Shown here piece after piece: positions 1-64,000 of a stretch of DNA of 64,000 nt. The notes under the pieces are model-generated. The model worked only from the letters and a program-made list of their open reading frames with translations, was not told the origin of the DNA and ran no database searches. Position 1 is the first letter of the stretch. Each line of letters opens with the position of its first letter. Source of the DNA: Candidatus Bathyarchaeia archaeon (lineage in GTDB: Archaea > Thermoproteota > Bathyarchaeia > Bathyarchaeales > Bathycorpusculaceae); contig JBEKOM010000001.1 in the NCBI GenBank assembly GCA_049521795.1, forward strand, positions 192,001 to 256,000, written 5' to 3'. Made by a program: the position numbers and the translations under genes.

Positions 1-637
1 AGTGTATGCCCTCGCCAGCTTTGCGGACTCTGATTCCCGAGACACTCCGGATTTCTGGAAATTGCTTCGCGACATGCGTAATGTATGATTCCAGCTCGGT
101 TTCGACCCCTGCCAACTCTCTTGAGATGCGGTCTGATGCCGATTCGATGTGAACTGTTACTTCTGATATTTCCGGCTTCGTTATCCGTATCTTGCCCTCG
201 ACTTGTTCAGCAACATCGTGCGCCTCTTTCACTGTCATGTTCGCGCTTACCTCCAGATGAAGGTCGACGTACAGTTTTCCGTCAATTCTTTGAATGTGAA
301 TGTTGTGAACTCCCCTTGAACCCGGTGCATCTTCCGCCGCATCCTTCACGGCCTTCCAGACACCATTTTGGCCTGGTCCAATAGGTTCCGTGTCGACTGA
401 AACCCGCGCATTGGGATACTCGTTTCTCACAACTCTTTCGATGTCAAGAGCAACCCCGTGCATATCCTCGCTTTTGAGGTCATTATCCAAGAACGCGTGA
501 ACATCCACGTCAAGTCTTTTCCCACTTATTCGAACATCGAGGTGGCGAATCCCTCTGACCCGGTTTATAGCTTCAACTTTCTTTCGAATAACTTTGGCAA
601 TCTCTTCCTTAGATCGCTCAACCAGTGGAAGGGGCAA
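1..637 (-). CDS. Soluble protein of tandem cation-efflux C-terminal (ZT_dimer-like) domains, runs off the window edge
   Basis: Not in the ORF track. Manual translation from TTG 637 (GTGAGG RBS at 645-650): MPLPLVERSKEE...VHNIHIQRIDGKLYVDLHLEVSANMTVKEAHDVAEQVEGKI...VTVHIES. At least three repeats, no TM segment in the visible part. Confidence 0.75.
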   Translation of the reverse strand, partial: MPLPLVERSKEEIAKVIRKKVEAINRVRGIRHLDVRISGKRLDVDVHAFLDNDLKSEDMHGVALDIERVVRNEYPNARVSVDTEPIGPGQNGVWKAVKDAAEDAPGSRGVHNIHIQRIDGKLYVDLHLEVSANMTVKEAHDVAEQVEGKIRITKPEISEVTVHIESASDRISRELAGVETELESYITHVAKQFPEIRSVSGIRVRKAGEGIH

Positions 638-804
638 AGTTGAACCTCACTAGGATTCTTAGACTCTGAAATATATAGCTGTTCACAGCGGGCGGCCCTT
701 CAGACTACGCGATGGTTTGCGTTTCCGGCTCAACGCCGTTTCCACATGCAAGTGAAGATGTCTCGAGGGAATTCTTGCTTAGCGCTCCCGTTCGCTTTAA
801 GGTT

Positions 805-1182
805 CTAGAAGAGTTCGATCCAGATTCCGTCTGGGTCTTCTATGTAGGCCCATCGGCTACCGTCTGCTTTGATTTCTAGGATAGTCTTATACCCTGCTCT
901 TTTCGCTTCTTCCAAGGCCTTGTCTAGATTGTCCACGTTGAAGGCAAGATGGTCTAACCCTTCTCCCACAACGTATTTCGCGTTAAACGGGCTGTCTTTT
1001 TCGTAGTAGTTGAGTTCCAGGGTAAAACCGTCTTTCTCGCTTTCGAGGCCGACGGTTTCGCCTTTGGTTTGGTCAATCTTGCCCCGACCTTTAACCTTCA
1101 TGCCAAGCACTTTCGTGTAAAAATCAATGGACATTTCCAGATTCGTTACTCTTATTCCGGCGTATGTGAATTTGGACTTCAT
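805..1182 (-). CDS. VOC/glyoxalase family protein
   Basis: IRVTNLEMSIDFY, LELNY, GLDHLAF, DPDGIWIEL motifs. Confidence 0.9.
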   Translation of the reverse strand: MKSKFTYAGIRVTNLEMSIDFYTKVLGMKVKGRGKIDQTKGETVGLESEKDGFTLELNYYEKDSPFNAKYVVGEGLDHLAFNVDNLDKALEEAKRAGYKTILEIKADGSRWAYIEDPDGIWIELF

Positions 1183-1376
1183 AGGGATCGCTTATTCGTG
1201 TGGCAGAGCTTTCATATATCATTACCTGATAGGCTCAATCACGACTTTCACAACCAATGACATCTGCCAAACAGCTGGAACTAAGGGGTTTTTGACATGG
1301 TATTTTTGCCTTGACACACAGCTAATTAACCAGTGCGCTGACTTTGATGCGGACAAGAAACCCTTGGAGGTAAGGA

Positions 1377-1796
1377 ATGGCACTGAGCGCCTTTGACGAC
1401 AAGTCGAGACAGCCACGGGATCGTGATTTAGCGGCAACGCTTGGGAGTACGTTCGTCTTTTGGAGCGAGTTGAAAAGCCTCATGGCTTCGAGGTTTGCCC
1501 CTCTGTCGATAGAATGGGGATTCGCAAGTAAAAAAACGGGGTGGGGATTACGGCTCAAGCGAGAGAAGCGAACCATTCTCTACATGACACCCTGCAAAGG
1601 TTACTTCGTTGCCTCCTTCGCCTTAGGTGAGAAGGCCGTGAAGGCAGCACGTGAGAGCGATTTGCCTGTTTCGGTTCTGGAGATCATCGACAACGCAAAG
1701 AAGTACGCTGAGGGCAGAGGTGTGAGACTTGCAGTCAGAAGCGCCGAGGATGTTCGCAACGTTGAAAAGCTTGCGGTCATCAAAATGGCGAACTAA
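1377..1796 (+). CDS. DUF3788-like protein
   Basis: EW..GW.LRLK..KRTILY and YAEGRG pattern. Confidence 0.7.
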   Translation: MALSAFDDKSRQPRDRDLAATLGSTFVFWSELKSLMASRFAPLSIEWGFASKKTGWGLRLKREKRTILYMTPCKGYFVASFALGEKAVKAARESDLPVSVLEIIDNAKKYAEGRGVRLAVRSAEDVRNVEKLAVIKMAN

Positions 1797-1889
1797 CCTT
1801 AGCTTCAACGGACATCACACGTTTGGTCATGAGAGCGCGATAGCGCGCGATGAAACCATATTATCAATAGTTGAAGAATAGCGAATTGA

Positions 1890-2267
1890 ATGAAAGGTAG
1901 GTCGATAACTTCGAAACCGGAACATTACAGAGTAATGAGAGCGTACAAATCTCCGTATCCTGATCCGATAATTTTCCGAAAAGGAGAAAAAGTCACAGTT
2001 GGTCAAGAATTCAAGGGAGATCCTGATTGGATAAATTGGGTTTGGTGCGAAGGAAACAGCAAGAAGGCTTGGGTTCCAAGGCAATATATCACTATCGATG
2101 GCGCGAATGGAGTGTTCAAGAAAGACTACAATGCCATGGAGTTAAGTGTCAAGGTTGGAGAAGAATTGGTTGTTCATGAAGTTGTCAATGGCTTTGGAAT
2201 GGCAGAAAAACTAGACGGAACAAAAGGCTGGGTGCCAATGAGAAATCTGGAGATTGAGGAACAGTAG
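1890..2267 (+). CDS. Tandem SH3-domain protein
   Basis: Two SH3-like units: AYKSPYPDPI.F.KGE...WVWC...WVP and DYNAMELSV.VGE...GWVP. Confidence 0.75.
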   Translation: MKGRSITSKPEHYRVMRAYKSPYPDPIIFRKGEKVTVGQEFKGDPDWINWVWCEGNSKKAWVPRQYITIDGANGVFKKDYNAMELSVKVGEELVVHEVVNGFGMAEKLDGTKGWVPMRNLEIEEQ

Positions 2268-2503
2268 GCATCCTAGCACACGCTATTTCATGAGAAATGG
2301 TTGAGCAGTACTTGAAAAACGCTAAGAAGTGTCAATTGTAGCAAATTGAAAGGCGTGCGCTGTCTGGTTAATCAACTGATCAATTAATGCCGTTCTTAGC
2401 GAAATATCAGGTATATTGTGAAAACCCAGAACTGAAAAATTGTACTCCGGCAATCTCCTTTTCGTCTCTGGCCAGTGCAGGAGCCAGCGTTGCGCGTGCT
2501 TGG

Positions 2504-3430
2504 TCATTCTTTTGTCAGCGCCTTTGCTGGAATGAGCAGCAGGTTTTGCGCGATGAGGTTTGCAATTAGTGGTGGGAGTATCTGCGGGCCAAATGCCGTA
2601 AGGCCCACAACTAGGGAGAGGGCTGCGTTTTTCACTGTCGTCGCGATCTCAATTGATACTGCTTTCTTGTGGCCGAAGCTCCTAGTGAGAAAATGGGTTA
2701 ACGTCCAAGCAAGCGCAAGGATTCCAAGCATGAAAGCGTTCAAGAGTACAAACTCAGCAACGTTATCTCTTACGTACTCTACTCCTGGCGCTACGGACCC
2801 CCAAACTAAGAGAGCGAGTATGCACAGTTCCGCTTTAGAGCTGAAATGGTCGACTCTGTTCCAGTCAAGGTGGACAAATCTCCTCACTAGGAAGGAGGCG
2901 ATCAATGGAACCAGGATTATTTCTGCCAGATTCAACATCATGCTTGCAACGTCAATGTTGACGAATGTGCCGATAGCAATCAGCATTGTTGCAGGCACCG
3001 TGATTATCGAAAGCAGGTTTGTGGTTATGCTCATGACTAGGGCGGTGGCGACGTCTCCTTTGAAAGCCTTGGCCCAGAAAGCAGAAACGATCGCAGATGG
3101 GCAGCAGAGTGCGAGGATGATCCCGGCGAAAACGATGGATGAGGTAAAGGGTTTTGCGGAAAGCGCCAGCAGAGGCATTAGGACGAACACTGCGAACAAG
3201 CCCGTAACTATGACTGGATAATTCCTCATTGCATGTGCGATTTCGTTCGGTTCTATGCTTAGCGTGACGAAGAACATCAAAAACATCAGCAAGACAGACA
3301 GGTACGGTTTCCAAATCACTCCGATCTGCGGAAGAGAGAAGCCCAACGCTATGCTTAGAACTATAATTGACAGCGCCGAGTATCTGCTGATGAGAGCGCT
3401 CATGTGATTGAGGCTTCCAAGAGAGGTCAA
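2504..3430 (-). CDS. Bile acid:sodium symporter family transporter
   Basis: About 9-10 TM segments, CCPSA, KGDVA.A, SIE...KNAAL motifs. Confidence 0.85.
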   Translation of the reverse strand: MTSLGSLNHMSALISRYSALSIIVLSIALGFSLPQIGVIWKPYLSVLLMFLMFFVTLSIEPNEIAHAMRNYPVIVTGLFAVFVLMPLLALSAKPFTSSIVFAGIILALCCPSAIVSAFWAKAFKGDVATALVMSITTNLLSIITVPATMLIAIGTFVNIDVASMMLNLAEIILVPLIASFLVRRFVHLDWNRVDHFSSKAELCILALLVWGSVAPGVEYVRDNVAEFVLLNAFMLGILALAWTLTHFLTRSFGHKKAVSIEIATTVKNAALSLVVGLTAFGPQILPPLIANLIAQNLLLIPAKALTKE

Positions 3431-3596
3431 TATAGCCTTCTCAGAGGTAATTAAAGTTTAATAGCTGAACATTTTCAATCAAGAGCTAATAATGTGCGGT
3501 GAGAAGGGAGATGGGTTAGAGTGCCTCAGCATATCCGAGTGATATCTCGTATTTCATTAAATTCACCATCGTGTATAGTCTCGGGGAGGCCTTACT

Positions 3597-4997
3597 GTGG
3601 ATAAGAACTCTTCTGACCAGGCAAAGGAACTGTCAGTCAAGGCAGTTGAGGCGATAGGAAAAGACGTTGAATACGCGGACGTACTCTGTGAAAAAGCTGA
3701 AGGTGTCTCTGTGGCTAAAGATAATGCTGAGGAACGCGTTTCGACGCCTGCGGCTTTTCAGGGCGTTGTCCTCAGAGCTTACAAACTGGGACAATGGAGA
3801 GAGACAAGCACTTACGATCTTTCTGCAGCAAACGTGGTGAAAATGGCGAGGAAACTTGCCCGGTTCGAACCGCTGTCTAGGAATTCCGTCAAACTGCAGG
3901 AACTCAGGCCTTGGAAACTGGATGAAGAGTTGAACGTAAAGATCAGCCCTTCTGAAGTGGATGTTGAAGAGAAGCTCAAGCACGTTCGAAGGCTTCACTG
4001 TGAGGTCGTGAGCCACGACAAGAGGGTCGTTAACGCAAGAGTCCACTACTCGGACACCGTGTTGGAGAGGGTTTTTGCAAACACCGAAGGCAGCTTGTTG
4101 CGGCAGGTCGTTCCGCGGATATCTCTTCAAATCTTACCGATCGTCAGAGAATCGGGCAAGATGGATTATGATTATCTGTCCTGTGGAGGAACTGCGGGGT
4201 TTGAAACTGTGAAGGACTTGGAAGAAAAGTCTGTGAAGGAAACTGTGGACAGTTCGATCAGCCTCTTGAAGGCTTCCGCTCCGCCCTCAGGACATTTCAA
4301 GGTGATTCTTGACCCAGGGATGACGGGGACGTTTGCGCACGAATCCTTTGGACATGGTTGTGAAGCTGATCAAATTGTTAGGAAAAGGTCGTATCTGGTG
4401 CCGTATTTTGGTAAGCGCCTCGGATTCGAGAAACTGAACATCTGTGATGATGGAACGCTTCCGGGCGGAAACGGCTCCTTCCTTTTTGACGATGAAGGGG
4501 TGAGAAGCAAGAAGAACTACATCTTGAAGAGCGGCATTCTCAAGGGTTTTCTGCACGAGAGATACTCAGCATCGTTGATGAAGGCTGAGCCAACGGGGAA
4601 CGGAAGAAGAGAAAGCTTTCTCCGCAAACTCTTTGTTCGCATGACTAACACGTACGTTGAGCCAGGCGACTACAGCCTTGACGAGATGGTAGAAGAGATC
4701 GACCACGGCGTTATGTTCGCGCACTCTTTTTCAGGAATGGAGGACCCGCTTGCAGGCGGAATGGAGCTGAAGTCCAAAAAAGGCTACGTGATAGAAAAAG
4801 GAAGAGTGAGCAGAGTTCTTTCAATGCTTACGCTGACCGAAAACGTTCCTGATTTCATCGCGTCAATAGACGCCGTAGGAAAGAAGGAACAGTTTGACAT
4901 GGAGCAGGGAACCTGCGGCAAAGGTTACGAAGATATGGTACCGGTCGGAGACGGCGGCGTTTACATCAGAGCCGAAGCAGTGGTGGGCCAAGGATGA
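3597..4997 (+). CDS. tldD: TldD metalloprotease subunit
   Basis: HESFGHGCEAD, DDEG, TGNGRR, RMTNT, CGK motifs. Confidence 0.9.
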   Translation: MDKNSSDQAKELSVKAVEAIGKDVEYADVLCEKAEGVSVAKDNAEERVSTPAAFQGVVLRAYKLGQWRETSTYDLSAANVVKMARKLARFEPLSRNSVKLQELRPWKLDEELNVKISPSEVDVEEKLKHVRRLHCEVVSHDKRVVNARVHYSDTVLERVFANTEGSLLRQVVPRISLQILPIVRESGKMDYDYLSCGGTAGFETVKDLEEKSVKETVDSSISLLKASAPPSGHFKVILDPGMTGTFAHESFGHGCEADQIVRKRSYLVPYFGKRLGFEKLNICDDGTLPGGNGSFLFDDEGVRSKKNYILKSGILKGFLHERYSASLMKAEPTGNGRRESFLRKLFVRMTNTYVEPGDYSLDEMVEEIDHGVMFAHSFSGMEDPLAGGMELKSKKGYVIEKGRVSRVLSMLTLTENVPDFIASIDAVGKKEQFDMEQGTCGKGYEDMVPVGDGGVYIRAEAVVGQG

Positions 4998-6391
4998 GCG
5001 AAATCAACTCGATCCAGAAAATTCTGAGAGAAGAACGCATAGACCAATGGGACATCTACGTTGAAACCGCCGAAGAATACGATGTTCAACTCCGCAACTT
5101 CGACGTCGAAACTGTAAGGGGTCCGATAACAAACTCGGGCTACGCTGTCAGAGTAATAAAACCAAAGGGCAAGAAAGTCGGAATCGGTATCGGAAGTGGA
5201 AATTCCCTGCGACCCGCGCACATAAAGAGATGTCTAGAGACTGCTTCCATCGGAGCCAGAATCACTGAATACCCAGGTTACACACTGCCAAAACCTGCAA
5301 AGTATCCGACAGCGAAGGTCGCTGATCCCAGGATTACTGCAGACGCCGAGACAGTCGTCAAAGACAAGACTGAGGAGCTGATTTCACTCCTAAGAAAGTC
5401 AAAAACGGTTCTGCCAACGTTCGGGAAGGTTCGAACCTACAACGTGTCAACCGTGATCCGCAACAGCGAGGGAGTGCACGCGGAGAAAAGAGAAACCTTC
5501 TTCTACATCGAGCTAGCGCTGAAAGCGGAACACGAAGGAAAGCTTGCAGAATATTGGCCAATGCATATTGTCAGAAAAGCGGACGACTTGCACCTGAGCG
5601 AGGAGATTCCAAAATGGGTGAAGCTTGCTGAAGACGCCCTGAAGGCGAAGGTTCCAAAAACCTTGAAGACAGCAGTTATCTTTCATCCTCAAATCCTCGG
5701 AAACATACTCCCTAGCACCGTGGGCTTTCACTGTCTCGGATCCTCCGTTTTCAGAGGAATCTCCAGGTTCAAAAAAGGAGAACAAGTAGGCTCTAAGGAA
5801 CTCACCGTCCACGATGATGGAGTCTTCGATTACGCCCTTGGGTCCTCGAACTTCGACGACGAGGGAACACCCCAATCAAGAACGACCCTCATCGAAAAGG
5901 GAATACACAACAGTTTTCTCTACGACGCAATGTATGCGGCCGTTTTTAACGTTAACTCAACTGGGAACGGCCAAAAGCTCCCAGCGTTTTCACTTGCATT
6001 CACAAGAGTTGACCTCAAGTACGCAATGCTACCTTCTGTGCAGCCGACGAATATTCGCGTCGAACCCGGAGACATGAGTTTAGACGAGATGATCGAAACG
6101 ACGAAGGAAGGGATCTACCTGGAACAACTGTCCAGTGGTGGTTCCGATTCTGTCACCACCTCTTTCGGTTCGGAGATTAGAAACGCGTACCTCATCAAGA
6201 AAGGAGAACTCGCAACACCGCTGAAAGGCGGCCAGATCAACGGATTCCTCCTCGACAGCCAAGACACGAAAGGTCACAAAACAAGCGGTCTGTTCAATCA
6301 AATCTCCGGCATCTCCGACAAAGCCCAAATCTCCGGCAGATGCATAACACCTCACATCAGATTTGAAGATGTCCAAATAGCCGGCAAATAG
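4994..6391 (+). CDS. pmbA: PmbA/TldE partner subunit
   Basis: FDDEG and STGN motifs, no HExxxH, ATGA overlap with tldD. Confidence 0.85.
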   Translation: MSEINSIQKILREERIDQWDIYVETAEEYDVQLRNFDVETVRGPITNSGYAVRVIKPKGKKVGIGIGSGNSLRPAHIKRCLETASIGARITEYPGYTLPKPAKYPTAKVADPRITADAETVVKDKTEELISLLRKSKTVLPTFGKVRTYNVSTVIRNSEGVHAEKRETFFYIELALKAEHEGKLAEYWPMHIVRKADDLHLSEEIPKWVKLAEDALKAKVPKTLKTAVIFHPQILGNILPSTVGFHCLGSSVFRGISRFKKGEQVGSKELTVHDDGVFDYALGSSNFDDEGTPQSRTTLIEKGIHNSFLYDAMYAAVFNVNSTGNGQKLPAFSLAFTRVDLKYAMLPSVQPTNIRVEPGDMSLDEMIETTKEGIYLEQLSSGGSDSVTTSFGSEIRNAYLIKKGELATPLKGGQINGFLLDSQDTKGHKTSGLFNQISGISDKAQISGRCITPHIRFEDVQIAGK

Positions 6392-6614
6392 CCAATCCTT
6401 ATCAACCGGTGAGAATTGGCCGCCATGTGGACGCTTCTCCCGCAATTCATCTATCGTCCCCGTTTCAGCAAAGCCTAGTGAGGCGCTCTGGGGAAAGGTA
6501 CGAAACGGTGCAGTAGTGTTCTTAGGTGACTGCGCAGCTGAGCATTGTCACGGTAGCTATTTATTTTGGGCCTCTGCTTGTTCAGCTTCTGCTCAATGGA
6601 ATTGGGTGGGTCGT

Positions 6615-7613
6615 GTGAAAAAGCTGCACATTTTACCGCATAGAGTGTGCGAATCCACGTGCTATGTTAACGGGTTGGAAGATCTCGTTTCCTGGAGGGG
6701 AGCGCACTATGCTGATTTCTTGCTTTCTGTTGTTGGTGGTATGGCGGGTTTTACGTATCTTCGCTTCAAGAGGGCTGACCCGCCCTGCCTGGTGTTTTGG
6801 GGTGCCAACCCCAGATACTTGATGAAAGATCTCGCCAGAATTATTGGCTTCGAGGAGACTGTCATCGAAGGGAAGACGTTCAGGAACACGTTTACGAAGC
6901 TGAAGGAGTTCATTGACGGTGGGCAGCCCGTTGTGGTCGGAGCTCTTGACATGTACTATCTGCATTATTACCCAGATCTGTACAAGAAGCTACACGTTCC
7001 TATTCATTATGTTCTCGTCGTTGGATACGATGATGAGGAACGCGTCGTCTTCGTGCATGATTGTAGCCGTGAAGGTGTCCAGCGGGTACCATACGATGAG
7101 TTTGAGACGTCTTTGGACGTCAATGTTCCTGGGATGAGTAAGAGAAACACGATAAGGAAGTTTGACTTGCCTGAAAGATTGCCGTCTGAGTTCGAAGTTG
7201 CCGAGAAGGGTTTCTGCTACAAGGCTGAACGGTTCTTGAACCCACCTGTGAAGCTGTTTGGCATTCCTGCAATGCGCAAGCTTGCCGATGAGATTCTTGA
7301 ATGGGATAACAAGAAGTGCTTTGAGCATATGGCCACTTATGCGACAACCCCTCCGATGCTGCCTAAGACTTTCGAAAACAGTCATGGAATGCGGTTCTGG
7401 CAAGTAGACGTGCTCAACGTTCTAGGAGCCAAGTACAGCGTAGACGTTTGGACTGAGGCATCGGCTCTCTTCAGACGATCCGGACAGAAGATTCAAAAAC
7501 TTTGTGAGGCAGCTCTGAAGCAGAACAGGCAGGAAGCATCGAACAGTCTGGTGGAAATAGCCGAGATTGAGGAACAAGCATACAGACTGCTCAAAACCGC
7601 TCCTAATGAATAG
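6615..7613 (+). CDS. BtrH N-terminal-domain (papain-like) protein
   Basis: CES...LDMYYL.Y...HYVLVVGYD...HD; probable start GTG 6615 rather than 6516. Confidence 0.7.
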   Translation: MKKLHILPHRVCESTCYVNGLEDLVSWRGAHYADFLLSVVGGMAGFTYLRFKRADPPCLVFWGANPRYLMKDLARIIGFEETVIEGKTFRNTFTKLKEFIDGGQPVVVGALDMYYLHYYPDLYKKLHVPIHYVLVVGYDDEERVVFVHDCSREGVQRVPYDEFETSLDVNVPGMSKRNTIRKFDLPERLPSEFEVAEKGFCYKAERFLNPPVKLFGIPAMRKLADEILEWDNKKCFEHMATYATTPPMLPKTFENSHGMRFWQVDVLNVLGAKYSVDVWTEASALFRRSGQKIQKLCEAALKQNRQEASNSLVEIAEIEEQAYRLLKTAPNE

Positions 7614-7651
7614 GTTACTTTGTCCCCCCGTTCTGAGTACACAGGATAGCG

Positions 7652-9772
7652 TTGACGATGACCACTGGAAACGATTCAACGTCTAACAGGCTGATCTTTG
7701 AGAAGAGCCCTTACCTTTTGCAGCATGCCCACAATCCGGTGGATTGGTATCCTTGGGGTGCTGAAGCCTTTCAAAAGGCCAGCGCAGAAGACAAACCGGT
7801 CTTCTTGTCCATCGGCTACTCAGCATGCCACTGGTGCCACGTGATGGAGAAAGAATCATTTGAAGACCCAGAAGTCGCCAGAATGCTCAACGACACTTTT
7901 GTGTGCATAAAAGTGGACCGCGAAGAAAGACCAGACTTGGACGCTGCCTACATGAAAGTTTGCCAAGCGATCACGGGAACAGGCGGATGGCCTCTGCACA
8001 TAATCATGACCGCGGACAAGAAGCCGTTCTTCGCAGCGACATACATCCCCAAAGAAAACAGGTTCGGGCAGTTCGGAATGAAACAACTTGTACCGCAGAT
8101 CAAGCAACTCTGGGCGACGAAAAGAAACGAACTCATCGACTCTGCAGAGAAGATCACAACGCTTCTCAAAGGCAGAGAAAATGAATCAAGAAGCCTGCAG
8201 CCAACTGAAGAACTCGCTGAATCTACCCTGGACGAAGCATACTTGCACCTTGCAGAGAACTTTGACGAAAGCAACGGCGGCTTCGGGACCGCACCGAAAT
8301 TTCCTTCACCACACAACCTGAGCTTCCTTCTAAGATACTGGAAGCGAACTCGACACGACAAAGCCCTGCAAATCGTTGAGAAAACCCTCGACGCCATGCG
8401 GCGGGGAGGCATCTACGACCACTTAGGCTTTGGCTTTCACCGCTATTCCACAGATGCGAAATGGCTTGTCCCCCACTTTGAGAAAATGCTCTACGACCAA
8501 GCGATGCTCGTTATAGCTTACACTGAAGCTTATCAGGCAACAGGAAAAGAAGATTACAGACAGACAGCTAGCGAAGTAATCGCATACGTCCTGCGTAACC
8601 TGACCGACCCAAGCGGCGGCTTCTATTCGGCTGAAGATGCTGACAGCGAAGGTGAGGAGGGAAAATTCTACGTTTGGACTGAACGAGAAATCAGGCAAGC
8701 GTTGTCTGAAGACGAATCGGAACTCGTCAAAAAGGTCTTCGGCATGGAAGAAGAAGGCAACTTTGTTGAAGCGACAACTGGCAAGAAGACTGGAAAGAAT
8801 GTTCTCTACATGAGAAAACCGCCTGCTGAACTAGCAGTAGACTTGCACTTTTCGCCAGAAAAGCTTCAGAAACTAATCGAAGAGGCCCGGCGGAAGCTTC
8901 TTGCCGTTCGCCAGAAACGCGTTCATCCAAGCAAAGACGACAAGATTCTCACCGACTGGAACGGCTTAATGATCGTGGCTTTGGCAAAGGCTAGCCAGGT
9001 TTTCGACGAGCCCGAATACTCGGCAGCAGCGAGAAAGGCCGCTAACTTCATAATCGGAAACTTATGCGACGCAGAGGGCAAGCTCCTTCACCGTTACCGA
9101 GAAGGAGAAACAAGTATAGACGGTTTCTTGGACGATTATGCTTTCTTTACTTGGGGGCTCATAGAACTTTACGAAGCGGTCTTTGAAACGAAATACCTCC
9201 GGTACGCCATCAACCTTGCAGACAAAATGCTTGCGCACTTCTGGGACAAAGAACGTGGAGGCTTCTACCAGACTGCCGACTATTCGGAGGCAGCTCTTTT
9301 GAGAAGCAAAGGGATCTATGATGGCGCTTATCCATCAGGCAATTCTGCTGCAGCCTTGGATTTGATCTACCTAGCGCGAATGACGGGCGAAACACGGTTT
9401 GAAGAGAAAGCAGCACAGTTAATGCGTACCTTCTCAACGGAGGTGATAAGGGATCCCTCTGCGCATACGCAACTAATGAGCGTTCTTGATTTCGCACTGG
9501 GGCCCTCAAGTGAAGTAGTAGTTGTGGGGGATCCGAAGAAAGACGACACGGCTAGGATGCTGCAAACTCTTCGGAGCAAGTTTCTTCCCAGAAAAGTCGT
9601 GATACTCCGCTCCTCAGCCGAGAAGTCTCAAGAAATAACTGACATTGCCAAATTCACAGAGAGCCTGCACGGTCAAGGAGACAAGGCAACGGCGTTTGTC
9701 TGCCGAAGCCACGTCTGCTACCTCCCAACGATAGATGTTCGCGCCATGCTGGAACTGCTGAATGGGCAATAA
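7652..9772 (+). CDS. Thioredoxin-domain protein, YyaL/SPATA20 family
   Basis: [43 protein letters not shown]. Confidence 0.95.
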
Positions 9773-9965
9773 CAGGTGCGGCTTATCCGTCTAGAGACTG
9801 GTGCCACAGTTTGGGTGAAGGACAAATCACGTTGCAGGAATACTGACTCGAAAGTAGCTATGGAACGTTGTTTTTTCGAAGTGGGCAGAGAAGTAACTGA
9901 AATCTAAACACTAATGCAACAAAAAAGAGCCCTGTGCATGGGCTCGATATAGAAAATGGCAAATT

Positions 9966-10400
9966 CTAAGGGTAAGGCAGAAGGACAGCGGAGTTCTCGA
10001 CAACCGAGATCTCTGCAGATGATTCTCTTAGTTCTCTCACGCGATTCTCGACGGTTTCATGAATCTTCCCTCGGATGTCATTGCTGTTTGAAGGAGAGAT
10101 CCTTCCTAGTTCCTCGGCAAGTTTGGAGTCGCCGAGAATTTTCTCGACCCAGTTTTGAAAGTCTCTTCTCTGAAGATGGAACATAAGACTCTCTGACTTG
10201 ACGGACTTGACCCTGTCGAGAAAATCAGAGAGGTTTCTTGCAACTTCGCCTGTTGGTTTTCCAACAGCTTCGTAGAAATAGAAGGCTTCTTGAGGCCCTA
10301 CTGTTCTCAGAACTTTTACAGCTTCTGTGAGAACCCGTGGATTCTGCGTGTCCCCGCCTTTTTGCTTCTTCTTGTTTCTTGAAGGCATGGTTTTCTTCAT
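9966..10400 (-). CDS. DUF5752-like small protein
   Basis: AFYFY...G..A.NL.DF...SL.FH..R.DF.NWV...GD..LA pattern. Confidence 0.65.
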   Translation of the reverse strand: MKKTMPSRNKKKQKGGDTQNPRVLTEAVKVLRTVGPQEAFYFYEAVGKPTGEVARNLSDFLDRVKSVKSESLMFHLQRRDFQNWVEKILGDSKLAEELGRISPSNSNDIRGKIHETVENRVRELRESSAEISVVENSAVLLPYP

Positions 10401-10642
10401 TCTTGTTTCACCGTTAAACCTTGCCCGTGACGTGTATCTTGCGACTTAATAAACATTCCCTAACAAGTGTAGAACTCAAACACTCATCCACGTTTCATAC
10501 GCCGATGCGACAGAAAAAAGAACAGTAAGGGCGTAGGTTTTGCCAATCGCAAGAGTTAACTTCACGTTCTCAAGCGGCAAGAGGTTCGACGAAGTAGTTA
10601 GAGGAGTATTTGAACCACTGATCCAGCGCTTCCATTTTAGAA

Positions 10643-11332
10643 TTAGTAATATCTCTTCAACGGGTTTCGCTGATCTGTTGCCAATTTCACTTGTCGCGGA
10701 ACAGATATGCCTGGCCAATCCAGTCTAGCGGTGCTCTTTCTGCTGCTTTCAATACTGATACTGTGCACATGAAGCGCGTAGGCCATTGCACGGTCTTGAG
10801 GGTTCTCGATCTGAAGCATCTGTTTTAAGCTTAGGTGCTCGAAGACTCGACGAATTGGGCGCAGAGAGTTACCGTGACATGAGATTGCCACGTTACCAGG
10901 GTTCTGTCGGAGCCATTCTTCAAGCTGCAATAAGAAGGGCAACGTTCGATTTTCAACCATCTTCAGACTTTCTCCCTCTGGCGGTGGAAAATCGTAGCCC
11001 CTGTGAATTTGAGCAAACCATTCAGGCCTTTCCAGGGCAACCTTTCTCTTGCTCTTGCCCTGAAGCAGGCCGTAGCAACGTTCGATGAGGCGGTCATCCG
11101 TAAAAACAGGAATAGCAGGATGCTTTTCAAGGACTATTTCAAGAGTTTTTCGAGCTCTTTTGAGGTGTGAGGTAAACGCATAGTCAATCCTGTCTCTCCC
11201 AAGCTGCTCTGCAATCTCTCGTGCCTGCGAAAACCCTTTCAAAGTGAGCACTGGGTCGCGCCAGCCCGAGAATATTCCACGGCTATTGTCAGTCGTTTCT
11301 GCATGTCTAAAGACAAACAGATTGCAGATCAT
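10643..11332 (-). CDS. gpmA: Histidine-phosphatase family, probable dPGM phosphoglycerate mutase
   Basis: RHAET..N...FSGW, ERCYG.LQG, PP.GESL, HGNSLR; divergent from pyk. Confidence 0.8.
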   Translation of the reverse strand: MICNLFVFRHAETTDNSRGIFSGWRDPVLTLKGFSQAREIAEQLGRDRIDYAFTSHLKRARKTLEIVLEKHPAIPVFTDDRLIERCYGLLQGKSKRKVALERPEWFAQIHRGYDFPPPEGESLKMVENRTLPFLLQLEEWLRQNPGNVAISCHGNSLRPIRRVFEHLSLKQMLQIENPQDRAMAYALHVHSISIESSRKSTARLDWPGISVPRQVKLATDQRNPLKRYY

Positions 11333-11443
11333 CTGAGGCTTCCTCCATACGAGCTAATACAATCTTCTAAATAGAACTTACCGCTCTTGTTCATTGTGAA
11401 ATTCGCAGCGGTCCCCTTGAACTGGACATGGGAGAATGAGTAA

Positions 11444-12817
11444 GTGAAGAAAACCAAGATCATCTGCACGATCGGTCCAGCTAGCATTTCGCGAGATACG
11501 CTCAGGAGAATGTACCGTGCAGGAATGAACGGTGCTAGAATAAACACGGCTTATGGGACACTTGAGCAATACGGCATAATGGTTAGCCGTCTGCGAGAAG
11601 TAGCAGACATTCCCACAATTGTCGACTTAAAAGGGCCTGAGATAAGGCTCAGAGCGAAGGTTAAGAAAATCGTCAATGCGGGAGACGTTTTCGAACTGGG
11701 CAAGGGTAAGAGGATAGGCTTCAACAGCGACATCTATGAGGATGTAGATGTCGGAGACACTGTTCTTGTGGACAACGGTAGGCTGAGAACGCAGGTCGTG
11801 GAAAAACACGGAGAAGTCTTGAAGCTGCTTGCAAAAACAAGCGGCGAAATAGATGATGGAAAGGGAGTCAACATCCCGAACAAGAAGCTCGCAGTCCCAA
11901 CTCTCTCAAAAAAAGACTTACAAATAATAGATTTTGCAAAAGAGAACGATGTCGAATTCATTGCTCTCTCGTTCACAAGAAGTGCCCAAGACATCACTAA
12001 CCTGAAGAAAGAGGCCAACGGTTTTAAGGATGCAATCATCGCCAAGATCGAGAATTCTGAAGGTGTCGACAAATTCAATGAGATCCTTGACGCCTCAGAC
12101 GGAATCATGGTGGCAAGAGGCGACCTAGGCGTTGAAATAGAACCTGAAAAGGTCCCGCACGTTCAGAAATCAATAATCAGAAAATGCAATCAGAGAGGAA
12201 AAATCGTCGTAACAGCGACGGAAATGCTAGAATCCATGACGCACCAGCCGATCCCAACCAGAGCCGAAGTCAGCGATGTCGCCAACGCAATACTTGATGG
12301 GACAGAGGTAACGATGCTTTCAGGAGAGACAGCGGTGGGGCAGTACCCTGTGGAATCTGTCCTGATGATGTCCAGAATAGCGAAAGAAACTGAAAAAGCA
12401 GTCAAAAGTCACGTCGAAGACGAGGGGTTCATCAACATCTCGGACACTGTAAGCAAGGCGGTTCAAAGGATATGCCAAGAAATGCCTGTGCACAAAGTCG
12501 TCACGCTGACTAGGTCAGGCTACACTGCTCGAATGATCTCAAGGTTTAAGATCCCACAACAAATCGTCGCCGTCACGCCTGACAACCGCGTCAAGAAACA
12601 ACTTGAACTCTCCTACGGCGTCTACCCAGTGCACTTTGACTACCTCAAAGAAGACGACCGAATTCTGGCCGCAGCAAACAAGCTTCAAACAATGGGCCTT
12701 GTCCGCGACCAAGACACAGTTGTTTTCACTGCAGCCTTCAGAACCTCCAACCCGCATTCGAGCAATCTGATCGAGATACATAACATCAAAGAACTTGTAC
12801 AGCTGACCGATACATAA
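11444..12817 (+). CDS. pyk: Pyruvate kinase
   Basis: KTKIICTIGP, AKIE, MVARGDLG, PTRAEVSDV, MLSGETA. Confidence 0.97.
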   Translation: MKKTKIICTIGPASISRDTLRRMYRAGMNGARINTAYGTLEQYGIMVSRLREVADIPTIVDLKGPEIRLRAKVKKIVNAGDVFELGKGKRIGFNSDIYEDVDVGDTVLVDNGRLRTQVVEKHGEVLKLLAKTSGEIDDGKGVNIPNKKLAVPTLSKKDLQIIDFAKENDVEFIALSFTRSAQDITNLKKEANGFKDAIIAKIENSEGVDKFNEILDASDGIMVARGDLGVEIEPEKVPHVQKSIIRKCNQRGKIVVTATEMLESMTHQPIPTRAEVSDVANAILDGTEVTMLSGETAVGQYPVESVLMMSRIAKETEKAVKSHVEDEGFINISDTVSKAVQRICQEMPVHKVVTLTRSGYTARMISRFKIPQQIVAVTPDNRVKKQLELSYGVYPVHFDYLKEDDRILAAANKLQTMGLVRDQDTVVFTAAFRTSNPHSSNLIEIHNIKELVQLTDT

Positions 12818-12866
12818 CAAACTGCTTTTCTCTCTATGGCGTCGCGCGCATGACAGGAGGGCTAGT

Positions 12867-14117
12867 CTAGCTCTTGTTACCAATAACCGACTTGTATATG
12901 TCGATCGTTTGTTCTGCAACCTTTCTCCAAGTGAAGAATTCAAGAACTCTCTTACGTCCATTCCGGCCCCATGTTTTTGCTCTCTGTGGGTCCTCCAGCG
13001 TCTCTTTTATTCCCCAAGCTATGTCGGTTGGCTCTTCACCGTTTACGTGCATTCCAGTTTGATTGGGACCAGAAGGGATGACCTGTTCTCTGAACCCCAC
13101 CACCCCGTGCGCGCCGACCACTATGGGTTTCTCCATGGCCATGGCTTCAAGGCTCACGATGCCGAACGGTTCGTACACGGAGGGAAAAACGCAGAGGTCG
13201 GCAGCTGCATAGTGCAGTATTCTTTCATCTTCTGGAACAAATTCGAAGCGGCAGATAACGTTCTCTCCGATTCCAAGCCTGGCCGCCATCTCCAGTATGT
13301 CCTTTTGTTCCTCCCCTCTGCCCAAGATGACAAGCTTGGTTTTCGGGTACTCGTTCAGAACCATCGGAATAGCCTGCACTAAGTTCCTGACGCTTTTGAC
13401 CCATGTGAGTCTGCCGACGAACAGCAGCAGGTTCCAATCCTTTGGAACTCCATACTTTTCTCTTAACCCATCGATTGCTTCTTGACTGCAGTTTTTGGGC
13501 TTGTAGCGTTCTTCGTCGACACCGTTCCAGACAACGCTGATCTTGGGTTCGTTCCAACCGTGGCGAGTAAGGTCGTCGTGCATCGCGTAGCTTACGGTTA
13601 TTATGTGATCGGCCAGTTGTGCCGTTGCCTGCTCAAAGTGAGAGACCACTTCAGAGCCCTGTCCTCCGCTTCTTCCCCATTCGGTGCTGTGGACATGAAA
13701 GACCACGGGGATTTTCGTTTCATTCTTGGTTATTATGCCAGCGATGCTGCTCAGCCAGTCGTGAACGCACACGATGTCGAATTTGCTACCTTCTTTCTTA
13801 ATGAGTCCATTGATGAATTTCGTGGCGCTCAGAACGTTGTACATGAAGATGTCGCTGAAAAACCGGATATTGGTTCCCCATTTCACCAAGTCATTCGTGA
13901 CGAACATCGGGAAGACGTTGCTTGCGTCGGCAATCATGGGACGATGAACTTCTACCCCTTTCATGATCTCACGTGTCTTCAATTCTCCCGTGTTTAGAGT
14001 GAAAACGGCCACATCATGGCCCATTTCAATAAACTCATGAGTTATGTACTCAGCATAAGTTCCAAGCCCGCCTACGAGCTGTGGCGGATACTCATAGACA
14101 AAGAAGCCAATCTTCAA
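12867..14117 (-). CDS. GT4 glycosyltransferase (glycogen-synthase-like)
   Basis: EYPP..VGGLG, HDW, HSTE.GR, YEPFGIV.LEAM. Confidence 0.85.
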   Translation of the reverse strand: MKIGFFVYEYPPQLVGGLGTYAEYITHEFIEMGHDVAVFTLNTGELKTREIMKGVEVHRPMIADASNVFPMFVTNDLVKWGTNIRFFSDIFMYNVLSATKFINGLIKKEGSKFDIVCVHDWLSSIAGIITKNETKIPVVFHVHSTEWGRSGGQGSEVVSHFEQATAQLADHIITVSYAMHDDLTRHGWNEPKISVVWNGVDEERYKPKNCSQEAIDGLREKYGVPKDWNLLLFVGRLTWVKSVRNLVQAIPMVLNEYPKTKLVILGRGEEQKDILEMAARLGIGENVICRFEFVPEDERILHYAAADLCVFPSVYEPFGIVSLEAMAMEKPIVVGAHGVVGFREQVIPSGPNQTGMHVNGEEPTDIAWGIKETLEDPQRAKTWGRNGRKRVLEFFTWRKVAEQTIDIYKSVIGNKS

Positions 14118-14358
14118 CGGGTGCCCTCCACGCGCAACAACTTGCGCGCTTGTTCCTAATTAAGCAGTTCCCTTTAAAGAAGGAGCGGTTTAGCAAACTT
14201 CCATCAATCGAATGCGTCAACCAAGAAGGAAAGAGCCGAAGGAATTAGCAACAGGCTGACGACGAGATGTTCACTGCGTGCGCTGCGATGAGAAGAGTAT
14301 ATGTTTACTAACTTGTTTTAGTGAGGTAAATGTGATAAACTAACATGCAGTCTCTGCT

Positions 14359-15159
14359 TTGGCCAAAGGGATGCCGTTGACGTCACGACAATGTCTTCAA
14401 AGATTAAGAAGAAAAGCACCGCAGCTGTTGATTCTAGCAATAGTCGCTGTGTTGGTTCTAATCGTTCTGCTGGGTACTCTTGAAGATACCTTAATCGAAG
14501 GCGGCCCGTTCACGGGCACACCGCTCGATTTACTGTTGAGAGCCCTCGTCACGCTCACTCAAGACGCCACTTCCACCGTCTCTTCGTGGGGTTATGCCGG
14601 AATCTTCTTGTTGATGTTACTCGAGGCCAGTTCTCTGCCTATTCCAAGCGAAGTGATACTTCCATTCGCGGGTTACCTTGTTTCCTTGGGCCAGCTCAAC
14701 CTGTGGATAACTATCCTGATATCAACTCTTGCAGGAATTATGGGTTCGCTGGTTGACTACTACATCGGAATGAAAGGAATAAACCTGTTGACGCAACGGA
14801 GAATGCTGGACAGGGTCTTTTTTAGCACGGCACGCTTAGAGACTGTTGAGAAGTGGTTCAACAAGTATGGCTCGCTCGTTGTGTTTCTGGGCCGCATGAT
14901 CCCCGGGTTCAGAACCCTAGTGTCATTTCCAGCAGGAGCAGTGAAGATGCAGCTTCGCAAGTTTGTCGCATACACAGCATGTGGGTGCCTAGTCTGGGAC
15001 GCCTTTCTAATCTACATTGGCATATACGTAGGCGCAAATTGGCGAGAGGTTGCCGGTGTGTCGCATTACCTGATCCTCGGGGTCTTGGCCGCGATCCTCG
15101 TGGCAATCGTGGCGTTGCTTATCAAGAGAAAGAAAGGCCAGCAAGGTTCACAGCACTAA
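14359..15159 (+). CDS. DedA family membrane protein
   Basis: LE...LPIPSEVILPFAG, GRMIPG.R..VS.PAG. Confidence 0.9.
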   Translation: MAKGMPLTSRQCLQRLRRKAPQLLILAIVAVLVLIVLLGTLEDTLIEGGPFTGTPLDLLLRALVTLTQDATSTVSSWGYAGIFLLMLLEASSLPIPSEVILPFAGYLVSLGQLNLWITILISTLAGIMGSLVDYYIGMKGINLLTQRRMLDRVFFSTARLETVEKWFNKYGSLVVFLGRMIPGFRTLVSFPAGAVKMQLRKFVAYTACGCLVWDAFLIYIGIYVGANWREVAGVSHYLILGVLAAILVAIVALLIKRKKGQQGSQH

Positions 15160-15207
15160 GAGCGCGCGCTGCTGAAACGCTTATATTCATTCACGCTTGT
15201 CAAGGTC

Positions 15208-15756
15208 ATGAGCCTAATGTCCGACTCTGGTTTCAAGGCTATGGCTTTCACTTTCAGGATACGGGATTTCCTGAGACCGCGCAGCGACATTGTGAAGGAA
15301 GCAGGGATAAGAGAAGGCTTTCGCGTGCTTGATTATGGTTGTGGACCAGGCAGCTATGTGAAAGCTGTTTCTGAGATTGTTCGAGAGTCCGGAAAGGTTT
15401 ATGCTTTGGACATTCACCGGCTTGCGGTTGAGAGCGTTAAGAAAATTTCGGAAAAGAACGGCCTCAAAAACATAGAAACGATTCTCTCCGACCGCAAGAC
15501 TGGGTTGCCAGACGGGAGCATAGAGGTGGTTTTGCTGTATGATACGTTTCACGACTTAGTGGATCCGAATGGCGTGTTGGAAGAACTCAGCCGTGTGTTG
15601 AAGCCAGATGGAATTCTGTCGTTCAGCGACCATCACATGATAGAGGACGAGATAATTTCGAAAATCACGAATAGAGAACTGTTTAGATTGTTGAGAAAAG
15701 GAGAAAAAACGTACAGCTTCGTGAAAGAAGCATTTCCTTCAAAGGGCACCTTCTAA
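15208..15756 (+). CDS. Class I SAM-dependent methyltransferase
   Basis: VLDYGCGPG, VYALDI, RVLKPDG. Confidence 0.9.
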   Translation: MSLMSDSGFKAMAFTFRIRDFLRPRSDIVKEAGIREGFRVLDYGCGPGSYVKAVSEIVRESGKVYALDIHRLAVESVKKISEKNGLKNIETILSDRKTGLPDGSIEVVLLYDTFHDLVDPNGVLEELSRVLKPDGILSFSDHHMIEDEIISKITNRELFRLLRKGEKTYSFVKEAFPSKGTF

Positions 15757-15781
15757 GCAACCCGAGTTTGGCAGAGCTTTT

Positions 15782-16504
15782 TCAGGAGCGCATTTTTCCC
15801 AGAATCAGGAAATTGCTGAACTTCTTTAACCGGTTTTCAGCATCATCCAAGAGCTTCTTGAGCTCTGAACCGTCGACCTCGTATGGATCAGCGCTGTTCG
15901 GGAACTTCCAGATTTGAACCTTGCCATCTTCGTCTGCTCCGATCGAATCGTCTATTTTGCACTCGTCTATCAGGCGAATGATAAACGTGACGATAACTGC
16001 CATGTCGTTCATAGCTGATTTGTTGGAATAGGATGGTTTGATGAAAACGTAGGCGTATTGTGCCCCAGTTCCTATGACCTTGTAGTCGTTAACCCTGCTT
16101 GATGTTCCCACTGCATCGACGCAGTACAAGAACGGCTGAGCCAACTTGGGCTTATGACACACAAGGGCTTCAAAAGCCTCAGACTCGTAGTCAAACCCCT
16201 CAGCCTTGTAGCGAGGACCGTAGATCTCGTATATTCTGTGAGCAACATCCTCAGTCAGCCCAACGAATCCTCTTGACGGGTCTTTCTTGACCAAACCCTT
16301 TTTCTCTAGGAGGTGCAAGTTTCTTATGTCTTGGACAAACTTCTCACGTATATCCAAGAACCCAGCAGCGGCCACCACCAGGTTCTCATACTTCTCAACC
16401 GAGATTATCTTATCCTCATAGTAAGTCATCTCGCCAGCCTTCACCTTCTTGTCACCAACTATCACTATCCCGTCTTTGCAGACTACTCCAACAATGCAAG
16501 TCAT
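15782..16504 (-). CDS. Proteasome-beta-like Ntn hydrolase without propeptide
   Basis: MTCIVG..CKDGIVI.GDKK (Thr1, Asp17), IGTG..YA, D.SIG. Confidence 0.75.
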   Translation of the reverse strand: MTCIVGVVCKDGIVIVGDKKVKAGEMTYYEDKIISVEKYENLVVAAAGFLDIREKFVQDIRNLHLLEKKGLVKKDPSRGFVGLTEDVAHRIYEIYGPRYKAEGFDYESEAFEALVCHKPKLAQPFLYCVDAVGTSSRVNDYKVIGTGAQYAYVFIKPSYSNKSAMNDMAVIVTFIIRLIDECKIDDSIGADEDGKVQIWKFPNSADPYEVDGSELKKLLDDAENRLKKFSNFLILGKMRS

Positions 16505-16590
16505 AACAGAAACCCCATTTTACGCTTGGATGGTTTAATCATTATATAAGGTGTTCGATCTCGAGCGCGCGCTCTACACTGCGGCTATAA

Positions 16591-16998
16591 CTATAAGGAC
16601 ATGAACATGGCTTTGACCTGCTGAATGCCGCGCATTCCTCTTACTCTTCCGATCAGGTCAAGTATTCTCTCGTTTTTCCCTTGCGCTATGAAGATTTCTA
16701 GGCAATATTTGTCGTCGATGTGTCTGTGGACGTTTTCCACCACTACGTCGTCAAATTCATGTCTGACTTCAGTCATTCTTAGGTCAACATCTCTTCTCGC
16801 GTAGTCAGAGGTGATCATTATCGTTGCAGCCACAGCGCCGGTTTCCACTCTTGCAATGTCAGCCTCAGCAATCAAGTTTCTCACGGCGTCTCGAAAGGCT
16901 TCTGACCGACTGTAGTAACCTCGCGCCTTCATGAAGTCGTCGAACCTGATGAGAAGGTCGTTTGGAAGCGTAATGCTGATCACGGTCATGTTTTTCAC
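16591..16998 (-). CDS. nikR: NikR family regulator
   Basis: RHH (ISITLP...YSRSEAFRDA) plus HEF...HRH...CLE metal site. Confidence 0.9.
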   Translation of the reverse strand: MKNMTVISITLPNDLLIRFDDFMKARGYYSRSEAFRDAVRNLIAEADIARVETGAVAATIMITSDYARRDVDLRMTEVRHEFDDVVVENVHRHIDDKYCLEIFIAQGKNERILDLIGRVRGMRGIQQVKAMFMSL

Positions 16999-17114
16999 GC
17001 CTGCAATATTAACTTAGCATCATGAGACTATTGCCTTATTAATATTTCGCTCGTATTTGTCAGCACTAGATTAATATCGCAAACTGCGCATTCATGACTT
17101 AAGGCTGACAGCAT

Positions 17115-19061
17115 ATGGCTTGCAGGGACGAAGAGCAGACAGAGGCTTACAAAGGAACGAACAGACAGAAGTGGATGTTGCTCGCTGTAGCCTTGGGTCT
17201 GACTATGCTAGCAACGACTTTGCTTGATCTCTTGTTTCATGGAATTCCGTTGGGCTTCAGCTTGCCTTTGCTCAACGAGCCTGCAACGATGTCAAGGATA
17301 ACGTACTATTTGGCAATCATTAGCGCAGGCGTGTTCGTAGGGCTCTTAGCGTTAAAAGAGCTGGTTGCCGAGAAGAGGTTCTCGGTCGAGTTTCTAATGT
17401 CAGCAGCCGCGTTTGGCGCTGCTTATCTGGGTTTTCTCTTCGAAGCTGTGACAGTGCTTTTTCTTTACGCGTTAGCCGAATATTTTGAGGGTTTTATCGA
17501 GGACAGGGCTCGAAAAACGATTGAGAGGCTTTCGCAGTTTATGCCGGATAAGGCAACAGTGCTAGTCGGTGGCGCTGAGACGAGCGTCGGCGTGAAGGAA
17601 GTTCAGCCAGGTATGATTGTCCTTCTGAAGCCCGGCGAGAGGATCCCCCTCGACGGGGTTGTGGTTGATGGCAACTCTTCTGTTGATCAGTCGCTCATCA
17701 CAGGGGAATCAGTTCCCATGACAAAGGCGGCCAATGATTGCGTCTACGCGGGCACGTTGAACTTGAGCGGTGTTCTTAAGGTCCTTGTAAAGACTGGGTC
17801 TCAAGACACTTTGGCTTCAAGGATTGGCAAGCTTGTTATCGAATCTAGGAAAAGAAAGGCATCCGTCGAAAAACTAGTTGACAAGTTTGCCCGCATCTAC
17901 ATCCCGATAGTCATATCCTTAGCTGTCCTGACGGCGCTGGTGTTTCCCAGAGTTTTTGGCGGGCCATTCGAAACCTGGCTCTACAGATCCTTAACGCTTC
18001 TGGTGATCTCATGCCCGAGCGCATTCATAATCTCGGTTCCAGCAACCATTTTCACGGCAGTAACGATTGCCGCGAGAAAAGGAGTGATCGTCAAGGGCGG
18101 CGTCTACATCGAAAAATTGGCCAAGGTCAAGTCGGTTGTTTTCGACAAGACTGGAACGCTGACCTTCGGCGAGCCCACAGTGCACAACGTGAACGACGTT
18201 GAGCATGCAGGGTCGCGTGCCCTGATGTACGCTGCTGCCCTCGAACAGTATTCTCACCATCCTCTTGCTCGGACCATCGTGAGAAAAGCAGCTGAGCGCA
18301 ACCTGGATTTAAGTAAACTGGAAGTTAGGGAAGTGAAGGAGGTTCCAGGCAAGGGGCTCATCGGCTACGTTGGTGATGCTCACGTGGCCGTCGGAAACAT
18401 GGAACTGATGGAAGAAAACGTCTGCAACTGTGACCAGATAACTGAGCTCTACGAGAACGATAAACACACGTTCATGTGCGTATCGATTGACAGGTCTGCC
18501 GTGGCAACCATCTGCGTGACTGATGAAGTTCGAAACGATGCTGTTGAAACAGTAGAAGCTTTGAAGAGAGCTGGTATCCACACGGCGATGCTGACTGGAG
18601 ACAAGACCGAGATCGCCAATGAAATCTCTGCGAGACTTGGAATGAATGAGGTCCATGCAGAGCTTCTTCCAGAAGACAAGCTAAGAGTTCTGAGTCAGAT
18701 AAGAGCCAAGCATGGACAGGTGGCAATGGTGGGCGACGGGGTTAATGATGCTCCGGCGCTGGCAGCCGCTGACGTGGGCATTGCAATGGGAGGCAGGGGA
18801 GTCGATGTTGCTCTGGAGTCTGCTGACGTTGTTCTCGTCAAAGACAAGCTGAGCCAGATTCCATACATGATAAAGTTAAGCGATAAGACCGTCAAGATCG
18901 CAAAACAGAACATTGCTGCGTCCATTGCCGTTAAGGTGGTCTTGGGTGCGCTGGGACTGATCGGCTTGACTCCGTTGTGGTTTGCAGTAGCCTCAGGCGA
19001 CGACGGTTTAACACTCTTAGTGCTTCTGAACACCTTACGCCTGAAGCGCGTAAATGTCTAG
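17115..19061 (+). CDS. Heavy-metal P1B ATPase
   Basis: [25 protein letters not shown]. Confidence 0.95.
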
Positions 19062-19134
19062 CACAAGCAAGTCCTCCTTTCTTCGCGGTGTCCGGCGCAA
19101 GTTGTCGTGGCAACGCTAGTTAGGTTGAGGCAAA

Positions 19135-19881
19135 TCAGTTTGCGAGTTCCACGATTTTCATCAAGTAATCGGTCAGGTTTTCCTCAAATTCTTTCTCCGT
19201 CGGATTTTCTTTTAGATTCGTCATGAAGTCTTTGAGGTAGGCGAATCCTTCTTTCATCCGCGAGTTCGTTTGAGATAGGAATTTTTGAGCCTTGTTTTCT
19301 GCTTGGTCGTTAACGTCTGGTACGCCGTGCCTTATCATGTTGCTCAGAGCAAAACAGTTGTCCACCAGTATGCCTATGTTCAGCCACACACTCTTGACGC
19401 TTCTGGAGTCTAAGGGTTTGTCATTTATCCAGGTCAAAAAGAAATTGAAAGCTTCGTCAAGAGTAAATGACCCACTAAGGCTGAAAGCTCGAAAGGCCAC
19501 ATCGTCAGCGTACAAGTCTTGCACATGATTGATTGCCTGTTGAATGACTGCGATCTGATAGTCTTTGGTCAAATGGCTTTTCTCCAAAACGGACTTTTCA
19601 ACCCTGTTCAACAATTCATGATTGTGAGATGGATGGTTCGTGTTGATTCTGTAGATATGAGACATTTCATGTACTAGCAGTCCCTCAACCACGCTGGACG
19701 CTAACGCTCTACCTGAAATCACAATGACGTCGCCGCCGTCTCTCTTCGTTGAGTACCCCATGAATGACAACTTGGGATCGACAAAGACTTTTAGGCTATC
19801 CGAAATCTCGAAACCCGCATCCTTCATAATCTTCAACGCGCGGCGTATCGCCTTATTTGGGACAACCTTTTCGGAAGACAA
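19135..19881 (-). CDS. HExxH putative zinc metalloprotease
   Basis: LVHEMSHIYR...HPSH motif. Confidence 0.65.
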   Translation of the reverse strand: MSSEKVVPNKAIRRALKIMKDAGFEISDSLKVFVDPKLSFMGYSTKRDGGDVIVISGRALASSVVEGLLVHEMSHIYRINTNHPSHNHELLNRVEKSVLEKSHLTKDYQIAVIQQAINHVQDLYADDVAFRAFSLSGSFTLDEAFNFFLTWINDKPLDSRSVKSVWLNIGILVDNCFALSNMIRHGVPDVNDQAENKAQKFLSQTNSRMKEGFAYLKDFMTNLKENPTEKEFEENLTDYLMKIVELAN

Positions 19882-20213
19882 CCTTCAGATCACTGAACCT
19901 GTGGTCCGCGCTTCTACGGACTCGTGTTCTGCACTCTCTGAATTTATAATGATTCTTACAAAAAAAGGATGCGTGCACAGACGCGGGATTTTGGCTCGAA
20001 ATGATGGAAATATCCTGTGCAATTCTTTCTGTTAGCAGACCTCGCAGGTTCGTCTTCTGCTAGTTCCAGTGTTCTCGCAGGAGTATGCGGAAGGAAAGTT
20101 GCGAAGTTGAGCTGGCGCTAATATGTGGTAGCGGGGAGGGAAAAGGACGGAGCGGTCTGGGCGGTGGAAGATGTGAGGGTTCCAGTTCGGTCTCCGAATT
20201 CATTGAGAACCTC

Positions 20214-21143
20214 TCACTCATCTTCTTCACCCCCAGCAGTGCTTGGAATCACGGTGAGCTCCATCAGTTTCTCTCCGCGGAGGATCGAGAGTTTCGTCTT
20301 TTTTCCGATTACATTTTCGGTCAGAAGTGTCGGAAGGTCGTAGAAGTTTGTCACGGGACTTTCGTTGAACTTCAGTATCACGTCGCCCATTGCTAGACCG
20401 GCCTTTTTCGCTGGTGTACCCTGCTCGACTGAGAAAACCATGACTCCTGCATTCTGGTTGATACCTGATTGACTCGCGATTTCCTGCGGGATTGAAACAG
20501 TGTTTGACACTATGCCCAAGTATGCTCTTTTGATCTTTCCTCCGGTCATAAGCCTGTCGACGGTGCCTTTCACCTTGTTGACTGGAATCGCAATGCCACG
20601 AGACCAGATGAAGGCTGTGTTGAGACCTATCATTTTGCCGGAAACGTCGACCAGCGGTCCGCCTGAAAAGCCTGGATTGAGTCTAGCATCGGTGGCTATC
20701 ACATCCTCCATCGCTGTTCCTCTCCACCCTCTGAGCGTGCTACCCACGTTTGTGATTATGCCGGTGGTTGCGCTTGGCTGTCTGTTGAACGGGTTGGCTA
20801 GGGCCAGAACGAACTGGCCTGTGCTCAGTCTTTCGGAATCGCCGAGTTCTATCGGTTTGAAGACTGACTGTTCTGCCTTGAGCAGTGCTATGTCGGAATA
20901 GGGGTCAACGCCTACTGTCTTGGCTTCAAAGATTCTTTCTCCAGAGCCGATTCTGACGGACGCGCTTCTTCCGAGAACATGGTTGCACGTCACTATATAG
21001 CCCTCTGAACCGAAGACGACGCCTGTGCCTCTTGTCATCGTCGTGTTCACGCTGACCAAGGAAGGCGTGAGTTTACGCACGAGTTCAGTAGTAGCGTCAG
21101 AAAGCGACTTCAACACCTGCAAAGGATTAATTGACTGACTCAT
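20214..21143 (-). CDS. HtrA/DegP-type serine protease with PDZ domain, no signal peptide
   Basis: TCNHV, DIALL, NPGFSGGPL, C-terminal PDZ (PA.KAGL..GDVI). Confidence 0.92.
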   Translation of the reverse strand: MSQSINPLQVLKSLSDATTELVRKLTPSLVSVNTTMTRGTGVVFGSEGYIVTCNHVLGRSASVRIGSGERIFEAKTVGVDPYSDIALLKAEQSVFKPIELGDSERLSTGQFVLALANPFNRQPSATTGIITNVGSTLRGWRGTAMEDVIATDARLNPGFSGGPLVDVSGKMIGLNTAFIWSRGIAIPVNKVKGTVDRLMTGGKIKRAYLGIVSNTVSIPQEIASQSGINQNAGVMVFSVEQGTPAKKAGLAMGDVILKFNESPVTNFYDLPTLLTENVIGKKTKLSILRGEKLMELTVIPSTAGGEEDE

Positions 21144-21213
21144 ACTTTTTCACCTCAAAGATGAGAAGCCAGCGTCGTATTTGTTGACTAAGGAAAGCAG
21201 AAAGTCGGTCACA

Positions 21214-21855
21214 CTACGCTGGCGTCAGATGCACGTCGAAATCGCCAAAATAAGCTACGCGTCTGATCAACCGCGAGCTTGAACAGAGTTTACCTATGTA
21301 AGTCACAAGCTGATAAGAGGCTCTCAAAGCCATGTTCAAGTCCTTATCATGCAAGAACTTGGCCTCAATCGTGAGCGCTCTATCCGATATGTTAGCGTCA
21401 ACTTGAATGCCGCCATCTTCTGTGATCCACTTCAAAATGACCTCTTCGCGGCCTTTCTTTTCTGAGCTGCCTAACCAACGAAGCAAACCGAACCATCTTC
21501 CCATCAGTTGCGAGGCCAGATTTTGAACTGACATGTCGGAAGGCAGAAATGTCTGAAGCAGAGGGACACGAGACTGATCGCTGCAGACCGGATGTGGTCC
21601 TAGAAGTTCATCAATCTTCGGCGTAACCCTGTAACCTCCCTGCCCCTTCTCCACTATGCCTCCCTGCTCTAACCTGCTAAGGATTCTGGAAAGTGTCTCA
21701 GGATGCAGACCCATTCTTCTCTTAAGCCCATCGAACGTAAACAGGGCCAAGTCCTCTTCGCTTATCAAGTTAAGAACGTCGGCGTCTCGTTCACTGAACG
21801 AAGACTCATCGATGTCGTGCCAGTCAGCATTCAAGGTTGGCGTTGCCACCTTCAT
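21214..21855 (-). CDS. Winged-HTH protein
   Basis: FDGLKRRMGLHPETLSRILSRLE..G.V. Confidence 0.7.
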   Translation of the reverse strand: MKVATPTLNADWHDIDESSFSERDADVLNLISEEDLALFTFDGLKRRMGLHPETLSRILSRLEQGGIVEKGQGGYRVTPKIDELLGPHPVCSDQSRVPLLQTFLPSDMSVQNLASQLMGRWFGLLRWLGSSEKKGREEVILKWITEDGGIQVDANISDRALTIEAKFLHDKDLNMALRASYQLVTYIGKLCSSSRLIRRVAYFGDFDVHLTPA

Positions 21856-21899
21856 GAGTTAATTCATAGGAAATTTCCAATCAGACTTCTCCATTACGA

Positions 21900-23006
21900 T
21901 TATGCGATACCTATAGTGTTGCCTACGCCGACGACGATGACCGTGTCTCCTTCCTTGGTTCGTTCTTGGATAATGCTTCCGAGTCTCGAAATCACGCTGT
22001 CAGCGGCGTGAGAGACTTTCTCTGTGATCGGTGCTAACACTTCTTTCAGCGATTCCTTGATGACTATGGCGTAGATCGGGATCTTGCACTTGGTGGCTAC
22101 TTCTTCTATCTTGTACTTGTCAACGCCGATCCCGCCTATTGCGGCCCCTACGCCCTCTGCGATGTCCCCTGAGTCTTCACCCTCCAGTTTGAGACCAGCG
22201 TCAATCATTACGATCAGGGACACCTTTTCGTTGTTTGCCTCAATCAGACTGCTCACGGCGTCTCCTGACTTTCCGACGGTTCCACCAGGACCTTTAGCCT
22301 TTGTGACAATGACTCGTCTGCCGTCAAGTGTTGTTTCTGCCGCTATCATGTCTTTGGCCGCTTCAAACTTTTCGTGATCAGCCATGAGTTTTGATGCTGT
22401 CAAGGCGCCTATGCCGTCGCCGACCGGTGTGCCCTGTTTGAAAGCGTCCAGAAAAGAGATGTATGCTTCGGCTTCTTCCATGATCGTCGGCAGTTGCATT
22501 TGAATTTGCAAATTGCTGTAGAGTGTCCCGTCCTTTTTTCCTAGCAGGTAGTAATGGCGCACGACGCGATACATGTTGTTCAAAGCCTGTGTAGCTTCTA
22601 CGAGGTTCTGCAGATTCTCAAGTTGAACTTCGTCAGCGTGCGGCGCGATTGCTTTTACCTCGTTTTTGATTCGGATGTCTGCGGTGTCAAGAACGTGTTC
22701 GAGTCTATGGACAACTCCAGATGGGTCCATGCTGACAGGTTCAACGGTGAAGAACTGAAGGAGCGATTCCAGCCGGGGCGTTGGGTCCTTTTCAGGGCTG
22801 CCCACTTCGCTGATCGCCGAGATCACTGTTTGTTTAGCTTTGTCTCTCATGTTCCTTAGCTTGATCAGAGCTCTAGATATCTGACGCGACATTAGACCGG
22901 CTTGTATCCTTTGAGAGAAAAACAAGAAGATAAAGAACGTAAGCAGAGAAACCACGTTCACTATTGCGCCGATGAAGCTTGAATCTGGAATCAAGGACAC
23001 CTTCAC
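21900..23006 (-). CDS. DUF1512 family membrane-anchored protein
   Basis: N-terminal TM, P..MDP.G, GDGIG, KGPG, IDA.LKLEGE, GVGNT.G. Confidence 0.85.
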   Translation of the reverse strand: MKVSLIPDSSFIGAIVNVVSLLTFFIFLFFSQRIQAGLMSRQISRALIKLRNMRDKAKQTVISAISEVGSPEKDPTPRLESLLQFFTVEPVSMDPSGVVHRLEHVLDTADIRIKNEVKAIAPHADEVQLENLQNLVEATQALNNMYRVVRHYYLLGKKDGTLYSNLQIQMQLPTIMEEAEAYISFLDAFKQGTPVGDGIGALTASKLMADHEKFEAAKDMIAAETTLDGRRVIVTKAKGPGGTVGKSGDAVSSLIEANNEKVSLIVMIDAGLKLEGEDSGDIAEGVGAAIGGIGVDKYKIEEVATKCKIPIYAIVIKESLKEVLAPITEKVSHAADSVISRLGSIIQERTKEGDTVIVVGVGNTIGIA

Positions 23007-23611
23007 CGCCTCCTTCCATGAACAGCCTTGCCCATTGCTTCTGTTCTCTTCGGCTCCTCTAGCTGCGTCAGTCTTCTGTTGATTGCCCCAAGCTCTTTTT
23101 GCAGCTCCTTCATCATACCTTCAATCTGTGCTCGCTTGCCCTCTAACACGCTGGTCGTATCTTCAGGTTTTCTCTTCCTCTCTTCAAGAAAGACTGAGAA
23201 AAAGTTCGGTATCCTCGGCACTGGAATCGGGTTCATTCGTATGTCCAACACGTCTTTCATAAAGTCTCTGAACAAGTCGCTCATGCTGTTGGCGATCTGA
23301 CTCTCTTTGCCAAGGGCTCGCTGGAGAACCAGCTCGCCCGTCCCCGTGACCTTGTACGTTTTTCGTCTTCTCTTCTTTTGAACATCCCATTCTCCCTCTA
23401 TGTACCGGGACTTTTCCAAGTTTTGAAGTATGGGATAGATGCCGCCAGCCGTCGGTCTCCAGAAGCCCCCGGTCCTCTCTTTGATCTCTCTCATTATTTC
23501 GTAGCCGTGATATGGCTTCTTGCTTAGAAGAATCAGAACCGCAATTCGGATGTAGCCCTTCTGGGTTTCCTTAAGCCAATGCGCAGCCGTTTTCTCTTCT
23601 TCCGAGATCAT
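23003..23611 (-). CDS. PadR family regulator
   Basis: HGYEIM, W.P..G.IYP.L..LE, RRK.Y. Confidence 0.9.
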   Translation of the reverse strand: MISEEEKTAAHWLKETQKGYIRIAVLILLSKKPYHGYEIMREIKERTGGFWRPTAGGIYPILQNLEKSRYIEGEWDVQKKRRRKTYKVTGTGELVLQRALGKESQIANSMSDLFRDFMKDVLDIRMNPIPVPRIPNFFSVFLEERKRKPEDTTSVLEGKRAQIEGMMKELQKELGAINRRLTQLEEPKRTEAMGKAVHGRRR

Positions 23612-23716
23612 CGTCTTTCAGCCATACTGCATGTAATCGGAATATTTATATTTTACTTCGATATATTGCGTTCCGTAATATATGAACATCATTTCACACT
23701 GAGGAGGATGCATGAA

Positions 23717-26134
23717 ATGGTAAACGAGCTGTCTGCAGAAAGGCTGAGAAGAGAATGCGACCCTAATCTTTTGCATTGTGAGACGACGCAGGAGCTAGTC
23801 CCCCTTCAAGAAATTATTGGCCAGGAAAGGGCTGTCAGAGCGCTCAAGTTCGGGTTAGGAATCAGGGAACGCGGATTTAACATCTATGTTGCGGGCCTCC
23901 CCGGAACAGGAAAGAAAACGGCCGTTAGAAACTTCTTGGAAGAAACGGCTCAAACCAAGCCGGTGCCCTCAGACTGGTGTTACGTGTACAACTTTCGCAA
24001 CCCGTACGAGCCTAAAGCCATGAGGCTCCCTCCGGGCAAAGGGAAACACTTTCGAGACGACATGACCACCTTCATCAATGAAGCATTGAGAATTCTGCCA
24101 AAATCCTTTGAAAGCGAGGATTACGGCGTAAGAAGAGCGAATACCGTTAAGACTGTTGAGGAGGAAAGGCAGAAACTCATCGGACAGCTTACGAAACGGG
24201 CCCAAGAGGAAGGTTTCATCCTTCAAGCGTCACCTGTGGGTTGGCTCATGATTCCAGTAATCAAAGGAAAACCTGTGAATGACGAAGAATTCATGAAATT
24301 AGACCAGAAAACTCGAGAGGGAATCGAGAAGAAGAGAGAACAGCTGAGCGAGCAATTCCTGAACGCCATGAGACAACTCAGAGAACTGGAGGGGAAAGCC
24401 GACGCAGAGCTCAAGAAATTAAACCACGAGGTTGCCCTCTTCGCCATCGGACACATAGTGACTGATTTGAAAGAAGAATTCAAGGATTTCCCTGATGTCG
24501 TCTCTCACGTAGAAAACGTACAGAATGACATCCTCGATAACCTATCCCGGTTCATAAAGGGTCCGGAAGAGCAACCGCAGACTCCTTTCCCAGTTCCTTG
24601 GATGAGAGAGACTCCATTCAGAAAGTACGAGGTAAACCTTCTCGTTGATAACTCGGATGTTAAGGGAGCTCCTGTGATAATGGAATCTAACCCCACTTAT
24701 CAGAACCTTTTTGGTCGAGTGGAAAAGGAGGCTCAGCTTGGAGCGCTTGTGACGGACTTCACCATGATCCGTGGGGGTTCCATACACAAGGCCAATGGCG
24801 GCTATCTGATTCTTCCAGTTGAAGAGCTATTGCGCAACCTTTTTTCATATGACAGCTTGAAAAGAGCGCTCAAGAACGAGCATATTGTCATCGAAGAGGC
24901 GGAAGAGCGTCTAGGCTTCATGAGCACTAAGAGCTTGAAACCTGAGCCCATTTCCTTGGATGTCAAGGTGATTCTCATTGGAGACCCCTACCTTTACCAA
25001 GAATTGTACATCTTGGACACGGAGTTTAACCAGCTCTTCAAGGTTAAGGCAGACTTTGATACGACGATGGATCGGACAGAAGAGAACATACAGCAATATG
25101 CAGCTTTTGTGTGCACGCTATGCCAGAAGGAGAATCTGAAACACCTCGATGGCTCAGCCCTAGCCAAATTGGTCGAACACAGCTCAAGATTGGCTGAAGA
25201 CCAGCAAAAACTCTCCACCAGGTTCGCTGAGGTCGCTGACATCATTCGCGAAGCCAACTTCTACGCGACACAAGATAACTCGGATTTCATGACTGGAACT
25301 CACGTGAAAAAAGCTATCGAAGAAAAGGTCTACCGTTCAAAATTGATTCAAGAGAAGATTCAAGAGATGATCAAGAGAGGGTTCCTCCTCATCGATACGG
25401 ACGCAGAGAATGTGGGTCAAGTCAATGGCCTTTCCGTGATAGGTCTGGGTGACTTCGACTTTGGCACTCCTTCGCGAGTAACGACCAGCGTGGGTCTGGG
25501 TCGAGAAGGCGTTATCGACATTGAAAGGGAGGCTAAGATGGGAGGACCGATCCACACAAAAGGGGTCCTTATTCTAAGCGGCTACCTCAATGAGAAGTAC
25601 GCGCAGGACAAGCCTCTCAGTCTCTCAGCCCGCCTTGTTTTTGAGCAGAACTATGAGGGAGTTGAGGGTGACAGCGCTTCAAGCACCGAACTCTACGCTA
25701 TACTTTCGGCCCTGTCTAACCTGCCTATAAAACAAAACATAGCCGTCACTGGCTCAGTGAACCAGAAGGGCGAGGTTCAAGCCATCGGCGGAGTGAACGA
25801 AAAAATCGAAGGCTTCTTCGAAGTCTGCAAGGCCAAAGGATTCACCGGCAAACAGGGAGTGATGATACCAGAGAGCAACGTGCAGAACCTGATGCTTAAA
25901 GAGGAAGTGGTGCAGGCAGCTCAACAAGGAAAATTCCACGTATACCCCGTCAAAAGCATCGATGAAGGAATAGAAATTTTGACAGGGGTCAAAGCCGGCC
26001 AAAGGCAAGAAGATGGATCTTTCGAGAAAGAAACTGTTAACTACAGAGTGGACAAACGACTCAGAGAAATGGCCGAAAAACTCAGAGAATTTCCACAGTA
26101 TTTCACTGAAGAAAAGAAGAAAACTGAGAGTTAG
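23717..26134 (+). CDS. Lon-family protease (LonC-like)
   Basis: IGQERA, GLPGTGK, ANGGYL, EGDSAS (Ser), EKIEGF (Lys); probable start ATG 23717 or 23708 near GAGGAGG. Confidence 0.92.
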   Translation: MVNELSAERLRRECDPNLLHCETTQELVPLQEIIGQERAVRALKFGLGIRERGFNIYVAGLPGTGKKTAVRNFLEETAQTKPVPSDWCYVYNFRNPYEPKAMRLPPGKGKHFRDDMTTFINEALRILPKSFESEDYGVRRANTVKTVEEERQKLIGQLTKRAQEEGFILQASPVGWLMIPVIKGKPVNDEEFMKLDQKTREGIEKKREQLSEQFLNAMRQLRELEGKADAELKKLNHEVALFAIGHIVTDLKEEFKDFPDVVSHVENVQNDILDNLSRFIKGPEEQPQTPFPVPWMRETPFRKYEVNLLVDNSDVKGAPVIMESNPTYQNLFGRVEKEAQLGALVTDFTMIRGGSIHKANGGYLILPVEELLRNLFSYDSLKRALKNEHIVIEEAEERLGFMSTKSLKPEPISLDVKVILIGDPYLYQELYILDTEFNQLFKVKADFDTTMDRTEENIQQYAAFVCTLCQKENLKHLDGSALAKLVEHSSRLAEDQQKLSTRFAEVADIIREANFYATQDNSDFMTGTHVKKAIEEKVYRSKLIQEKIQEMIKRGFLLIDTDAENVGQVNGLSVIGLGDFDFGTPSRVTTSVGLGREGVIDIEREAKMGGPIHTKGVLILSGYLNEKYAQDKPLSLSARLVFEQNYEGVEGDSASSTELYAILSALSNLPIKQNIAVTGSVNQKGEVQAIGGVNEKIEGFFEVCKAKGFTGKQGVMIPESNVQNLMLKEEVVQAAQQGKFHVYPVKSIDEGIEILTGVKAGQRQEDGSFEKETVNYRVDKRLREMAEKLREFPQYFTEEKKKTES

Positions 26135-26246
26135 CCACAGAAAAAAAATCGCGCCCGCCGAAGATTGTTGTTCGCTAGCAAAGGCTAGAATGACAAAAAC
26201 CGACGTCTCTGCCGCTAGTTCGGAAAATCTCCAAAAACCGCCGTGG

Positions 26247-26699
26247 CTATTCTATCTCTCTCGTTTTTGGAAAAGTCGCCTTCATTTTCTTAATGAATTT
26301 GTTTTCGAAATCAAGGGCTTCCATCGTGTCGGTAATCTCTTCCACATCCTCGTCAGAGGCGTATTCAACGGGTTTTCCGGTCAGTTCGTCGAGTGCGAGC
26401 CCGCACGAGTATATGATGATCCCTTCTTCTGATGGCGAGATCACTACGTGCACGCCTGACCTCTGCGCCGCTTTAATGTACTGTTGCAGACTGAATGGAT
26501 ACAGCAGGGTTCTCAGTGTCAGCGGCACCAGCGCGCCTTCCCGAGCCAGCAGGGTTTCGCTGGCTTCTTTGGTTTTCTCTTCTTTCATCACCTTTAAGCC
26601 CATTTCTTTGAAGGCTTTTCGACAGGCCAAAGCCACATCGTCGACCTTGGCTTCTGGAATTAACAGCTTTCTTTCCAAACACACAGCATCATGTGCCAT
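26247..26699 (-). CDS. Hypothetical protein
   Basis: 150 aa ORF with protein-like composition; no motif recognised. Confidence 0.6.
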   Translation of the reverse strand: MAHDAVCLERKLLIPEAKVDDVALACRKAFKEMGLKVMKEEKTKEASETLLAREGALVPLTLRTLLYPFSLQQYIKAAQRSGVHVVISPSEEGIIIYSCGLALDELTGKPVEYASDEDVEEITDTMEALDFENKFIKKMKATFPKTREIE

Positions 26700-26881
26700 T
26701 CGAGGACCTCACAGCCAATGACTTCTCGCTTTCTTATTACGCTTTCCGGGCGTGAGGAATTATTAGATGAGTACACCTAGTTCAGGTTCCCAGTTCGTGC
26801 AATTGCGAGTGGCTCAAGATCAAAGCTTCTTTGGAACCGAGGAATGTAATTCGATAACCGAAGTTGGCAAACGATGATCAA

Positions 26882-27010
26882 GCAACATTGGCATTAGTCT
26901 TCGACGTAAGGGTCAGCGCAATCTTTGCACTTTACGCAGCTTGGCGTGCTTCAATGCTTAAACCAGTAGAAACCCTAAGATACAAGTACGACATGACCAA
27001 ACCGATCTAA
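26882..27010 (+). pseudogene. C-terminal remnant of a MacB/FtsX-type ABC permease
   Basis: Reads ATLALVFDVRVSAIFALYAAWRASMLKPVETLRYK, matching the YPAWRAS.L.PV.ALRYE terminus; no start codon, upstream stop. Confidence 0.65.
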
Positions 27011-27023
27011 GCACGCACAAAGG

Positions 27024-27974
27024 TTGCTGGCAATGCCTGAAATAGAGAACACCGATGGTTCCTTGAAAACATCTGACGAAATGGACCAAAGCGGAGTTTC
27101 GGAAAGCGTGGGCAGCAACGGCAAACGCGGGCCTAGGGGAAAGAAGTTTTACGTTCTCGGGCTCGTCATAGTGTTCGTGGCGGTGTACTCTCAATATCTG
27201 TTTCAATACTGGGGGGTTCATCTCGGCCTGATTTCCGGGTCTCTACTTGTTTATGGAGTCCCAGTACTGGCTATTACCTTGCTTTTGGGAACAGCGACAA
27301 TCAGGAGATTCTTCAAGAACACTTATTCCGGGTTAAAGCTCGGTTTAGGATTATTCGGGGCTTTCACAGTCTTAGGAATAGTTTTGGCTGCGGTGATTCT
27401 TATTTTCTTGGCTGCGCTTGACCCTTCCACCATAAAACTGCTGGATAACCCTAATCCTGTGCTGCAAGTTTCTCCTGATTTTGCTTGGATCATGGTGGGC
27501 GTCTCCTTTCTGGTGACGGGGCCAGCTGAAGAGTACATCTTCAGAGGTTTTATGTTCGGGGGATTACTTGGCATCTTCAAAAATCGCCACTGGTTGATCC
27601 TCGCCTTCGTTTCCTCTCTTCTGTTCAGTGCCACGCATCTCTACTATGCTTTCGCGTATGGACCAGCCTCGTTGGTTCAATTCGCCGATCTAGTTACTTT
27701 CGGGATGGCTATGGCTGGAACTTACTATTTCTCAGGCGGCAATCTGTTTGCCCCAGCGCTGATCCACGGCGCCTTTGATGCGACGGCATTCGTCGGAGTA
27801 GCGACTTCTACAATTGTCGGCACAGGCCTCAGAGCATTCATGATACTGCTAGGAATAACAGTTGCATTCTTGCTGTACATTCAGAGAGGAAGCAGAAGAA
27901 ATCAAATTCCAAGCAACCTGCCTCAGGAAAACACACGCGCGACGGGGTTCCTCGGCGGAGCAGACCAGATTTAG
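27024..27974 (+). CDS. CPBP (CAAX/Abi) intramembrane metalloprotease
   Basis: EEYIFRG, F...H, H...D motifs; multiple TM segments. Confidence 0.9.
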   Translation: MLAMPEIENTDGSLKTSDEMDQSGVSESVGSNGKRGPRGKKFYVLGLVIVFVAVYSQYLFQYWGVHLGLISGSLLVYGVPVLAITLLLGTATIRRFFKNTYSGLKLGLGLFGAFTVLGIVLAAVILIFLAALDPSTIKLLDNPNPVLQVSPDFAWIMVGVSFLVTGPAEEYIFRGFMFGGLLGIFKNRHWLILAFVSSLLFSATHLYYAFAYGPASLVQFADLVTFGMAMAGTYYFSGGNLFAPALIHGAFDATAFVGVATSTIVGTGLRAFMILLGITVAFLLYIQRGSRRNQIPSNLPQENTRATGFLGGADQI

Positions 27975-28083
27975 AAATGCACCGGCTCACGACGTTTCCC
28001 GTAGGCTCCCTCTTCTTTTTCAGCCGCATTTAATGGCAAAGGTCATTAAAGCATATTAGCGTCCTCTGGTAATAGGCCACTTC

Positions 28084-28887
28084 ATGAACTACACAGAAAG
28101 ACAGGAGATAATCGCTCGGTCGCCTATTTCTTTTGCCTATCTGAAGCGGTTCAATGCTGCTGCAGGTGTTTTGCACCTGATTCAAGGAATCTTAATGTTG
28201 AGTTTGGGCTTCGTATTGAATTGGCCCATAAGCGTGTACACGTTCTACCTGAAAGCCGGCAGTTTACCGTGGATGCCTAACCCTCAGATCATCTTCACGT
28301 TCAACAATCTAGGAGTCATACTAGCGACTTTCCCTCTGATTTCTGCGATAGCGCATTTTACAATTGCTTATCCGAAGAACAAAAGCTACGATGAGAATCT
28401 GAAGAAGGGCATGAACCCTTATCGCTGGTACGAGTATGCCTTCTCAAGCTCCATAATGATAGCGCTGATAGCAACCTTTGTCGGCATCTGGGATTTCTGG
28501 TCCCTCTCAATGATTTTTGTGTTGAACGCGATGATGATAATGTTCGGATACCTGATGGAACTGGTGAATCAGAAGACAGAGAAGACGAACTGGTCCGCAT
28601 TCAGCCTTGGCTGCATCTCTGGCGGCCTCCCATGGGTCGTGATTTTCGCCTACTTCGTAGCCGCCGTCAACTCCTCAACCGCTGGTCCGCCTACGTTCGT
28701 GTACTTCATACTCTTCACTTACTTCGCTCTCTTCATGGTCTTCGCAGTCAACATGGTTCTGCAGTACAGGGGCGTCGGACGCTGGAAAGACTATCTTTAC
28801 GGCGAAAGAGCCTACATAATCCTCAGTTTCGTAGCGAAAACACTCCTAGCCTGGCTAGTGTTCGCCGGAGTATTCATGCCACATTAA
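28084..28887 (+). CDS. Heliorhodopsin
   Basis: LH..QG, AHF, NPYRWYEYAFSS, YLYGE..YI.LSFVAK..LAW (retinal-binding Lys). Confidence 0.95.
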   Translation: MNYTERQEIIARSPISFAYLKRFNAAAGVLHLIQGILMLSLGFVLNWPISVYTFYLKAGSLPWMPNPQIIFTFNNLGVILATFPLISAIAHFTIAYPKNKSYDENLKKGMNPYRWYEYAFSSSIMIALIATFVGIWDFWSLSMIFVLNAMMIMFGYLMELVNQKTEKTNWSAFSLGCISGGLPWVVIFAYFVAAVNSSTAGPPTFVYFILFTYFALFMVFAVNMVLQYRGVGRWKDYLYGERAYIILSFVAKTLLAWLVFAGVFMPH

Positions 28888-28963
28888 ACATTCAAGAACA
28901 AATCGCTCTTAGGATGCACCAAGTAATCTGGAGGCAGCTGCAAAAACCCAAAAACATTTCTTG

Positions 28964-29644
28964 TCAGAGCATTCGCATTAGTTCCGCAGTCGACTTGACC
29001 TTCAAGAACACGTCTTTTGCTAGCTTTACTACTGCATCATGATTTTCTTTGGTGGTTCCAGTGCATGCGTCCTCAATTAAGAGAACGTCGTACCCTATGT
29101 CTCCGCCGCAGATTGCGGTTGCGAGAACGCATTGATCAGTTAGGAACCCCGTTACGATGATACTGTCAATATCCATGTTCCTCAGAACGAAGTCCAGATT
29201 GGTCCCCGTAAACGCTCCCCCATTTGTCTTTGGGAAAATCAACTCTCCTTTCGCTGGTTTCACTTCATCCAAGAACCTGCCTTTTTCCGCGTCCATAGGC
29301 ACAATGAAGTCAGCTTTTCTGTTTATCTTGGCTGTATGCCTGGGGTTGCTTGTCTGTGCCCCTAGCTTAATGTGCACTATGTCGTAGCCTTTCTTCCTGC
29401 AGACTTGCAGTATTCTACGGGCGTTTTTCACTGCTTTCTTGACCCTTTCATCATATTCTCGCAGAGCTTCTCTCACTTCTCTTTCAGGCAGCCCTGCCCC
29501 CAGTGCTTCTTGTAGCAATGGTTTTGAGCTAACGAGGTTTTGAATGTCAATCAGAAGTAACGCAGTCTTTCCAGGCTTTATTTCGAAGTCAGGAAGCGGC
29601 TTCGCCAAGGCTTTAAAGACATCGTCCATACTTAATTTTCCCAT
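28964..29644 (-). CDS. Isochorismatase/cysteine hydrolase family
   Basis: ALLLIDIQN, K...GAF..T.L, G..TDQCV catalytic D-K-C. Confidence 0.9.
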   Translation of the reverse strand: MGKLSMDDVFKALAKPLPDFEIKPGKTALLLIDIQNLVSSKPLLQEALGAGLPEREVREALREYDERVKKAVKNARRILQVCRKKGYDIVHIKLGAQTSNPRHTAKINRKADFIVPMDAEKGRFLDEVKPAKGELIFPKTNGGAFTGTNLDFVLRNMDIDSIIVTGFLTDQCVLATAICGGDIGYDVLLIEDACTGTTKENHDAVVKLAKDVFLKVKSTAELMRML

Positions 29645-29777
29645 TGGACAACCTCACAACCATTTTTGGCTCTACGACTAAGAGATAATTGCAATTACGC
29701 GCAGCGCATATTTATAATTTGAAGACTTGCACATGCCTCGAAGTTCTATTCGTGTTCAGAGTCGGTTGTGATTATCT

Positions 29778-30338
29778 TCACCGACTCTCTGGCATTGACT
29801 CCTTCAGGAAGTTTGTTATGATTTCTGGGTTAAGGACTTCAGGATGGAACAGACATCCGTAGAATCTTCTATGTTTGTGCTTGACTATGCACTTCAAGTT
29901 GCCAGATTCGCCGAGTGTCTCAAAGCCTTCGCTCGGTTCCACCGCCTTAGAATTCAAGAAATAGGAATAGAATTCATCCTTGGACGCCACACCACTTTTT
30001 CTGATAATCTTCACCTTGTATCTGCCGATTTTCGTTCTTTCAATGATGTGGCCATTGAAGAGTTTCGCAAGGATCTGCATTCCCGCGCAAATGCCAAGGA
30101 TCGGTTTCCGCGATTCATTTATCCACGTGAATTTTCTTGTGCTATCCAGATATTTGAAATCCTTCAAGGCTGTTCCGCATATGATCACTTTTTCTGCTCG
30201 GCTGATGTCACGGTGATTCAGACTCAGGAAGTGCCTTGTGAAGAATTCTGCTCCAACTTTTTCTAGAATGTCTTCGACAGGTTTGACAAACTCCAGATAG
30301 CTGAGCTTGTCTGAACACACGTTTACTATCAGAATCAT
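29778..30338 (-). CDS. Class I glutamine amidotransferase
   Basis: PILGICAGMQ and FHPE triad; 4-nt overlap with dph6. Confidence 0.85.
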   Translation of the reverse strand: MILIVNVCSDKLSYLEFVKPVEDILEKVGAEFFTRHFLSLNHRDISRAEKVIICGTALKDFKYLDSTRKFTWINESRKPILGICAGMQILAKLFNGHIIERTKIGRYKVKIIRKSGVASKDEFYSYFLNSKAVEPSEGFETLGESGNLKCIVKHKHRRFYGCLFHPEVLNPEIITNFLKESMPESR

Positions 30339-31015
30339 TTGTCGATTAACCTCAGACTTTTTATCCTGAACATGCCGGAGTAATTCTTGTAAGAGACCTC
30401 ATAGTCTAGGATTTCTAGCCTTTTCTTGAAAAAAGGGGCGTCTGTCACGGTTGTTTCTATTTCCCCACCTTCTCCAGCGGGGCTTAAACCATACTCTTCC
30501 TTCAACCTTGCTAGCTTCTGAATCAGTTCGTCATCCAAGCTTTTTCCCAAGAATTCTCTGTCCAAGGGAAAAGCGAACACGCCAGATATGATAACTTCAT
30601 ATTTACTTTTGACAACTTCGTTCAGAAGCTCTATTTCATCCTTTAGCCATAAGGGGTTGAAGCACCACAAACCGAGCTGTTTACAGATTCTTTGTACGCG
30701 TGTTGACTGATAGATTGATCTTACTGCGCCTGTCACTATTCCTTCCAAGTCGAAGTCGGCCTTGGCCGCACAGATAGCTCTTTTCAGGTCTTCGAGTTCC
30801 TTCTCTTTCTTGCCTTCCGTTCTTCTCTGAACCAGCGGCAACCCGATAGCTTCAGCCTGTTTACCAGTCAATTCTATGTTGGGAACATGAAACATGTAGC
30901 TCTCCTCACTTTCAGAGATCAAGCTTATCAGACAAACCACATCATGAAAACTCTGAGATTTGCACAACGCCAAACACGAGTCTTTTCCGCCTGAGAAAAG
31001 CACTCCGACTCTCAT
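30335..31015 (-). CDS. dph6: Diphthine--ammonia ligase family (PP-loop ATPase)
   Basis: SGGKDS, SYMFH, TGA..S.YQ, PLW, GEGGE.ET. Confidence 0.88.
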   Translation of the reverse strand: MRVGVLFSGGKDSCLALCKSQSFHDVVCLISLISESEESYMFHVPNIELTGKQAEAIGLPLVQRRTEGKKEKELEDLKRAICAAKADFDLEGIVTGAVRSIYQSTRVQRICKQLGLWCFNPLWLKDEIELLNEVVKSKYEVIISGVFAFPLDREFLGKSLDDELIQKLARLKEEYGLSPAGEGGEIETTVTDAPFFKKRLEILDYEVSYKNYSGMFRIKSLRLIDK

Positions 31016-31388
31016 GACAGGTGACTGAAACGCCTTGTTTTATAAAGGCATCCTCCTCGTCAAGACTCAACGCGATCTTCAGGGTCTTCTTCAGGAAGTC
31101 AGCTGAGTTTGGCGCGCGCAATCAGGGTGCACGCGCGCTTGTTCTTAGATTCTGCTGAAAAGAGAGCATTGCGTTTTCTCATGGTCGATGGTTACTGTCA
31201 CGGTTCGAGCGGTGTTCTCTTGCTCTCACACCCTCCCCCCGGTATCCTATATGACCCAAATATGACCGAAGAGCAAAATGGGCAGCACAAGCTACTTTCA
31301 AAGAGAATTTAGGAACACGCTAGAACGCTTCTTCTTCGTTCTAAGCGCTTTCGACTACGGTTCATGTCAGAATTGATTGCAGGATTTC

Positions 31389-31652
31389 TCAAAGGGAGAT
31401 TTTTCGTCCTCGACAAGCGCGGGCGACGATGGAGCTTACAGTGCTCTTAACACCTTTGATCTTCATAACCCTGTTCTTGAGAATGTCCCTGAACTCCTCA
31501 ATGTCAGACGCTGAAAACAGAGTCACAATATCAAACTCGCCCGTTACCTCGTACAACTCCTCGAGATTGTCAAGTTTTGACAGTGCCGCTACTACGTTGT
31601 CCATTTCTGGTGACTCCACGAAGATGTCGACGAACGCTAGTAGGCGGGACAT
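31389..31652 (-). CDS. Stand-alone Lrp/AsnC ligand-binding (RAM) domain, copy 1
   Basis: EVTGEFDIV...I.GVKST; no HTH; paralog of 37528-37797. Confidence 0.85.
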   Translation of the reverse strand: MSRLLAFVDIFVESPEMDNVVAALSKLDNLEELYEVTGEFDIVTLFSASDIEEFRDILKNRVMKIKGVKSTVSSIVARACRGRKISL

Positions 31653-31671
31653 GTATGATCATCTTTCTCAC

Positions 31672-31692
31672 AGGGACACGGGCCGTGTCCCT
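31672..31692. promoter_or_regulatory. Perfect inverted repeat between the putative TATA box and the start of RAM copy 1
   Basis: AGGGACACGG-G-CCGTGTCCCT, adjacent to TTTAAA (31692-31697). Confidence 0.45.
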
Positions 31693-31806
31693 TTAAACCT
31701 TTCGGTAAACAGGACTGGTGGGACGCTGATTGCAGGCGGAGATGAAATTTGCGTCTGTTGGAAAAGGATGTTGCCGAAGGCTCTGTGGCTTCAATGGGAT
31801 TCTGGT

Positions 31807-32358
31807 TCAGTGGAAGTCCTTGTAGCAAGAAGCATTTGTATTTATCAGCGCTAGATTGACTCGTAGCACGTTCACGTAGGGGCTGCCAAAAACCCACAGT
31901 GTGCCTTCTTGATTCTGATTCACTATATTTCTTAACAAATCGGCAGGAATTCCAGTTGCATCGCTTATGCCAGGTATCTGGGAATATGCTTCCTGAAGCG
32001 TAATGTCAGGATCGACGCCTGATGCTGAACCTTGAATGCCCACGAGCATTACCAGTTTTCTTTTTCCAGGCTGGTGCCCTCGTACGGCGATGTGAAAGCG
32101 AAGGGTTTGCGACTGGTCTCTCGTATGGAAGAAAATGGGCAAGGTGAAGTTTTGGGCTATAAGATTTGATCCGATAGCTTGTCCGTGGAGTTGCACGATT
32201 TCGCCGTTCGCTTGGTAGGGAAAGAGAACTTGGCTTATGCCCGTGATTAATAGTGGGAAAAGTATTCCGCAGATTAAGAGCGAAACCAGTGCTAATCCTA
32301 TAATAGGTTTGAGGTTCTTTAGGTTCCATTTTTCTTTTTGTTCTGTTGTCATAGTCAT
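31807..32358 (-). CDS. kdpC: K+-transporting ATPase subunit C
   Basis: FP.QANG, GS.LIAQ.F, SASGVDPDI, VNVL..N.AL. Confidence 0.9.
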   Translation of the reverse strand: MTMTTEQKEKWNLKNLKPIIGLALVSLLICGILFPLLITGISQVLFPYQANGEIVQLHGQAIGSNLIAQNFTLPIFFHTRDQSQTLRFHIAVRGHQPGKRKLVMLVGIQGSASGVDPDITLQEAYSQIPGISDATGIPADLLRNIVNQNQEGTLWVFGSPYVNVLRVNLALINTNASCYKDFH

Positions 32359-32364
32359 TCTTTC

Positions 32365-34548
32365 CTAAACGTGAAAGACTCCCACAAGGAGCAAATCTAT
32401 CAGTTTGATTCCTATGAATGGCACGATGACGCCGCCTACACCGTAAATTAAGGTGTTTTTAAGAAAAAGCGTCATGGTGCTGGTAGGTTTAAAAGCGATT
32501 CCCCGCATTGCCAGAGGAATCAAGAGCGGTATGATAATAGCATTGAATAGTAAAGCTGACAAGACTGCACTTTTCAAGCCAAGCTGCAGAACGTTCAAAG
32601 CTTGCAGTTGCGGTATGGCAGTGCCGAACAGTACAGGCATGATAGTGAAGTATTTGGCGACATCATTTGCTATACTGAAAGCAGTAACCGCGCCTCGAGT
32701 CATGAGCAACTGTTTGCCAAGCATGACGACATCGATTATTTTTGCGGGATTTGATTCAAGGTCAACCATGTTCGCCGCTTCCTTAGCAGCCTCGGTGCCT
32801 GAATTCATCGCCAGACCGACGTCAGCAACAGAGAGTGCCGGGGCATCATTTGTTCCATCGCCTATCATTGCGACAATTCTACTTTCAGCCTGCTCCTTCT
32901 TGGCGATGTTGAACTTGTCCTCCGGCTTGGCCTGCGCTACATATTCTTCGATTCCAACCTCAGATGCAATACTTTTTGCAGTGAGTGGTTGATCTCCAGT
33001 TATCATGACTGGGCGTATTCCCATGACCTTAAGAGCCTGAATTTTTTCTTTTATGCCTTGTTTGAGGACGTCTTTTAATCTGACTATTCCGATGGCTTCA
33101 CGGTTTCTTGCGATAGCTATAGGCGTTTCACCCTCTGCAGATATTCCCTCAACAATGAGGTCATAGTTTGGAGGGACGAAAGTTACAGTTTTCTTGATGG
33201 CTTCTGGAGCCCCTTTGACGATTTCAATTTCAGGTTCGATTCTTGCGGCAAATTCTTGTTCGGATACTGTTGAGGATTTTCTTCGGATTCTCAGTCGGCC
33301 TCGTCCTGATTTGTCACCTTTAGGAAGCCTTAGGCCCATGTGGGTTATTTTCACTCCGCTCGTGCGGGTGCTGGCTGAGAACGGGTAAGTTTCAGAAAGT
33401 GCAAGAGAGTTCAGTTCTTTTGGCACGAAACCTTTCTCATATGCTAGGCCTAGTATGCTGCGCCCTTCAGGGGTATCGTCGTTCCATGAGGATAGAAACG
33501 CTGCTTCCCCTACGTCTTCTTCTGATCTACCCTCAAACGGCAAAAACTCTATTGCCTGTCTGTTGCCAACAGTGATGGTGCCTGTCTTGTCCAGAAGAAC
33601 AACATCTGCGTCACCTGCGGTTTCTATGGCTTTGCCTGACTTGGCAATTATCAAGTGTTTGTACAATCGGGACATTCCTGAAAGCCCAATTGCAGGCAAT
33701 AGGGCCCCTATGGTTGTGGGAAGAAGGCAAACGTAGAGCGCGATAAGCACGGAGAGGTCAGCGCCCAGACCCAGCGTGACCGACATGCCTAGCAAAGCAA
33801 CTGTAATGATAGTGAAAATGGCCGTTAACCCAATCAACACGATAGTTATTGCAATTTCGTTGGGCGTCTTTGGTCTCTTAGAAGATTCAACCAGCTTTAT
33901 CATTTGGTCAATGAAGGTCTCTCCAGGGTTCGTCGTAACCTTCGCCGTTAAACTATCGCTTACCACTCGCGATCCACCGATTAGCGAGTCCCCAGGCGCT
34001 TTCCGAACTGGGGCTGATTCACCCGTGAAAAGCGACTCGTCAACCATGGCAATTCCCTCAAGTACATCTGCGTCTAAGGGAACAATGTCACCTTTTTCAA
34101 TCAGGATACGGTCGTCTTTTCTGAGCTCAGTTGATTTTACTGCTACTATCTTCCTTGTCCATTCTTCCGTTACAATTTTCTTGCTGGACACCTCGATTTC
34201 CAACTTCCGTAAGGCGCCAGCTGTACTTTTTGCCTGTTGCTCGGCAAGAGCGTCGGAGAGTGTGCTGAACCAAACTGTAATGAGGAGAATTGCGGCAACT
34301 TCAACGTAAAAGGTTTGCAGGTCGGAACTGGCTATCGGCCCGAAAGCCTGTGGAACAATTGCCATTGCCACAACAATGAAGAACGTGATTTCAACGATCA
34401 GCATCACTGGATTTTTGACCAGTGATTTGGGGTTCAAACGAACTACTGAATCGACTAGCACTTTTCTAGAGAAAGCTGACCTCAATCCTCCACGGGCTGA
34501 TTCGTTGCTTTTTGTTGGTGCCAAAGTTTTCTTGTCATCAGAAGCCAT
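32365..34548 (-). CDS. kdpB: K+-transporting ATPase subunit B
   Basis: KNPVM, TGES, PTTIG, DKTGT, GDGTNDAP, NDVAKYF; probable start 34548. Confidence 0.95.
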   Translation of the reverse strand: MASDDKKTLAPTKSNESARGGLRSAFSRKVLVDSVVRLNPKSLVKNPVMLIVEITFFIVVAMAIVPQAFGPIASSDLQTFYVEVAAILLITVWFSTLSDALAEQQAKSTAGALRKLEIEVSSKKIVTEEWTRKIVAVKSTELRKDDRILIEKGDIVPLDADVLEGIAMVDESLFTGESAPVRKAPGDSLIGGSRVVSDSLTAKVTTNPGETFIDQMIKLVESSKRPKTPNEIAITIVLIGLTAIFTIITVALLGMSVTLGLGADLSVLIALYVCLLPTTIGALLPAIGLSGMSRLYKHLIIAKSGKAIETAGDADVVLLDKTGTITVGNRQAIEFLPFEGRSEEDVGEAAFLSSWNDDTPEGRSILGLAYEKGFVPKELNSLALSETYPFSASTRTSGVKITHMGLRLPKGDKSGRGRLRIRRKSSTVSEQEFAARIEPEIEIVKGAPEAIKKTVTFVPPNYDLIVEGISAEGETPIAIARNREAIGIVRLKDVLKQGIKEKIQALKVMGIRPVMITGDQPLTAKSIASEVGIEEYVAQAKPEDKFNIAKKEQAESRIVAMIGDGTNDAPALSVADVGLAMNSGTEAAKEAANMVDLESNPAKIIDVVMLGKQLLMTRGAVTAFSIANDVAKYFTIMPVLFGTAIPQLQALNVLQLGLKSAVLSALLFNAIIIPLLIPLAMRGIAFKPTSTMTLFLKNTLIYGVGGVIVPFIGIKLIDLLLVGVFHV

Positions 34549-36193
34549 TCTGTAACCTCCTGAAGAATGATGAAATTGGTCCAAGCGCCAAGAACGGGAA
34601 GAACGTCAATACTACGAGTATGATGATGCTGCCGACAAGAACTATTGTGAATATTGCGCTATCGGTTTTGAGACCTGTGGTGCCGCCTCGTCTTCGCCCG
34701 ATCATGGAGCCTGACAGTGCAAGCAGGATTGCGATTGGAGCGTATCGTCCTATGAGCATGACGATACCAGTGGCTATGTTAAAGAAAGGGGTGTTTGCTG
34801 AGGCGCCTAGGAAATCGGAACCGTTGTTCGCCGCCGCTGATGTGAATTCGTACAGGATTTGCGTGTAACCCACAGAGTTTCCACCTACCCCAATGGCTGC
34901 CGCTGCGCCCGAAGCATACGCCATTACCGTGGGAATTAGGATTATGATGGGGTGGATTAGGAAAGTCACCATGACAAGCTTTACGTCACGGCCAGTGATC
35001 TTGATTCCTAAGTACTCTGGGGTTCTTCCAGACATTAGCCCGACGATGAATACGGTGATTATGATGTACATCACCATGTACATCAGTCCCACGCCTTTTC
35101 CGCCTGGAATCGACTGAATGAACATTCCCATTAAGCCAGAAGTTATAACCAGAGGATGCATGCCTGCGAGCGCAGAGTTAACGGATCCAGTTGTGGCAGC
35201 GGTCGTAATCACAGTGTAGAAATTTGACATGAAGCCTCCGAACCTCGTTTCTATGCCAGGAGCGACCAGAGGGATATTTGGGGCAAAAGCTATGACGAGG
35301 TTAATTCCGACAAGAATGTACGCACCCCACAAAAGGGGTCGAGCCTCTCTCTTTTTACCCAGTAATTCTCCGAATACGAAGATGAGTGCTGTGGGAAGAA
35401 GAAGCATCAAGGCTATCATAAATATGTTCGAGTAGGGCGACGGGTTCATGAGCGGGTAAGCGGCGTTGGCGCCGTAGAATCCTCCGCCGTTCGTACCCAA
35501 TTGCATTATTGAATCAAGAGAAGCAACGGGTCCGACGAGGATTGATTGTGTTGTACCTTGCAACGTTGTTACTGCTGTGGAAGCGTTAAGAGTCTGTGGG
35601 ACACCCATGACCACGAAGACAACCGAGGCTATGAGGCACAGCGGCAACAGTATTCTGGTTATGGTTCTGACGAAGTCTACGTGGAAGTTTCCCACGTTTT
35701 TAGAGCCGACAATGAATCCCCGTATGAATGCTACACCCATGCATATTCCGGTTGCTGCTGAGATCCATTGTAGAAATTGGATGGCGGTCATCTGGCTAAA
35801 TATGGAAAGTGTTGCCTCTCCGCTGTAGTGCTGAAGGTTAGTGTTTGTTGCAAACGATATTACGGTGTGGAAGGCTAGGTCCCAACTTAGACCTGGGAAG
35901 CCCAGAGGGTTAAGAGGCAACTTATCTTGAAAGACCAGTATTAGAAAAGCGATAACCATCTGTGCAACGTTAAGCAGTAAGCCGGCAAGAAAGTACTGTT
36001 TCCAACCCATCGGATGCTCTGGATCTATGCTGCATATTTTGTAAATAAAATTCTCAACAGGATTTAGGACTATGTCCAGACGGCTTGGCGCCCGCTTATA
36101 GACCCTAACAAGGTAAGGTGCTATGAGTTTCGCTATAAGTATGGTTGTCCCAAGTATGAGGACGACTGATATAGCTTGAATTGCATCGATCAA
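34538..36193 (-). CDS. kdpA: K+-transporting ATPase subunit A
   Basis: SF.TNTN.QHY, LGTNGGG, TTGSVN, GRTPEY, NNGS. Confidence 0.95.
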   Translation of the reverse strand: MIDAIQAISVVLILGTTILIAKLIAPYLVRVYKRAPSRLDIVLNPVENFIYKICSIDPEHPMGWKQYFLAGLLLNVAQMVIAFLILVFQDKLPLNPLGFPGLSWDLAFHTVISFATNTNLQHYSGEATLSIFSQMTAIQFLQWISAATGICMGVAFIRGFIVGSKNVGNFHVDFVRTITRILLPLCLIASVVFVVMGVPQTLNASTAVTTLQGTTQSILVGPVASLDSIMQLGTNGGGFYGANAAYPLMNPSPYSNIFMIALMLLLPTALIFVFGELLGKKREARPLLWGAYILVGINLVIAFAPNIPLVAPGIETRFGGFMSNFYTVITTAATTGSVNSALAGMHPLVITSGLMGMFIQSIPGGKGVGLMYMVMYIIITVFIVGLMSGRTPEYLGIKITGRDVKLVMVTFLIHPIIILIPTVMAYASGAAAAIGVGGNSVGYTQILYEFTSAAANNGSDFLGASANTPFFNIATGIVMLIGRYAPIAILLALSGSMIGRRRGGTTGLKTDSAIFTIVLVGSIIILVVLTFFPFLALGPISSFFRRLQNGF

Positions 36194-36419
36194 CTATTCC
36201 CAGACTCCAAAAAACAGCAAGCTGACTCACTATGGCTCCTTTCCGCTCCTTCCTATTTTAAAGGTGAAACTCACGTTCTTCTGTTAGCATTTAGGTCCCT
36301 TGTGAAACTCCAAGATTATAGCGGCTATTGTGCTTTTATGCCTTTAAACTTTATTTTCTTCCGTAGAACATCTCTGAACTCTTCGAGGCAAGATGCAGAA
36401 ATAATAGTGCGGAACTCCG

Positions 36420-36719
36420 CCCGCTATTCCGTGTCCAAGAAACCAATGTAAAGGCTTCAGGGGCATTCTGAGAACCAATCGGAAATTTAGGAGTCCTAGT
36501 CCTCAAGAATTCAAAACAGCTCACAAATAACAGGTAGTAATAGAGCGAGTTTTCAGCAGACTCAAAAACCTGTCAAGTCTTACGCAGCATCTCAGAGGAT
36601 TAGCCAAGGTAACGTTTCATTCTCAGCTCTGCGTCATTACGATGCTTCTGACAGCTCAAGCAGCTGTCAACACGAACAAATCAAGCAAATCCAGAAGCAT
36701 CAGATTTTTCGCGAACTAA
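36420..36719 (+). pseudogene. DDE transposase C-terminal remnant (IS4/IS5/IS1182-like)
   Basis: ...FKTAHK*QVVIERVFSRLKNL...LRGLAKVTFH...; in-frame stop at 36528-36530, no N-terminus. Confidence 0.7.
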
Positions 36720-36744
36720 TTCTGGAATAGCTTGTCCGCCGATC

Positions 36745-37182
36745 TCATCGGTTGGCGTCGGTCAAGGGATATCGAGTCATGGCATCGATTATTTCTTCAC
36801 TGAAGGTTTTCTTGCTAAGGTGCCTAGCAAAATCGGAAGTGGCTATAATACCGACCAACACGCCTTTCTTCATAACGGGAAGCCGCCTTATTTTGTACTT
36901 GACCATTTTCCTCGCAGCATCTCTGATCGAGGCTTCCTCCTCGATCGTTATAAGCGGATCAGACATTACCTCAGAGACTTTAGTATCAAGCGGTTTTTTC
37001 TGAACGATCACCCTTCTAACTAGGTCTCTTTCAGTAACTATGCCCTTTGCGACATTGCCCTCCATCACTACGAGATCACCTACATCCTGTTGGTGCATTA
37101 GCTTTGCAGCCTCAAGCACGGTCCAATGGACATCAATTGTGATAACGTTCGTGGTCATAAAATCTCTTACAGTTGGCATCAT
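36745..37182 (-). CDS. CBS-pair protein
   Basis: VRDFMT, GIVTERDL, IRRLPV, GII..SD. Confidence 0.9.
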   Translation of the reverse strand: MMPTVRDFMTTNVITIDVHWTVLEAAKLMHQQDVGDLVVMEGNVAKGIVTERDLVRRVIVQKKPLDTKVSEVMSDPLITIEEEASIRDAARKMVKYKIRRLPVMKKGVLVGIIATSDFARHLSKKTFSEEIIDAMTRYPLTDANR

Positions 37183-37249
37183 TTTACAAGGACTATAAAC
37201 CATCGTATAAAAGCTTTGGGACATCGCAATTCTGGATCGCAGTTCAAGA

Positions 37250-37465
37250 ATGTTAGCGCCTGCCAGCTGTGCTAAATCGATTTCTCTCCGTCAATTTTCG
37301 TTATCTTGCGAGCATGGTGATGCATCTAGCCTTTTCCAGCCTGTTCAAGCAAACCAGAGCAAGGGAAAGGCGAAGCTGCCGCGCGTTGACAAGTACCTAA
37401 GGACTCATGGCCCCGTTGTCGAGAAACAAATCCACAAACAAAGACGTGAATGGCATCGATCAACT
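37250..37465 (-). pseudogene. Possible decayed kdpA 5' fragment
   Basis: 37448-37465 matches the kdpA start 36178-36195 at 17/18 nt (MIDAIH vs MIDAIQ); patchy similarity downstream. Confidence 0.35.
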
Positions 37466-37527
37466 TTTGCAAAACCTCTTCCAGCTATGGCTTGGTCCCC
37501 CGCCAAAATACTTTAGCCCGGTCCTGC

Positions 37528-37797
37528 CTACTGACGTGAGCGGGGCCGAGGTCCTTTGTGTGTCTTAAGAATGATTGAGCTTACAGTGCTCTTGACACCT
37601 TTAATCTTCATCACCTTGTTCTTGAGAATGTCCCTGAACTCCTCAATGTCAGACGCTGAAAACAGAGTCACAATGTCAAACTCGCCCGTAACTTCGAAAA
37701 GTTCTTCGAGATTATCAAGCTTGGAAAGAGCTGCCACTACCCTGTCCATTTCTGCCGATTCTACGAAGATGTCTATGAAGGCGAGAAGTCTTGGCAA
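37528..37797 (-). CDS. Stand-alone Lrp/AsnC RAM domain, copy 2
   Basis: Near-identical protein to 31389-31652. Confidence 0.85.
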   Translation of the reverse strand: MPRLLAFIDIFVESAEMDRVVAALSKLDNLEELFEVTGEFDIVTLFSASDIEEFRDILKNKVMKIKGVKSTVSSIILKTHKGPRPRSRQ

Positions 37798-38042
37798 ACT
37801 TGATCATCTTCCCAACCGAACGAGCGCCCGTTGATTTATACCTTTGGGTACTCGGCCTGCCCTTCAAGAGACACTAGGACAAACGAGCGCTGGCTTATCC
37901 TAGACTAATCAATGCGTATTCTAGTACGTGGAGTCTCATATTTGTGGCCTCCGTCCAAGCCTAGGAGGTGGGTTCGTTTGGCGCCAAGCTACTGCAACCC
38001 AACGCATATTAGCTGATGTTGAAAATTAAATTCGATTGAAAC

Positions 38043-38744
38043 ATGAAGCGCTTGTCGGCGAAAGCTGTAGCGTTCACTGGGGTTTTTGCGGCTTTTCATG
38101 CCACGTTGTATCTAATTTCGCCGCCAGTTTTATGGCGAAATTGGGCTATCTATTTATCGCCTATCGAGGGCATAGTTCTGGGTCCCTGGGCAGGGTTCAT
38201 AGCCGCCTTAATTGGCAGCACGATAGGCAGAGTGCTGCTTCCCAGTCCTTTCTGGATGTTCGCGATAACTGCAGAACCGTTGAGTGTGATGTCCGCAGGC
38301 TTCTTGACAAGAGCCAAGTGGCAGCCGGTCATAGCTCTTTACGCCGTCATGCTCGCCGCATACTTCATCAGTCCCTTTGGCCAGTCGCTTCCGCTTTGGC
38401 CTATGCTGGACACCATTGCTGCGGTCTGTCTAGTGTACCCTGCAGGCAAGTTGAGTAAAAACTTGTTCAGTGAAAAGGTGAAACTTCTCCCCATGTCCAT
38501 GGTTATCGTGTCGTTCGTAACTGTGGCCGCGGACGGTCTGACCAGAGTTTTCCTGTTTATACCAGCCGGGCTGTACAGCAGTTTTCTGGGCTTATCCTCT
38601 GCGGATGCCGCAGCTCTGTTTGTAGCCGGCGGGGTTGACTCTTTCGTCGAAGATGCCTTTGTCGTGCTAATCGCTCTCGTTGTGGGTGTTCCAATTCTTT
38701 TGGCCTTACGGAAGGTTTTGGACCTAAGAAAACCGTTGAGTTAA
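38043..38744 (+). CDS. Membrane protein, ECF S-component-like
   Basis: About 6-7 TM segments, G.VLGP.AG..AA.IG. Confidence 0.6.
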   Translation: MKRLSAKAVAFTGVFAAFHATLYLISPPVLWRNWAIYLSPIEGIVLGPWAGFIAALIGSTIGRVLLPSPFWMFAITAEPLSVMSAGFLTRAKWQPVIALYAVMLAAYFISPFGQSLPLWPMLDTIAAVCLVYPAGKLSKNLFSEKVKLLPMSMVIVSFVTVAADGLTRVFLFIPAGLYSSFLGLSSADAAALFVAGGVDSFVEDAFVVLIALVVGVPILLALRKVLDLRKPLS

Positions 38745-38892
38745 GGCCTCAAGACCTTGCCTTCTGCAATTTAGGGACAAAGCAGCGTGCCAAGCAGTCA
38801 AACAAGCAGTGTGGTCAAAAGGACGCCTTAGAGCTGCATAGAATGTGGCCAAAACAGGTCAAAATTTGGAAAAAAGGAGTGCGATGGGCCCG

Positions 38893-40341
38893 TTAGAGTT
38901 TCAGGCCCTTTGCCACACGTTTGCCAAGCTCGGGATCAGCTTTCGTGAGATTGTTAACCATGTGTTGCTGAATCGGCTTGTCTGCTTTGTCCAGCGAATC
39001 AGTGATGTTATCAACTAAATGGTTCTGATCCTGTTTGCTGAGCGATTGATAGCGTTGGCCTGCTTGCTTGAAGTCGTTGGTCAAACTGATTTTCTGGCGT
39101 CCGATGGTGCCTTTGAGATTGTCACGAGTCGCGGCGGTGGCTGGTGCTTCATTTGGCATTCCAGCCGCCAGCGTGTTAGGTTCATAGTTGACAGTTCCTC
39201 CACCGTAAGGCGCGTACTGCATCGCTCCGTCGCGTTGGTTGTTGTTGACAGGTACCTGCGGCCGATTTATCGGAAGTTCCAGATAGTTTGCACCCAACCG
39301 ATGTCTCTGTGTGTCTGCGTAAGAGAAGATTCTGCCCTGCAAGAGCTTGTCAGCAGAGAAATCGATTCCCGGAACGATAGAGGCCGGACAGAAAGCAGCT
39401 TGCTCCGTTTCAGCGAAGAAGTTTTCAGGATTGCGGTTCAGCACCATTTTGCCAACAGGCATAAGGGGGAACTTGTCTTCCGGCCAGGTTTTTGTGGCAT
39501 CAAGCGGGTCGAAATCCTGCTTCAACTCATCGGCAATCTCCATGATTTGGACACACAATTCATACTCTGCTGTCTTTCCTGAGACAATGGTTTGGTGCAA
39601 GTCGCGAGTGGCAATGTCAGGATCCTCGCCTGCCAAGCGATTTGCCTCATGTCGGTCAATAGTCTCTATTCCTGCTTTTGGCTTCCAATGATACTTAACG
39701 TAGACTGCCTTACCTTTGGCATTCACCCACTTGTACGTATTGACGCCAAATCCTTCCATCTTCCTGTAACTCTTCACTGTTCCCCTGTCGGAAAAGAGCC
39801 AAGTGATCATGTGAGTTGATTCAGGAGTCAGCGAGATGAAATCCCAGAACCGACTGTTTGCTGACGAGCTTGTGGGGTAACCAGTGTCAGGCGCAGGTTT
39901 GAAGGCGTGCACCATATCGGGGAATTTGATGGCGTCTCGTATGAAGAAGACCGGCAAGTTGTTGCCTACCAAGTCATAGTTGCCATCTTCAGTGTAAAAC
40001 TTCACTGCGAAGCCTCTGGGATCGCGCGCTGTGTCTGCGGACCCTCGTGAACCGACAACTGTGGAGAAACGGACGAAGACAGGCGTCTTCTTCTTCGGAT
40101 CTTGGAGGAATTTTGCGCAGGTGTATTTTGCCATGCTCTTGTAGACTTGGAAATATCCGTGGGCACCAGCACCCTTGGCGTGGACCACACGTTCGGGTAT
40201 GCGCTCACGGTCGAAGTGTGCGAGTTTCTCGATCAAGTGCACGTCCTGCAGCAGCACGGGCCCGCGTTCGCCGGCCGTGAGTGAATTCTGGTTGTCGGAG
40301 ACGGGAACACCCTGATTCGTTGTAAGATGTTTATCTTTCAT
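38893..40341 (-). CDS. katA: Monofunctional heme catalase
   Basis: FDRERIPERVVHAKG, VGNN, RIFSYADTQ. Confidence 0.97.
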   Translation of the reverse strand: MKDKHLTTNQGVPVSDNQNSLTAGERGPVLLQDVHLIEKLAHFDRERIPERVVHAKGAGAHGYFQVYKSMAKYTCAKFLQDPKKKTPVFVRFSTVVGSRGSADTARDPRGFAVKFYTEDGNYDLVGNNLPVFFIRDAIKFPDMVHAFKPAPDTGYPTSSSANSRFWDFISLTPESTHMITWLFSDRGTVKSYRKMEGFGVNTYKWVNAKGKAVYVKYHWKPKAGIETIDRHEANRLAGEDPDIATRDLHQTIVSGKTAEYELCVQIMEIADELKQDFDPLDATKTWPEDKFPLMPVGKMVLNRNPENFFAETEQAAFCPASIVPGIDFSADKLLQGRIFSYADTQRHRLGANYLELPINRPQVPVNNNQRDGAMQYAPYGGGTVNYEPNTLAAGMPNEAPATAATRDNLKGTIGRQKISLTNDFKQAGQRYQSLSKQDQNHLVDNITDSLDKADKPIQQHMVNNLTKADPELGKRVAKGLKL

Positions 40342-40412
40342 AACGCGTACACCCCCTTTCTGTTATTGCATAACGTCACTGGTTCTGAAGGGCTTAAAGG
40401 TTTATTTAAGAC

Positions 40413-40429
40413 TTATTATTATCTAATAA
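40413..40429. promoter_or_regulatory. Candidate PerR/Fur operator
   Basis: TTATTA-N5-TAATAA palindrome between divergent catalase and Fur-family genes. Confidence 0.5.
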
Positions 40430-40434
40430 AAAAT

Positions 40435-40875
40435 ATGAGTTACTCCAAGAAATCAGAGGCATCGATAATCGAAGCTCTGCGCAAACGAGGATTCAAGGCG
40501 ACTCCACAGCGAATAGCCATTTGCCGATTGATACTCAACAATCGAAATCACCCAACTGCGCAGAGAATCTATGATGAGGTCAAGGAATTTCACCCCACGG
40601 TCAGTCTTTCGACGGTTTATAAGACACTTCAGATGCTGACGAAACTCGGCCTGATACAGGAACTAGGTTTTCCAGAAGGACAGGCAAGGTTTGATTCCTA
40701 TGTTGAGCCTCACATAAATCTGGTCTGCTTGAGATGCGGCAGCATTAGTGACATCGACGATCCTGCTGCGCGGGATATGTTAGCAAGAATCACTGCTACG
40801 GCCGAATTCACGCTGAGGGGGCAACGCTTGGACATCTACGGCATCTGCAAAACATGTCGCCGCAGAAACAAATAG
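40435..40875 (+). CDS. Fur family regulator (PerR-like)
   Basis: TPQR, HPTA, TVYKTL, RFD....H, CxxC...CxxC; start 40435. Confidence 0.9.
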   Translation: MSYSKKSEASIIEALRKRGFKATPQRIAICRLILNNRNHPTAQRIYDEVKEFHPTVSLSTVYKTLQMLTKLGLIQELGFPEGQARFDSYVEPHINLVCLRCGSISDIDDPAARDMLARITATAEFTLRGQRLDIYGICKTCRRRNK

Positions 40876-40898
40876 ACGTACAAGAGCGATGACTGAGC

Positions 40899-41177
40899 AT
40901 GTTGGACCTTTTCGATTTTTTGATCGGGTTCTGCGTAGTTTTTGGTTGTCTATTTTTTGTTGGCATTACTCGGGGAAAATGGGTTTCACAGAAAATGTGG
41001 GTTTCCTTATGGTCAACTGTCTCCTTGCTGTTCGCCATTTTCATATGCGTATCTTTTGTTCTGGAAACAGTGTTCTTGAGCTTCGCGTTAGGAGGCTCAT
41101 TAGGTTTTGTAATTGCAGTCGCGGCACACACAATACAGCATGCGATAAATGAAATTAGAAAATCAGACGCGCGATGA
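40899..41177 (+). CDS. Small membrane protein
   Basis: Three hydrophobic segments. Confidence 0.5.
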   Translation: MLDLFDFLIGFCVVFGCLFFVGITRGKWVSQKMWVSLWSTVSLLFAIFICVSFVLETVFLSFALGGSLGFVIAVAAHTIQHAINEIRKSDAR

Positions 41178-41197
41178 TTTATACACTTGATATGGTG

Positions 41198-42073
41198 TCA
41201 GTTCGAAACAACCGCGTATTCATCTTCGTTTTTTACTCCAAGCCCGAGGGCAGTTGCGCGGCGGATCTGAGTGTAGCTCCAAGGGTTGGCTTTCAGTTTG
41301 GAACCTTCGAAACTTTCAATAGCTTTGATGGATTCAACGTCTGTAGCTACTCGGTCTCCGGAAGCAAGAATGACGTTTGGGTTCCGTATCTCACCACTGA
41401 ATGGCCCTCCAGTTATGAAGCATTTTCTTCCGTCCATGATTACCAGGTTCGGATGCACGACTAGATTTAGATCGATAAGCTTCTCTTTCAGATGCCTGAT
41501 GTGAAATCTGTTTCTTTCGCTCTTCTTTGTGAACCCGAAGGCCAATTTCAAGCTTAAGGAGAAGTCAGCGCGGAAATGTGTCTTCATGCAGCAGGAATAA
41601 ACTATCTTGTCAACCTGCATCGCCCTCTCCGATAAGCTGACGCTTTTCAGGTATTCGCCGCCGACGTTGACTTTGACGTATTTTTCTTCATCGAAAAACG
41701 CTATCTCTGCACCTGAATCCTTGAGCGTGGCAAGTGTCCCAGTTCGTTCCAGCGCCTTTCTAGTGGACAGCGCTTGCCAAGAAGATTCTCCAACGATAAC
41801 TCTTCCAGCGTCATGCTCGAAGAGCAACTCAACTATCGCTTTGAGAAATTGCGGGTCGCTTGAAGCGGGAGGAGAATCCGCGCTGTTAAAATTGGGTTTC
41901 AGCAAGACTTGGTCGCCCTTGTCTAGGGCCTTGTTGAAACCGCCAATCAAATCAACAGCTTTAAGGATGTCCGCTTTAAGGTTTCCAGTCGTCGCAACTT
42001 TGCTTAGAAGGACTTTTCCATCTTTCGTAAACGGGTTGCTCGCAACTTTCCCTATTCCTTCACTGGATCCCAT
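41198..42073 (-). CDS. DUF362 family protein
   Basis: LLKPN, KTH, SLK..FG, MDG, D.VA.D. Confidence 0.88.
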   Translation of the reverse strand: MGSSEGIGKVASNPFTKDGKVLLSKVATTGNLKADILKAVDLIGGFNKALDKGDQVLLKPNFNSADSPPASSDPQFLKAIVELLFEHDAGRVIVGESSWQALSTRKALERTGTLATLKDSGAEIAFFDEEKYVKVNVGGEYLKSVSLSERAMQVDKIVYSCCMKTHFRADFSLSLKLAFGFTKKSERNRFHIRHLKEKLIDLNLVVHPNLVIMDGRKCFITGGPFSGEIRNPNVILASGDRVATDVESIKAIESFEGSKLKANPWSYTQIRRATALGLGVKNEDEYAVVSN

Positions 42074-42175
42074 AACAGAACACTAATGATAGCGCGATGC
42101 GCCCGAGTTTTAAAACGTTGTGACTGCAACCCGATAGGAACACACTTCCCAAGAGCGGGTTAAAGTGGAAGCGGC

Positions 42176-42697
42176 CTATTCGTTCTTTTCCTTCATTTGT
42201 AGCAGGTGCTTGGCGAGGGTTGAAAAGGTCAAGTAGCGGTAGTGGACTTTGTCATCAAGATCTATGATGAAATGATGAAGGCCGTACTTGCTCAAAGAAC
42301 CGAACTGCTGCAGCCAATGTTGAAACTCCACAAAGTCCGAATAGGTCTGATGAAGAGAGATCACTACTCCGTTAGATCCTTCACCTATGCCTCTCTCAAT
42401 CATCACGGCTTGAGGAATTTCCGACAATCTTTTTCCCTGTTCTTCAATAAGCTTCCTCATGGCTTGCATCTCCTTCGGCGTCTCAAAATTTGCGAAAGTC
42501 AAGGCACAAATGTGGTATCCGATCTTGTTGAAGTCAGGAATAATGGTGTATTCTCTAATGAAGCCACCTTTCATCAGTTTGCCGATCAGTCTACTGACTG
42601 TAGGTTGAGAAACTCCGATCGCTTTTGCCAATTCCCTGTCACTCCTGCGACTGTCCTTCAGAAGCTCAGCAACAAGCCTCACCTCAACGTCCTTCAA
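42176..42697 (-). CDS. Lrp/AsnC family regulator
   Basis: LLKDSRRSDRELAK.IGVSQPTVSR HTH. Confidence 0.88.
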   Translation of the reverse strand: MKDVEVRLVAELLKDSRRSDRELAKAIGVSQPTVSRLIGKLMKGGFIREYTIIPDFNKIGYHICALTFANFETPKEMQAMRKLIEEQGKRLSEIPQAVMIERGIGEGSNGVVISLHQTYSDFVEFQHWLQQFGSLSKYGLHHFIIDLDDKVHYRYLTFSTLAKHLLQMKEKNE

Positions 42698-42896
42698 GAA
42701 TCATTATCCTGCCTTGGCCATACTTCTTTCTGCTTTGCTATAGAGATGAAGAAGGACTATATGTTTCTTTTCCATGATTATGTAGCTACTGAAAGTTGCT
42801 CTGTCTTTCATCTGCCACCACGCCCGCAACGTCTTCCAAGAACGCGAGCGAACTCATAAACGAAGCATAAGACCAGTGAGGCTCTTCTGCGTTAGA

Positions 42897-42910
42897 GGGT
42901 GGGATTTGAA
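42897..42910 (-). repeat. 14-bp copy of the tRNA-Arg T-arm (direct repeat of 43594-43607)
   Basis: GGGTGGGATTTGAA exact at both positions. Confidence 0.6.
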
Positions 42911-43141
42911 TCTGCAACCAGGCGGTGAAAACTGGCAACTCCTACTTTTTCTATTTTACTTTAGCGTATTTCAAACTATCAGACCTTAATCACGATGAGC
43001 AAAGCTGGGGAAAACGAAGGTCTGCGAAGCATGGCGGTTTCAAAAATATAGGGTCTTCAGAAGGGGTGTGCTTGCAAAGAGACTTCAAAGTTTCGGAAAA
43101 AAGAGCTTATTTGGGAATGCTGTCCTTAGTTCTTCAGTGAG

Positions 43142-43606
43142 ATGCTGAGATTGACGTTCAGAATAGTGAGATATAGAACTGAATATCGGGATGTCGTCGT
43201 GGGGCTGTGGCGAACATGTAACCTAGTCGTTCCCCAGAATGACCCGGTGGAAGACATAGAGAAGAAGATGCATTTCCAACCGAATCTTTTCCTTATAGGC
43301 CTGTTGGATGGGAAGGTGATAGGTTCAATCATGGTTGGTTACGATGGTCACAGAGGTTGGATAAACTATCTTGCTATCACTCCTGAAGATCAGAGATACG
43401 GCTACGGCAGAAAACTGGTTCAAAAAGCCATAGATGAGCTAAAGAAGATGGGTTGCCAGAAGGTAAACCTGCAGATTCGCAGAAGCAATGACAAGGTGAT
43501 CGACTTCTACAAACATATTGGTTTCAAAGAAGATGATGTAGTCAGTCTAGGCATGAGACTCGCTGCAAGGCAACGTACACTTCGTGGCGGGCGGGGTGGG
43601 ATTTGA
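43142..43606 (+). CDS. GNAT acetyltransferase (YpeA-like)
   Basis: GYDGHRGWINYLA, QR.GYG, KVNLQIR..N..V..FY. Confidence 0.92.
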   Translation: MLRLTFRIVRYRTEYRDVVVGLWRTCNLVVPQNDPVEDIEKKMHFQPNLFLIGLLDGKVIGSIMVGYDGHRGWINYLAITPEDQRYGYGRKLVQKAIDELKKMGCQKVNLQIRRSNDKVIDFYKHIGFKEDDVVSLGMRLAARQRTLRGGRGGI

Positions 43607-43717
43607 ACCCACGACCACCAACTTAGGAGGCTGGTGCTCTATCCAGACCAAGCCACAATTCAGGGAGCACCCCCCACAAGAATAATGACCCAGCTATCCG
43701 TCCTGAGCTACCCGCCC
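43585..43717 (-). tRNA. tRNA-Arg(CCT) with encoded CCA and a 55-nt D-loop intron (~43643-43697)
   Basis: Mature form GGGCGGGTAGCTCAGGACGG^ATAGAGCACCAGCCTCCTAAGTTGGTGGTCGTGGGTTCAAATCCCACCCCGCCCGCCA; relaxed BHB with GGAC/GTCT central helix and two GGA bulges. Confidence 0.92.
43631..43644 (+). repeat. attL core
   Basis: Identical to 50129-50142; a second identity block 43694-43719 equals 50137-50162. Confidence 0.9.
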
Positions 43718-44640
43718 AATACATACAGCAACTACCAAGTATAGAAAAGCTTCTAAGACACCTCGAAGGAAAAGGCCGAAGCCCAAACACAGTAACAGCC
43801 TACACTAAAAACCTCAAAGCCTTAGCACTACGAGCAAACCTACAAGACCCCGAAGCAGTAGAAATAGAAATAGCACGCTACAAAAAGAAAAACGAAAGAC
43901 CCGCAACCAACAACTACAAATCCAAACTATGCGACTGCTACAATACCTACTGCAAATTCTACAAAATCCAATGGGAAAAAGCAATCTACACACCCGAACC
44001 CACAACCATACAACCACCATCCAACGAAAAGATACTAATGTTCGTCGCATCCGCCAAAGGCACACTAAGCCTAAAAATTGACATCAGCAACCAAACAGGA
44101 CTCAGACCCATAGAGGTTCAGGGCGAAAAAGGACTACACGCAAAGGACATTCACCCAGACCAAAAAACAATAACAGCCCGAATAACCAAAGGATGCAACG
44201 CAAGACCACCACTTCCAATATCGCCCGAACTTACCGCAAGACTCCAAACATACATAACAAAAAACAACTTACAACCCGACGACCTACTGTTCAAAGGAAG
44301 CGAACGACGGTACGGCGAACACTTCAGAACCTTCAGAAACAGACTAGCCAAAAAACTAAACGACCCAACAATCAAAACAATCCGACTCTACGACCTAAGA
44401 CACGCCTACGCCACAAGACAACTCCGAAGAACACAAAACGCCGAAACCGTCAGAATAATAATGGGCCACAAAAGACTAGATACAACACAAAAATACCTGC
44501 ACCTACTCGGACTAGACAACGGCGAATGGATAGTTGAAGGAACAACAGACAAAAAACGAGCACAAGAACTACTAACCGCAGACTTCACTTACCAACTGAC
44601 AACACCAGACGGAACAATGCTCTTCAAAAAACCGAAATAA
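43645..44640 (+). CDS. Tyrosine integrase, C-terminal fragment int(C)
   Basis: Frame is open from 43627 with no start codon until 44038; RSPNTVTAY, TGLRPIE (R), YDLRH (R), MGH, TQKY (Y). Confidence 0.9.
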   Translation, partial: RPSHNSGSTPHKNNDPAIRPELPAQYIQQLPSIEKLLRHLEGKGRSPNTVTAYTKNLKALALRANLQDPEAVEIEIARYKKKNERPATNNYKSKLCDCYNTYCKFYKIQWEKAIYTPEPTTIQPPSNEKILMFVASAKGTLSLKIDISNQTGLRPIEVQGEKGLHAKDIHPDQKTITARITKGCNARPPLPISPELTARLQTYITKNNLQPDDLLFKGSERRYGEHFRTFRNRLAKKLNDPTIKTIRLYDLRHAYATRQLRRTQNAETVRIIMGHKRLDTTQKYLHLLGLDNGEWIVEGTTDKKRAQELLTADFTYQLTTPDGTMLFKKPK

Positions 44641-44791
44641 AAACAACCTTCTTTTTCTCCTTTCAGTATCATGCTTAACCATTATGTCGCGCTCGCATCA
44701 CGCTCGCGCTCCAACTTACAAGAACTCAAAACAACAATAAGCAGAAAAGGCAGAGCAGTTAAGCGCGTGCGAACTAATCATTAAATACTGA

Positions 44792-45223
44792 ATGCAACAT
44801 ACTGCTCTTGGTGATTCCACGGAAGAACTGAAGAAGAAGTTTATAGTTGAAGAGAAACTGGATGAAAAACGGGTTACCAATTACGTCGAAAGAATTCTTC
44901 CCTTCTGCAAGATATCGAAAGATGGTATGGTAATAGCTGAAGCCAAAGATTTGAAATCACTGCAGAAAGTCAAGCTGGCTTTGGTAGCGAGATATCTAGC
45001 AAACTATCTCGACAAAAACATACCTGCTGAAGTCACTAACGAGGAATTAAGCACTTCTCTAATTATCCCAGAAGACCAGATTGCGGCAAGAATAGCCGAA
45101 CTAAGAGAAGACAAATTCGCAATTCCTGTGAAAAGAGGTTCGCATCAAGCAAACCCTCTGCAAATTGAAGAATTCATAGCAGAGTTAGAGAACACACACC
45201 AAAAGAAAGCGGAGAAACCTTAG
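44792..45223 (+). CDS. Hypothetical cargo protein with C-terminal wHTH-like region
   Basis: VTNEELSTSL......IAARIAELRE...; stop overlaps the next start. Confidence 0.7.
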   Translation: MQHTALGDSTEELKKKFIVEEKLDEKRVTNYVERILPFCKISKDGMVIAEAKDLKSLQKVKLALVARYLANYLDKNIPAEVTNEELSTSLIIPEDQIAARIAELREDKFAIPVKRGSHQANPLQIEEFIAELENTHQKKAEKP

Positions 45224-46014
45224 TGAATCTGAACGACTACTTTCCTAAAGATGAAGTCGAAGATGCCAAATACATAATTCATGAATTTCATGATAAACTG
45301 CTTCTTGATGACAAACCGAGCGACAAAACTGCATTGCTACTGTCACTCTACATGTGCTCTAACAAGAACAAGCAATCCGAGATTACGTACGGCGAAGTTA
45401 GGAAGCTATTCGTTACGCTTGGCAGAAAGGAAGACAATTTCGCAGTGAATCTGTTCAATGCAAAGAGAGAGGAGCTTGTGGATGAAAGACAAGAAGGGCG
45501 AGCAAAATTACTCAGCTTGAAAGTCAAGGGATTAAAAGAAGTAAAGGACACGTTAGGAGAAACGATTGGAGTCAAAACATGGCTGATTGAATCTGGTAAG
45601 GTTTATAGTGGAAAGAAACTTTTCCAAGAGATAGTAATGTCGAAGATTGGTTCTGCAGCCAAAATCTGTGACCCATATTGCGGAACTAGAATTCTCGAGT
45701 TGATAAGTGGAATTGAACACAAGTGCGCAATCTTTCTTTTGACACAAGCAATCGAACAAAAGGAATCCTTCAAAAGGGAGTTGATAGATTTCTCAAAGGA
45801 ATTTCAGCACTTGAAAATTGAGGTTAGAATTTTCAATGGAAAGACGTTGCATGACAGATACATAATATCGGATGGCAATTGCTGGTCTGTTGGTTCAAGT
45901 CTGAAGGATTTTGGGAATAAAGACACCACATTAACGAAACTGGAAGACGAAGTAAGATATGCCGTAGAAGAAATGTTCGACAAGAGATGGCAAGAAGCCA
46001 CTCCGTTTCCATAA
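45223..46014 (+). CDS. Cargo protein with C-terminal PLD-like (HDR-type) nuclease fold
   Basis: ICDPY...LLT...LHDRYII.D...WSVGSSLKDFG.K. Confidence 0.7.
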   Translation: MNLNDYFPKDEVEDAKYIIHEFHDKLLLDDKPSDKTALLLSLYMCSNKNKQSEITYGEVRKLFVTLGRKEDNFAVNLFNAKREELVDERQEGRAKLLSLKVKGLKEVKDTLGETIGVKTWLIESGKVYSGKKLFQEIVMSKIGSAAKICDPYCGTRILELISGIEHKCAIFLLTQAIEQKESFKRELIDFSKEFQHLKIEVRIFNGKTLHDRYIISDGNCWSVGSSLKDFGNKDTTLTKLEDEVRYAVEEMFDKRWQEATPFP

Positions 46015-46184
46015 ATCGCGCGCGCATAGCAGGAACATAATAGGCATTCGTTACACTTCTATCGTCTTTTCTGTTTTGTGCATTCTGTAAATAGAAAGGC
46101 GCGCTAGGCACAATTCAATGTTAACTATTAGAGAAGCAATCTGGCAGTGCAGTCTTTTTAACCAAGCTGGCTTTATTCTTTGTT

Positions 46185-47120
46185 ATGCTGTCAACGACTC
46201 ATTGTCTGCTCACTGGTGGAAGATGTGCTCATTTACCTATCTCTGTTGAATTGAACAGTTTCTTCGTATCCGAGCCTTACGATGAAGAAAGGCAACAAAG
46301 GGAACTCGCAATCAAGAAAGCACTAGAAGGTTTTAACTACATAATATCGGACCACAAAATCATGAATATTGCTCTCACATGCAAGATATGCCGTCAAATT
46401 CAATCATCAGAATTTGGAATCGTAGACATATCTGGATGTAATCCGAACGTCCTGATTGAATTAGGTATGCTGTACGGTTTCAGCAAACCGACAATTATAT
46501 TACTTAAGAAAAGCGAGCACCCTGAGTTTGACGTTCCATCGAACATTAAGGGAATCGAGCAAATTCGATACGAGGATTTTGACGAAATCACTGGAAAAAT
46601 AAAGAAAACCGTGAGCGTGTTTTTTGAGCTTCGGGCCAAAATGGATGAATACATAATTGACATGAGACCCATGCTTCAGCATCTCATACGGAGGCTTGAA
46701 ATTGAAATTGAAACGAGAAAATTGGTCGAAACTGGACTCAAATCTCAGATTATTGATTTCAAGACTCTTGGAAATGTTGGGGTTGTTATACTTGACAAAG
46801 GAACAAGAAATGGTGTCAAAACAGGCATGATTTTTGAGGTCTACCGCTCTGATAGAATCTCTATGGGAGACTATCTAGAAGAGAATGTTGGTCTAATCAT
46901 AGTGACATTTGCTCAAGAAAGAATTGCACAGTGTCAACCATTACAGATTGACCCAGACCTGCAGTTCTGGAAAGATGTTTCTTCAAACACTTTTGCCAAA
47001 AATGTCGTTAAGCCATACCCGAGTAAGACGTACAAAGATATTTCGATAGAGCAAGCAAAGACTATCCTAAGCAAAGCAGAAATATTGCACGAATACATGT
47101 ACTCTGGTAGGGTATGTTGA
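46185..47120 (+). CDS. Cargo protein: NDT/TIR-like nucleotide hydrolase fused to a FlgT-C-like beta domain
   Basis: FFVSEPY, IVDIS..NPNVLIELG......KP.IIL, VPSNI.G...IRY; then ILDKG...GVK.GMIFEVYR. Confidence 0.7.
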   Translation: MLSTTHCLLTGGRCAHLPISVELNSFFVSEPYDEERQQRELAIKKALEGFNYIISDHKIMNIALTCKICRQIQSSEFGIVDISGCNPNVLIELGMLYGFSKPTIILLKKSEHPEFDVPSNIKGIEQIRYEDFDEITGKIKKTVSVFFELRAKMDEYIIDMRPMLQHLIRRLEIEIETRKLVETGLKSQIIDFKTLGNVGVVILDKGTRNGVKTGMIFEVYRSDRISMGDYLEENVGLIIVTFAQERIAQCQPLQIDPDLQFWKDVSSNTFAKNVVKPYPSKTYKDISIEQAKTILSKAEILHEYMYSGRVC

Positions 47121-47509
47121 TGTCAGCTATGCTGAAGGGCAAAATTCTGAAAATCTTGAGTAGTTACAGCGTTGTCATCAGTCTTGGCAAGGAGCAAGGC
47201 GTTACAAAGGATATGAAATTCATTATTTATGAGGAAGGGGATATGATAAAGGATCCCGAAACTGGAGCAGATATTGAGAAATTGGAAATTCTGAAAGGAG
47301 AAGTGACTGTCACTCAGGTCCAAGAAAAAATCAGCGTTGCAGAAAGCTTTGCGATCGAAAAGAGAGTATACAATCCTCTTGATGTGGTGTACGCATACAC
47401 ATCTAGAACTGTCATAACAAAAGAGAAGAAACCGCTAACTGACGAAGCCATTGAAGCTCCTGCTCCTTCTAAAGTGAAAATCGGAGACCTTGTCAGGCAA
47501 ATTTCGTGA
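47114..47509 (+). CDS. Cargo protein: stand-alone FlgT-C-like domain
   Basis: VVISLG..QGV...M.F.IYE.G..I.DPETG, V.V.QVQEK.S, VKIGD.V; overlaps the upstream gene. Confidence 0.7.
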   Translation: MLMSAMLKGKILKILSSYSVVISLGKEQGVTKDMKFIIYEEGDMIKDPETGADIEKLEILKGEVTVTQVQEKISVAESFAIEKRVYNPLDVVYAYTSRTVITKEKKPLTDEAIEAPAPSKVKIGDLVRQIS

Positions 47510-47576
47510 TATCCTCACAACACGATGTTGAACAGGGTGCTCGAGCCAAGTCGTGCGCAACACCAATAACCATACT

Positions 47577-47738
47577 CTAAAAAGCCTCCAAAATCAGCCA
47601 GCCATCAACAAAAGACCAACGTCTCTTACGATAACCAGACAACTTAACCAAACGCTTCAAGGGAACAGACTCAATACGGCAACCCTGAGCACGAACAGAA
47701 ACAAACAGACGCACCTTGCCCAAAAGCACAGCCTTCAT
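47577..47738 (-). CDS. Small basic protein (53 aa) downstream of rep
   Basis: Manual translation MKAVLLGKVRLFVSV...DGWLILEAF*; starts 8 nt after the rep stop. Confidence 0.5.
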   Translation of the reverse strand: MKAVLLGKVRLFVSVRAQGCRIESVPLKRLVKLSGYRKRRWSFVDGWLILEAF

Positions 47739-47746
47739 AGCTACCG

Positions 47747-48724
47747 CTATTCGACTCGACGGATTACAGCGTCAGGATAGTTAGGTTGACCGAGCTCATC
47801 AAACTCATAGTCAACAAACCAAGGAACATAGTCAGGGTGACCGACATCCTTAACGATGTGACGCTTACCAACGTAAGCGCACGTACCCATTTCTTCACCG
47901 CAAGCAGGACAGACATCTTCGGACTCCAACCGCACACCCTTAAACTTACGATAACTCATCGAACCAAACCACGTGACAACGTGAAAACGCCCGACACCGA
48001 CCCGAATCGTCGCATGGTTCAACTGATACCAAGCCGTACCGAGAAGGGTCTTGCGTTTATCGTGAACCTTAACGAGAATGCCATCCTTTTCACCGCATCT
48101 ATAATTACGGTCAACAAAGCCACCGCAACCCTTGAAACAAGCCCTCTTGCAAGCACGGCACTTCTCTCGGCCAGCGACAGAAGCGAGAGTGTGATAGTGA
48201 GGACTCCAAACCAAACGCTGAAGGATTCTGTTAATGCGGAATCCGTGAAAAATCATGCAACCGCCGACAACGCCCCTGTCCAGCAAAGCCTTTCTAGCCT
48301 TCACTCGCAACGCGACCTCAGGCAAATGCCTATCAGCCTCAGGAAAAGACACCGTGACGTGCTCGGCAACACCTAGACCACGCCTCTCAGCCTCAATCAA
48401 ACGGCCCTCAATACTACGAGCCTCACGGAGAGCCCAACCGCGAATAAAGCAGACAGGACAGCTACTCTTATGACACCACAGATGCTTATGACGAACAACT
48501 ACCTTATCCGTACAATCTACCCCGCCAACGAAAACGCCTTTATGCCCTTCGACGTTCTTACAAACCTTGTAAGCAACCCAACGACCGCAAAAATCGCAAG
48601 TTTTAGCACCCCTGCCAACAGGCTGATAATTCTCATGCCCAACGTTGTCAACGGGCAGACACCAATACTTATTCTTCAAAATAGCCCTATTCAAACGCAG
48701 ACGCTCAGAAAAGGAACGGTTCAC
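47747..48724 (-). CDS. HUH rolling-circle replication initiator, Cys-rich
   Basis: HVTVS (motif I), GG..IFH.FR, WSPHYH (HUH), WYQLNH (catalytic Tyr), several CxxC. Confidence 0.8.
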   Translation of the reverse strand: MNRSFSERLRLNRAILKNKYWCLPVDNVGHENYQPVGRGAKTCDFCGRWVAYKVCKNVEGHKGVFVGGVDCTDKVVVRHKHLWCHKSSCPVCFIRGWALREARSIEGRLIEAERRGLGVAEHVTVSFPEADRHLPEVALRVKARKALLDRGVVGGCMIFHGFRINRILQRLVWSPHYHTLASVAGREKCRACKRACFKGCGGFVDRNYRCGEKDGILVKVHDKRKTLLGTAWYQLNHATIRVGVGRFHVVTWFGSMSYRKFKGVRLESEDVCPACGEEMGTCAYVGKRHIVKDVGHPDYVPWFVDYEFDELGQPNYPDAVIRRVE

Positions 48725-48748
48725 AGCCTCAACCGATACCAGCCAAAA

Positions 48749-48967
48749 TCACCTCAACTCTCCATTCAAATAACGATCAGGATGCTTCTCTACCCACTCC
48801 ACAAATCTCGCATCCTCTTCATCCTCCTCATCCATCTCACGCTCAAATCTCCTATAATGAGGACATTTGAAACACCTAGCCATGATTCCAAACTTTGCGT
48901 CTTTACGATACGAACAGAGAACGTCAGGCAAAAACGCGCAGGATAACAACGTTTCAGATGAAGCCAT
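48749..48967 (-). CDS. Small Cys-containing protein upstream of rep
   Basis: 72 aa, C..C..CFKC, acidic tract; co-oriented with rep. Confidence 0.55.
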   Translation of the reverse strand: MASSETLLSCAFLPDVLCSYRKDAKFGIMARCFKCPHYRRFEREMDEEDEEDARFVEWVEKHPDRYLNGELR

Positions 48968-49050
48968 TCCTTACATCCCTCTCTAAATCATTCCCTAATC
49001 AACGAATGAGATATATAGATATTCAAGGGTATACTCATAATTGAGGGACA

Positions 49051-49788
49051 ATGGTGAATCCTAACAATTCCAGCTACAAACAGTACAACCAACAACTGAT
49101 TCTAATGGCTCTTTTAGACGGTCAATGGCACCGAAACATGGAACTCAAAGAGAAAACCAAATTGACCGCTCGCACATTATCCAAGCATTTAGATGAATTG
49201 GAAGAAGAACTTCACTGGATAGAAAAGAAAAAAGATACTGAAAGCGGAAAATACCCATATCCCGTTCTCTACAAAGCCAACCCGACAACCATAAAACACA
49301 CAAAATTCGTCATGTCAATCCACGAATATGCGGACAACATAGAAACAACGTTAAAGGAAACAAAAGACCCCTTCCTAATGTTAGATAATTTTCACATGCT
49401 CAACCAACTAACCTTCACACTAATCTTGATGGCAGTTCAAAGTAACAAATACATGACTTGGAAACAAATAGATTATGCGACAAGCTTCTTTCTTTTTTCA
49501 CCTTACGAAATCTATACTCAAAACCTAGTTACAGCAATCACCAAAGCCATACAATCAGGCGCACGATTTGACGTCAAACAACTATTAGTATCTCAAGCGA
49601 AACGACGAAGAGTAATTCCCGAAGAGATTATCAAACCCTACGACGAACTGGGAATACTAACGCCGTATCCGACAAAGCACGTTACGGCAAAGCGTGACCT
49701 AATAACGCAAGACAAAAATCAAACTTACACACGCACTGGGAAGTCTCCTCGAAGGCATAAGCCTTTCCCTCATTTAAAAAAGAGGTAA
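49051..49788 (+). CDS. Winged-HTH regulator of the element
   Basis: LMALLDG.WH...ELK.KT.L..RTLSKHL.EL; divergent from the rep operon. Confidence 0.75.
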   Translation: MVNPNNSSYKQYNQQLILMALLDGQWHRNMELKEKTKLTARTLSKHLDELEEELHWIEKKKDTESGKYPYPVLYKANPTTIKHTKFVMSIHEYADNIETTLKETKDPFLMLDNFHMLNQLTFTLILMAVQSNKYMTWKQIDYATSFFLFSPYEIYTQNLVTAITKAIQSGARFDVKQLLVSQAKRRRVIPEEIIKPYDELGILTPYPTKHVTAKRDLITQDKNQTYTRTGKSPRRHKPFPHLKKR

Positions 49789-49870
49789 AGTTAGAAATCA
49801 TCCCGTCATGGAAGCCACACAACTTGAAAACAAAAGTGACTCGCTAGGCTTCCAATGACTAGAATCTTTT

Positions 49871-50041
49871 ATGAAAGGCATATTGCCTTCTCGTCGCGTC
49901 AACGAAAAAACAATGAAGGTCTGTGAAATGAGAATCGGAGATGTGAAAATGAGAACCCTTAATAGAACCCCAGAAGAAGTACGAGTCGCCCAGCTATGGG
50001 CAGAAATGGAACTATCAAAACTTTTGAAGGTGAAAGAATGA
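49871..50041 (+). CDS. Small protein (56 aa) coupled to int(N)
   Basis: MKGILPSRR...LLKVKE*; ATGA overlap with ATG 50038. Confidence 0.45.
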   Translation: MKGILPSRRVNEKTMKVCEMRIGDVKMRTLNRTPEEVRVAQLWAEMELSKLLKVKE

Positions 50042-50178
50042 CTACAGAAGAGACTGAAACACAGGGTAAAGCCACAAATCCAATGGACAATCAAGCAGAA
50101 AACAAAGAAGCTTTACTAAGGATAAAGTCTGGTGCTCTATCCGTCCTGAGCTACCCGCCCAACATTTCATTAGGCTGA
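50038..50178 (+). CDS. Integrase N-terminal fragment int(N), reading through attR
   Basis: MTTEE...RIKSGALS crosses the att core in the same codon phase as int(C); alternative start 49996. Confidence 0.75.
   Translation: MTTEETETQGKATNPMDNQAENKEALLRIKSGALSVLSYPPNISLG
50129..50160 (-). repeat. attR: displaced, intronless 5' part of tRNA-Arg
   Basis: Reverse complement GGGCGGGTAGCTCAGGACGGATAGAGCACCAG equals the spliced 5' 32 nt. Confidence 0.92.
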
Positions 50179-50264
50179 GACTAGTTTGATGCGGTGTAGA
50201 TTTTAACCTAGTGCCAGCCTCTGCAAAAAAGTTTAACTGCACACAAATATCAACCTTTATCGCT

Positions 50265-50375
50265 GCGGGGGTACCCGAGCCAGGTCTAAATAGGCGGGCC
50301 AGAAGCCTAAGACAAGGGGGAGGACTTAAGATCCTCTGGCGAAGGCCTCCGTGGGTTCGAATCCCACCCCCCGCA
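50265..50375 (+). tRNA. tRNA-Leu(TAA) with 26-nt D-loop intron (50290-50315)
   Basis: GCGGGGG acceptor strand, GAGGA-CTTAAGA-TCCTC anticodon arm, long variable arm, BHB-type GTCT-AAA-TAGGC...GCCTA-AGAC-AAG. Confidence 0.92.
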
Positions 50376-50425
50376 CCTTTTCATTACGCGCTGGAAGAAC
50401 CCACTTGTCACTTCGGAACAATCGG

Positions 50426-51994
50426 TTATGGGTAGTGTTGTAGGAAGTGGTTTGCGAGAATTATTGCGTCTAAGACGTTTACTATGTTGTCGCTGTTCAG
50501 GTCTGCGTTCGGGTTCCAAGCTGGATTGCGCGATGTTAGAAGGAAGGAGTCAGCTAATGTTGCGGCATCCAATTGGTTCACTGTTCCGTCGCCGTTGATG
50601 TCGCCTAGAATGCTTCTAAGATCGAAGGTCAAGGATGCTGAGACATTTTGTCCAAGATAGTTTGAGTTTACGTGCACAGTGTAGTTGCCTAATTCTGTTA
50701 GATCTGTGAGAACAAATGTGGAGTTGTATGTGCCCTGTGTGTCTGTGAAAGGAGCTGCAGTGACGACAGTGTCATTCTTGAGATTTTGAACTTCCATCGT
50801 CACTGACACTTGTGGCACGGGGGATCCGTAGTACGTCAGGTTTCCCTGTACGAGTATCTGCTCGCCTACGTGATAGATCGTCCTGTCCGTTCCTACTGTT
50901 ATTTGGAGCACTGTGATTTTGTAGAAGCCGTCGACCGAAGCAGTCTGGTTGACGGCATTGCCAAGCGTGTCCTCAATCCTTGTGTCGTAGAGGTGCAGTG
51001 GACAAGTCAAAGCGTTCGGAAACAATGCTTGCATCGTCGCGTTGAACTGGATTATTGCCACTGCTCCAGAGCCTTGTGGCCACGGGGGATGCAATGTTCC
51101 GTTTACATCGGGATTCACAACAATGCGAAGCTGAATGTAAGTGAGGTTAACGAGTTGCGTAAGCGATGTTCCCTGGTTTGGCGCAGCTCCGTATGAAGGC
51201 AACCACGGTCCCTCCCAAACGTTCAATACTTGCAGTATCGTACTGTTGTAGCCCAGCTTGAATTCGAAGCCTACGGCTTCCCAGCCAGGGTCTAGGCTGT
51301 TGACTTTGACGCTTATGTTGAAGACTTCACCGACGTTTGATGCAGTGTACGTTGGTGGGTCAACCGAGAAGAACGGGGTCATGACGGGCGGAGACCAGTT
51401 CAGCGTGTAGGTTCCGTTCAGGGTTGTAAGCGGAATTGATTTTGCGCTTATGTTACCCGCAATCGCTTCGCTGAGGCCCAAAGCGGATGACACACTGCCG
51501 CGAAAGGGGGGTGTCTTTCCAACTCTCATGGTCAACGTTGCCAGCGTAAGTTTTCCTTCAGGCGGAAAATTCGCTGTGGTTACATTAACTGGTGCGTATC
51601 CGTCACCAACTGACGCGAGGTTGTCCCTCCAAGTCTGCGCGTAGTCAGCGTAACCGCCAGTGTTGTTGAGTGCCAACTTTACGTTCCACAGGTTGCTCCA
51701 TTTAAAGACGGGCGTTACCGTGTGGAACAAGACTTCTTGTATGTCCTGGCAACTCAGCAATGTTGGATCCCATGTTAGGCGAAATTGGACACCGACGAAC
51801 CCTGTGATGTTGGCGATCGTAACATTGACCGTGAACGTGCTGCCAGAAACCATAGGCGGCGACAGCAACACGATGTCCGAGGGGTCCACAAACACCTTTG
51901 CCCCTTCCGCCGCACGAATTTGAAGCACGTTTGCGAAACTGAGAAGCGCGACCGCAACCATTAGCACTGAGAGAACTCTTACCATACTCTTCAT
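50426..51994 (-). CDS. Secreted surface protein: two cohesin-like domains, Ig-like domain, dockerin
   Basis: Signal peptide; F.V.V...F.L.(W/Y)D/N...L twice; GDINGDGTVN.LD...ADLNSD.IVN.LD. Confidence 0.8.
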   Translation of the reverse strand: MKSMVRVLSVLMVAVALLSFANVLQIRAAEGAKVFVDPSDIVLLSPPMVSGSTFTVNVTIANITGFVGVQFRLTWDPTLLSCQDIQEVLFHTVTPVFKWSNLWNVKLALNNTGGYADYAQTWRDNLASVGDGYAPVNVTTANFPPEGKLTLATLTMRVGKTPPFRGSVSSALGLSEAIAGNISAKSIPLTTLNGTYTLNWSPPVMTPFFSVDPPTYTASNVGEVFNISVKVNSLDPGWEAVGFEFKLGYNSTILQVLNVWEGPWLPSYGAAPNQGTSLTQLVNLTYIQLRIVVNPDVNGTLHPPWPQGSGAVAIIQFNATMQALFPNALTCPLHLYDTRIEDTLGNAVNQTASVDGFYKITVLQITVGTDRTIYHVGEQILVQGNLTYYGSPVPQVSVTMEVQNLKNDTVVTAAPFTDTQGTYNSTFVLTDLTELGNYTVHVNSNYLGQNVSASLTFDLRSILGDINGDGTVNQLDAATLADSFLLTSRNPAWNPNADLNSDNIVNVLDAIILANHFLQHYP

Positions 51995-52213
51995 TCTGGC
52001 TCATCATATTCTTCTGTGCAACATAGCAAATATTGCTTTTGGATAAATCCTTCAAAGCTTTTCTTATCAGAGAAGAGATAAATTGCGGCAGAGATCACTC
52101 AGCCGAGTGGAATCCGGGTCCCATCGCCTTCACGCTGAAGAAATCAGCGGAAAGAAGCTTAAGAACGACCTCACTCGATAGTTAGGAAAAGCAAGAGAAG
52201 CACGGGTGTCACG

Positions 52214-53179
52214 ATGGCCATAAACGACCTGACGTGTTCAACGATTCTGAGGCTTAGACCGGTTCCGCCGTACGACTTTGTCCTTTCGGTCCACAAGCCC
52301 GCAGGATGGGCCTTGTTGACACCGTTTGAAATATTCGAGAAAGGCGTGCTGTGGACTGCCGTGCGAACGCCTTCAGGAAACGTGCTCGGGTTGAAACTGA
52401 AGTCCTTCGGCACCGTTGAAAGGCCGGAGATATCTTGCGAGACGTACTCTCGAAGAAAGCTTGGATCGAGCGAAACAAAAGAGCTGTCGGAAACCGCAGC
52501 GTGGACGCTGAACCTCAGCGAAGACATCAGTCAGTTCTACATGCTTGCCGAGCATGACCCGTTGGTCAAAGCGTTGGTGAAAGACCTGTACGGAATGAGG
52601 AACACGAGACAGCCTGACATTTTCCCGCGGCTCATCTTGGCCGTGACTCTGCAGATGGCTCCGATATCCAGGAGCAACCAGATGATGGACTTGCTGATCA
52701 AGGAGCACGGCGAAAGAGTAAGGTTCGATGGAAAAGACGTTCTTTACTGGCCCTCTCCAGAGAGGATTGCTAGCACCACGGTTAGAGAACTTGAGAAAAG
52801 ATGCAAGCTCGGTTACCGGGCGAAATCTCTCCGAGGCATAGCCGATGCTATACGCAGGGGTTTCCCATTGCCTCAAGAACTTGAGAAGATGACGGAACAA
52901 GAGGCAAAAGCCAAGCTTATGGAACTCAAAGGCATAGGCGAATACTCCGCGGACATTGTTTCTCCTCACCCTGGATTCGCGCTGGACGTTTGGAGCGCAA
53001 AAATATTCAGCCTGCTCATCCTCGGCGAAGAAGCGGAGTCGCCGCGCAGCGTGATTCCGAAGCTCAAGAAGATCGCTGAGGACAGGTGGGGCCAGTGGAG
53101 AGGCTACGTCTTCATGTACGTGCTTCACGACCTGACCAACTTGTCAAACAGATTCAACCTAGATCTTAAGCGATTCTAA
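52214..53179 (+). CDS. HhH-GPD DNA glycosylase (AlkA-like)
   Basis: LGYRAK, L..LKGIG.YSAD, LDVW. Confidence 0.85.
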   Translation: MAINDLTCSTILRLRPVPPYDFVLSVHKPAGWALLTPFEIFEKGVLWTAVRTPSGNVLGLKLKSFGTVERPEISCETYSRRKLGSSETKELSETAAWTLNLSEDISQFYMLAEHDPLVKALVKDLYGMRNTRQPDIFPRLILAVTLQMAPISRSNQMMDLLIKEHGERVRFDGKDVLYWPSPERIASTTVRELEKRCKLGYRAKSLRGIADAIRRGFPLPQELEKMTEQEAKAKLMELKGIGEYSADIVSPHPGFALDVWSAKIFSLLILGEEAESPRSVIPKLKKIAEDRWGQWRGYVFMYVLHDLTNLSNRFNLDLKRF

Positions 53180-53361
53180 ACACGACAGACGTGACGGCTT
53201 CAGTGCTCCGCTAGTCTTCATCGGAGAGAGGAGCAACGCACACGTTACAGTTACTTTGCGTGATGAGTGCCACTACAAGTGGACCGAGAACTGTTCTTAG
53301 CTAAGAGCAGAAGCTTTACGTTGGGGACAACCAATTCCACAAGCGGATAACAAACAGGCTC

Positions 53362-53703
53362 ATGGGGCAAGAAAGCAGATTGAACACAGAAACAAGGCAA
53401 ATAGCAAGACAGCGCATCCAGACGCTCTTCAACCTAGCAAGGGAAATCGTTCACGAAGACCCTGCCCTAGCCCAACATTACGTGGACACGGCGAGAAAGA
53501 TAGCCATGGCCGCAAAGATTCGCCTAGCGAACGGGTACAGACGCCAAGTCTGCAAGCATTGTAAAGGCTTTATGCTGCCGGGTGTAAGCTGCCGTGTGCG
53601 ACTGAAACAGAGACGGGAACCCCACGTGGTGATCACTTGCCTGAGATGCGGCGGACAGACAAGAATACCGCTAGTGAAGAGAAAGGAGAAGCTGAAAACG
53701 TGA
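53362..53703 (+). CDS. rnp4: RNase P protein Rpp21
   Basis: IA..RI..L, A..Y...A..I, CKHC, CLRCG. Confidence 0.93.
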   Translation: MGQESRLNTETRQIARQRIQTLFNLAREIVHEDPALAQHYVDTARKIAMAAKIRLANGYRRQVCKHCKGFMLPGVSCRVRLKQRREPHVVITCLRCGGQTRIPLVKRKEKLKT

Positions 53704-53988
53704 GCAAGCCGACGGCTGCAAAGAAACGATTGATTAGAAGGAAGCTCCGAGGAAAAACCCACGGTGTGGGTTGGCAAAGGAGGAGCCTCAGCAGAGTTGC
53801 TTAAGGAAATCGATAAACAACTGGCGAAAAAGGAGATTGTAAAAGCAAGAATCTTGAAGAGCGCCCTGTCTGAACGCGAAGCTAGGCAGGTTGCTTCAAG
53901 AATCGCTGACCAGACTGAAGCATCGTTGGTAGAATCTAGGGGCCACACGTTTGCACTTTACAGACCGAGCGACCAGGAAAAGCTCTAG
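53700..53988 (+). pseudogene. YhbY/CRM RNA-binding protein with an apparent frameshift near 53747
   Basis: GTG 53700 gives MSKPTAAKKRLIRRKL; SEEKPTVWVGKGG...RGHTFALYR continues in another frame. Confidence 0.7.
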
Positions 53989-53995
53989 TGCTTGG

Positions 53996-54418
53996 TCATT
54001 TCGGCTCCTGTGAACTGCCTTCACCGGAGAGCTTCTTCTCGAATTCAGCTTTCAAGCATGTGAGGTTCTCAGTAACCTTCTCCTTTTTTACCTGCTTAGG
54101 AAACGTTTGAAACGCCACTGAAAGAAGGTCTTGCCTCTTCCATCGTTCGTAACGCCTGTGGAACGATTTTACAAAAGTCCCAAGAACCTGCTGGTCTAAA
54201 TCTCTCGTCTTATCCTCGCTCATAGTCTCGTTCGCCTTCTCCTTCTCCTTGATGTCGATAACGCTAGTCTGAATAAAAGGCGTTCTTCCCAAACTCGCAA
54301 TATTTTTTTCCAGAAACAGCGCTGGCTTTTGATCACAAGTTGCGTTCACCCCTCCCTTCTCACACGAGCCTTCATCGTCAACGAAGGCAAACTGAGGTCC
54401 ATCAATAACGTCTATCAT
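53996..54418 (-). CDS. Hypothetical protein
   Basis: ORF filling the gap between yhbY and rps19e; no motif recognised. Confidence 0.45.
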   Translation of the reverse strand: MIDVIDGPQFAFVDDEGSCEKGGVNATCDQKPALFLEKNIASLGRTPFIQTSVIDIKEKEKANETMSEDKTRDLDQQVLGTFVKSFHRRYERWKRQDLLSVAFQTFPKQVKKEKVTENLTCLKAEFEKKLSGEGSSQEPK

Positions 54419-54540
54419 CAAAAAACGAATGTAAAAAGAGGAGTTGTGAAGATAGCCAAGCGACGTGAGTCGTGGGCCAGACAATATTTATATTCGGCGT
54501 CATGATTTTACTGAAGGAAACCTCAAGAGGACAAGAAGCA

Positions 54541-55008
54541 TTGGTCACCCCAAACGACGTCCCAGCATCTAAACTAATCGAAAGAGTAGCGAAGTACCTG
54601 AAGGAAAACGTGGACGCGGTAACGCCGCCACCATGGGCGGCCATCGTGAAGACGGGTGTTCACGTGCAGCAGCAGCCTCAGAACCCAGACTGGTGGTACG
54701 TCAGGTGCGCCTCGATACTGCGAAAGCTCTACGTTCACGGCCCGGTGGGCATCCAAGAACTGAGGGCTAATTATGGTGGGAGAAAGAGCAGAGGCGTCAA
54801 ACCTCGGCGTGCAGCAAAGGCAGGCGGTTCGATAATAAGAAAGGCGCTGCAGCAGCTTGAAGTTGCAGGCTACGTTGAAACAGTGAAGCCGCGCGGCAGA
54901 AAGGTGACGCCTGCCGGATTGAAACTTTTGAAGGAATTGACTGAAGAAATAGGCGGAGAAATGGTCAAGGAGCTTCCGGAACTCCAGAAGTACCTGAAAG
55001 GTGAGTGA
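54541..55008 (+). CDS. rps19e: 30S ribosomal protein S19e
   Basis: DVP..LI, P.W..VKTG, WWY.R.ASI.RK.Y, YGG, LQQLE; start TTG 54541. Confidence 0.95.
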   Translation: MVTPNDVPASKLIERVAKYLKENVDAVTPPPWAAIVKTGVHVQQQPQNPDWWYVRCASILRKLYVHGPVGIQELRANYGGRKSRGVKPRRAAKAGGSIIRKALQQLEVAGYVETVKPRGRKVTPAGLKLLKELTEEIGGEMVKELPELQKYLKGE

Positions 55009-55339
55009 TTTGTCAGAGGAAGAGCTGGAGGAGCTTCGCAGAAGAAGACTTTCAGCTCTGCAGAGGCAGATGGGTGATGAACAGCGGGGCGTGCAGGCTG
55101 AGCAGCAGCTGGAACAGCAGAAGCAGGCGCTGCTGAGAAGCATACTGACGCCGGAAGCCAGACAGAGACTGGCGAACCTTAAGATGGTTAGGCCGGATTT
55201 CACTGCACAGCTGGAGCTTCAACTGATCCAGTTGGCGCAGCAGAGAAAAGTGCCTGTACCCCTAACGGACGAGCAGCTGAAGAAGATACTCATTCAACTC
55301 CAAGCTCGCAAGCGTGAGACTACGATAACGAGAAGATGA
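55001..55339 (+). CDS. PDCD5-like dsDNA-binding protein
   Basis: ELEE.R...L, LT.EAR.RL.N...V.P; conserved position. Confidence 0.92.
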   Translation: MSDLSEEELEELRRRRLSALQRQMGDEQRGVQAEQQLEQQKQALLRSILTPEARQRLANLKMVRPDFTAQLELQLIQLAQQRKVPVPLTDEQLKKILIQLQARKRETTITRR

Positions 55340-55341
55340 AG

Positions 55342-55497
55342 ATGACTCGAAACAAACCGACAGCAAAAAAACGCAGGCTTGCCAAAGCGGGAAAGCAGAA
55401 GAAACCCGTTCCCTCATGGGCTATAGCCAGAACAGCCGGAAAATTCAGAGTCCACCCCAAGAGGAGACAGTGGCGAACAAGGAAAATAAGGGCGTAG
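55342..55497 (+). CDS. rpl39e: 50S ribosomal protein L39e
   Basis: Manual translation MTRNKPTAKKRRLAKAGKQKKPVPSWAIARTAGKFRVHPKRRQWRTRKIRA. Confidence 0.93.
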   Translation: MTRNKPTAKKRRLAKAGKQKKPVPSWAIARTAGKFRVHPKRRQWRTRKIRA

Positions 55498-55508
55498 GAG
55501 AACGCTTC

Positions 55509-56051
55509 ATGGAGAAAGAGAACGAAAAACAAACTTTGAAGGCCGAGGAGAAGCAGAAAGAACCTGCCGAAACCATGGAGGAGCAGGAGCTGGAGGAAGA
55601 GGCGGAAGAAGAAGCGGAGGAAGCGCCTGAAGAAGAAGTGCAGCCGGTTCCACCGGAAGAAGCAGGCGCCGAAGCGAAAGAAGAAGAGGTACCTGCACCT
55701 GTCGAAGAAGAGGAAGCAAAACCGCCCGCTGAAAAAGAGAAGCCTGAAGAAGAGATAGTTGAGGAGCGAATCTACACGGTTCCGCTGGGCAAAGCTCGGA
55801 TCGTGCCCGCTAACAAGAGAAGCTCGAGGGCAGTGCGGATGCTCAGGAGCTTCATAATCAAGCACATGAAGCTGGAGGCACGCAAGGAAGGAGAGGCAGA
55901 AGAGGAAGAGCCCAAGCGGCTTATCATAAGCAATGAAGTTAACGAGAAGATGTGGAAGAGAGGGATAGAGAAACCTCCGAGAAAAATCCGTGTTCGAGCC
56001 GCAAAGGACAAAGAAGGAAATGTGACGGTTTACTTGGCTGAAGGAGACTAG
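55509..56051 (+). CDS. rpl31e: 50S ribosomal protein L31e with long acidic N-terminal extension
   Basis: ERIYTVPL, R..RAV, VNE..W.RG.EKPP.KIRV; start 55509. Confidence 0.92.
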   Translation: MEKENEKQTLKAEEKQKEPAETMEEQELEEEAEEEAEEAPEEEVQPVPPEEAGAEAKEEEVPAPVEEEEAKPPAEKEKPEEEIVEERIYTVPLGKARIVPANKRSSRAVRMLRSFIIKHMKLEARKEGEAEEEEPKRLIISNEVNEKMWKRGIEKPPRKIRVRAAKDKEGNVTVYLAEGD

Positions 56052-56054
56052 TCC

Positions 56055-56762
56055 TTGGCCATTTACCTGTCAAGCCTTTTGGGAAGCGCAAGCATAGGTG
56101 TTTACTCCCTCGTCACCGACAGAATCTTCATAGCTCCATGCTCAGTGCCCATTACGAAAGCCGAAAGGCTCAGTCAATGGATGAAAACAAAGCTGGCCCG
56201 CACGTCAATCGGAGGAACAATCCTCGCCGGAGCACTCGCGTGCGCAAACTCCAACGGCATCCTGCTACCAAAACTCATAAGAGAAGAAGAACTCACGGTC
56301 CTACGACGATGTTTTGAAGGAAACATAACCGTGATGGACACCAAAAAAACCGCCTACGGAAACCTTGTCCTCGCCAACGACCACGGCGCCATAGTGGACC
56401 CCCGGTTCAAAAGCCCAGAAATACAGGAGATTTCCGAAACTCTGGGCGTCGAAGTTGCACGAGGCGAAATCGCAGGCCTGCCATACGTAGGTTCGCTGGC
56501 CGTTGCAACGAACAAAGGAGTTCTAGCACATCCGCTGTTGAAAGACTCGGAGCGCAAACTTCTTGAAGACCTGCTGAAAGTCCCAGTCGACGTCGGCACC
56601 ATCAACTGCGGCATCCCATACGTAGGCACAGGCTTGATCTGCAACGGACACGCGGCCATCGCAGGGTTACTCACAACCGGACCCGAGATATTTATAATAG
56701 GCAATGCACTGGATGTTGTAAAAGAGGATGACCAAGTTGAAAGTCTACAGAGTAACCGGTGA
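56055..56762 (+). CDS. eif6: Translation initiation factor 6
   Basis: IGVY, NSNG, GN...ND.GA, VGS, GTIN.G..VG. Confidence 0.95.
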   Translation: MAIYLSSLLGSASIGVYSLVTDRIFIAPCSVPITKAERLSQWMKTKLARTSIGGTILAGALACANSNGILLPKLIREEELTVLRRCFEGNITVMDTKKTAYGNLVLANDHGAIVDPRFKSPEIQEISETLGVEVARGEIAGLPYVGSLAVATNKGVLAHPLLKDSERKLLEDLLKVPVDVGTINCGIPYVGTGLICNGHAAIAGLLTTGPEIFIIGNALDVVKEDDQVESLQSNR

Positions 56763-56985
56763 AGTTCTGAAGCCTAACCTAAAAAGCTCGTTCAGAAAAG
56801 AGATACTGGCTGAAAAGCCCGAGCACGCCAAGGAAAAAGTCTACGCAGAATTGGGCAGCAGACACCGAGTGAAGCGTTTTCACATCAAGATAACAAGCAT
56901 CGAAGAGGTTTCGCCAGAGAACATTGAGAACCCGCTGTTGAAGAAGTTCGTCACAGGAGAAGAAGAAGTTGGCAAGCAAGAGTGA
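56728..56985 (+). CDS. rpl18a: 50S ribosomal protein L18Ae/LX
   Basis: K.YRV.G, F.KE, EK.Y..LGSRH.VKR..I.I. Confidence 0.92.
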   Translation: MTKLKVYRVTGEVLKPNLKSSFRKEILAEKPEHAKEKVYAELGSRHRVKRFHIKITSIEEVSPENIENPLLKKFVTGEEEVGKQE

Positions 56986-57406
56986 AGAAGAGCTTAGAAG
57001 ACTGACAGTGGAAATGCGACTTCTTGAACAGACGGCCGAAGCATTACAGTCAAGAGCAAACATGATAAACGCCGTCACGACCGACCTGTCCTACGCCCGC
57101 ATGACGCTGGAAGGACTTGAAAAAGAGACTGAAAAATCAGAGCTTCTCGTGCCGATAGGCGGCACGTCCTACGTCAGGGCAAGACTCGAAAACCCGGACA
57201 AGATAATCGTGGGGATGGGCGCAGGAGTCTCGGTTGAAAAAACAAGGGAAGAAGCAAAAGAAATCATCAAGAAGCGCCTAGAAGACCTAGAAAAAACCAG
57301 AGCCTCAATACAGCAGCAGTTCGCTCAAGTCGCAGAAAAGATCAACCTAGACAGAGAAAGAGCCGATGCACTCGTTGCAACGATGAGAGAAGGGAAACTG
57401 CAGTAA
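56969..57406 (+). CDS. pfdA: Prefoldin alpha subunit
   Basis: LVPIGG, V.MGAG.SVEK, coiled coils. Confidence 0.93.
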   Translation: MASKSEEELRRLTVEMRLLEQTAEALQSRANMINAVTTDLSYARMTLEGLEKETEKSELLVPIGGTSYVRARLENPDKIIVGMGAGVSVEKTREEAKEIIKKRLEDLEKTRASIQQQFAQVAEKINLDRERADALVATMREGKLQ

Positions 57407-57407
57407 A

Positions 57408-58313
57408 ATGTTTGAAAAACTCAAGTCCGGGCTGAAAGGACTTGTAACCAAAGTAACCACAACCGAGCTGAAACCCGAAAACGTGCGCCCGATACTTTCT
57501 GATTTCAAAATGAACCTCGTGGAGAACGACGTGGCTTATCCCGTGGCCGAACGAATCTGCAGCGAGATGGAGCAACGACTGAACAACGTTCAAGTCAAAA
57601 GGATAGAAGACCGAAAGAAGATCGTGGAGAAGAACCTCCGAGAAGTGCTCCTGGAGACCATGCAGACAAACAACAAGATCGACTTGCTGAAAGCCATAGA
57701 GGATAAACGCAAGAAAGCAGAACCATTCGTCATAGCTTTCGTCGGAATAAACGGCACCGGAAAAACCACAACCATCGCCAAAGTCTGTCACTTCCTCAAC
57801 AAGAACAAGTATTCAGTCGTCATAGCCTGCAGCGACACGTACCGAGCTGGCTCGATCGAACAGCTGGAAGAACACGCAAAGAGGCTCGGCACAAGGATGA
57901 TAAAACACGCGTACGGCGCAGACCCCGCAGCCGTGGCCTACGACACGATCAACCACGCCAAGGCCTACGGAATAAACGTCGTCCTAATCGACACAGCTGG
58001 AAGAATGCAGACAAATCAGAACCTAATGAACGAACTTGCAAAGATCAAACGCGTCGTGAAGCCAGACCTAACAATACTAACCGTGGATTCGCTCATCGGA
58101 AACGACGCCGTCACACAGGCAGAAGAGTTTCAGAAATGCGTCGGAATAGACGCCACCATACTGACCAAAGTGGACGCCGACGTTAAAGGCGGCTCAGCCT
58201 TAAGCGTCACGTACGTCACTCAAAAGCCAATACTGTTCATCGGAACTGGACAAAAATACGACGACCTGGAAGAGTTTAAACCGGAAACCTTCGTGCAGAT
58301 GATTCTGAGATAA
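57408..58313 (+). CDS. ftsY: SRP receptor FtsY
   Basis: G.NGTGKTT, DTYRA, DTAGR, TK.D, GTGQ.Y.DL. Confidence 0.96.
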   Translation: MFEKLKSGLKGLVTKVTTTELKPENVRPILSDFKMNLVENDVAYPVAERICSEMEQRLNNVQVKRIEDRKKIVEKNLREVLLETMQTNNKIDLLKAIEDKRKKAEPFVIAFVGINGTGKTTTIAKVCHFLNKNKYSVVIACSDTYRAGSIEQLEEHAKRLGTRMIKHAYGADPAAVAYDTINHAKAYGINVVLIDTAGRMQTNQNLMNELAKIKRVVKPDLTILTVDSLIGNDAVTQAEEFQKCVGIDATILTKVDADVKGGSALSVTYVTQKPILFIGTGQKYDDLEEFKPETFVQMILR

Positions 58314-58352
58314 TAGAGAAGACAGGTTCGCCACGTGCGAATCATCGAAAAA

Positions 58353-59267
58353 CTAGTATTTCCCCAACAGTTTCAACAGAATGGTTTTCGCAGAGTACAG
58401 CCTGTTCTCGCTCTGCTGGTATATCACCGACTTTGAGTTTTCAACGGCATCCCCGGTTATTTCGTATCCTCTGTGAATAGGCATGTCATGCATCACGTAG
58501 GCACTGCTATCCTTCAGCAACTCCTTGTTGATCTGATAAGGCATCATCAGTTTGACGCGTTTCTCCTTCGCTGCCGCAAACTTGGGATCCGTGAAGAATT
58601 CCATATCAACCCACGTGTCAGTGTAAACGAAGTCCGCGTCTCGGACAGCTTCTTTCACGTCCGTTGAGACTTCCCAGAGCCCTGTCTTCCTAGCGTTCTC
58701 CAGAAGCTCATCGTCTCTGCTTGGCTCATTGAACAAGGGCGTCACAGTGGTTATCTTGACACCGGCCTTCGTGCACCCTTCGATGAGTGAATTGCAAACG
58801 TTGTTGTGGATCCCCACGTAAACAAGCCTAACCCCCTTGAACGTTCCCTTCTTTTCCTTCACGGTGATCAAGTCGGCTATCGCTTGGCTTGGATGGTACT
58901 TCTCGTCACAACCATTAATCACCGGAACCCGAGAAGCCTTGGCCATGGTCTGCAGATCCGCGTTTCTCATCAGCCTAGCCATGATGCAGTTAACGTTTCG
59001 GGACAGATATTGAGTCTCATCACCCAGGTCCGCCAGAGCGAAGTTCGTCGTCCTCCAATCAATGAAGAGTGCGTGACCGCCAAGCTGAGTCATGGCCACT
59101 TCGAAAGAAACTCGAGTTCTGGTTGAGGTTTTCTGAAAGATCAAGGCTGACGACTTGCCTTCCAAAGCCTTTCGATAATCTTCTGAGGCGCGTTTAACCT
59201 CAATACCCTTGTCTATCATCTCTGCCAGCTGGTGACCAGTCAATTCTTTGAAATTAAGCAAATGCAC
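58353..59267 (-). CDS. argF: Ornithine carbamoyltransferase
   Basis: STRTRVSF, HP.Q, YTD.W.DM, MHDMP, ENR; probable start GTG 59267. Confidence 0.88.
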   Translation of the reverse strand: MHLLNFKELTGHQLAEMIDKGIEVKRASEDYRKALEGKSSALIFQKTSTRTRVSFEVAMTQLGGHALFIDWRTTNFALADLGDETQYLSRNVNCIMARLMRNADLQTMAKASRVPVINGCDEKYHPSQAIADLITVKEKKGTFKGVRLVYVGIHNNVCNSLIEGCTKAGVKITTVTPLFNEPSRDDELLENARKTGLWEVSTDVKEAVRDADFVYTDTWVDMEFFTDPKFAAAKEKRVKLMMPYQINKELLKDSSAYVMHDMPIHRGYEITGDAVENSKSVIYQQSENRLYSAKTILLKLLGKY

Positions 59268-59375
59268 GTTTCCACCCGTTTCCAAACTTTCAAGCGTTGA
59301 ACCACCTTCAACGATTATAAGCTTTATGGAAACCATATCTCTAGAAACTCGCAAAGTATTCCGGAAGCGCAACGT

Positions 59376-60200
59376 ATGATTCTGGTCGTCGCCTCAAACA
59401 AGGACGTCGCAGGTCTAAACATCCAAAAACAGATCTTGACTCATTACGATTTTAGAGAAACAACTCGAAGATTTCAGGCAAACCCAACGTACGAGGCTAC
59501 GATTGACGACAAGAACGTGGAACTCATAACGTTGAACGAGGAATCGGTCCGCGCACAGAGCCTGCCAGACGCCTTCAACAGACTGGAACTCATTATCTTT
59601 GCCTCAAGACACAGCAGCGTCAGCGGAACGCCCACACTGTCGGTGCACACGCCGGGCAACCTAGCTGAGGCAGAGCTGGGCGGAATCCCGAGAAAAGTGT
59701 CCGTCTCCCCTGCGAACCCGATGAGAGAAACCTTGAAGACCATGATGAAACTTAAGGAAGAGATGCAGCTTGATTATGAAGTATCCTACGAGTGCACGCA
59801 TCACGGGCCTTCATTAGACGTTCCTACGATGTTTGCCGAGCTTGGCAGCTCACCTAAACAGTGGAGTGACATGAAAGCCGCTGAAGCTGTCGCACACGCA
59901 ACGATGGAAACGGTTCAAAGGTTCGGTCAACATCCAGTCAAAGCAGTCGTGGGCATAGGCGGACCCCACTACAATAGCAGGTTCACTCGAATGGCGCTGG
60001 AGAAAGAATTGGCTTTCGGACACATGATTCCAAAGTATGCGGTTTCAAAGGTCGATACAAACATCCTGAGACAATGTGTCGAAAGAACGATGGAAAACGT
60101 CGAAACTGTGATTCTCGACTGGAAGGGAATAAGAGGAGGAGACAAACCGCCATTGATAAAGATCCTCAACGAAACGGGCACACCGTTCGTGAAGGCATAG
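59376..60200 (+). CDS. dtdA: D-aminoacyl-tRNA deacylase
   Basis: SRH, HTPGN, E.THHGP, ELGS, GG.HY. Confidence 0.95.
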   Translation: MILVVASNKDVAGLNIQKQILTHYDFRETTRRFQANPTYEATIDDKNVELITLNEESVRAQSLPDAFNRLELIIFASRHSSVSGTPTLSVHTPGNLAEAELGGIPRKVSVSPANPMRETLKTMMKLKEEMQLDYEVSYECTHHGPSLDVPTMFAELGSSPKQWSDMKAAEAVAHATMETVQRFGQHPVKAVVGIGGPHYNSRFTRMALEKELAFGHMIPKYAVSKVDTNILRQCVERTMENVETVILDWKGIRGGDKPPLIKILNETGTPFVKA

Positions 60201-60321
60201 CACCTTACGTTCTTAAGCAAGGGTCATCTCAAGGCAAAGGTTAATAGAAATGTGCGTCTTTATCTACCAGAGCCTACAGTAACCCTTATATCAAATTGAA
60301 ATATTGAGAGTGCGATGAAAC

Positions 60322-60504
60322 ATGGGCTTGAGAGATTTCCTAGCTCAATGCGGAAGAACGCTGAAGCTGGCTATTAAGCCTGGAAGAAGCGAGCTTTGGC
60401 TATCCATAAAAATATGCTTCTTGGGCATCATGGCGATAGGCTTAATCGGTTTTGTCATCAAACTGCTGTCCTCAGTCATCCAGCCAGGAGTCCCCACGTC
60501 TTAG
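60322..60504 (+). CDS. secE: Protein translocase SecE/Sec61-gamma
   Basis: R.LKLA.KP...E, G...IG.IGF; conserved position. Confidence 0.9.
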   Translation: MGLRDFLAQCGRTLKLAIKPGRSELWLSIKICFLGIMAIGLIGFVIKLLSSVIQPGVPTS

Positions 60505-60518
60505 AAAGGGGAAACTCG

Positions 60519-61007
60519 ATGGAAAAACCCGAAGAGTACACCACAAAGATCTTTGCTGTGAAAACAACCACGGGTCAAGAAAGAAACGTTGCCAGACTCA
60601 TCGCAGCCAAGGTTGCCATGAACAAGATACCTATAAAGGCCATTCTCGCGCCCGAAACACTGAAGGGATACGTCTTCTTAGAGGCTGAGGGCCCGCACCT
60701 AGTCGAGGAAGCCATAGGAGGCATAAAACACGTGCGCTCAAGGGTTCCAGGCATCGTCAGTTTCGCTGAAGTTGAGAGATACATAGTCAAGAAACCGATC
60801 ATAGAAGAGTTGAACGAAAGCGACATAGTCGAAGTAACCGGCGGACCATTCAAAGGCATGCGCGCAAAGATAACCAGGATTGACAAGACGAAGGAAGAAG
60901 TCACGCTTGAGCTGCTGGAAGCAACCTTCACCCTGCCCATAACAGTGAGCTCGGAGTACGTTAAACTGGTGGAGAGAGCAAAAACCGCTACTCGCGGTGA
61001 AACATAA
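60519..61007 (+). CDS. spt5: Transcription elongation factor Spt5
   Basis: T.GQE, KGYVF.E, KOW motif (GPFKG); start 60519. Confidence 0.95.
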   Translation: MEKPEEYTTKIFAVKTTTGQERNVARLIAAKVAMNKIPIKAILAPETLKGYVFLEAEGPHLVEEAIGGIKHVRSRVPGIVSFAEVERYIVKKPIIEELNESDIVEVTGGPFKGMRAKITRIDKTKEEVTLELLEATFTLPITVSSEYVKLVERAKTATRGET

Positions 61008-61501
61008 TGGCCGACAAGAAAGTCACAGAACTACTCGTGAGCGGAGGACAGGCAAACGCAGGACCCCCGCTGGGACCAGCGCTCGGACCGCTCGGCGTAA
61101 ACGTCATGGAAATCGTGAACAAGATAAACGAGCTTACAAAAGACTACTCTGGAATGAAGGTTCCTGTCAAAGTCATCGTCGACCCTGACACCAAACAGTT
61201 TGAAGTAACCATTGGAACACCCACAGCGTCCGCCTTGATCGTCAGCGAACTCAAGGTCGAGAAAGGCTCAGGCACACCGAGCACGCTGAAGGTTGGAAAC
61301 CTCACCATAGACCAGGTGATTCGAATAGCCAAGATGAAGCGCCCAGAACTGCTGTCAAAAACCCTGAAAGGAGCAGCCAAGGAGATCCTAGGAGTTTGCG
61401 TCAGCATGGGAGTGACGGCTGAGGGCAAAGACCCTCGCGAAGTCCAACGAGACATCGACGAAGGCAAGTACGACGAAATGCTGAGCAAAAGCCAAGCATA
61501 A
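61007..61501 (+). CDS. rpl11: 50S ribosomal protein L11
   Basis: GG.A..GPPLGPALGP.G. Confidence 0.97.
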   Translation: MADKKVTELLVSGGQANAGPPLGPALGPLGVNVMEIVNKINELTKDYSGMKVPVKVIVDPDTKQFEVTIGTPTASALIVSELKVEKGSGTPSTLKVGNLTIDQVIRIAKMKRPELLSKTLKGAAKEILGVCVSMGVTAEGKDPREVQRDIDEGKYDEMLSKSQA

Positions 61502-61553
61502 GAGAATACTTTTATAACCGCGTATCATTCCCTCAATGGCACGAGGCCTCTAG

Positions 61554-62204
61554 ATGCCTTTAGACCAAAAAACGATCCTCGCTGCAGTAAAAGAGGCAAA
61601 AGAAAAGTCTCAGAAGAGAAAATTCAACCAATCAGTAGAGCTCATCCTGAAGCTGCAAGACATCGACATGAAAGCACCTGAAAGCAAGATCCAAGAGGTC
61701 GTAGAGCTCCCGTACGGATTCGAAAAACCCAACTCGATCTGCGTCATCGCCTCCGGCGAACTGGCGATGAAGGCGAGAAAGGCAAAGGCAGACCGCGTCG
61801 TCGAAAAGAGCGACCTTGAAAGCATGGCCGGCAAAAAACAAGAGATGCGAAAGATAGCTAACGCGTACGATGTTTTCATCGCCGAAGCACCGCTGATGCC
61901 GCTGGTAGGCAGAACATTAGGCTCCGTACTAGGTCCAAGAGGCAAGATGCCCATACCCGTCCCGCCGACAGCAGACATTGAAGGCTTGTTGACCAAAAAC
62001 CGCAAGACGATCATCGTTAGAATGCGCAACCAGCCCATACTGCAAAACCGCGTCGGAATGGAAAACATGAAGGAAGAGGAAATATCCGAGAACATCCAAG
62101 CGGTTCTAAGGGTGCTAGAAGGAAAACTCAAGAAAGGAATGAAGAACATCAAGTTCGCCTACATAAAAACAGCTATGGGCGCGCCCGTGAAGATCAAACC
62201 ATAA
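61554..62204 (+). CDS. rpl1: 50S ribosomal protein L1
   Basis: RKF.QSVEL, LGPRGKMP, KT.MG. Confidence 0.97.
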   Translation: MPLDQKTILAAVKEAKEKSQKRKFNQSVELILKLQDIDMKAPESKIQEVVELPYGFEKPNSICVIASGELAMKARKAKADRVVEKSDLESMAGKKQEMRKIANAYDVFIAEAPLMPLVGRTLGSVLGPRGKMPIPVPPTADIEGLLTKNRKTIIVRMRNQPILQNRVGMENMKEEEISENIQAVLRVLEGKLKKGMKNIKFAYIKTAMGAPVKIKP

Positions 62205-62216
62205 AGAGGAAAACCG

Positions 62217-63068
62217 ATGCCGTCCAAACAAGCTCTGCAACAGAAGACCAAGGAAGTCGAAGAGATAACCAACCTCATCAAAGGTTACAGCATCATCGGA
62301 ATCGCAAGCCTGCAGAAAGTCAGAGCGGCTCAACTGCAGGAGTTCAAGAGAAACCTGGCGGACAAGGTGTACATGCGAGTTTTGAAGAACACATTGATAA
62401 AGCTCGCCATCGAGAACTGTAAGGAAAGACCCGACCTGAAGAAACTCGAAGAACACGTAAAAGGGTCAAACGTTTTCATGTTCACAAACCTGAACCCGTT
62501 CAAACTGTCACTGATCCTTCAAAGAGGAAAAGTCAAAACGACCGCCAAGTCAGGCGACGTAGCAGCCTTCGACGTTATTGTCCCAGCGGGAAACACTGGA
62601 CAACCTCCAGGCCCCATAATCAGCCAACTAAACGCAGTAGGCCTGCCAACACGAATCGAGTCGGGAAGCGTCTGGATAAACAAGGACACGCTGGTAGTCA
62701 GGAAAGGAGAACAGATCAACGAAAGGCTAGCCAGCATGCTGTCAAAGCTCGGAATAAAACCCGTTGAAGCAGGACTCGCGCTGACCGTGGCCTTCGACGA
62801 CGGTCTAATCGTGACAGAGGAACAGCTCAGGCTTGACATTGACGCAACGAAACACGATGTCGAAAGTGCCTACGCCGAATCATTTGCCCTGTCATTAAGC
62901 ATCAGCTATCCCACCAAGGAAAACATGGCCACACTGATACAACTCGCTCACAGAGAAGCATACGCTCTCTCACTTGGCGCGGCAATACCTACGAAGGAAA
63001 CAATAGAAGACCTGCTCAGAAAAGCAAACGCTCAAATGCAGAGCCTAAACAGCAAGGTAACTCACTAG
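62217..63068 (+). CDS. rpl10: 50S ribosomal protein L10 (P0)
   Basis: KNTL, NPF.L, G.TG..PGP, L.KLGI.P. Confidence 0.96.
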   Translation: MPSKQALQQKTKEVEEITNLIKGYSIIGIASLQKVRAAQLQEFKRNLADKVYMRVLKNTLIKLAIENCKERPDLKKLEEHVKGSNVFMFTNLNPFKLSLILQRGKVKTTAKSGDVAAFDVIVPAGNTGQPPGPIISQLNAVGLPTRIESGSVWINKDTLVVRKGEQINERLASMLSKLGIKPVEAGLALTVAFDDGLIVTEEQLRLDIDATKHDVESAYAESFALSLSISYPTKENMATLIQLAHREAYALSLGAAIPTKETIEDLLRKANAQMQSLNSKVTH

Positions 63069-63652
63069 TTAAGACCTAGCTCATTTGCTTTTCAATCGAC
63101 GATTCTGTAGCGCGCACGTTTTCAACATTGATTTGCGGTTGTAGATATCTATCCAAAATGGCAATCTTTATTTTATTGGCAATTATCAACAACGATCACG
63201 GCAGTTCAGATTCAAAGCAAGCTGGAAAGATAGATGAGCAAAAAGAAAAAGAAGCAGAGAAAAGGAACACAGGGCGACGCAGAGAAGATCATAGAGGAAG
63301 ACAAGGCATACAGCACGATGGAACGAGAAGAAGACTTTTAGGCCAATCATGTTAGAACAAAAGTTACCAAACATTATTCTCTTTCGAGTCCTCAGTGTTT
63401 GTGCCTTCGAGAACAGAAAATGCGCGATCATCCAGGCACGCTTTCCTCAAAATACCACCTTCCACAGTTTTCTATGCACAGAAAGCTTAAATCATGGGAT
63501 TTTGTATGTGAAGGAATACTGCTAAAGTTAGGCAGTGGGTAGCACAGTGCCCAACTAATGGGATTGAACAAGGTATTAGGGTCCCAATAGTAAGGGAAAG
63601 GGCCGCGCCAACTGAAAAAACTTAAAATAGTCGATGTGAGAGGTGAAAGGGT

Positions 63653-63976
63653 ATGGAATATATTTACGCTGCAATGCTTCTCCACAAGGCAGGAAAGGAG
63701 ATAAACGAGGCAAACCTGACACAGGTTTTGACAGCCGCCGGAATAAACGCCGACACAGTTCGCGTCAAAGCCTTAGTGGCTTCTCTGGCTGAAGTGAAAA
63801 TAGATGAAGCGATCAAGACTGCTCCAACGATGATGGCAGCGCCAGCCGCAGCAACGGCAGCCGCAGCAGCACCAGCAGCAGAAGCGAAGCCGAAGGAAGA
63901 CGAGAAGAAGAAGAAAGAAGAAGAAAAGCAGAAGGAAGAAGCAGCGCTCGAAGGCCTAGGCGCCCTCTTCGGTTAA
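63653..63976 (+). CDS. rpl12: 50S ribosomal protein L12 (P1)
   Basis: MEYIYAA.LLH, Ala-rich hinge, GLGALFG. Confidence 0.97.
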
Positions 63977-64000
63977 ACGCATCTCAATTTTCCCACATTG

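Follow-up and report, generated by a model that had tools for sequence, protein, structure and literature searches.

How a tRNA gene acquires an intron away from its anticodon loop is the question raised by a tRNA-Arg(CCT) gene in a 64,000-nucleotide stretch of a Bathyarchaeia genome (hereafter called the window). The gene stands at one end (attL) of an integrated element and carries an extra 55 nt in its D-loop, whereas the displaced fragment of the same gene at the other end (attR) does not. Where the many non-canonical introns of archaeal tRNA genes come from has long been unanswered.

Non-canonical introns bordered by a relaxed bulge-helix-bulge (BHB), and an 'intron transposition' in Thermoproteales, were described by Fujishima et al. 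2010 (cited in PMC4090602). Randau and Soll 2008 (cited in PMC4090602 and PMC3293823) hypothesized that an intron shields a tRNA gene from integrating elements. In Thaumarchaeota, tRNA genes with introns have been reported as integration sites by Krupovic et al. 2019 (PMC6563490), the cited part of which offers no model of intron gain. Such a model, in which a mobile element brings the intron, was proposed by Sugahara et al. 2012 (PMC3293823) for the tRNA-Thr(GGU) gene of Candidatus Caldiarchaeum subterraneum. In its cited part, the same paper suggests that the intron may also block further invasion, and a review refers to the model as a proposal (Badel et al. 2021, PMC8371274). The first-pass annotation of the window had suggested that integration converts an intronless host gene into a spliced one, and it pointed to a similar idea for Caldiarchaeum; the model in question is indeed that of Sugahara et al. 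In the main text of openly accessible papers, no such case turned up for Bathyarchaeia, nor one of a split integrase whose frame encloses the intron.

An interrupted tRNA-Arg(CCT) gene beside a split integrase

The acceptor, D, anticodon and T arms can all be read on the minus strand of the attL gene, and reading of the sequence bore out the 55-nt D-loop insert that had been noted there (Table 1). Standard searches handle the gene poorly. ARAGORN at default settings returned no tRNA anywhere in the window, and with introns allowed it mislabelled the attL gene as tRNA-Pro(tgg) with an anticodon-loop intron; the match of the Rfam tRNA model was limited to 43595-43656, the 3' two-thirds of the gene. 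Once the insert had been deleted in silico, ARAGORN called a canonical cloverleaf, tRNA-Arg(cct) of 78 nt, and this insert-free sequence equals the intronless gene of another genome of the genus (G001) except for one D-loop base. The attL gene is the sole tRNA-Arg(CCT) gene found in the assembly, which is 98.75% complete.

Table 1 Features of the tRNA-Arg(CCT) locus and the integrated element in the window.
Feature	Position	Strand	Remarks
tRNA-Arg(CCT) gene, attL	43585-43717	minus	133 nt: 78-nt tRNA including encoded CCA, plus 55-nt D-loop insert
5' exon	43696-43717	minus	by conserved register
Insert (candidate intron), 55 nt	43641-43695	minus	plus strand encodes integrase residues RPSHNSGSTPHKNNDPA
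3' exon with CCA	43585-43640	minus	by conserved register
Helix h', 5' arm	43685-43694	minus	tRNA positions 24-33; right after the bulge
Helix h', 3' arm	43647-43656	minus	tRNA-gene positions 62-71
Candidate TATA box, TTTTCTATA	43740-43748	minus	23-31 nt upstream of tRNA 5' end, within integrase coding sequence
14-bp identity block, attL	43631-43644		inferred crossover region
14-bp identity block, attR	50129-50142		partner of 43631-43644
26-bp identity block, attL	43694-43719		tRNA positions 1-24 plus 2 nt upstream; element-carried copy
26-bp identity block, attR	50137-50162		host copy
Integrated element, 6498 bp	43645-50142		ends ambiguous inside the 14-bp repeat
Integrase C-terminal part, tyrosine recombinase catalytic domain	43645-44640	plus	Pfam PF00589, E = 7.6e-13
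Integrase N-terminal part (MTTEETETQGK...SGALS)	50038-50142	plus	alternative ATG at 49996
Displaced intronless host 5' half, 32 nt	50129-50160	minus	native upstream flank still attached
Cargo ORFs	44792-49788		44792-45223, 45223-46014, 46185-47120, 47114-47509, 47747-48724 (-), 48749-48967 (-), 49051-49788

The motif TTTTCTATA may be a TATA box for the rebuilt tRNA, and T/A-rich octamers resembling it occur at the equivalent position in related loci. On the minus strand at 42897-42920, a stretch of 24 nt is 83% identical to the tRNA-Arg 3' end (T-loop plus acceptor) and has no T-arm fold; it may be an old att remnant. A GNAT acetyltransferase gene occupies 43142-43606; in a second genome of the genus (G002) it lies 1.2 kb from the tRNA and does not directly adjoin it.

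The integrase is encoded in two parts at opposite ends of the element. Its C-terminal frame stays open between 43627 and 44640, with no ATG, GTG or TTG ahead of 44038, and specifies the core-binding and catalytic portions of a tyrosine recombinase. The protein also matches PHROG integrase families, and among 341 homologues of ~330 aa the R, H and Y positions are found in the invariant columns. The N-terminal frame spans 49966-50178, and the N-part within it ends ...LLRIKSGALS, running into the intronless tRNA copy at attR; N-termini similar to it were found at three related loci (L068, L078 and L086). An attP inside the integrase reading frame, N and C parts at the two ends of the element, flanking direct repeats of tRNA sequence and an empty site in relatives together place the element among those with SSV-type integrases.

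The fragment at attR had been described as the displaced 5' half of the host gene, and it is exactly the first 32 nt of the intronless tRNA. Beyond it follow the native upstream region and then a divergent neighbouring tRNA. This neighbour (50264-50375, plus strand) resembles a tRNA-Leu(TAA) with a long variable arm and ~20 nt extra between the D-arm and the anticodon stem, as read by eye only; it was missed by ARAGORN and by Rfam at the gathering threshold.

Among the cargo, the ORF at 46185-47120 gave a weak TIR-like match and the ORF at 49051-49788 a weak winged-helix match. The former belongs to a plus-strand region (46185-47509) in which an ORF has a borderline match to the CAP12/Pycsar effector TIR family (PF10137, 24.8 bits against a cut-off of 24.7) and overlaps a small ORF with an FlgT_C-like match; this region may be a defence module. 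A second integrase copy of the same family is absent from the assembly, which holds one only. Because of this and because that single copy is split, excision by the element's own enzyme is doubtful, and so is the suggestion of the first-pass annotation that excision undoes the conversion.

The crossover site and the intronless host gene

attL and attR share two identical blocks, one of 14 bp and one of 26 bp, and the direction in which the insert moved depends on which of them was the crossover site. If an element with an intronless 5' half had crossed over in the 26-bp block, the longer of the two repeats, the host tRNA would already have borne the intron and integration would have installed nothing. 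Homologous inserts in native context, as described below for G010, L049, L053 and L097, would fit such a history. The integrase frame argues against it. Both the C-part and the N-part frames read 'GALS' across the 14-bp block, and a join at this block gives an integrase ORF of 366 aa that is free of stops, in which RPSHNSGSTPHKNNDPA comes from the insert and IRPELPAQ from the tRNA 5' part. A join at the 26-bp block, by contrast, meets a stop at codon 49, so the claim that solely a crossover in the 14-bp block restores the frame holds. It follows from the 14-bp join that, within the integrase gene of the free element, the 14-bp block must have been followed by the insert and then by the tRNA 5' part, and that the host gene it met was intronless.

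Empty sites in the same genus agree with this order of events. In G001 and G002, tRNA-Arg(CCT) is intronless, and the sequence corresponding to window positions 50377-50126 is joined straight to that of 43644-43583, at 93-98% identity and exactly at the 14-bp block. The collinearity refers to the tRNA-upstream side; the far flank is unmatched in one genome and 1.2 kb away in the other.

The insert-bearing attP can be seen in related sequences. A protein of 345 aa (P0054) begins with MLRLLRIKTGALS, followed by 16 residues and then IRTELPAQQYIQQLP, which is the architecture of the window's rejoined integrase. At the metagenome locus L068, the N-part, the 14-bp block, a 43-nt insert, the tRNA 5' part and the start of the C-part are contiguous in a single frame. 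Both thus present N-part, GALS, insert, IRxELPAQ and C-part start in one frame. Of the eight loci with both ends, three (the window, L027 and L029) regain a complete integrase when joined at the 14-bp block, L029 independently following the same frame logic; the other five att pairs yield no restored integrase because they are decayed. Set against these observations, a host gene that had its intron before the element arrived is very hard to credit.

The frame test, the intronless sites of G001 and G002, the layout of related elements, P0054 and L068 all uphold the claim that attP carries the insert-bearing 5' half. Comparison of the DNA sequences shows that an attP with the insert replaced the intronless 5' half of the host gene, as the frame test, the empty sites and the related layouts consistently indicate. 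The elements of the Sugahara model are all represented: an intronless attB (G001 and G002), an insert-bearing attP (deduced for the window from its frame, directly visible in P0054 and L068) and an intronless 5' fragment displaced to attR.

In this reconstruction, the attP of the element, antisense to the integrase, begins with the 14-bp core (equal to tRNA positions 19-32), continues with the 55-nt insert and ends with a copy of positions 1-24. An intronless host tRNA-Arg(CCT) recombined with it at the core, which split the integrase gene and moved the 5' half of the host gene to attR, at the opposite end of the element. The tRNA at attL was rebuilt from the host's 3' part and the insert-bearing 5' part of the element.

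Contigs of four peat metagenome runs contained no circular attP junction. One contig from these runs (X2) joins 43634 to 50133, a skip of 6498 with 10 ambiguous letters; this empty-site contig has 31 nt on its shorter side and a depth of 2.4, and it may derive from another species. The remaining joints and loose ends at 43644 in the peat contigs are other tRNA variants. Both copies of the 26-bp block are identical, including the D-loop base G16, which differs in G001, G002 and G010, and gene conversion between the copies is possible.

A candidate relaxed splice motif at the exon junction

The splice motif first suggested for the insert was a GGAC/GUCU helix with two GGA bulges. It can be drawn in the window with its four pairs, as had been stated, but it is not the minimum-energy fold and it is not conserved. 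In most of 15 related inserts examined, one of the four pairs forms, and the corresponding GG|A BHB register was rejected.

A different register is conserved. C18-G and G19-C/U are paired in 16 of 16 sequences and G20 in 7 of them; this short helix is followed by a 3-nt bulge, A21-U22-N23 (A21 U22 A23 in the window), and then by a locus-specific helix, h' in Table 1. Cleavage in archaeal tRNA splicing takes place after the second base of the bulge. In the conserved register, the cuts would fall at GGAU|N at the 5' site and GGAU|A at the 3' site, four positions across the short helix, which is the spacing of a bulge-helix-bulge. A strict hBHBh' motif, that is, two 3-nt bulges and a 4-bp helix, is not present: the 5' site alone has a 3-nt bulge, the 3' site lies within a 3x3 or 4x4 internal loop against the D-stem, and the helix between the cut sites comprises 2-3 standard pairs only, G20 being unpaired in 9 of the 16 sequences. 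What is found is the relaxed motif of helix, 3-nt bulge and helix, at a fixed place at the exon junction and with compensatory changes.

The contiguous helix after the bulge amounts to 78 pairs in the 16 genome sequences, compared to 12.6 +/- 4.8 after shuffling (maximum 31 in 2000 shuffles), and none of the other registers scores high. For 64 distinct metagenome inserts the corresponding values are 452 pairs and 52 +/- 10 (maximum 89 in 1000 shuffles), with the first four helix positions paired in 60-63 of the 64 by 5-7 pair types. When 17 inserts of 55 nt were aligned free of gaps, 10 of 10 helix pairs were seen to change on both sides, and 87.6% of the cells were paired. The covariation score of this alignment is 0.511, against 0.199 for shuffled inserts (none of 500 shuffles reaches it) and no more than 0.163 when the register is slid; relatedness of the aligned inserts makes the shuffle counts overstate significance, a weakness that the slide control does not share. 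The helix of the metagenome inserts is rich in G·U and U·G pairs and poor in A·C, so it belongs to RNA of the tRNA sense and not to DNA or to the integrase mRNA. A hairpin acting as a DNA inverted repeat for integrase binding was rejected on the same ground, the G·U pairs being strand-specific.

The genome encodes two splicing-endonuclease paralogues (PF01974) of 185 and 189 aa, at C1:264687-265244 and C5:55404-55973, one with the Tyr/His/Lys positions and the other lacking the His. This may correspond to the subunit pattern of the broad-specificity alpha2-beta2 type, which accepts relaxed motifs. Such an enzyme would cut the pre-tRNA at GGAU|A ... GGAU|A and thereby remove the insert, the predicted splice signal being a relaxed helix-bulge-helix made of a 2-3 bp helix (C18-G20), an A-U-N bulge and a long helix within the insert. 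Splicing of the insert from the pre-tRNA is likely, judged by the conserved fold. Elsewhere in the same genome (G000), ARAGORN with introns allowed reported many tRNAs with odd intron positions and doubtful anticodons; non-canonical introns seem common in it.

Alternatively, the insert could stay unspliced and leave the attL tRNA dead or defective, with AGG read by tRNA-Arg(UCU) and the hairpin serving, e.g., integrase binding or expression. ARAGORN does call a tRNA-Arg(tct) gene in the genome, on contig C5; this tRNA might cover AGG codons by wobble, and the attL gene therefore need not be functional. The absence of a strict BHB is in line with an unspliced insert as well, and so is its coding role in the integrase. 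Division of the insert length by 3 leaves a remainder of 1 in 55 of the 64 distinct inserts from metagenomes, of 0 in 7 and of 2 in 2, which is a sign of coding constraint; these lengths were taken as the matched gap plus 4, and relatedness inflates the count, which by length class is 7 of 13. Among 15 genome inserts the remainder is 1 in 6, 0 in 7 and 2 in 2, which fits two protein frames across the tRNA part (IRxEL and SVLSY).

These points have to be weighed against the compensatory changes in the helix, many of them to tRNA-sense G·U pairs that would be A·C mismatches in the integrase mRNA and G·T in DNA, and against the one fixed register that the helix keeps beside the exon junction. Moreover, the element-free G010 retains an insert-bearing gene, with no intronless copy found in its 63%-complete assembly, and another relative (G009) pairs A6 with U where the genus otherwise has G-C. 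We thus regard an unspliced insert as quite unlikely and favor its removal by the host enzyme.

Distribution of the layout among relatives

The integrase family was found at 24 genome loci, nearly all of them in Bathyarchaeia MAGs. At 13 of the 22 genome loci examined, the C-part is directly preceded by a tRNA-Arg(CCT) gene in antisense orientation, with an insert of 30 to 99 nt at the same D-loop position. The tRNA adjoining the integrase is intronless at L026 and L033, and the displaced attR halves of L027, L030, L038, L039 and L041 are intronless, too.

Metagenome contigs were scanned for the pattern as well; 95 stretches matched, and 80 of them were retrieved for inspection. The combination of tRNA, insert and integrase C-part is present in 48 of these. 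A further 25 have the tRNA and the insert with no integrase called at first, and a looser search revealed remnants in 7 of them; in 6 loci the left side is not tRNA, and 1 is too short. The same kind of scan of viral contigs produced 0 matches.

An intronless gene in element-free relatives had been the expectation of the first-pass annotation, and the empty sites of G001 and G002 conform to it. The wider survey bears it out in part. Twenty tRNA loci of relatives were read, one of which is the window's own copy, and among the 19 others 11 are intronless. Two have a D-loop insert (G009 and G010), and here the expectation fails for G010, which is element-free and carries a homologous 43-nt insert in the D-loop. 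Four loci contain a different insert, after position 9, one has a canonical anticodon-loop intron, and one is another tRNA.

The position-9 insert belongs to a second widespread form of tRNA-Arg(CCT), characterized by an insert of ~28 nt; its leader has an extra GGGCGG-like copy, and GTTATAAC is conserved upstream. This form was seen in L005 (G004), L010 (G017), L012 (G029), L019 (G030) and L044 and in the attR halves of L028 and L029. A second element family marked by the GTTATAAC flank and the position-9 insert was considered and rejected, since the same flank stands upstream of displaced host halves; by its position, the flank looks like a host promoter variant.

One locus in G009 (L006, C29:1-912) is a decayed copy of an element of the same family, 74% identical over 900 nt, with several stops and frameshifts in the integrase. 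Its tRNA is the one in which A6 of the 5' half pairs with U of the 3' half, the rest of the genus having G-C. Acceptor-stem A-C mismatches were rejected as a mark of element origin, as host attR copies share A6.

Two further integrases are encoded in G000. The second (L147, C1:382598-383744, minus strand) is 28% identical and has a 382-aa frame running antisense through tRNA-Arg(GCG) (C1:383528-383642, plus strand), a gene with a D-loop insert of ~37 nt after GGAU. No displaced 5' half (attR) was found for it in the assembly; this distant integrase in the same genome hints at a more general trick. The third (L146, C4:107767-108627) is 30% identical and lies directly 3' of the archaeal RNase P RNA gene (RF00373, 192 bits).

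Retention, re-targeting and origin of the insert

Inserts are also found in genes that have no element. In G010, from the same genus, the tRNA has its native upstream flank and host sequence downstream, and the 43-nt insert, known in two strain variants, occupies the usual D-loop position. The metagenome loci L049/L061, L053 and L097 are likewise element-free, with native flank and insert. The native inserts of L049 and L053 share 96% and 88% identity with those of L096 (integrase-linked) and L059, respectively. Since element-free genes carry homologous inserts, the intron can stay behind. Recombination between the 24-26-bp repeats of the 5' half could delete the element and leave the intron in a native gene.

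Displaced attR halves that themselves bear an insert occur with native flank at L078 and L086, and beside older integrase remnants at L032, L035 and L042. Insert-bearing genes have therefore been targeted again, and the site is not shielded from this family. The suggestion that the intron masks the site is thus contradicted as far as this family is concerned.

As to the source of the insert, 7 of 16 inserts match positions ~25-66 of their own tRNA significantly and in collinear order, with 21 of 21 nt identical in L032. For this reason, the insert has the appearance of a partial tRNA duplicate that has since decayed. The window's own insert gave no significant ungapped match to its tRNA.

At the level of the family, these data could also be read in reverse: an old host D-loop intron in some Bathyarchaeia would have been captured by imprecise excision, and the elements would merely pass it on. 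Introns in native context are widespread, the 7 inserts with tRNA copies are tRNA-derived and not foreign, and the insert-bearing attR halves show that intron-bearing hosts were targeted, all of which would suit a capture. However, with 11 of 19 loci in the window's genus and family intronless, presence of the intron looks derived. Native and coding inserts share their length classes (43, 52, 55 and 64 nt), and the displaced host half in the window is intronless regardless. On balance, a capture followed by mere transmission appears somewhat improbable, though it deserves to be kept in mind.

We consider it probable that one joint explanation applies, namely intron gain by an insert-bearing attP, splicing by the host endonuclease and retention of the intron when the element is lost. 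A more far-reaching proposal would make the integrase family a working intron shuttle, its insert serving as a linker on one strand and as a spliceable hairpin on the other, having originated as a decayed, partial tRNA duplicate and having repeatedly seeded D-loop introns in native tRNA-Arg(CCT) genes across Bathyarchaeia whenever recombination between the 5'-half repeats removed the element. On this wider proposal we are evenly divided.

Discussion

Intron gain by integration was already published as an idea in 2012 for Caldiarchaeum, and the present case is a broader and better resolved variant of it. As described in the cited part of PMC3293823, the two cases have in common an intron-bearing attP that meets an intronless attB, a 5' fragment free of the intron on the opposite side of the insertion, and a gene for a recombinase adjoining the rebuilt tRNA. 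The Caldiarchaeum insertion is pNOB8-like and 1.8 kb long, its recombinase does not overlap the tRNA, its intron is located at 24/25, and it is known from one locus in one population. In the window, by contrast, the integrase is of the split SSV type, and the insert is inside the reading frame and encodes part of the integrase. The target is the D-loop of tRNA-Arg(CCT), dozens of related loci share the layout, and in this family empty, integrated, attP-like and intron-left-behind states are all seen.

With SSV-type integrases, as outlined in the cited parts of PMC3293823 and PMC8371274, the window shares an attP inside the integrase gene and an integration that splits the gene into N and C parts overlapping the rebuilt tRNA and the repeat. 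According to the same sources, the attP of SSV1 is a contiguous 44-bp copy of the 3' end of a tRNA. In the family seen here it is the 5' part that is targeted, and an insert of 30-99 nt breaks up the element's tRNA copy.

The non-anticodon position and the helix-bulge-helix border are common to the window's insert and the non-canonical archaeal introns treated in the cited part of PMC4090602, and the lineage resembles the cases discussed there in having many such introns and two endonuclease paralogues. Unlike in the Thermoproteales introns, the vehicle of the intron is visible here, and the 3' site is in an internal loop and not in a bulge. A link between tRNA introns and integrating elements is also the core of the hypothesis by Randau and Soll, as cited in these papers. 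In the window, however, the intron leaves the 14-bp crossover block intact, and no protection against its own family is evident.

The sole published mechanism of intron gain with a visible vehicle has come from a single Caldiarchaeum locus. The same mechanism is now found in another phylum-level group, the Bathyarchaeia, with a different type of integrase, and dozens of related loci cover every step: the empty site, the integrated element, the attP-like junction and the retained intron. Covariation supports the inserted piece as a structured RNA. One and the same stretch of DNA is under two constraints: one strand keeps a protein frame, and the other keeps an RNA helix. If the family does act as an intron shuttle, it would provide the first family-wide, state-by-state record of how a non-canonical archaeal tRNA intron is born and becomes fixed.

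Follow-up and report, generated by a model that had tools for sequence, protein, structure and literature searches.

A Xer-like element that splits its own integrase gene and delivers a putative tRNA intron in Bathyarchaeia

The tRNA-Arg(CCU) gene of a Bathyarchaeia genome (G000), which is the only CCU gene found in this genome, is occupied by an integrative element of ~6.5 kb whose recombination site sits within the 5' coding region of its own integrase. This element was analyzed in a stretch of 64,000 nucleotides, called here the window. The best explanation, which we hold with a probability of roughly 0.7, is that a Xer-like element splits its own integrase and that the insert it carries provides both linker codons of the integrase and a tRNA intron that outlasts the element. 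As part of the same reading, the insert lengths would persist only if the integrase stays in frame, for as long as the integrase is alive.

Crossover with an intronless host tRNA gene most probably takes place inside the 14-nt block to the left of the insert. At attL the host gains the insert and exon 1 of the element, the host's own exon 1 ends up behind int(N) at attR, and integration separates the integrase from its promoter, its start codon and its N-terminal 35 codons. In the tRNA sense, the base of the insert hairpin and the flanking GGAU repeats would form a relaxed bulge-helix-bulge (BHB), and the host splicing endonuclease would cut after AU in both bulges, leading to an exactly intronless mature tRNA. 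The same 55 nt would thus encode part of a protein when read on one strand, as a linker, and form a tRNA intron when read on the opposite one. We infer the route by which inserts may have stayed behind without an integrase: if the element is deleted, or recombines out on the right side of the insert, the insert would remain as an ordinary host intron, and the reading frame of such an orphan would then decay.

The element is a cryptic integrative element, and the G+C content drops to 0.40-0.45 across 44-50 kb of the window. Its features are listed in Table 1. The TATA-like box found within int(C) codons may have taken over as promoter of the tRNA, as judged by its match to the consensus.

Table 1. 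Coordinates of the tRNA gene, the att sites and the element in the window
Feature	Position	Strand	Remarks
tRNA-Arg(CCU), interrupted	43585-43717	-	Rfam tRNA match (partial), 40.7 bits
tRNA exon 2	43585-43640	-	D-stem 3' strand to encoded CCA; host-derived
D-loop insert, putative intron	43641-43695	-	55 nt
tRNA exon 1	43696-43717	-	5' 22 nt; element-borne copy, host copy at attR
Left identity block, attL	43631-43644		14 nt, equal to 50129-50142; inferred crossover region
Right identity block, attL	43694-43719		26 nt, exact, equal to 50137-50162
int(C)	43627-44640	+	337 codons; SAM-like N domain and tyrosine-recombinase catalytic domain
TATA-like box, TTTTCTATAC	43739-43748	-	-31 to -22 relative to the tRNA 5' end, within int(C) codons
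Cargo between int(C) and int(N)	44641-50037
Cargo ORF	44792-45223
Cargo ORF	45223-46014
Cargo ORF	46185-47120		borderline TIR-domain match
Cargo ORF	47114-47509
Cargo ORF	47747-48724	-	Cys-rich, no family
Cargo ORF	48749-48967	-
Cargo ORF	49051-49788		weak winged-helix match
Small cargo ORF	49871-50041		terminates at int(N) start
int(N)	50038-50142	+	35 codons, ATG to end of att block (..SGALS)
attR	50129-50162		left block fused directly to the host intronless exon 1, then host flank

The int(C) frame is open from its first position through the stop at 44638-44640, and its first ATG, GTG or TTG is found at codon index 137 (44038). At the other end of the element, a GGTGA motif is located 6 nt upstream of the int(N) ATG, and the int(N) frame continues at attR into host exon 1 up to a stop at 50176-50178. 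When int(N) and int(C) were joined by coordinates with a script, a single frame of 366 codons was obtained with the 55-nt insert, and the frame stopped at codon 50 if the insert was left out. The joined gene is composed, in this order, of int(N), a 14-nt copy of the tRNA D-stem/D-loop, the insert, which gives ~18 codons of integrase linker in the + sense, the exon 1 copy, read as IRPELPA on the + strand at attL, and the two-domain recombinase. An earlier, sequence-only reading of this DNA had described an int(C) open from 43627 and start-less for about 135 codons, an int(N) reading SGALS across the att site, a circular join of about 366 aa and an early stop at an intronless junction, all of which were recovered here. 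An uninterrupted int(N)-insert-int(C) ORF was also found at four loci (L038, L054, L095 and L098); these contiguous ORFs are tandem-array junctions or of ambiguous context, and are not proven free attP. None of the contigs examined had terminal repeats suggesting a circle, and no back-joint of a circular form was seen in the metagenome runs compared with the element, which consist of contigs and are uninformative on its absence.

ARAGORN called no tRNA in the window with the insert in place, because the insert is non-canonical, and called a standard 78-nt tRNA-Arg(CCU) once positions 43641-43695 were removed in silico. In the tRNA sense, the insert can be folded into a hairpin of 10 bp, many of them G-U, in which 43685-43694 pair with 43647-43656. 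AU^A bulges lie on either side of it, next to a short central helix formed by 43698-43700 and 43644-43646. A single RNA register is common to the 49 non-redundant inserts compared, the stem starting exactly 1 nt past GGAU and stopping exactly 4 nt before AU-AGAGC in all of them. The first stem pair is formed in 49/49 (AU 21, GC 17, CG 6, UA 3, GU 2) and pairs 2-7 in 41-48 inserts; with 5-10 nucleotide combinations per position, pairs 1-7 give covariation support for an inner helix at the 5' bulge. Controls with shifted registers paired in at most 27 of the 49, except for one control at one position (34/49). The fold was more stable in the tRNA sense for all 45 inserts analyzed (mean z of -2.0, versus -0.9 antisense), and the stem depends on G-U pairs present in this sense only.

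The central helix contains a C-G pair, a G-C/U pair and an A-G mismatch, each in 49/49, and a G19 that is canonically paired in 28, opposite A in 20 and opposite G in one. It thus comprises 2-3 canonical pairs plus A-G and not the canonical 4 bp, with a bulge register fixed in 49/49. An outer helix adjoining the 3' bulge is lacking, and a brute-force scan for strict BHB motifs (4/4 canonical central pairs) returned no solution common to the family. Two registers specific to the window, GGAC:GUCU (exact mature length) and CGGA:UCUG (+2 nt), failed in the larger type I group and were replaced by the relaxed register common to all inserts. The plain MFE fold of the pre-tRNA was uninformative (z -1.39). 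G000 carries other intron-bearing tRNAs and encodes two EndA-domain proteins (PF01974 above cut-off, 99.4 and 72.2 bits). From its sequence, the insert is probably a spliceable intron with a relaxed BHB motif.

The non-canonical central helix and the outcome of the strict scan would also suit an alternative that we consider unlikely, in which the element does bring the insert in, but as something other than an intron. In that case, a dispensable tRNA-Arg(CCU) would be inactivated, AGG would be read by tRNA-Arg(UCU), and the hairpin would serve, for example, the architecture of the recombination site or the control of antisense transcription into int(C). The insert core does resemble the tRNA's own T-stem/variable region and tracks host variants, and could be a protein-binding site; however, the stem borders are exact relative to GGAU and AU-AGAGC, the G-U pairs of the stem exist in the tRNA sense only, and the tRNA exons are intact. 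A tRNA-Arg(UCU) is present in G000, so that AGG codons might be covered and the CCU gene might be dispensable. Inserts that have no integrase beside exon 1 were seen in G203, G165, G369, G378, G370 and G010. In three of these genomes (G203, G165 and G369), which are three species with a homologous flank, the orphan insert persists in the only CCU gene found and retains the hairpin and register despite frame decay, which sits poorly with this alternative. The reading frame is broken in four of the six genomes with orphan inserts, and the next-best tRNA matches in G203, G165, G369 and G370 were Arg-UCU or Arg-GCG.

At a single locus, we estimate that a phase match without a stop in 18 codons would occur by chance about once in seven, and the case for a split integrase therefore rests on homologues. 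A total of 341 int(C) homologues were found. The inserts of the family range from 42 to 99 nt, and are in phase and open in 35 of 45 non-redundant insert-bearing sites, with 12 lengths. Eight of these lengths place exon 1 in the IRxEL frame, and each is 1 mod 3; the other four place it in the SVLSY frame, and each is 0 mod 3. L067 and L071 are sister elements, one with and one without an insert, and differ by a compensating 1-nt indel. The int(N) segment is conserved at every attR or junction found, where it ends in LL..K.GALS and has a Shine-Dalgarno-like GAGGTGA ahead. On the integrase tree, a quick FastTree tree used solely for counting changes against shuffled labels, the out-of-phase cases are scattered tips (9 changes versus 9.6 for shuffled labels), and the insert type switches 13 times, which indicates that insert and integrase recombine. 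In addition, int(N) and int(C) are mismatched in phase in five (L030, L047, L081, L082 and L085) of the 27 contigs that carry attL plus a second site. The sequence-only reading had called for homologues with frame-preserving, stop-free inserts, and these were found. The two outcomes it had named as contrary, an int(N) that is not conserved and homologues starting downstream of the tRNA at a non-standard codon, were not observed. Its claim that selection keeps the insert in phase is supported by the 35 in-phase sites and the L067/L071 indel, the ten inserts out of phase and the five mismatched contigs being exceptions.

These results also make it very unlikely that int(N) is not part of the enzyme and that translation starts at an internal or non-standard codon in or after att, without a real split. 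Both recombinase domains do lie within int(C) alone, but in the window such a start would have to be found in 137 codons devoid of ATG, GTG and TTG. Many relatives have inserts that open with an in-frame GTG or ATG used by gene callers, whose products are ~330 aa (e.g. P0004, P0005 and P0008), and 8 of the 45 inserts put int(C) in a frame open across the whole antisense tRNA, most of these frames reaching an ATG or GTG at or in the tRNA. Nevertheless, phase with int(N) is retained in 35/45, int(N) and its Shine-Dalgarno-like motif are conserved throughout, and the compensating indel between L067 and L071 makes sense only if translation enters from int(N).

The insert itself is part of the element's attP, is delivered into an intronless host tRNA and is not owned by the host. 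Empty sites with an intronless tRNA and the attR-side flank were found in G001 and G002, which are of the same genus, and in G018, and the host flank next to attR in the window shares 93% identity with the empty sites in G001 and G002. One empty-site contig was obtained from each of the runs X4 (depth 258.8) and X2 (depth 2.4); they join 43630/43634 to 50129/50133, omitting 6498 nt, and the joints fall within the 14-nt left block ('both' = 14 and 10). In 22 of the 27 contigs with a second site, attR has no insert and leads into host flank. L025, L028 and L029 share an identical insert and integrase although the tRNA 3' flanks in front of them differ, and the attR copy of exon 1 in L035, L037 and L071 contains a different, host intron that is missing from attL. 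In L050 and L081, attR bears an insert and then host flank, and sites already bearing an insert are thus integrated again. By our reading, L018 and L055 have an exon 1 that does not match the acceptor strand of the host. The earlier proposal that intron, tRNA exon and integrase are co-encoded holds insofar as the frame crosses exon and insert, and is amended in that the insert belongs to the element's attP and the host is intronless. That the host tRNA already had an intron and recombined through the right block with an intronless attP, the open frame being coincidental, is the least credible alternative: the 26-nt exact repeat would make a normal att core, the empty site of G010, from the same genus, does contain a D-loop insert and a one-in-seven coincidence is conceivable at one locus, but the intronless junction stops at codon 50 and leaves the int(C) frame start-less, and the intronless empty sites (G001, G002, G018 and the X2 and X4 contigs), the inserts moving with integrases between hosts, the 35/45 in-phase inserts and the host-specific introns in attR only all argue against it.

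Residues 145-293 of int(C) match Pfam Phage_integrase (PF00589, E 7.6e-13), with a further weak match to PF02899, and no match to PF16795 (Phage_integr_3) was obtained even at a maximal E of 10. Among 31 sequences, R160, K188, R258, H259 and Y290 do not vary and H281 reaches a conservation of at least 90%; these six are probably the catalytic residues of the recombinase. Four PDB matches, all Xer-type, are the solved relatives of the integrase, the best being the XerC-like chain 4a8e_A (E 1e-10), with 5hxy_A also found (E 8e-5). As judged by these matches, the integrase is Xer-like and does not belong to the SSV family, and its self-splitting architecture alone is SSV-like. The SSV1-type partitioning to which the earlier reading referred accordingly applies to the architecture and not to the sequence family. 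Only three loci were found in a scan of genome contigs, and the family was not found in the viral contig collection scanned, where only distant recombinases were seen (at most 49% identity over short pieces). The hosts of the element family come from peat, soil and sediment metagenomes, as indicated by run labels.

Xer proteins resolve chromosome dimers at dif, and are not known to have an att inside their gene or a tRNA target. The integrase described here resembles archaeal XerA/XerC-like recombinases, its closest solved relatives by sequence, in its SAM-like N domain and catalytic domain, but differs from Xer proteins in having an att site in its own gene and a tRNA target. As for the putative intron, relaxed hBH and HBh' BHB introns were reportedly described in Thermoproteota tRNAs by Marck and Grosjean in 2003 and by Sugahara in 2008. 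The insert shares with such non-canonical introns two predicted 3-nt bulges on opposite strands beside a long inner helix, a non-anticodon position, the restoration of a standard cloverleaf upon removal (in silico here) and a genome with two EndA homologues. It differs from them by a central helix of 2-3 canonical pairs plus the invariant A-G, by the lack of an outer helix, by its protein-coding antisense strand and by the degenerate copy of part of the tRNA that it contains.

The review PMC8371274 describes 'suicidal' (type I) archaeal integrases in SSV1/SSV2, pTN3 and pT26-2, with attP in the integrase ORF and a gene split by tRNA-gene integration into int(N) and int(C) at the element ends. 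The element of the window likewise has its attP in the ORF and int(N) and int(C) at opposite ends. In contrast to SSV, pTN3 and pT26-2, its integrase lacks PF16795, the domain that the review gives for their sequence family, and has Xer-type nearest solved relatives. Moreover, its att lies over the D-arm and acceptor, in the 5' and not the 3' part of the tRNA; only a 35-codon leader is lost and int(C) retains both domains; the att of the family is interrupted by a translated 42-99-nt insert; and the hosts are known from peat, soil and sediment metagenomes, whereas those named there are hyperthermophiles.

A model in which an intron-containing attP acts as a tRNA intron vector was proposed by Sugahara et al. 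in 2012 for a Caldiarchaeum tRNA-Thr (PMC3293823), and is restated in the review PMC8371274. In that model, recombination of an intron-free attB with attP gives a tRNA that gains the intron, and the 5' tRNA fragment is displaced. Our observations agree with it, the insert being in the att copy of the element, absent from the unoccupied host site and persistent after the element is gone. The 2012 case is a single locus with an intron at 24/25 and a recombinase, inferred to be pNOB8-like, that does not overlap the tRNA. By comparison, dozens of related elements are seen here, both empty sites and orphan inserts are observed, and the insert lies in the D-loop just before A21, inside the integrase frame and constrained by it. 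In the literature searched, attP as an intron vector was proposed once, in 2012, at one locus; Table S2 of PMC6563490, which lists att sites of thaumarchaeal elements, might hold comparable cases.

The origin of the many non-canonical archaeal tRNA introns is an old question, and elements of this kind may be a source of new ones. We see an even chance that the family actively generates non-canonical tRNA introns, each integration writing one into an intronless tRNA gene and loss of the element, through recombination on the right side of the insert, fixing it in the host lineage, and, jointly with this, that one segment combines part of a recombination site, an in-frame integrase linker and a spliceable intron on the opposite strand, with the tRNA promoter possibly in int(C). 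If this generator reading is true, integrases would be a major and directly observable origin of such introns. Each stage is represented in the family by many natural examples (empty intronless sites, sites occupied by an element-borne insert, tandem junctions, re-used sites and orphan inserts in several species), which opens the intron-vector hypothesis to ordinary experiments. It also offers overlapping constraints, with a protein frame on one strand, a predicted RNA processing motif on the other and compensatory indels visible, and adds to the self-splitting integrases a Xer-like lineage whose hosts are known from metagenomes of peat, soil and sediment. Finally, the hypothesis of Randau and Soll, cited in PMC3293823, holds that tRNA introns guard against integration. 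Introns and integrating elements are tied here as well, but in the reverse sense, the element installing the insert and insert-bearing sites being re-integrated (L050 and L081).

The integrase of the ~6.5-kb element integrated in tRNA-Arg(CCU) is, with a probability of roughly 0.9, split, with its reading frame running through the att site. As the sequence-only reading had claimed, int(C), the start-less integrase part at the left end (attL), is open for about 135 codons before any start, its first ATG/GTG/TTG being at 44038 (codon index 137), and it contains a tyrosine-recombinase catalytic domain (PF00589, E 7.6e-13) C-terminal to a weak SAM-like N domain. int(N), the 35-codon 5' part at the right end (attR), has GGTGA 6 nt upstream of its ATG and crosses the att core, its frame entering an insert-free copy of the tRNA 5' part. 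At attL the insert lies between the two att blocks, which adjoin at attR. When int(N), the insert and int(C) were joined by coordinates, we obtained one frame of 366 codons, the length announced for the joined protein, and the join without the insert ran into the expected early stop, at codon 50. Every number of the sequence-only reading was correct on recomputation. The observation proved richer than first stated, the element appearing to bring the insert, to install it in a tRNA gene that had no intron and to be able to leave it behind.

Positions in the window of the split integrase, its att blocks and the interrupted tRNA gene
Feature	Position	Strand	Description
int(C)	43627 to stop 44638-44640	plus	open frame, 337 codons
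int(N)	ATG 50038 to stop 50176-50178	plus	starts ~6.4 kb to the right
att 14-nt block	43631-43644 = 50129-50142		attL and attR
att 26-nt exact block	43694-43719 = 50137-50162		attL and attR
tRNA-Arg(CCU) gene	43585-43717	minus	Rfam match 40.7 bits
D-loop insert	43641-43695		55 nt, interrupts tRNA-Arg(CCU)

The proposed likeness to SSV1-type integrases held for the self-splitting architecture and failed for the sequence family. In a review (PMC8371274), 'suicidal' self-splitting integrases are described for SSV1/2, pTN3 and pT26-2 and tied to Pfam PF16795, to one origin and to hyperthermophiles. The window integrase shares their architecture; it gave no match to PF16795 even at E 10, and its solved relatives by sequence are all Xer-type (4a8e_A, E 1e-10; 5hxy_A; 1a0p_A; 5dcf_A). 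Unlike suicidal integrases, it loses a 35-codon leader only, the att of its element covers the tRNA 5' part, and it occurs in metagenomes from peat, soil and sediment (record titles naming Bathyarchaeia) rather than in hyperthermophiles. On account of the missing PF16795 match, the Xer-type relatives and these differences we filed it outside the suicidal-integrase sequence family; judged from sequence, it would nevertheless work like a suicidal integrase. An ORF inside the element (46185-47120, plus strand) scores 24.8 bits with PF10137, the TIR domain of CAP12/Pycsar effectors, against a cut-off of 24.7, and may be defence-type cargo; its neighbours gave sub-threshold matches only.

Selection on the integrase had been proposed to preserve the phase of the insert, homologues being expected to keep frame-preserving insert lengths without antisense stops. 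Among ~112 loci plus the window, 73 had an exon-2 motif, an exon-1 motif (exons 1 and 2 being the 5' and 3' parts of the tRNA) and an open frame to a LEGKGR-like anchor; loci lacking any of these were dropped, and same-length inserts at least 90% identical were collapsed, leaving 48 non-redundant sites. All three insert-free sites continue the GALS frame of int(N) in phase, and 35 of the 45 insert-bearing sites are in phase and open, with 12 different insert lengths, which supports the proposal. Where exon 1 is read as IRxEL the lengths are 43, 52, 55, 58, 61, 64, 67 and 70, all 1 mod 3, and where it is read as SVLSY they are 42, 63, 66 and 69, all 0 mod 3. The second phase accounts for 8/45 inserts, of which seven are open and one has a stop, and the third for 2/45, one of them open and the other interrupted by a stop. 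In a quick 60-row tree of the integrases, with changes counted against shuffled labels, out-of-phase states were scattered tips (9 changes versus a shuffled mean of 9.6), the pattern that short-lived defects would give. Insert type (13 changes versus 19.5) and insert length (25 versus 39.0) tracked the tree only in part, indicating frequent reassortment. The clearest single case for frame selection is a pair of sister integrases (98% local support), L067 without insert and L071 with a 55-nt insert: their DNA is homologous downstream of exon 1 save for one 1-nt indel ~35 nt in. The two elements differ in the frame used for the stretch before the indel, and both keep the recombinase in frame.

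int(N) is conserved, as it should be if it is part of the integrase: it ends in LL..K.GALS at every attR or junction found, with a GAGGTGA-like motif upstream wherever the start lay within the stretch examined, and its phase matched that of int(C) in 22 of 27 contigs (mismatched in L030, L047, L081, L082 and L085). At the second-phase loci (L030/L032, L065, L077/L078, L079, L080, L086 and L089) the att block is read as GWCS. Their int(C) frame is open across the entire antisense tRNA and mostly reaches an ATG/GTG at or in the tRNA, the products being given by gene callers as P0003, P0036, P0053 and P0056; in such a provirus the integrase ORF may thus remain complete, its N-terminus being encoded antisense to the tRNA.

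Since attR lacks the insert, one of the two sites, the host's or the element's, was insert-free. Six lines of evidence make it very probable that the insert is element-borne and that the host site was the insert-free one. Unoccupied sites with an intronless tRNA-Arg(CCU) occur in two congeneric genomes (G001, G002) and in G018, which belongs to the same family, the tRNA being followed by the same flank as that right of the window attR (93% identical for G001 and G002). Empty sites were also seen in two public metagenome runs containing window DNA: in X4 a contig of depth 258.8 passes straight from 43630 to 50129, and in X2 a contig of depth 2.4 passes from 43634 to 50133, both leaving out 6498 nt, with the joint placeable within 14 (X4) or 10 (X2) shared letters, that is, the left block.

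We retained 341 integrase homologues at E <= 0.001 among 2832 database candidates (identity 61-80% among the 120 listed, the window's own 200-aa product aside) and fetched 80 metagenome loci. In these loci inserts track integrases rather than hosts: L025, L028 and L029 carry the same identical insert with differing 3' flanks of the tRNAs, and L030, L047 and L052 have one host flank in common and different inserts. In L035, L037 and L071 the attR copy of exon 1 holds another, host-specific intron that is missing from the attL copy, indicating that the element's copy has replaced the entire tRNA 5' part there; the host allele with this extra intron is also a loose end in run X3, at 43644. Because integration displaces the host intron to attR, a single event removes one intron and installs another. 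The host-specific intron is ~28 nt long, lies near the acceptor stem (acceptor/position-8 region) and is carried by some host populations.

The second site of 27 contigs with attL, window included, was an attR without insert, bordered by non-integrase flank, in 22 (near-duplicates L042/L043, L083/L084 and L035/L037 counted), an attR with a D-loop insert beside host flank in two (L050, L081) and a tandem junction in three (L054, L094, L095); L038 combines a tandem junction with a terminal insert-free attR. In L038, L054, L095 and L098 a single ORF runs unbroken from int(N) through the att block, any insert and exon 1 to the recombinase. Because three of these four lie behind another integrated element and L098 equals L095 across the junction stretch examined, we read them as tandem-array junctions, not as proven free circles, and no circular form was found among metagenome contig junctions, a viral contig collection and contig terminal repeats.

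ARAGORN misses tRNA-Arg(CCU) in the window because 55 nt interrupt its D-loop; with the insert deleted by coordinates it calls a standard 78-nt tRNA-Arg(cct), CCA encoded. This is the sole CCU gene found in the window's genome (98.75% complete), which also has tRNA-Arg(UCU), two EndA-domain proteins and, per ARAGORN, other tRNAs with introns. The insert is probably spliced as a relaxed bulge-helix-bulge (BHB) intron, judged by predicted structure. All 45 non-redundant inserts form a predicted hairpin flanked by repeated GGAU, more stable in the tRNA sense than in the integrase sense in 45/45 (mean z against shuffles -2.0 and -0.9), G-U pairs being common in the stems where the opposite strand has A-C. 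A strict BHB motif search over the inserts had no success, and one relaxed register suits 62 of the 73 distinct sequences, which collapse to 49: on the 5' side exon 1 ends ..ACGG AU, followed by one unpaired nucleotide and directly by the stem, and on the 3' side four nucleotides, zYGG, separate the stem from A[U/C]^A GAGC. Stem pair 1 is formed in 49/49 (AU 21, GC 17, CG 6, UA 3, GU 2) and pairs 2-7 in 48, 48, 44, 43, 43 and 41 of 49, against at most 27/49 at the same positions in six shifted-register controls, save 34/49 for one control at one position; a double-shift control amounts to sliding along this stem. The central helix has C-G in 49/49, G-C or G-U in 49/49 and an invariant A-G, with G19 opposite C in 20, U in 8, A in 20 and G in 1 (n=49). 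The archaeal splicing endonuclease cuts after the second bulge nucleotide, and predicted cuts there on both strands would give exactly the intronless mature tRNA. Most of the 11 non-fitting sequences have a variant 3' flank (CGCAA or CGUAG); L062 and L004 also belong to the 11.

The loop of many inserts (L018, L034, L037, L083, L094 and others) holds a degenerate copy of a tRNA T-stem/variable/anticodon-stem segment, ACCCACGACCACC-like, which tracks host variants (CCCTC-like cores in CCCTC hosts). Between this core and exon 1, attP and the tRNA gene are colinear, and the core may be left over from a longer att or serve as a binding site for the integrase.

When 401 Bathyarchaeia genomes were searched by pattern, 13 had an insert-bearing tRNA-Arg(CCU), every one in the window's family. 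Host sequence follows exon 1, with no integrase, in G203, G165 and G369 (genus g33, homologous upstream flank); exon 1 is likewise followed by host sequence in G370 and one G378 contig, and in G010, which belongs to the window's genus, two contigs show an insert where the site is otherwise empty. In G203, G165, G369 and G370 the next-best exon-2 matches are tRNA-Arg(UCU) or tRNA-Arg(GCG), so that the insert-bearing gene is the only CCU gene found. The former integrase frame is broken, by stops or a wrong length class, in the g33 inserts (54, 60 and 59 nt) and that of G370 (35 nt), and still open in those of G378 and G010; hairpin and register are retained by the orphan inserts. With the integrase gone the frame decays and the RNA features and tRNA exons stay, the behaviour expected of a resident intron. 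The attR insert of L050 is almost identical to the attL insert of L036, and since attR inserts stand beside host flank at the occupied L050 and L081 sites, the insert of an earlier element evidently stayed behind there and the site was used again.

That an intron-bearing attP may give its intron to an intron-free tRNA was proposed by Sugahara et al. (2012) from one Caldiarchaeum tRNA-Thr locus with a non-overlapping recombinase (PMC3293823), and is restated as a proposal in a review (PMC8371274); our full-text literature search returned no other paper linking tRNA introns with attP. For Thaumarchaeota, Krupovic et al. (2019) note that tRNA genes with introns serve as integration sites and that one SSV1-like integrase is split (PMC6563490), and Bathyarchaeia virus integrases are mentioned without att detail in PMC10848311. 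No text describing an intron that is translated within an integrase was found in the full-text search, which covered the main texts of openly available articles.

Integration takes away the upstream region of the tRNA, and a replacement promoter may lie within int(C): the antisense of its conserved P-S-I-E/Q codons reads TTTTCTATAC (43739-43748), at -31 to -22 relative to the tRNA-Arg 5' end, and T[AT]TA[TAC] matches at -26 or -27 in 11/39 non-redundant loci. Left of the tRNA, a GNAT acetyltransferase ORF (43142-43606, plus strand; PF00583, E 4.7e-18) has its stop ~20 nt inside the tRNA-Arg 3' end. A tRNA-Leu(UAA) at 50264-50377 (plus strand), identified by reading the anticodon arm and conserved beside tRNA-Arg in relatives, has ~20 extra nt from D-stem to anticodon stem and was missed by both ARAGORN and Rfam. 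The stretch 50424-50613, at the 5' end of a minus-strand ORF (50426-51994), matches at least 10 other places in the genome at 70-85% identity and further ones in same-genus genomes, which suggests a multicopy gene family or a mobile sequence.
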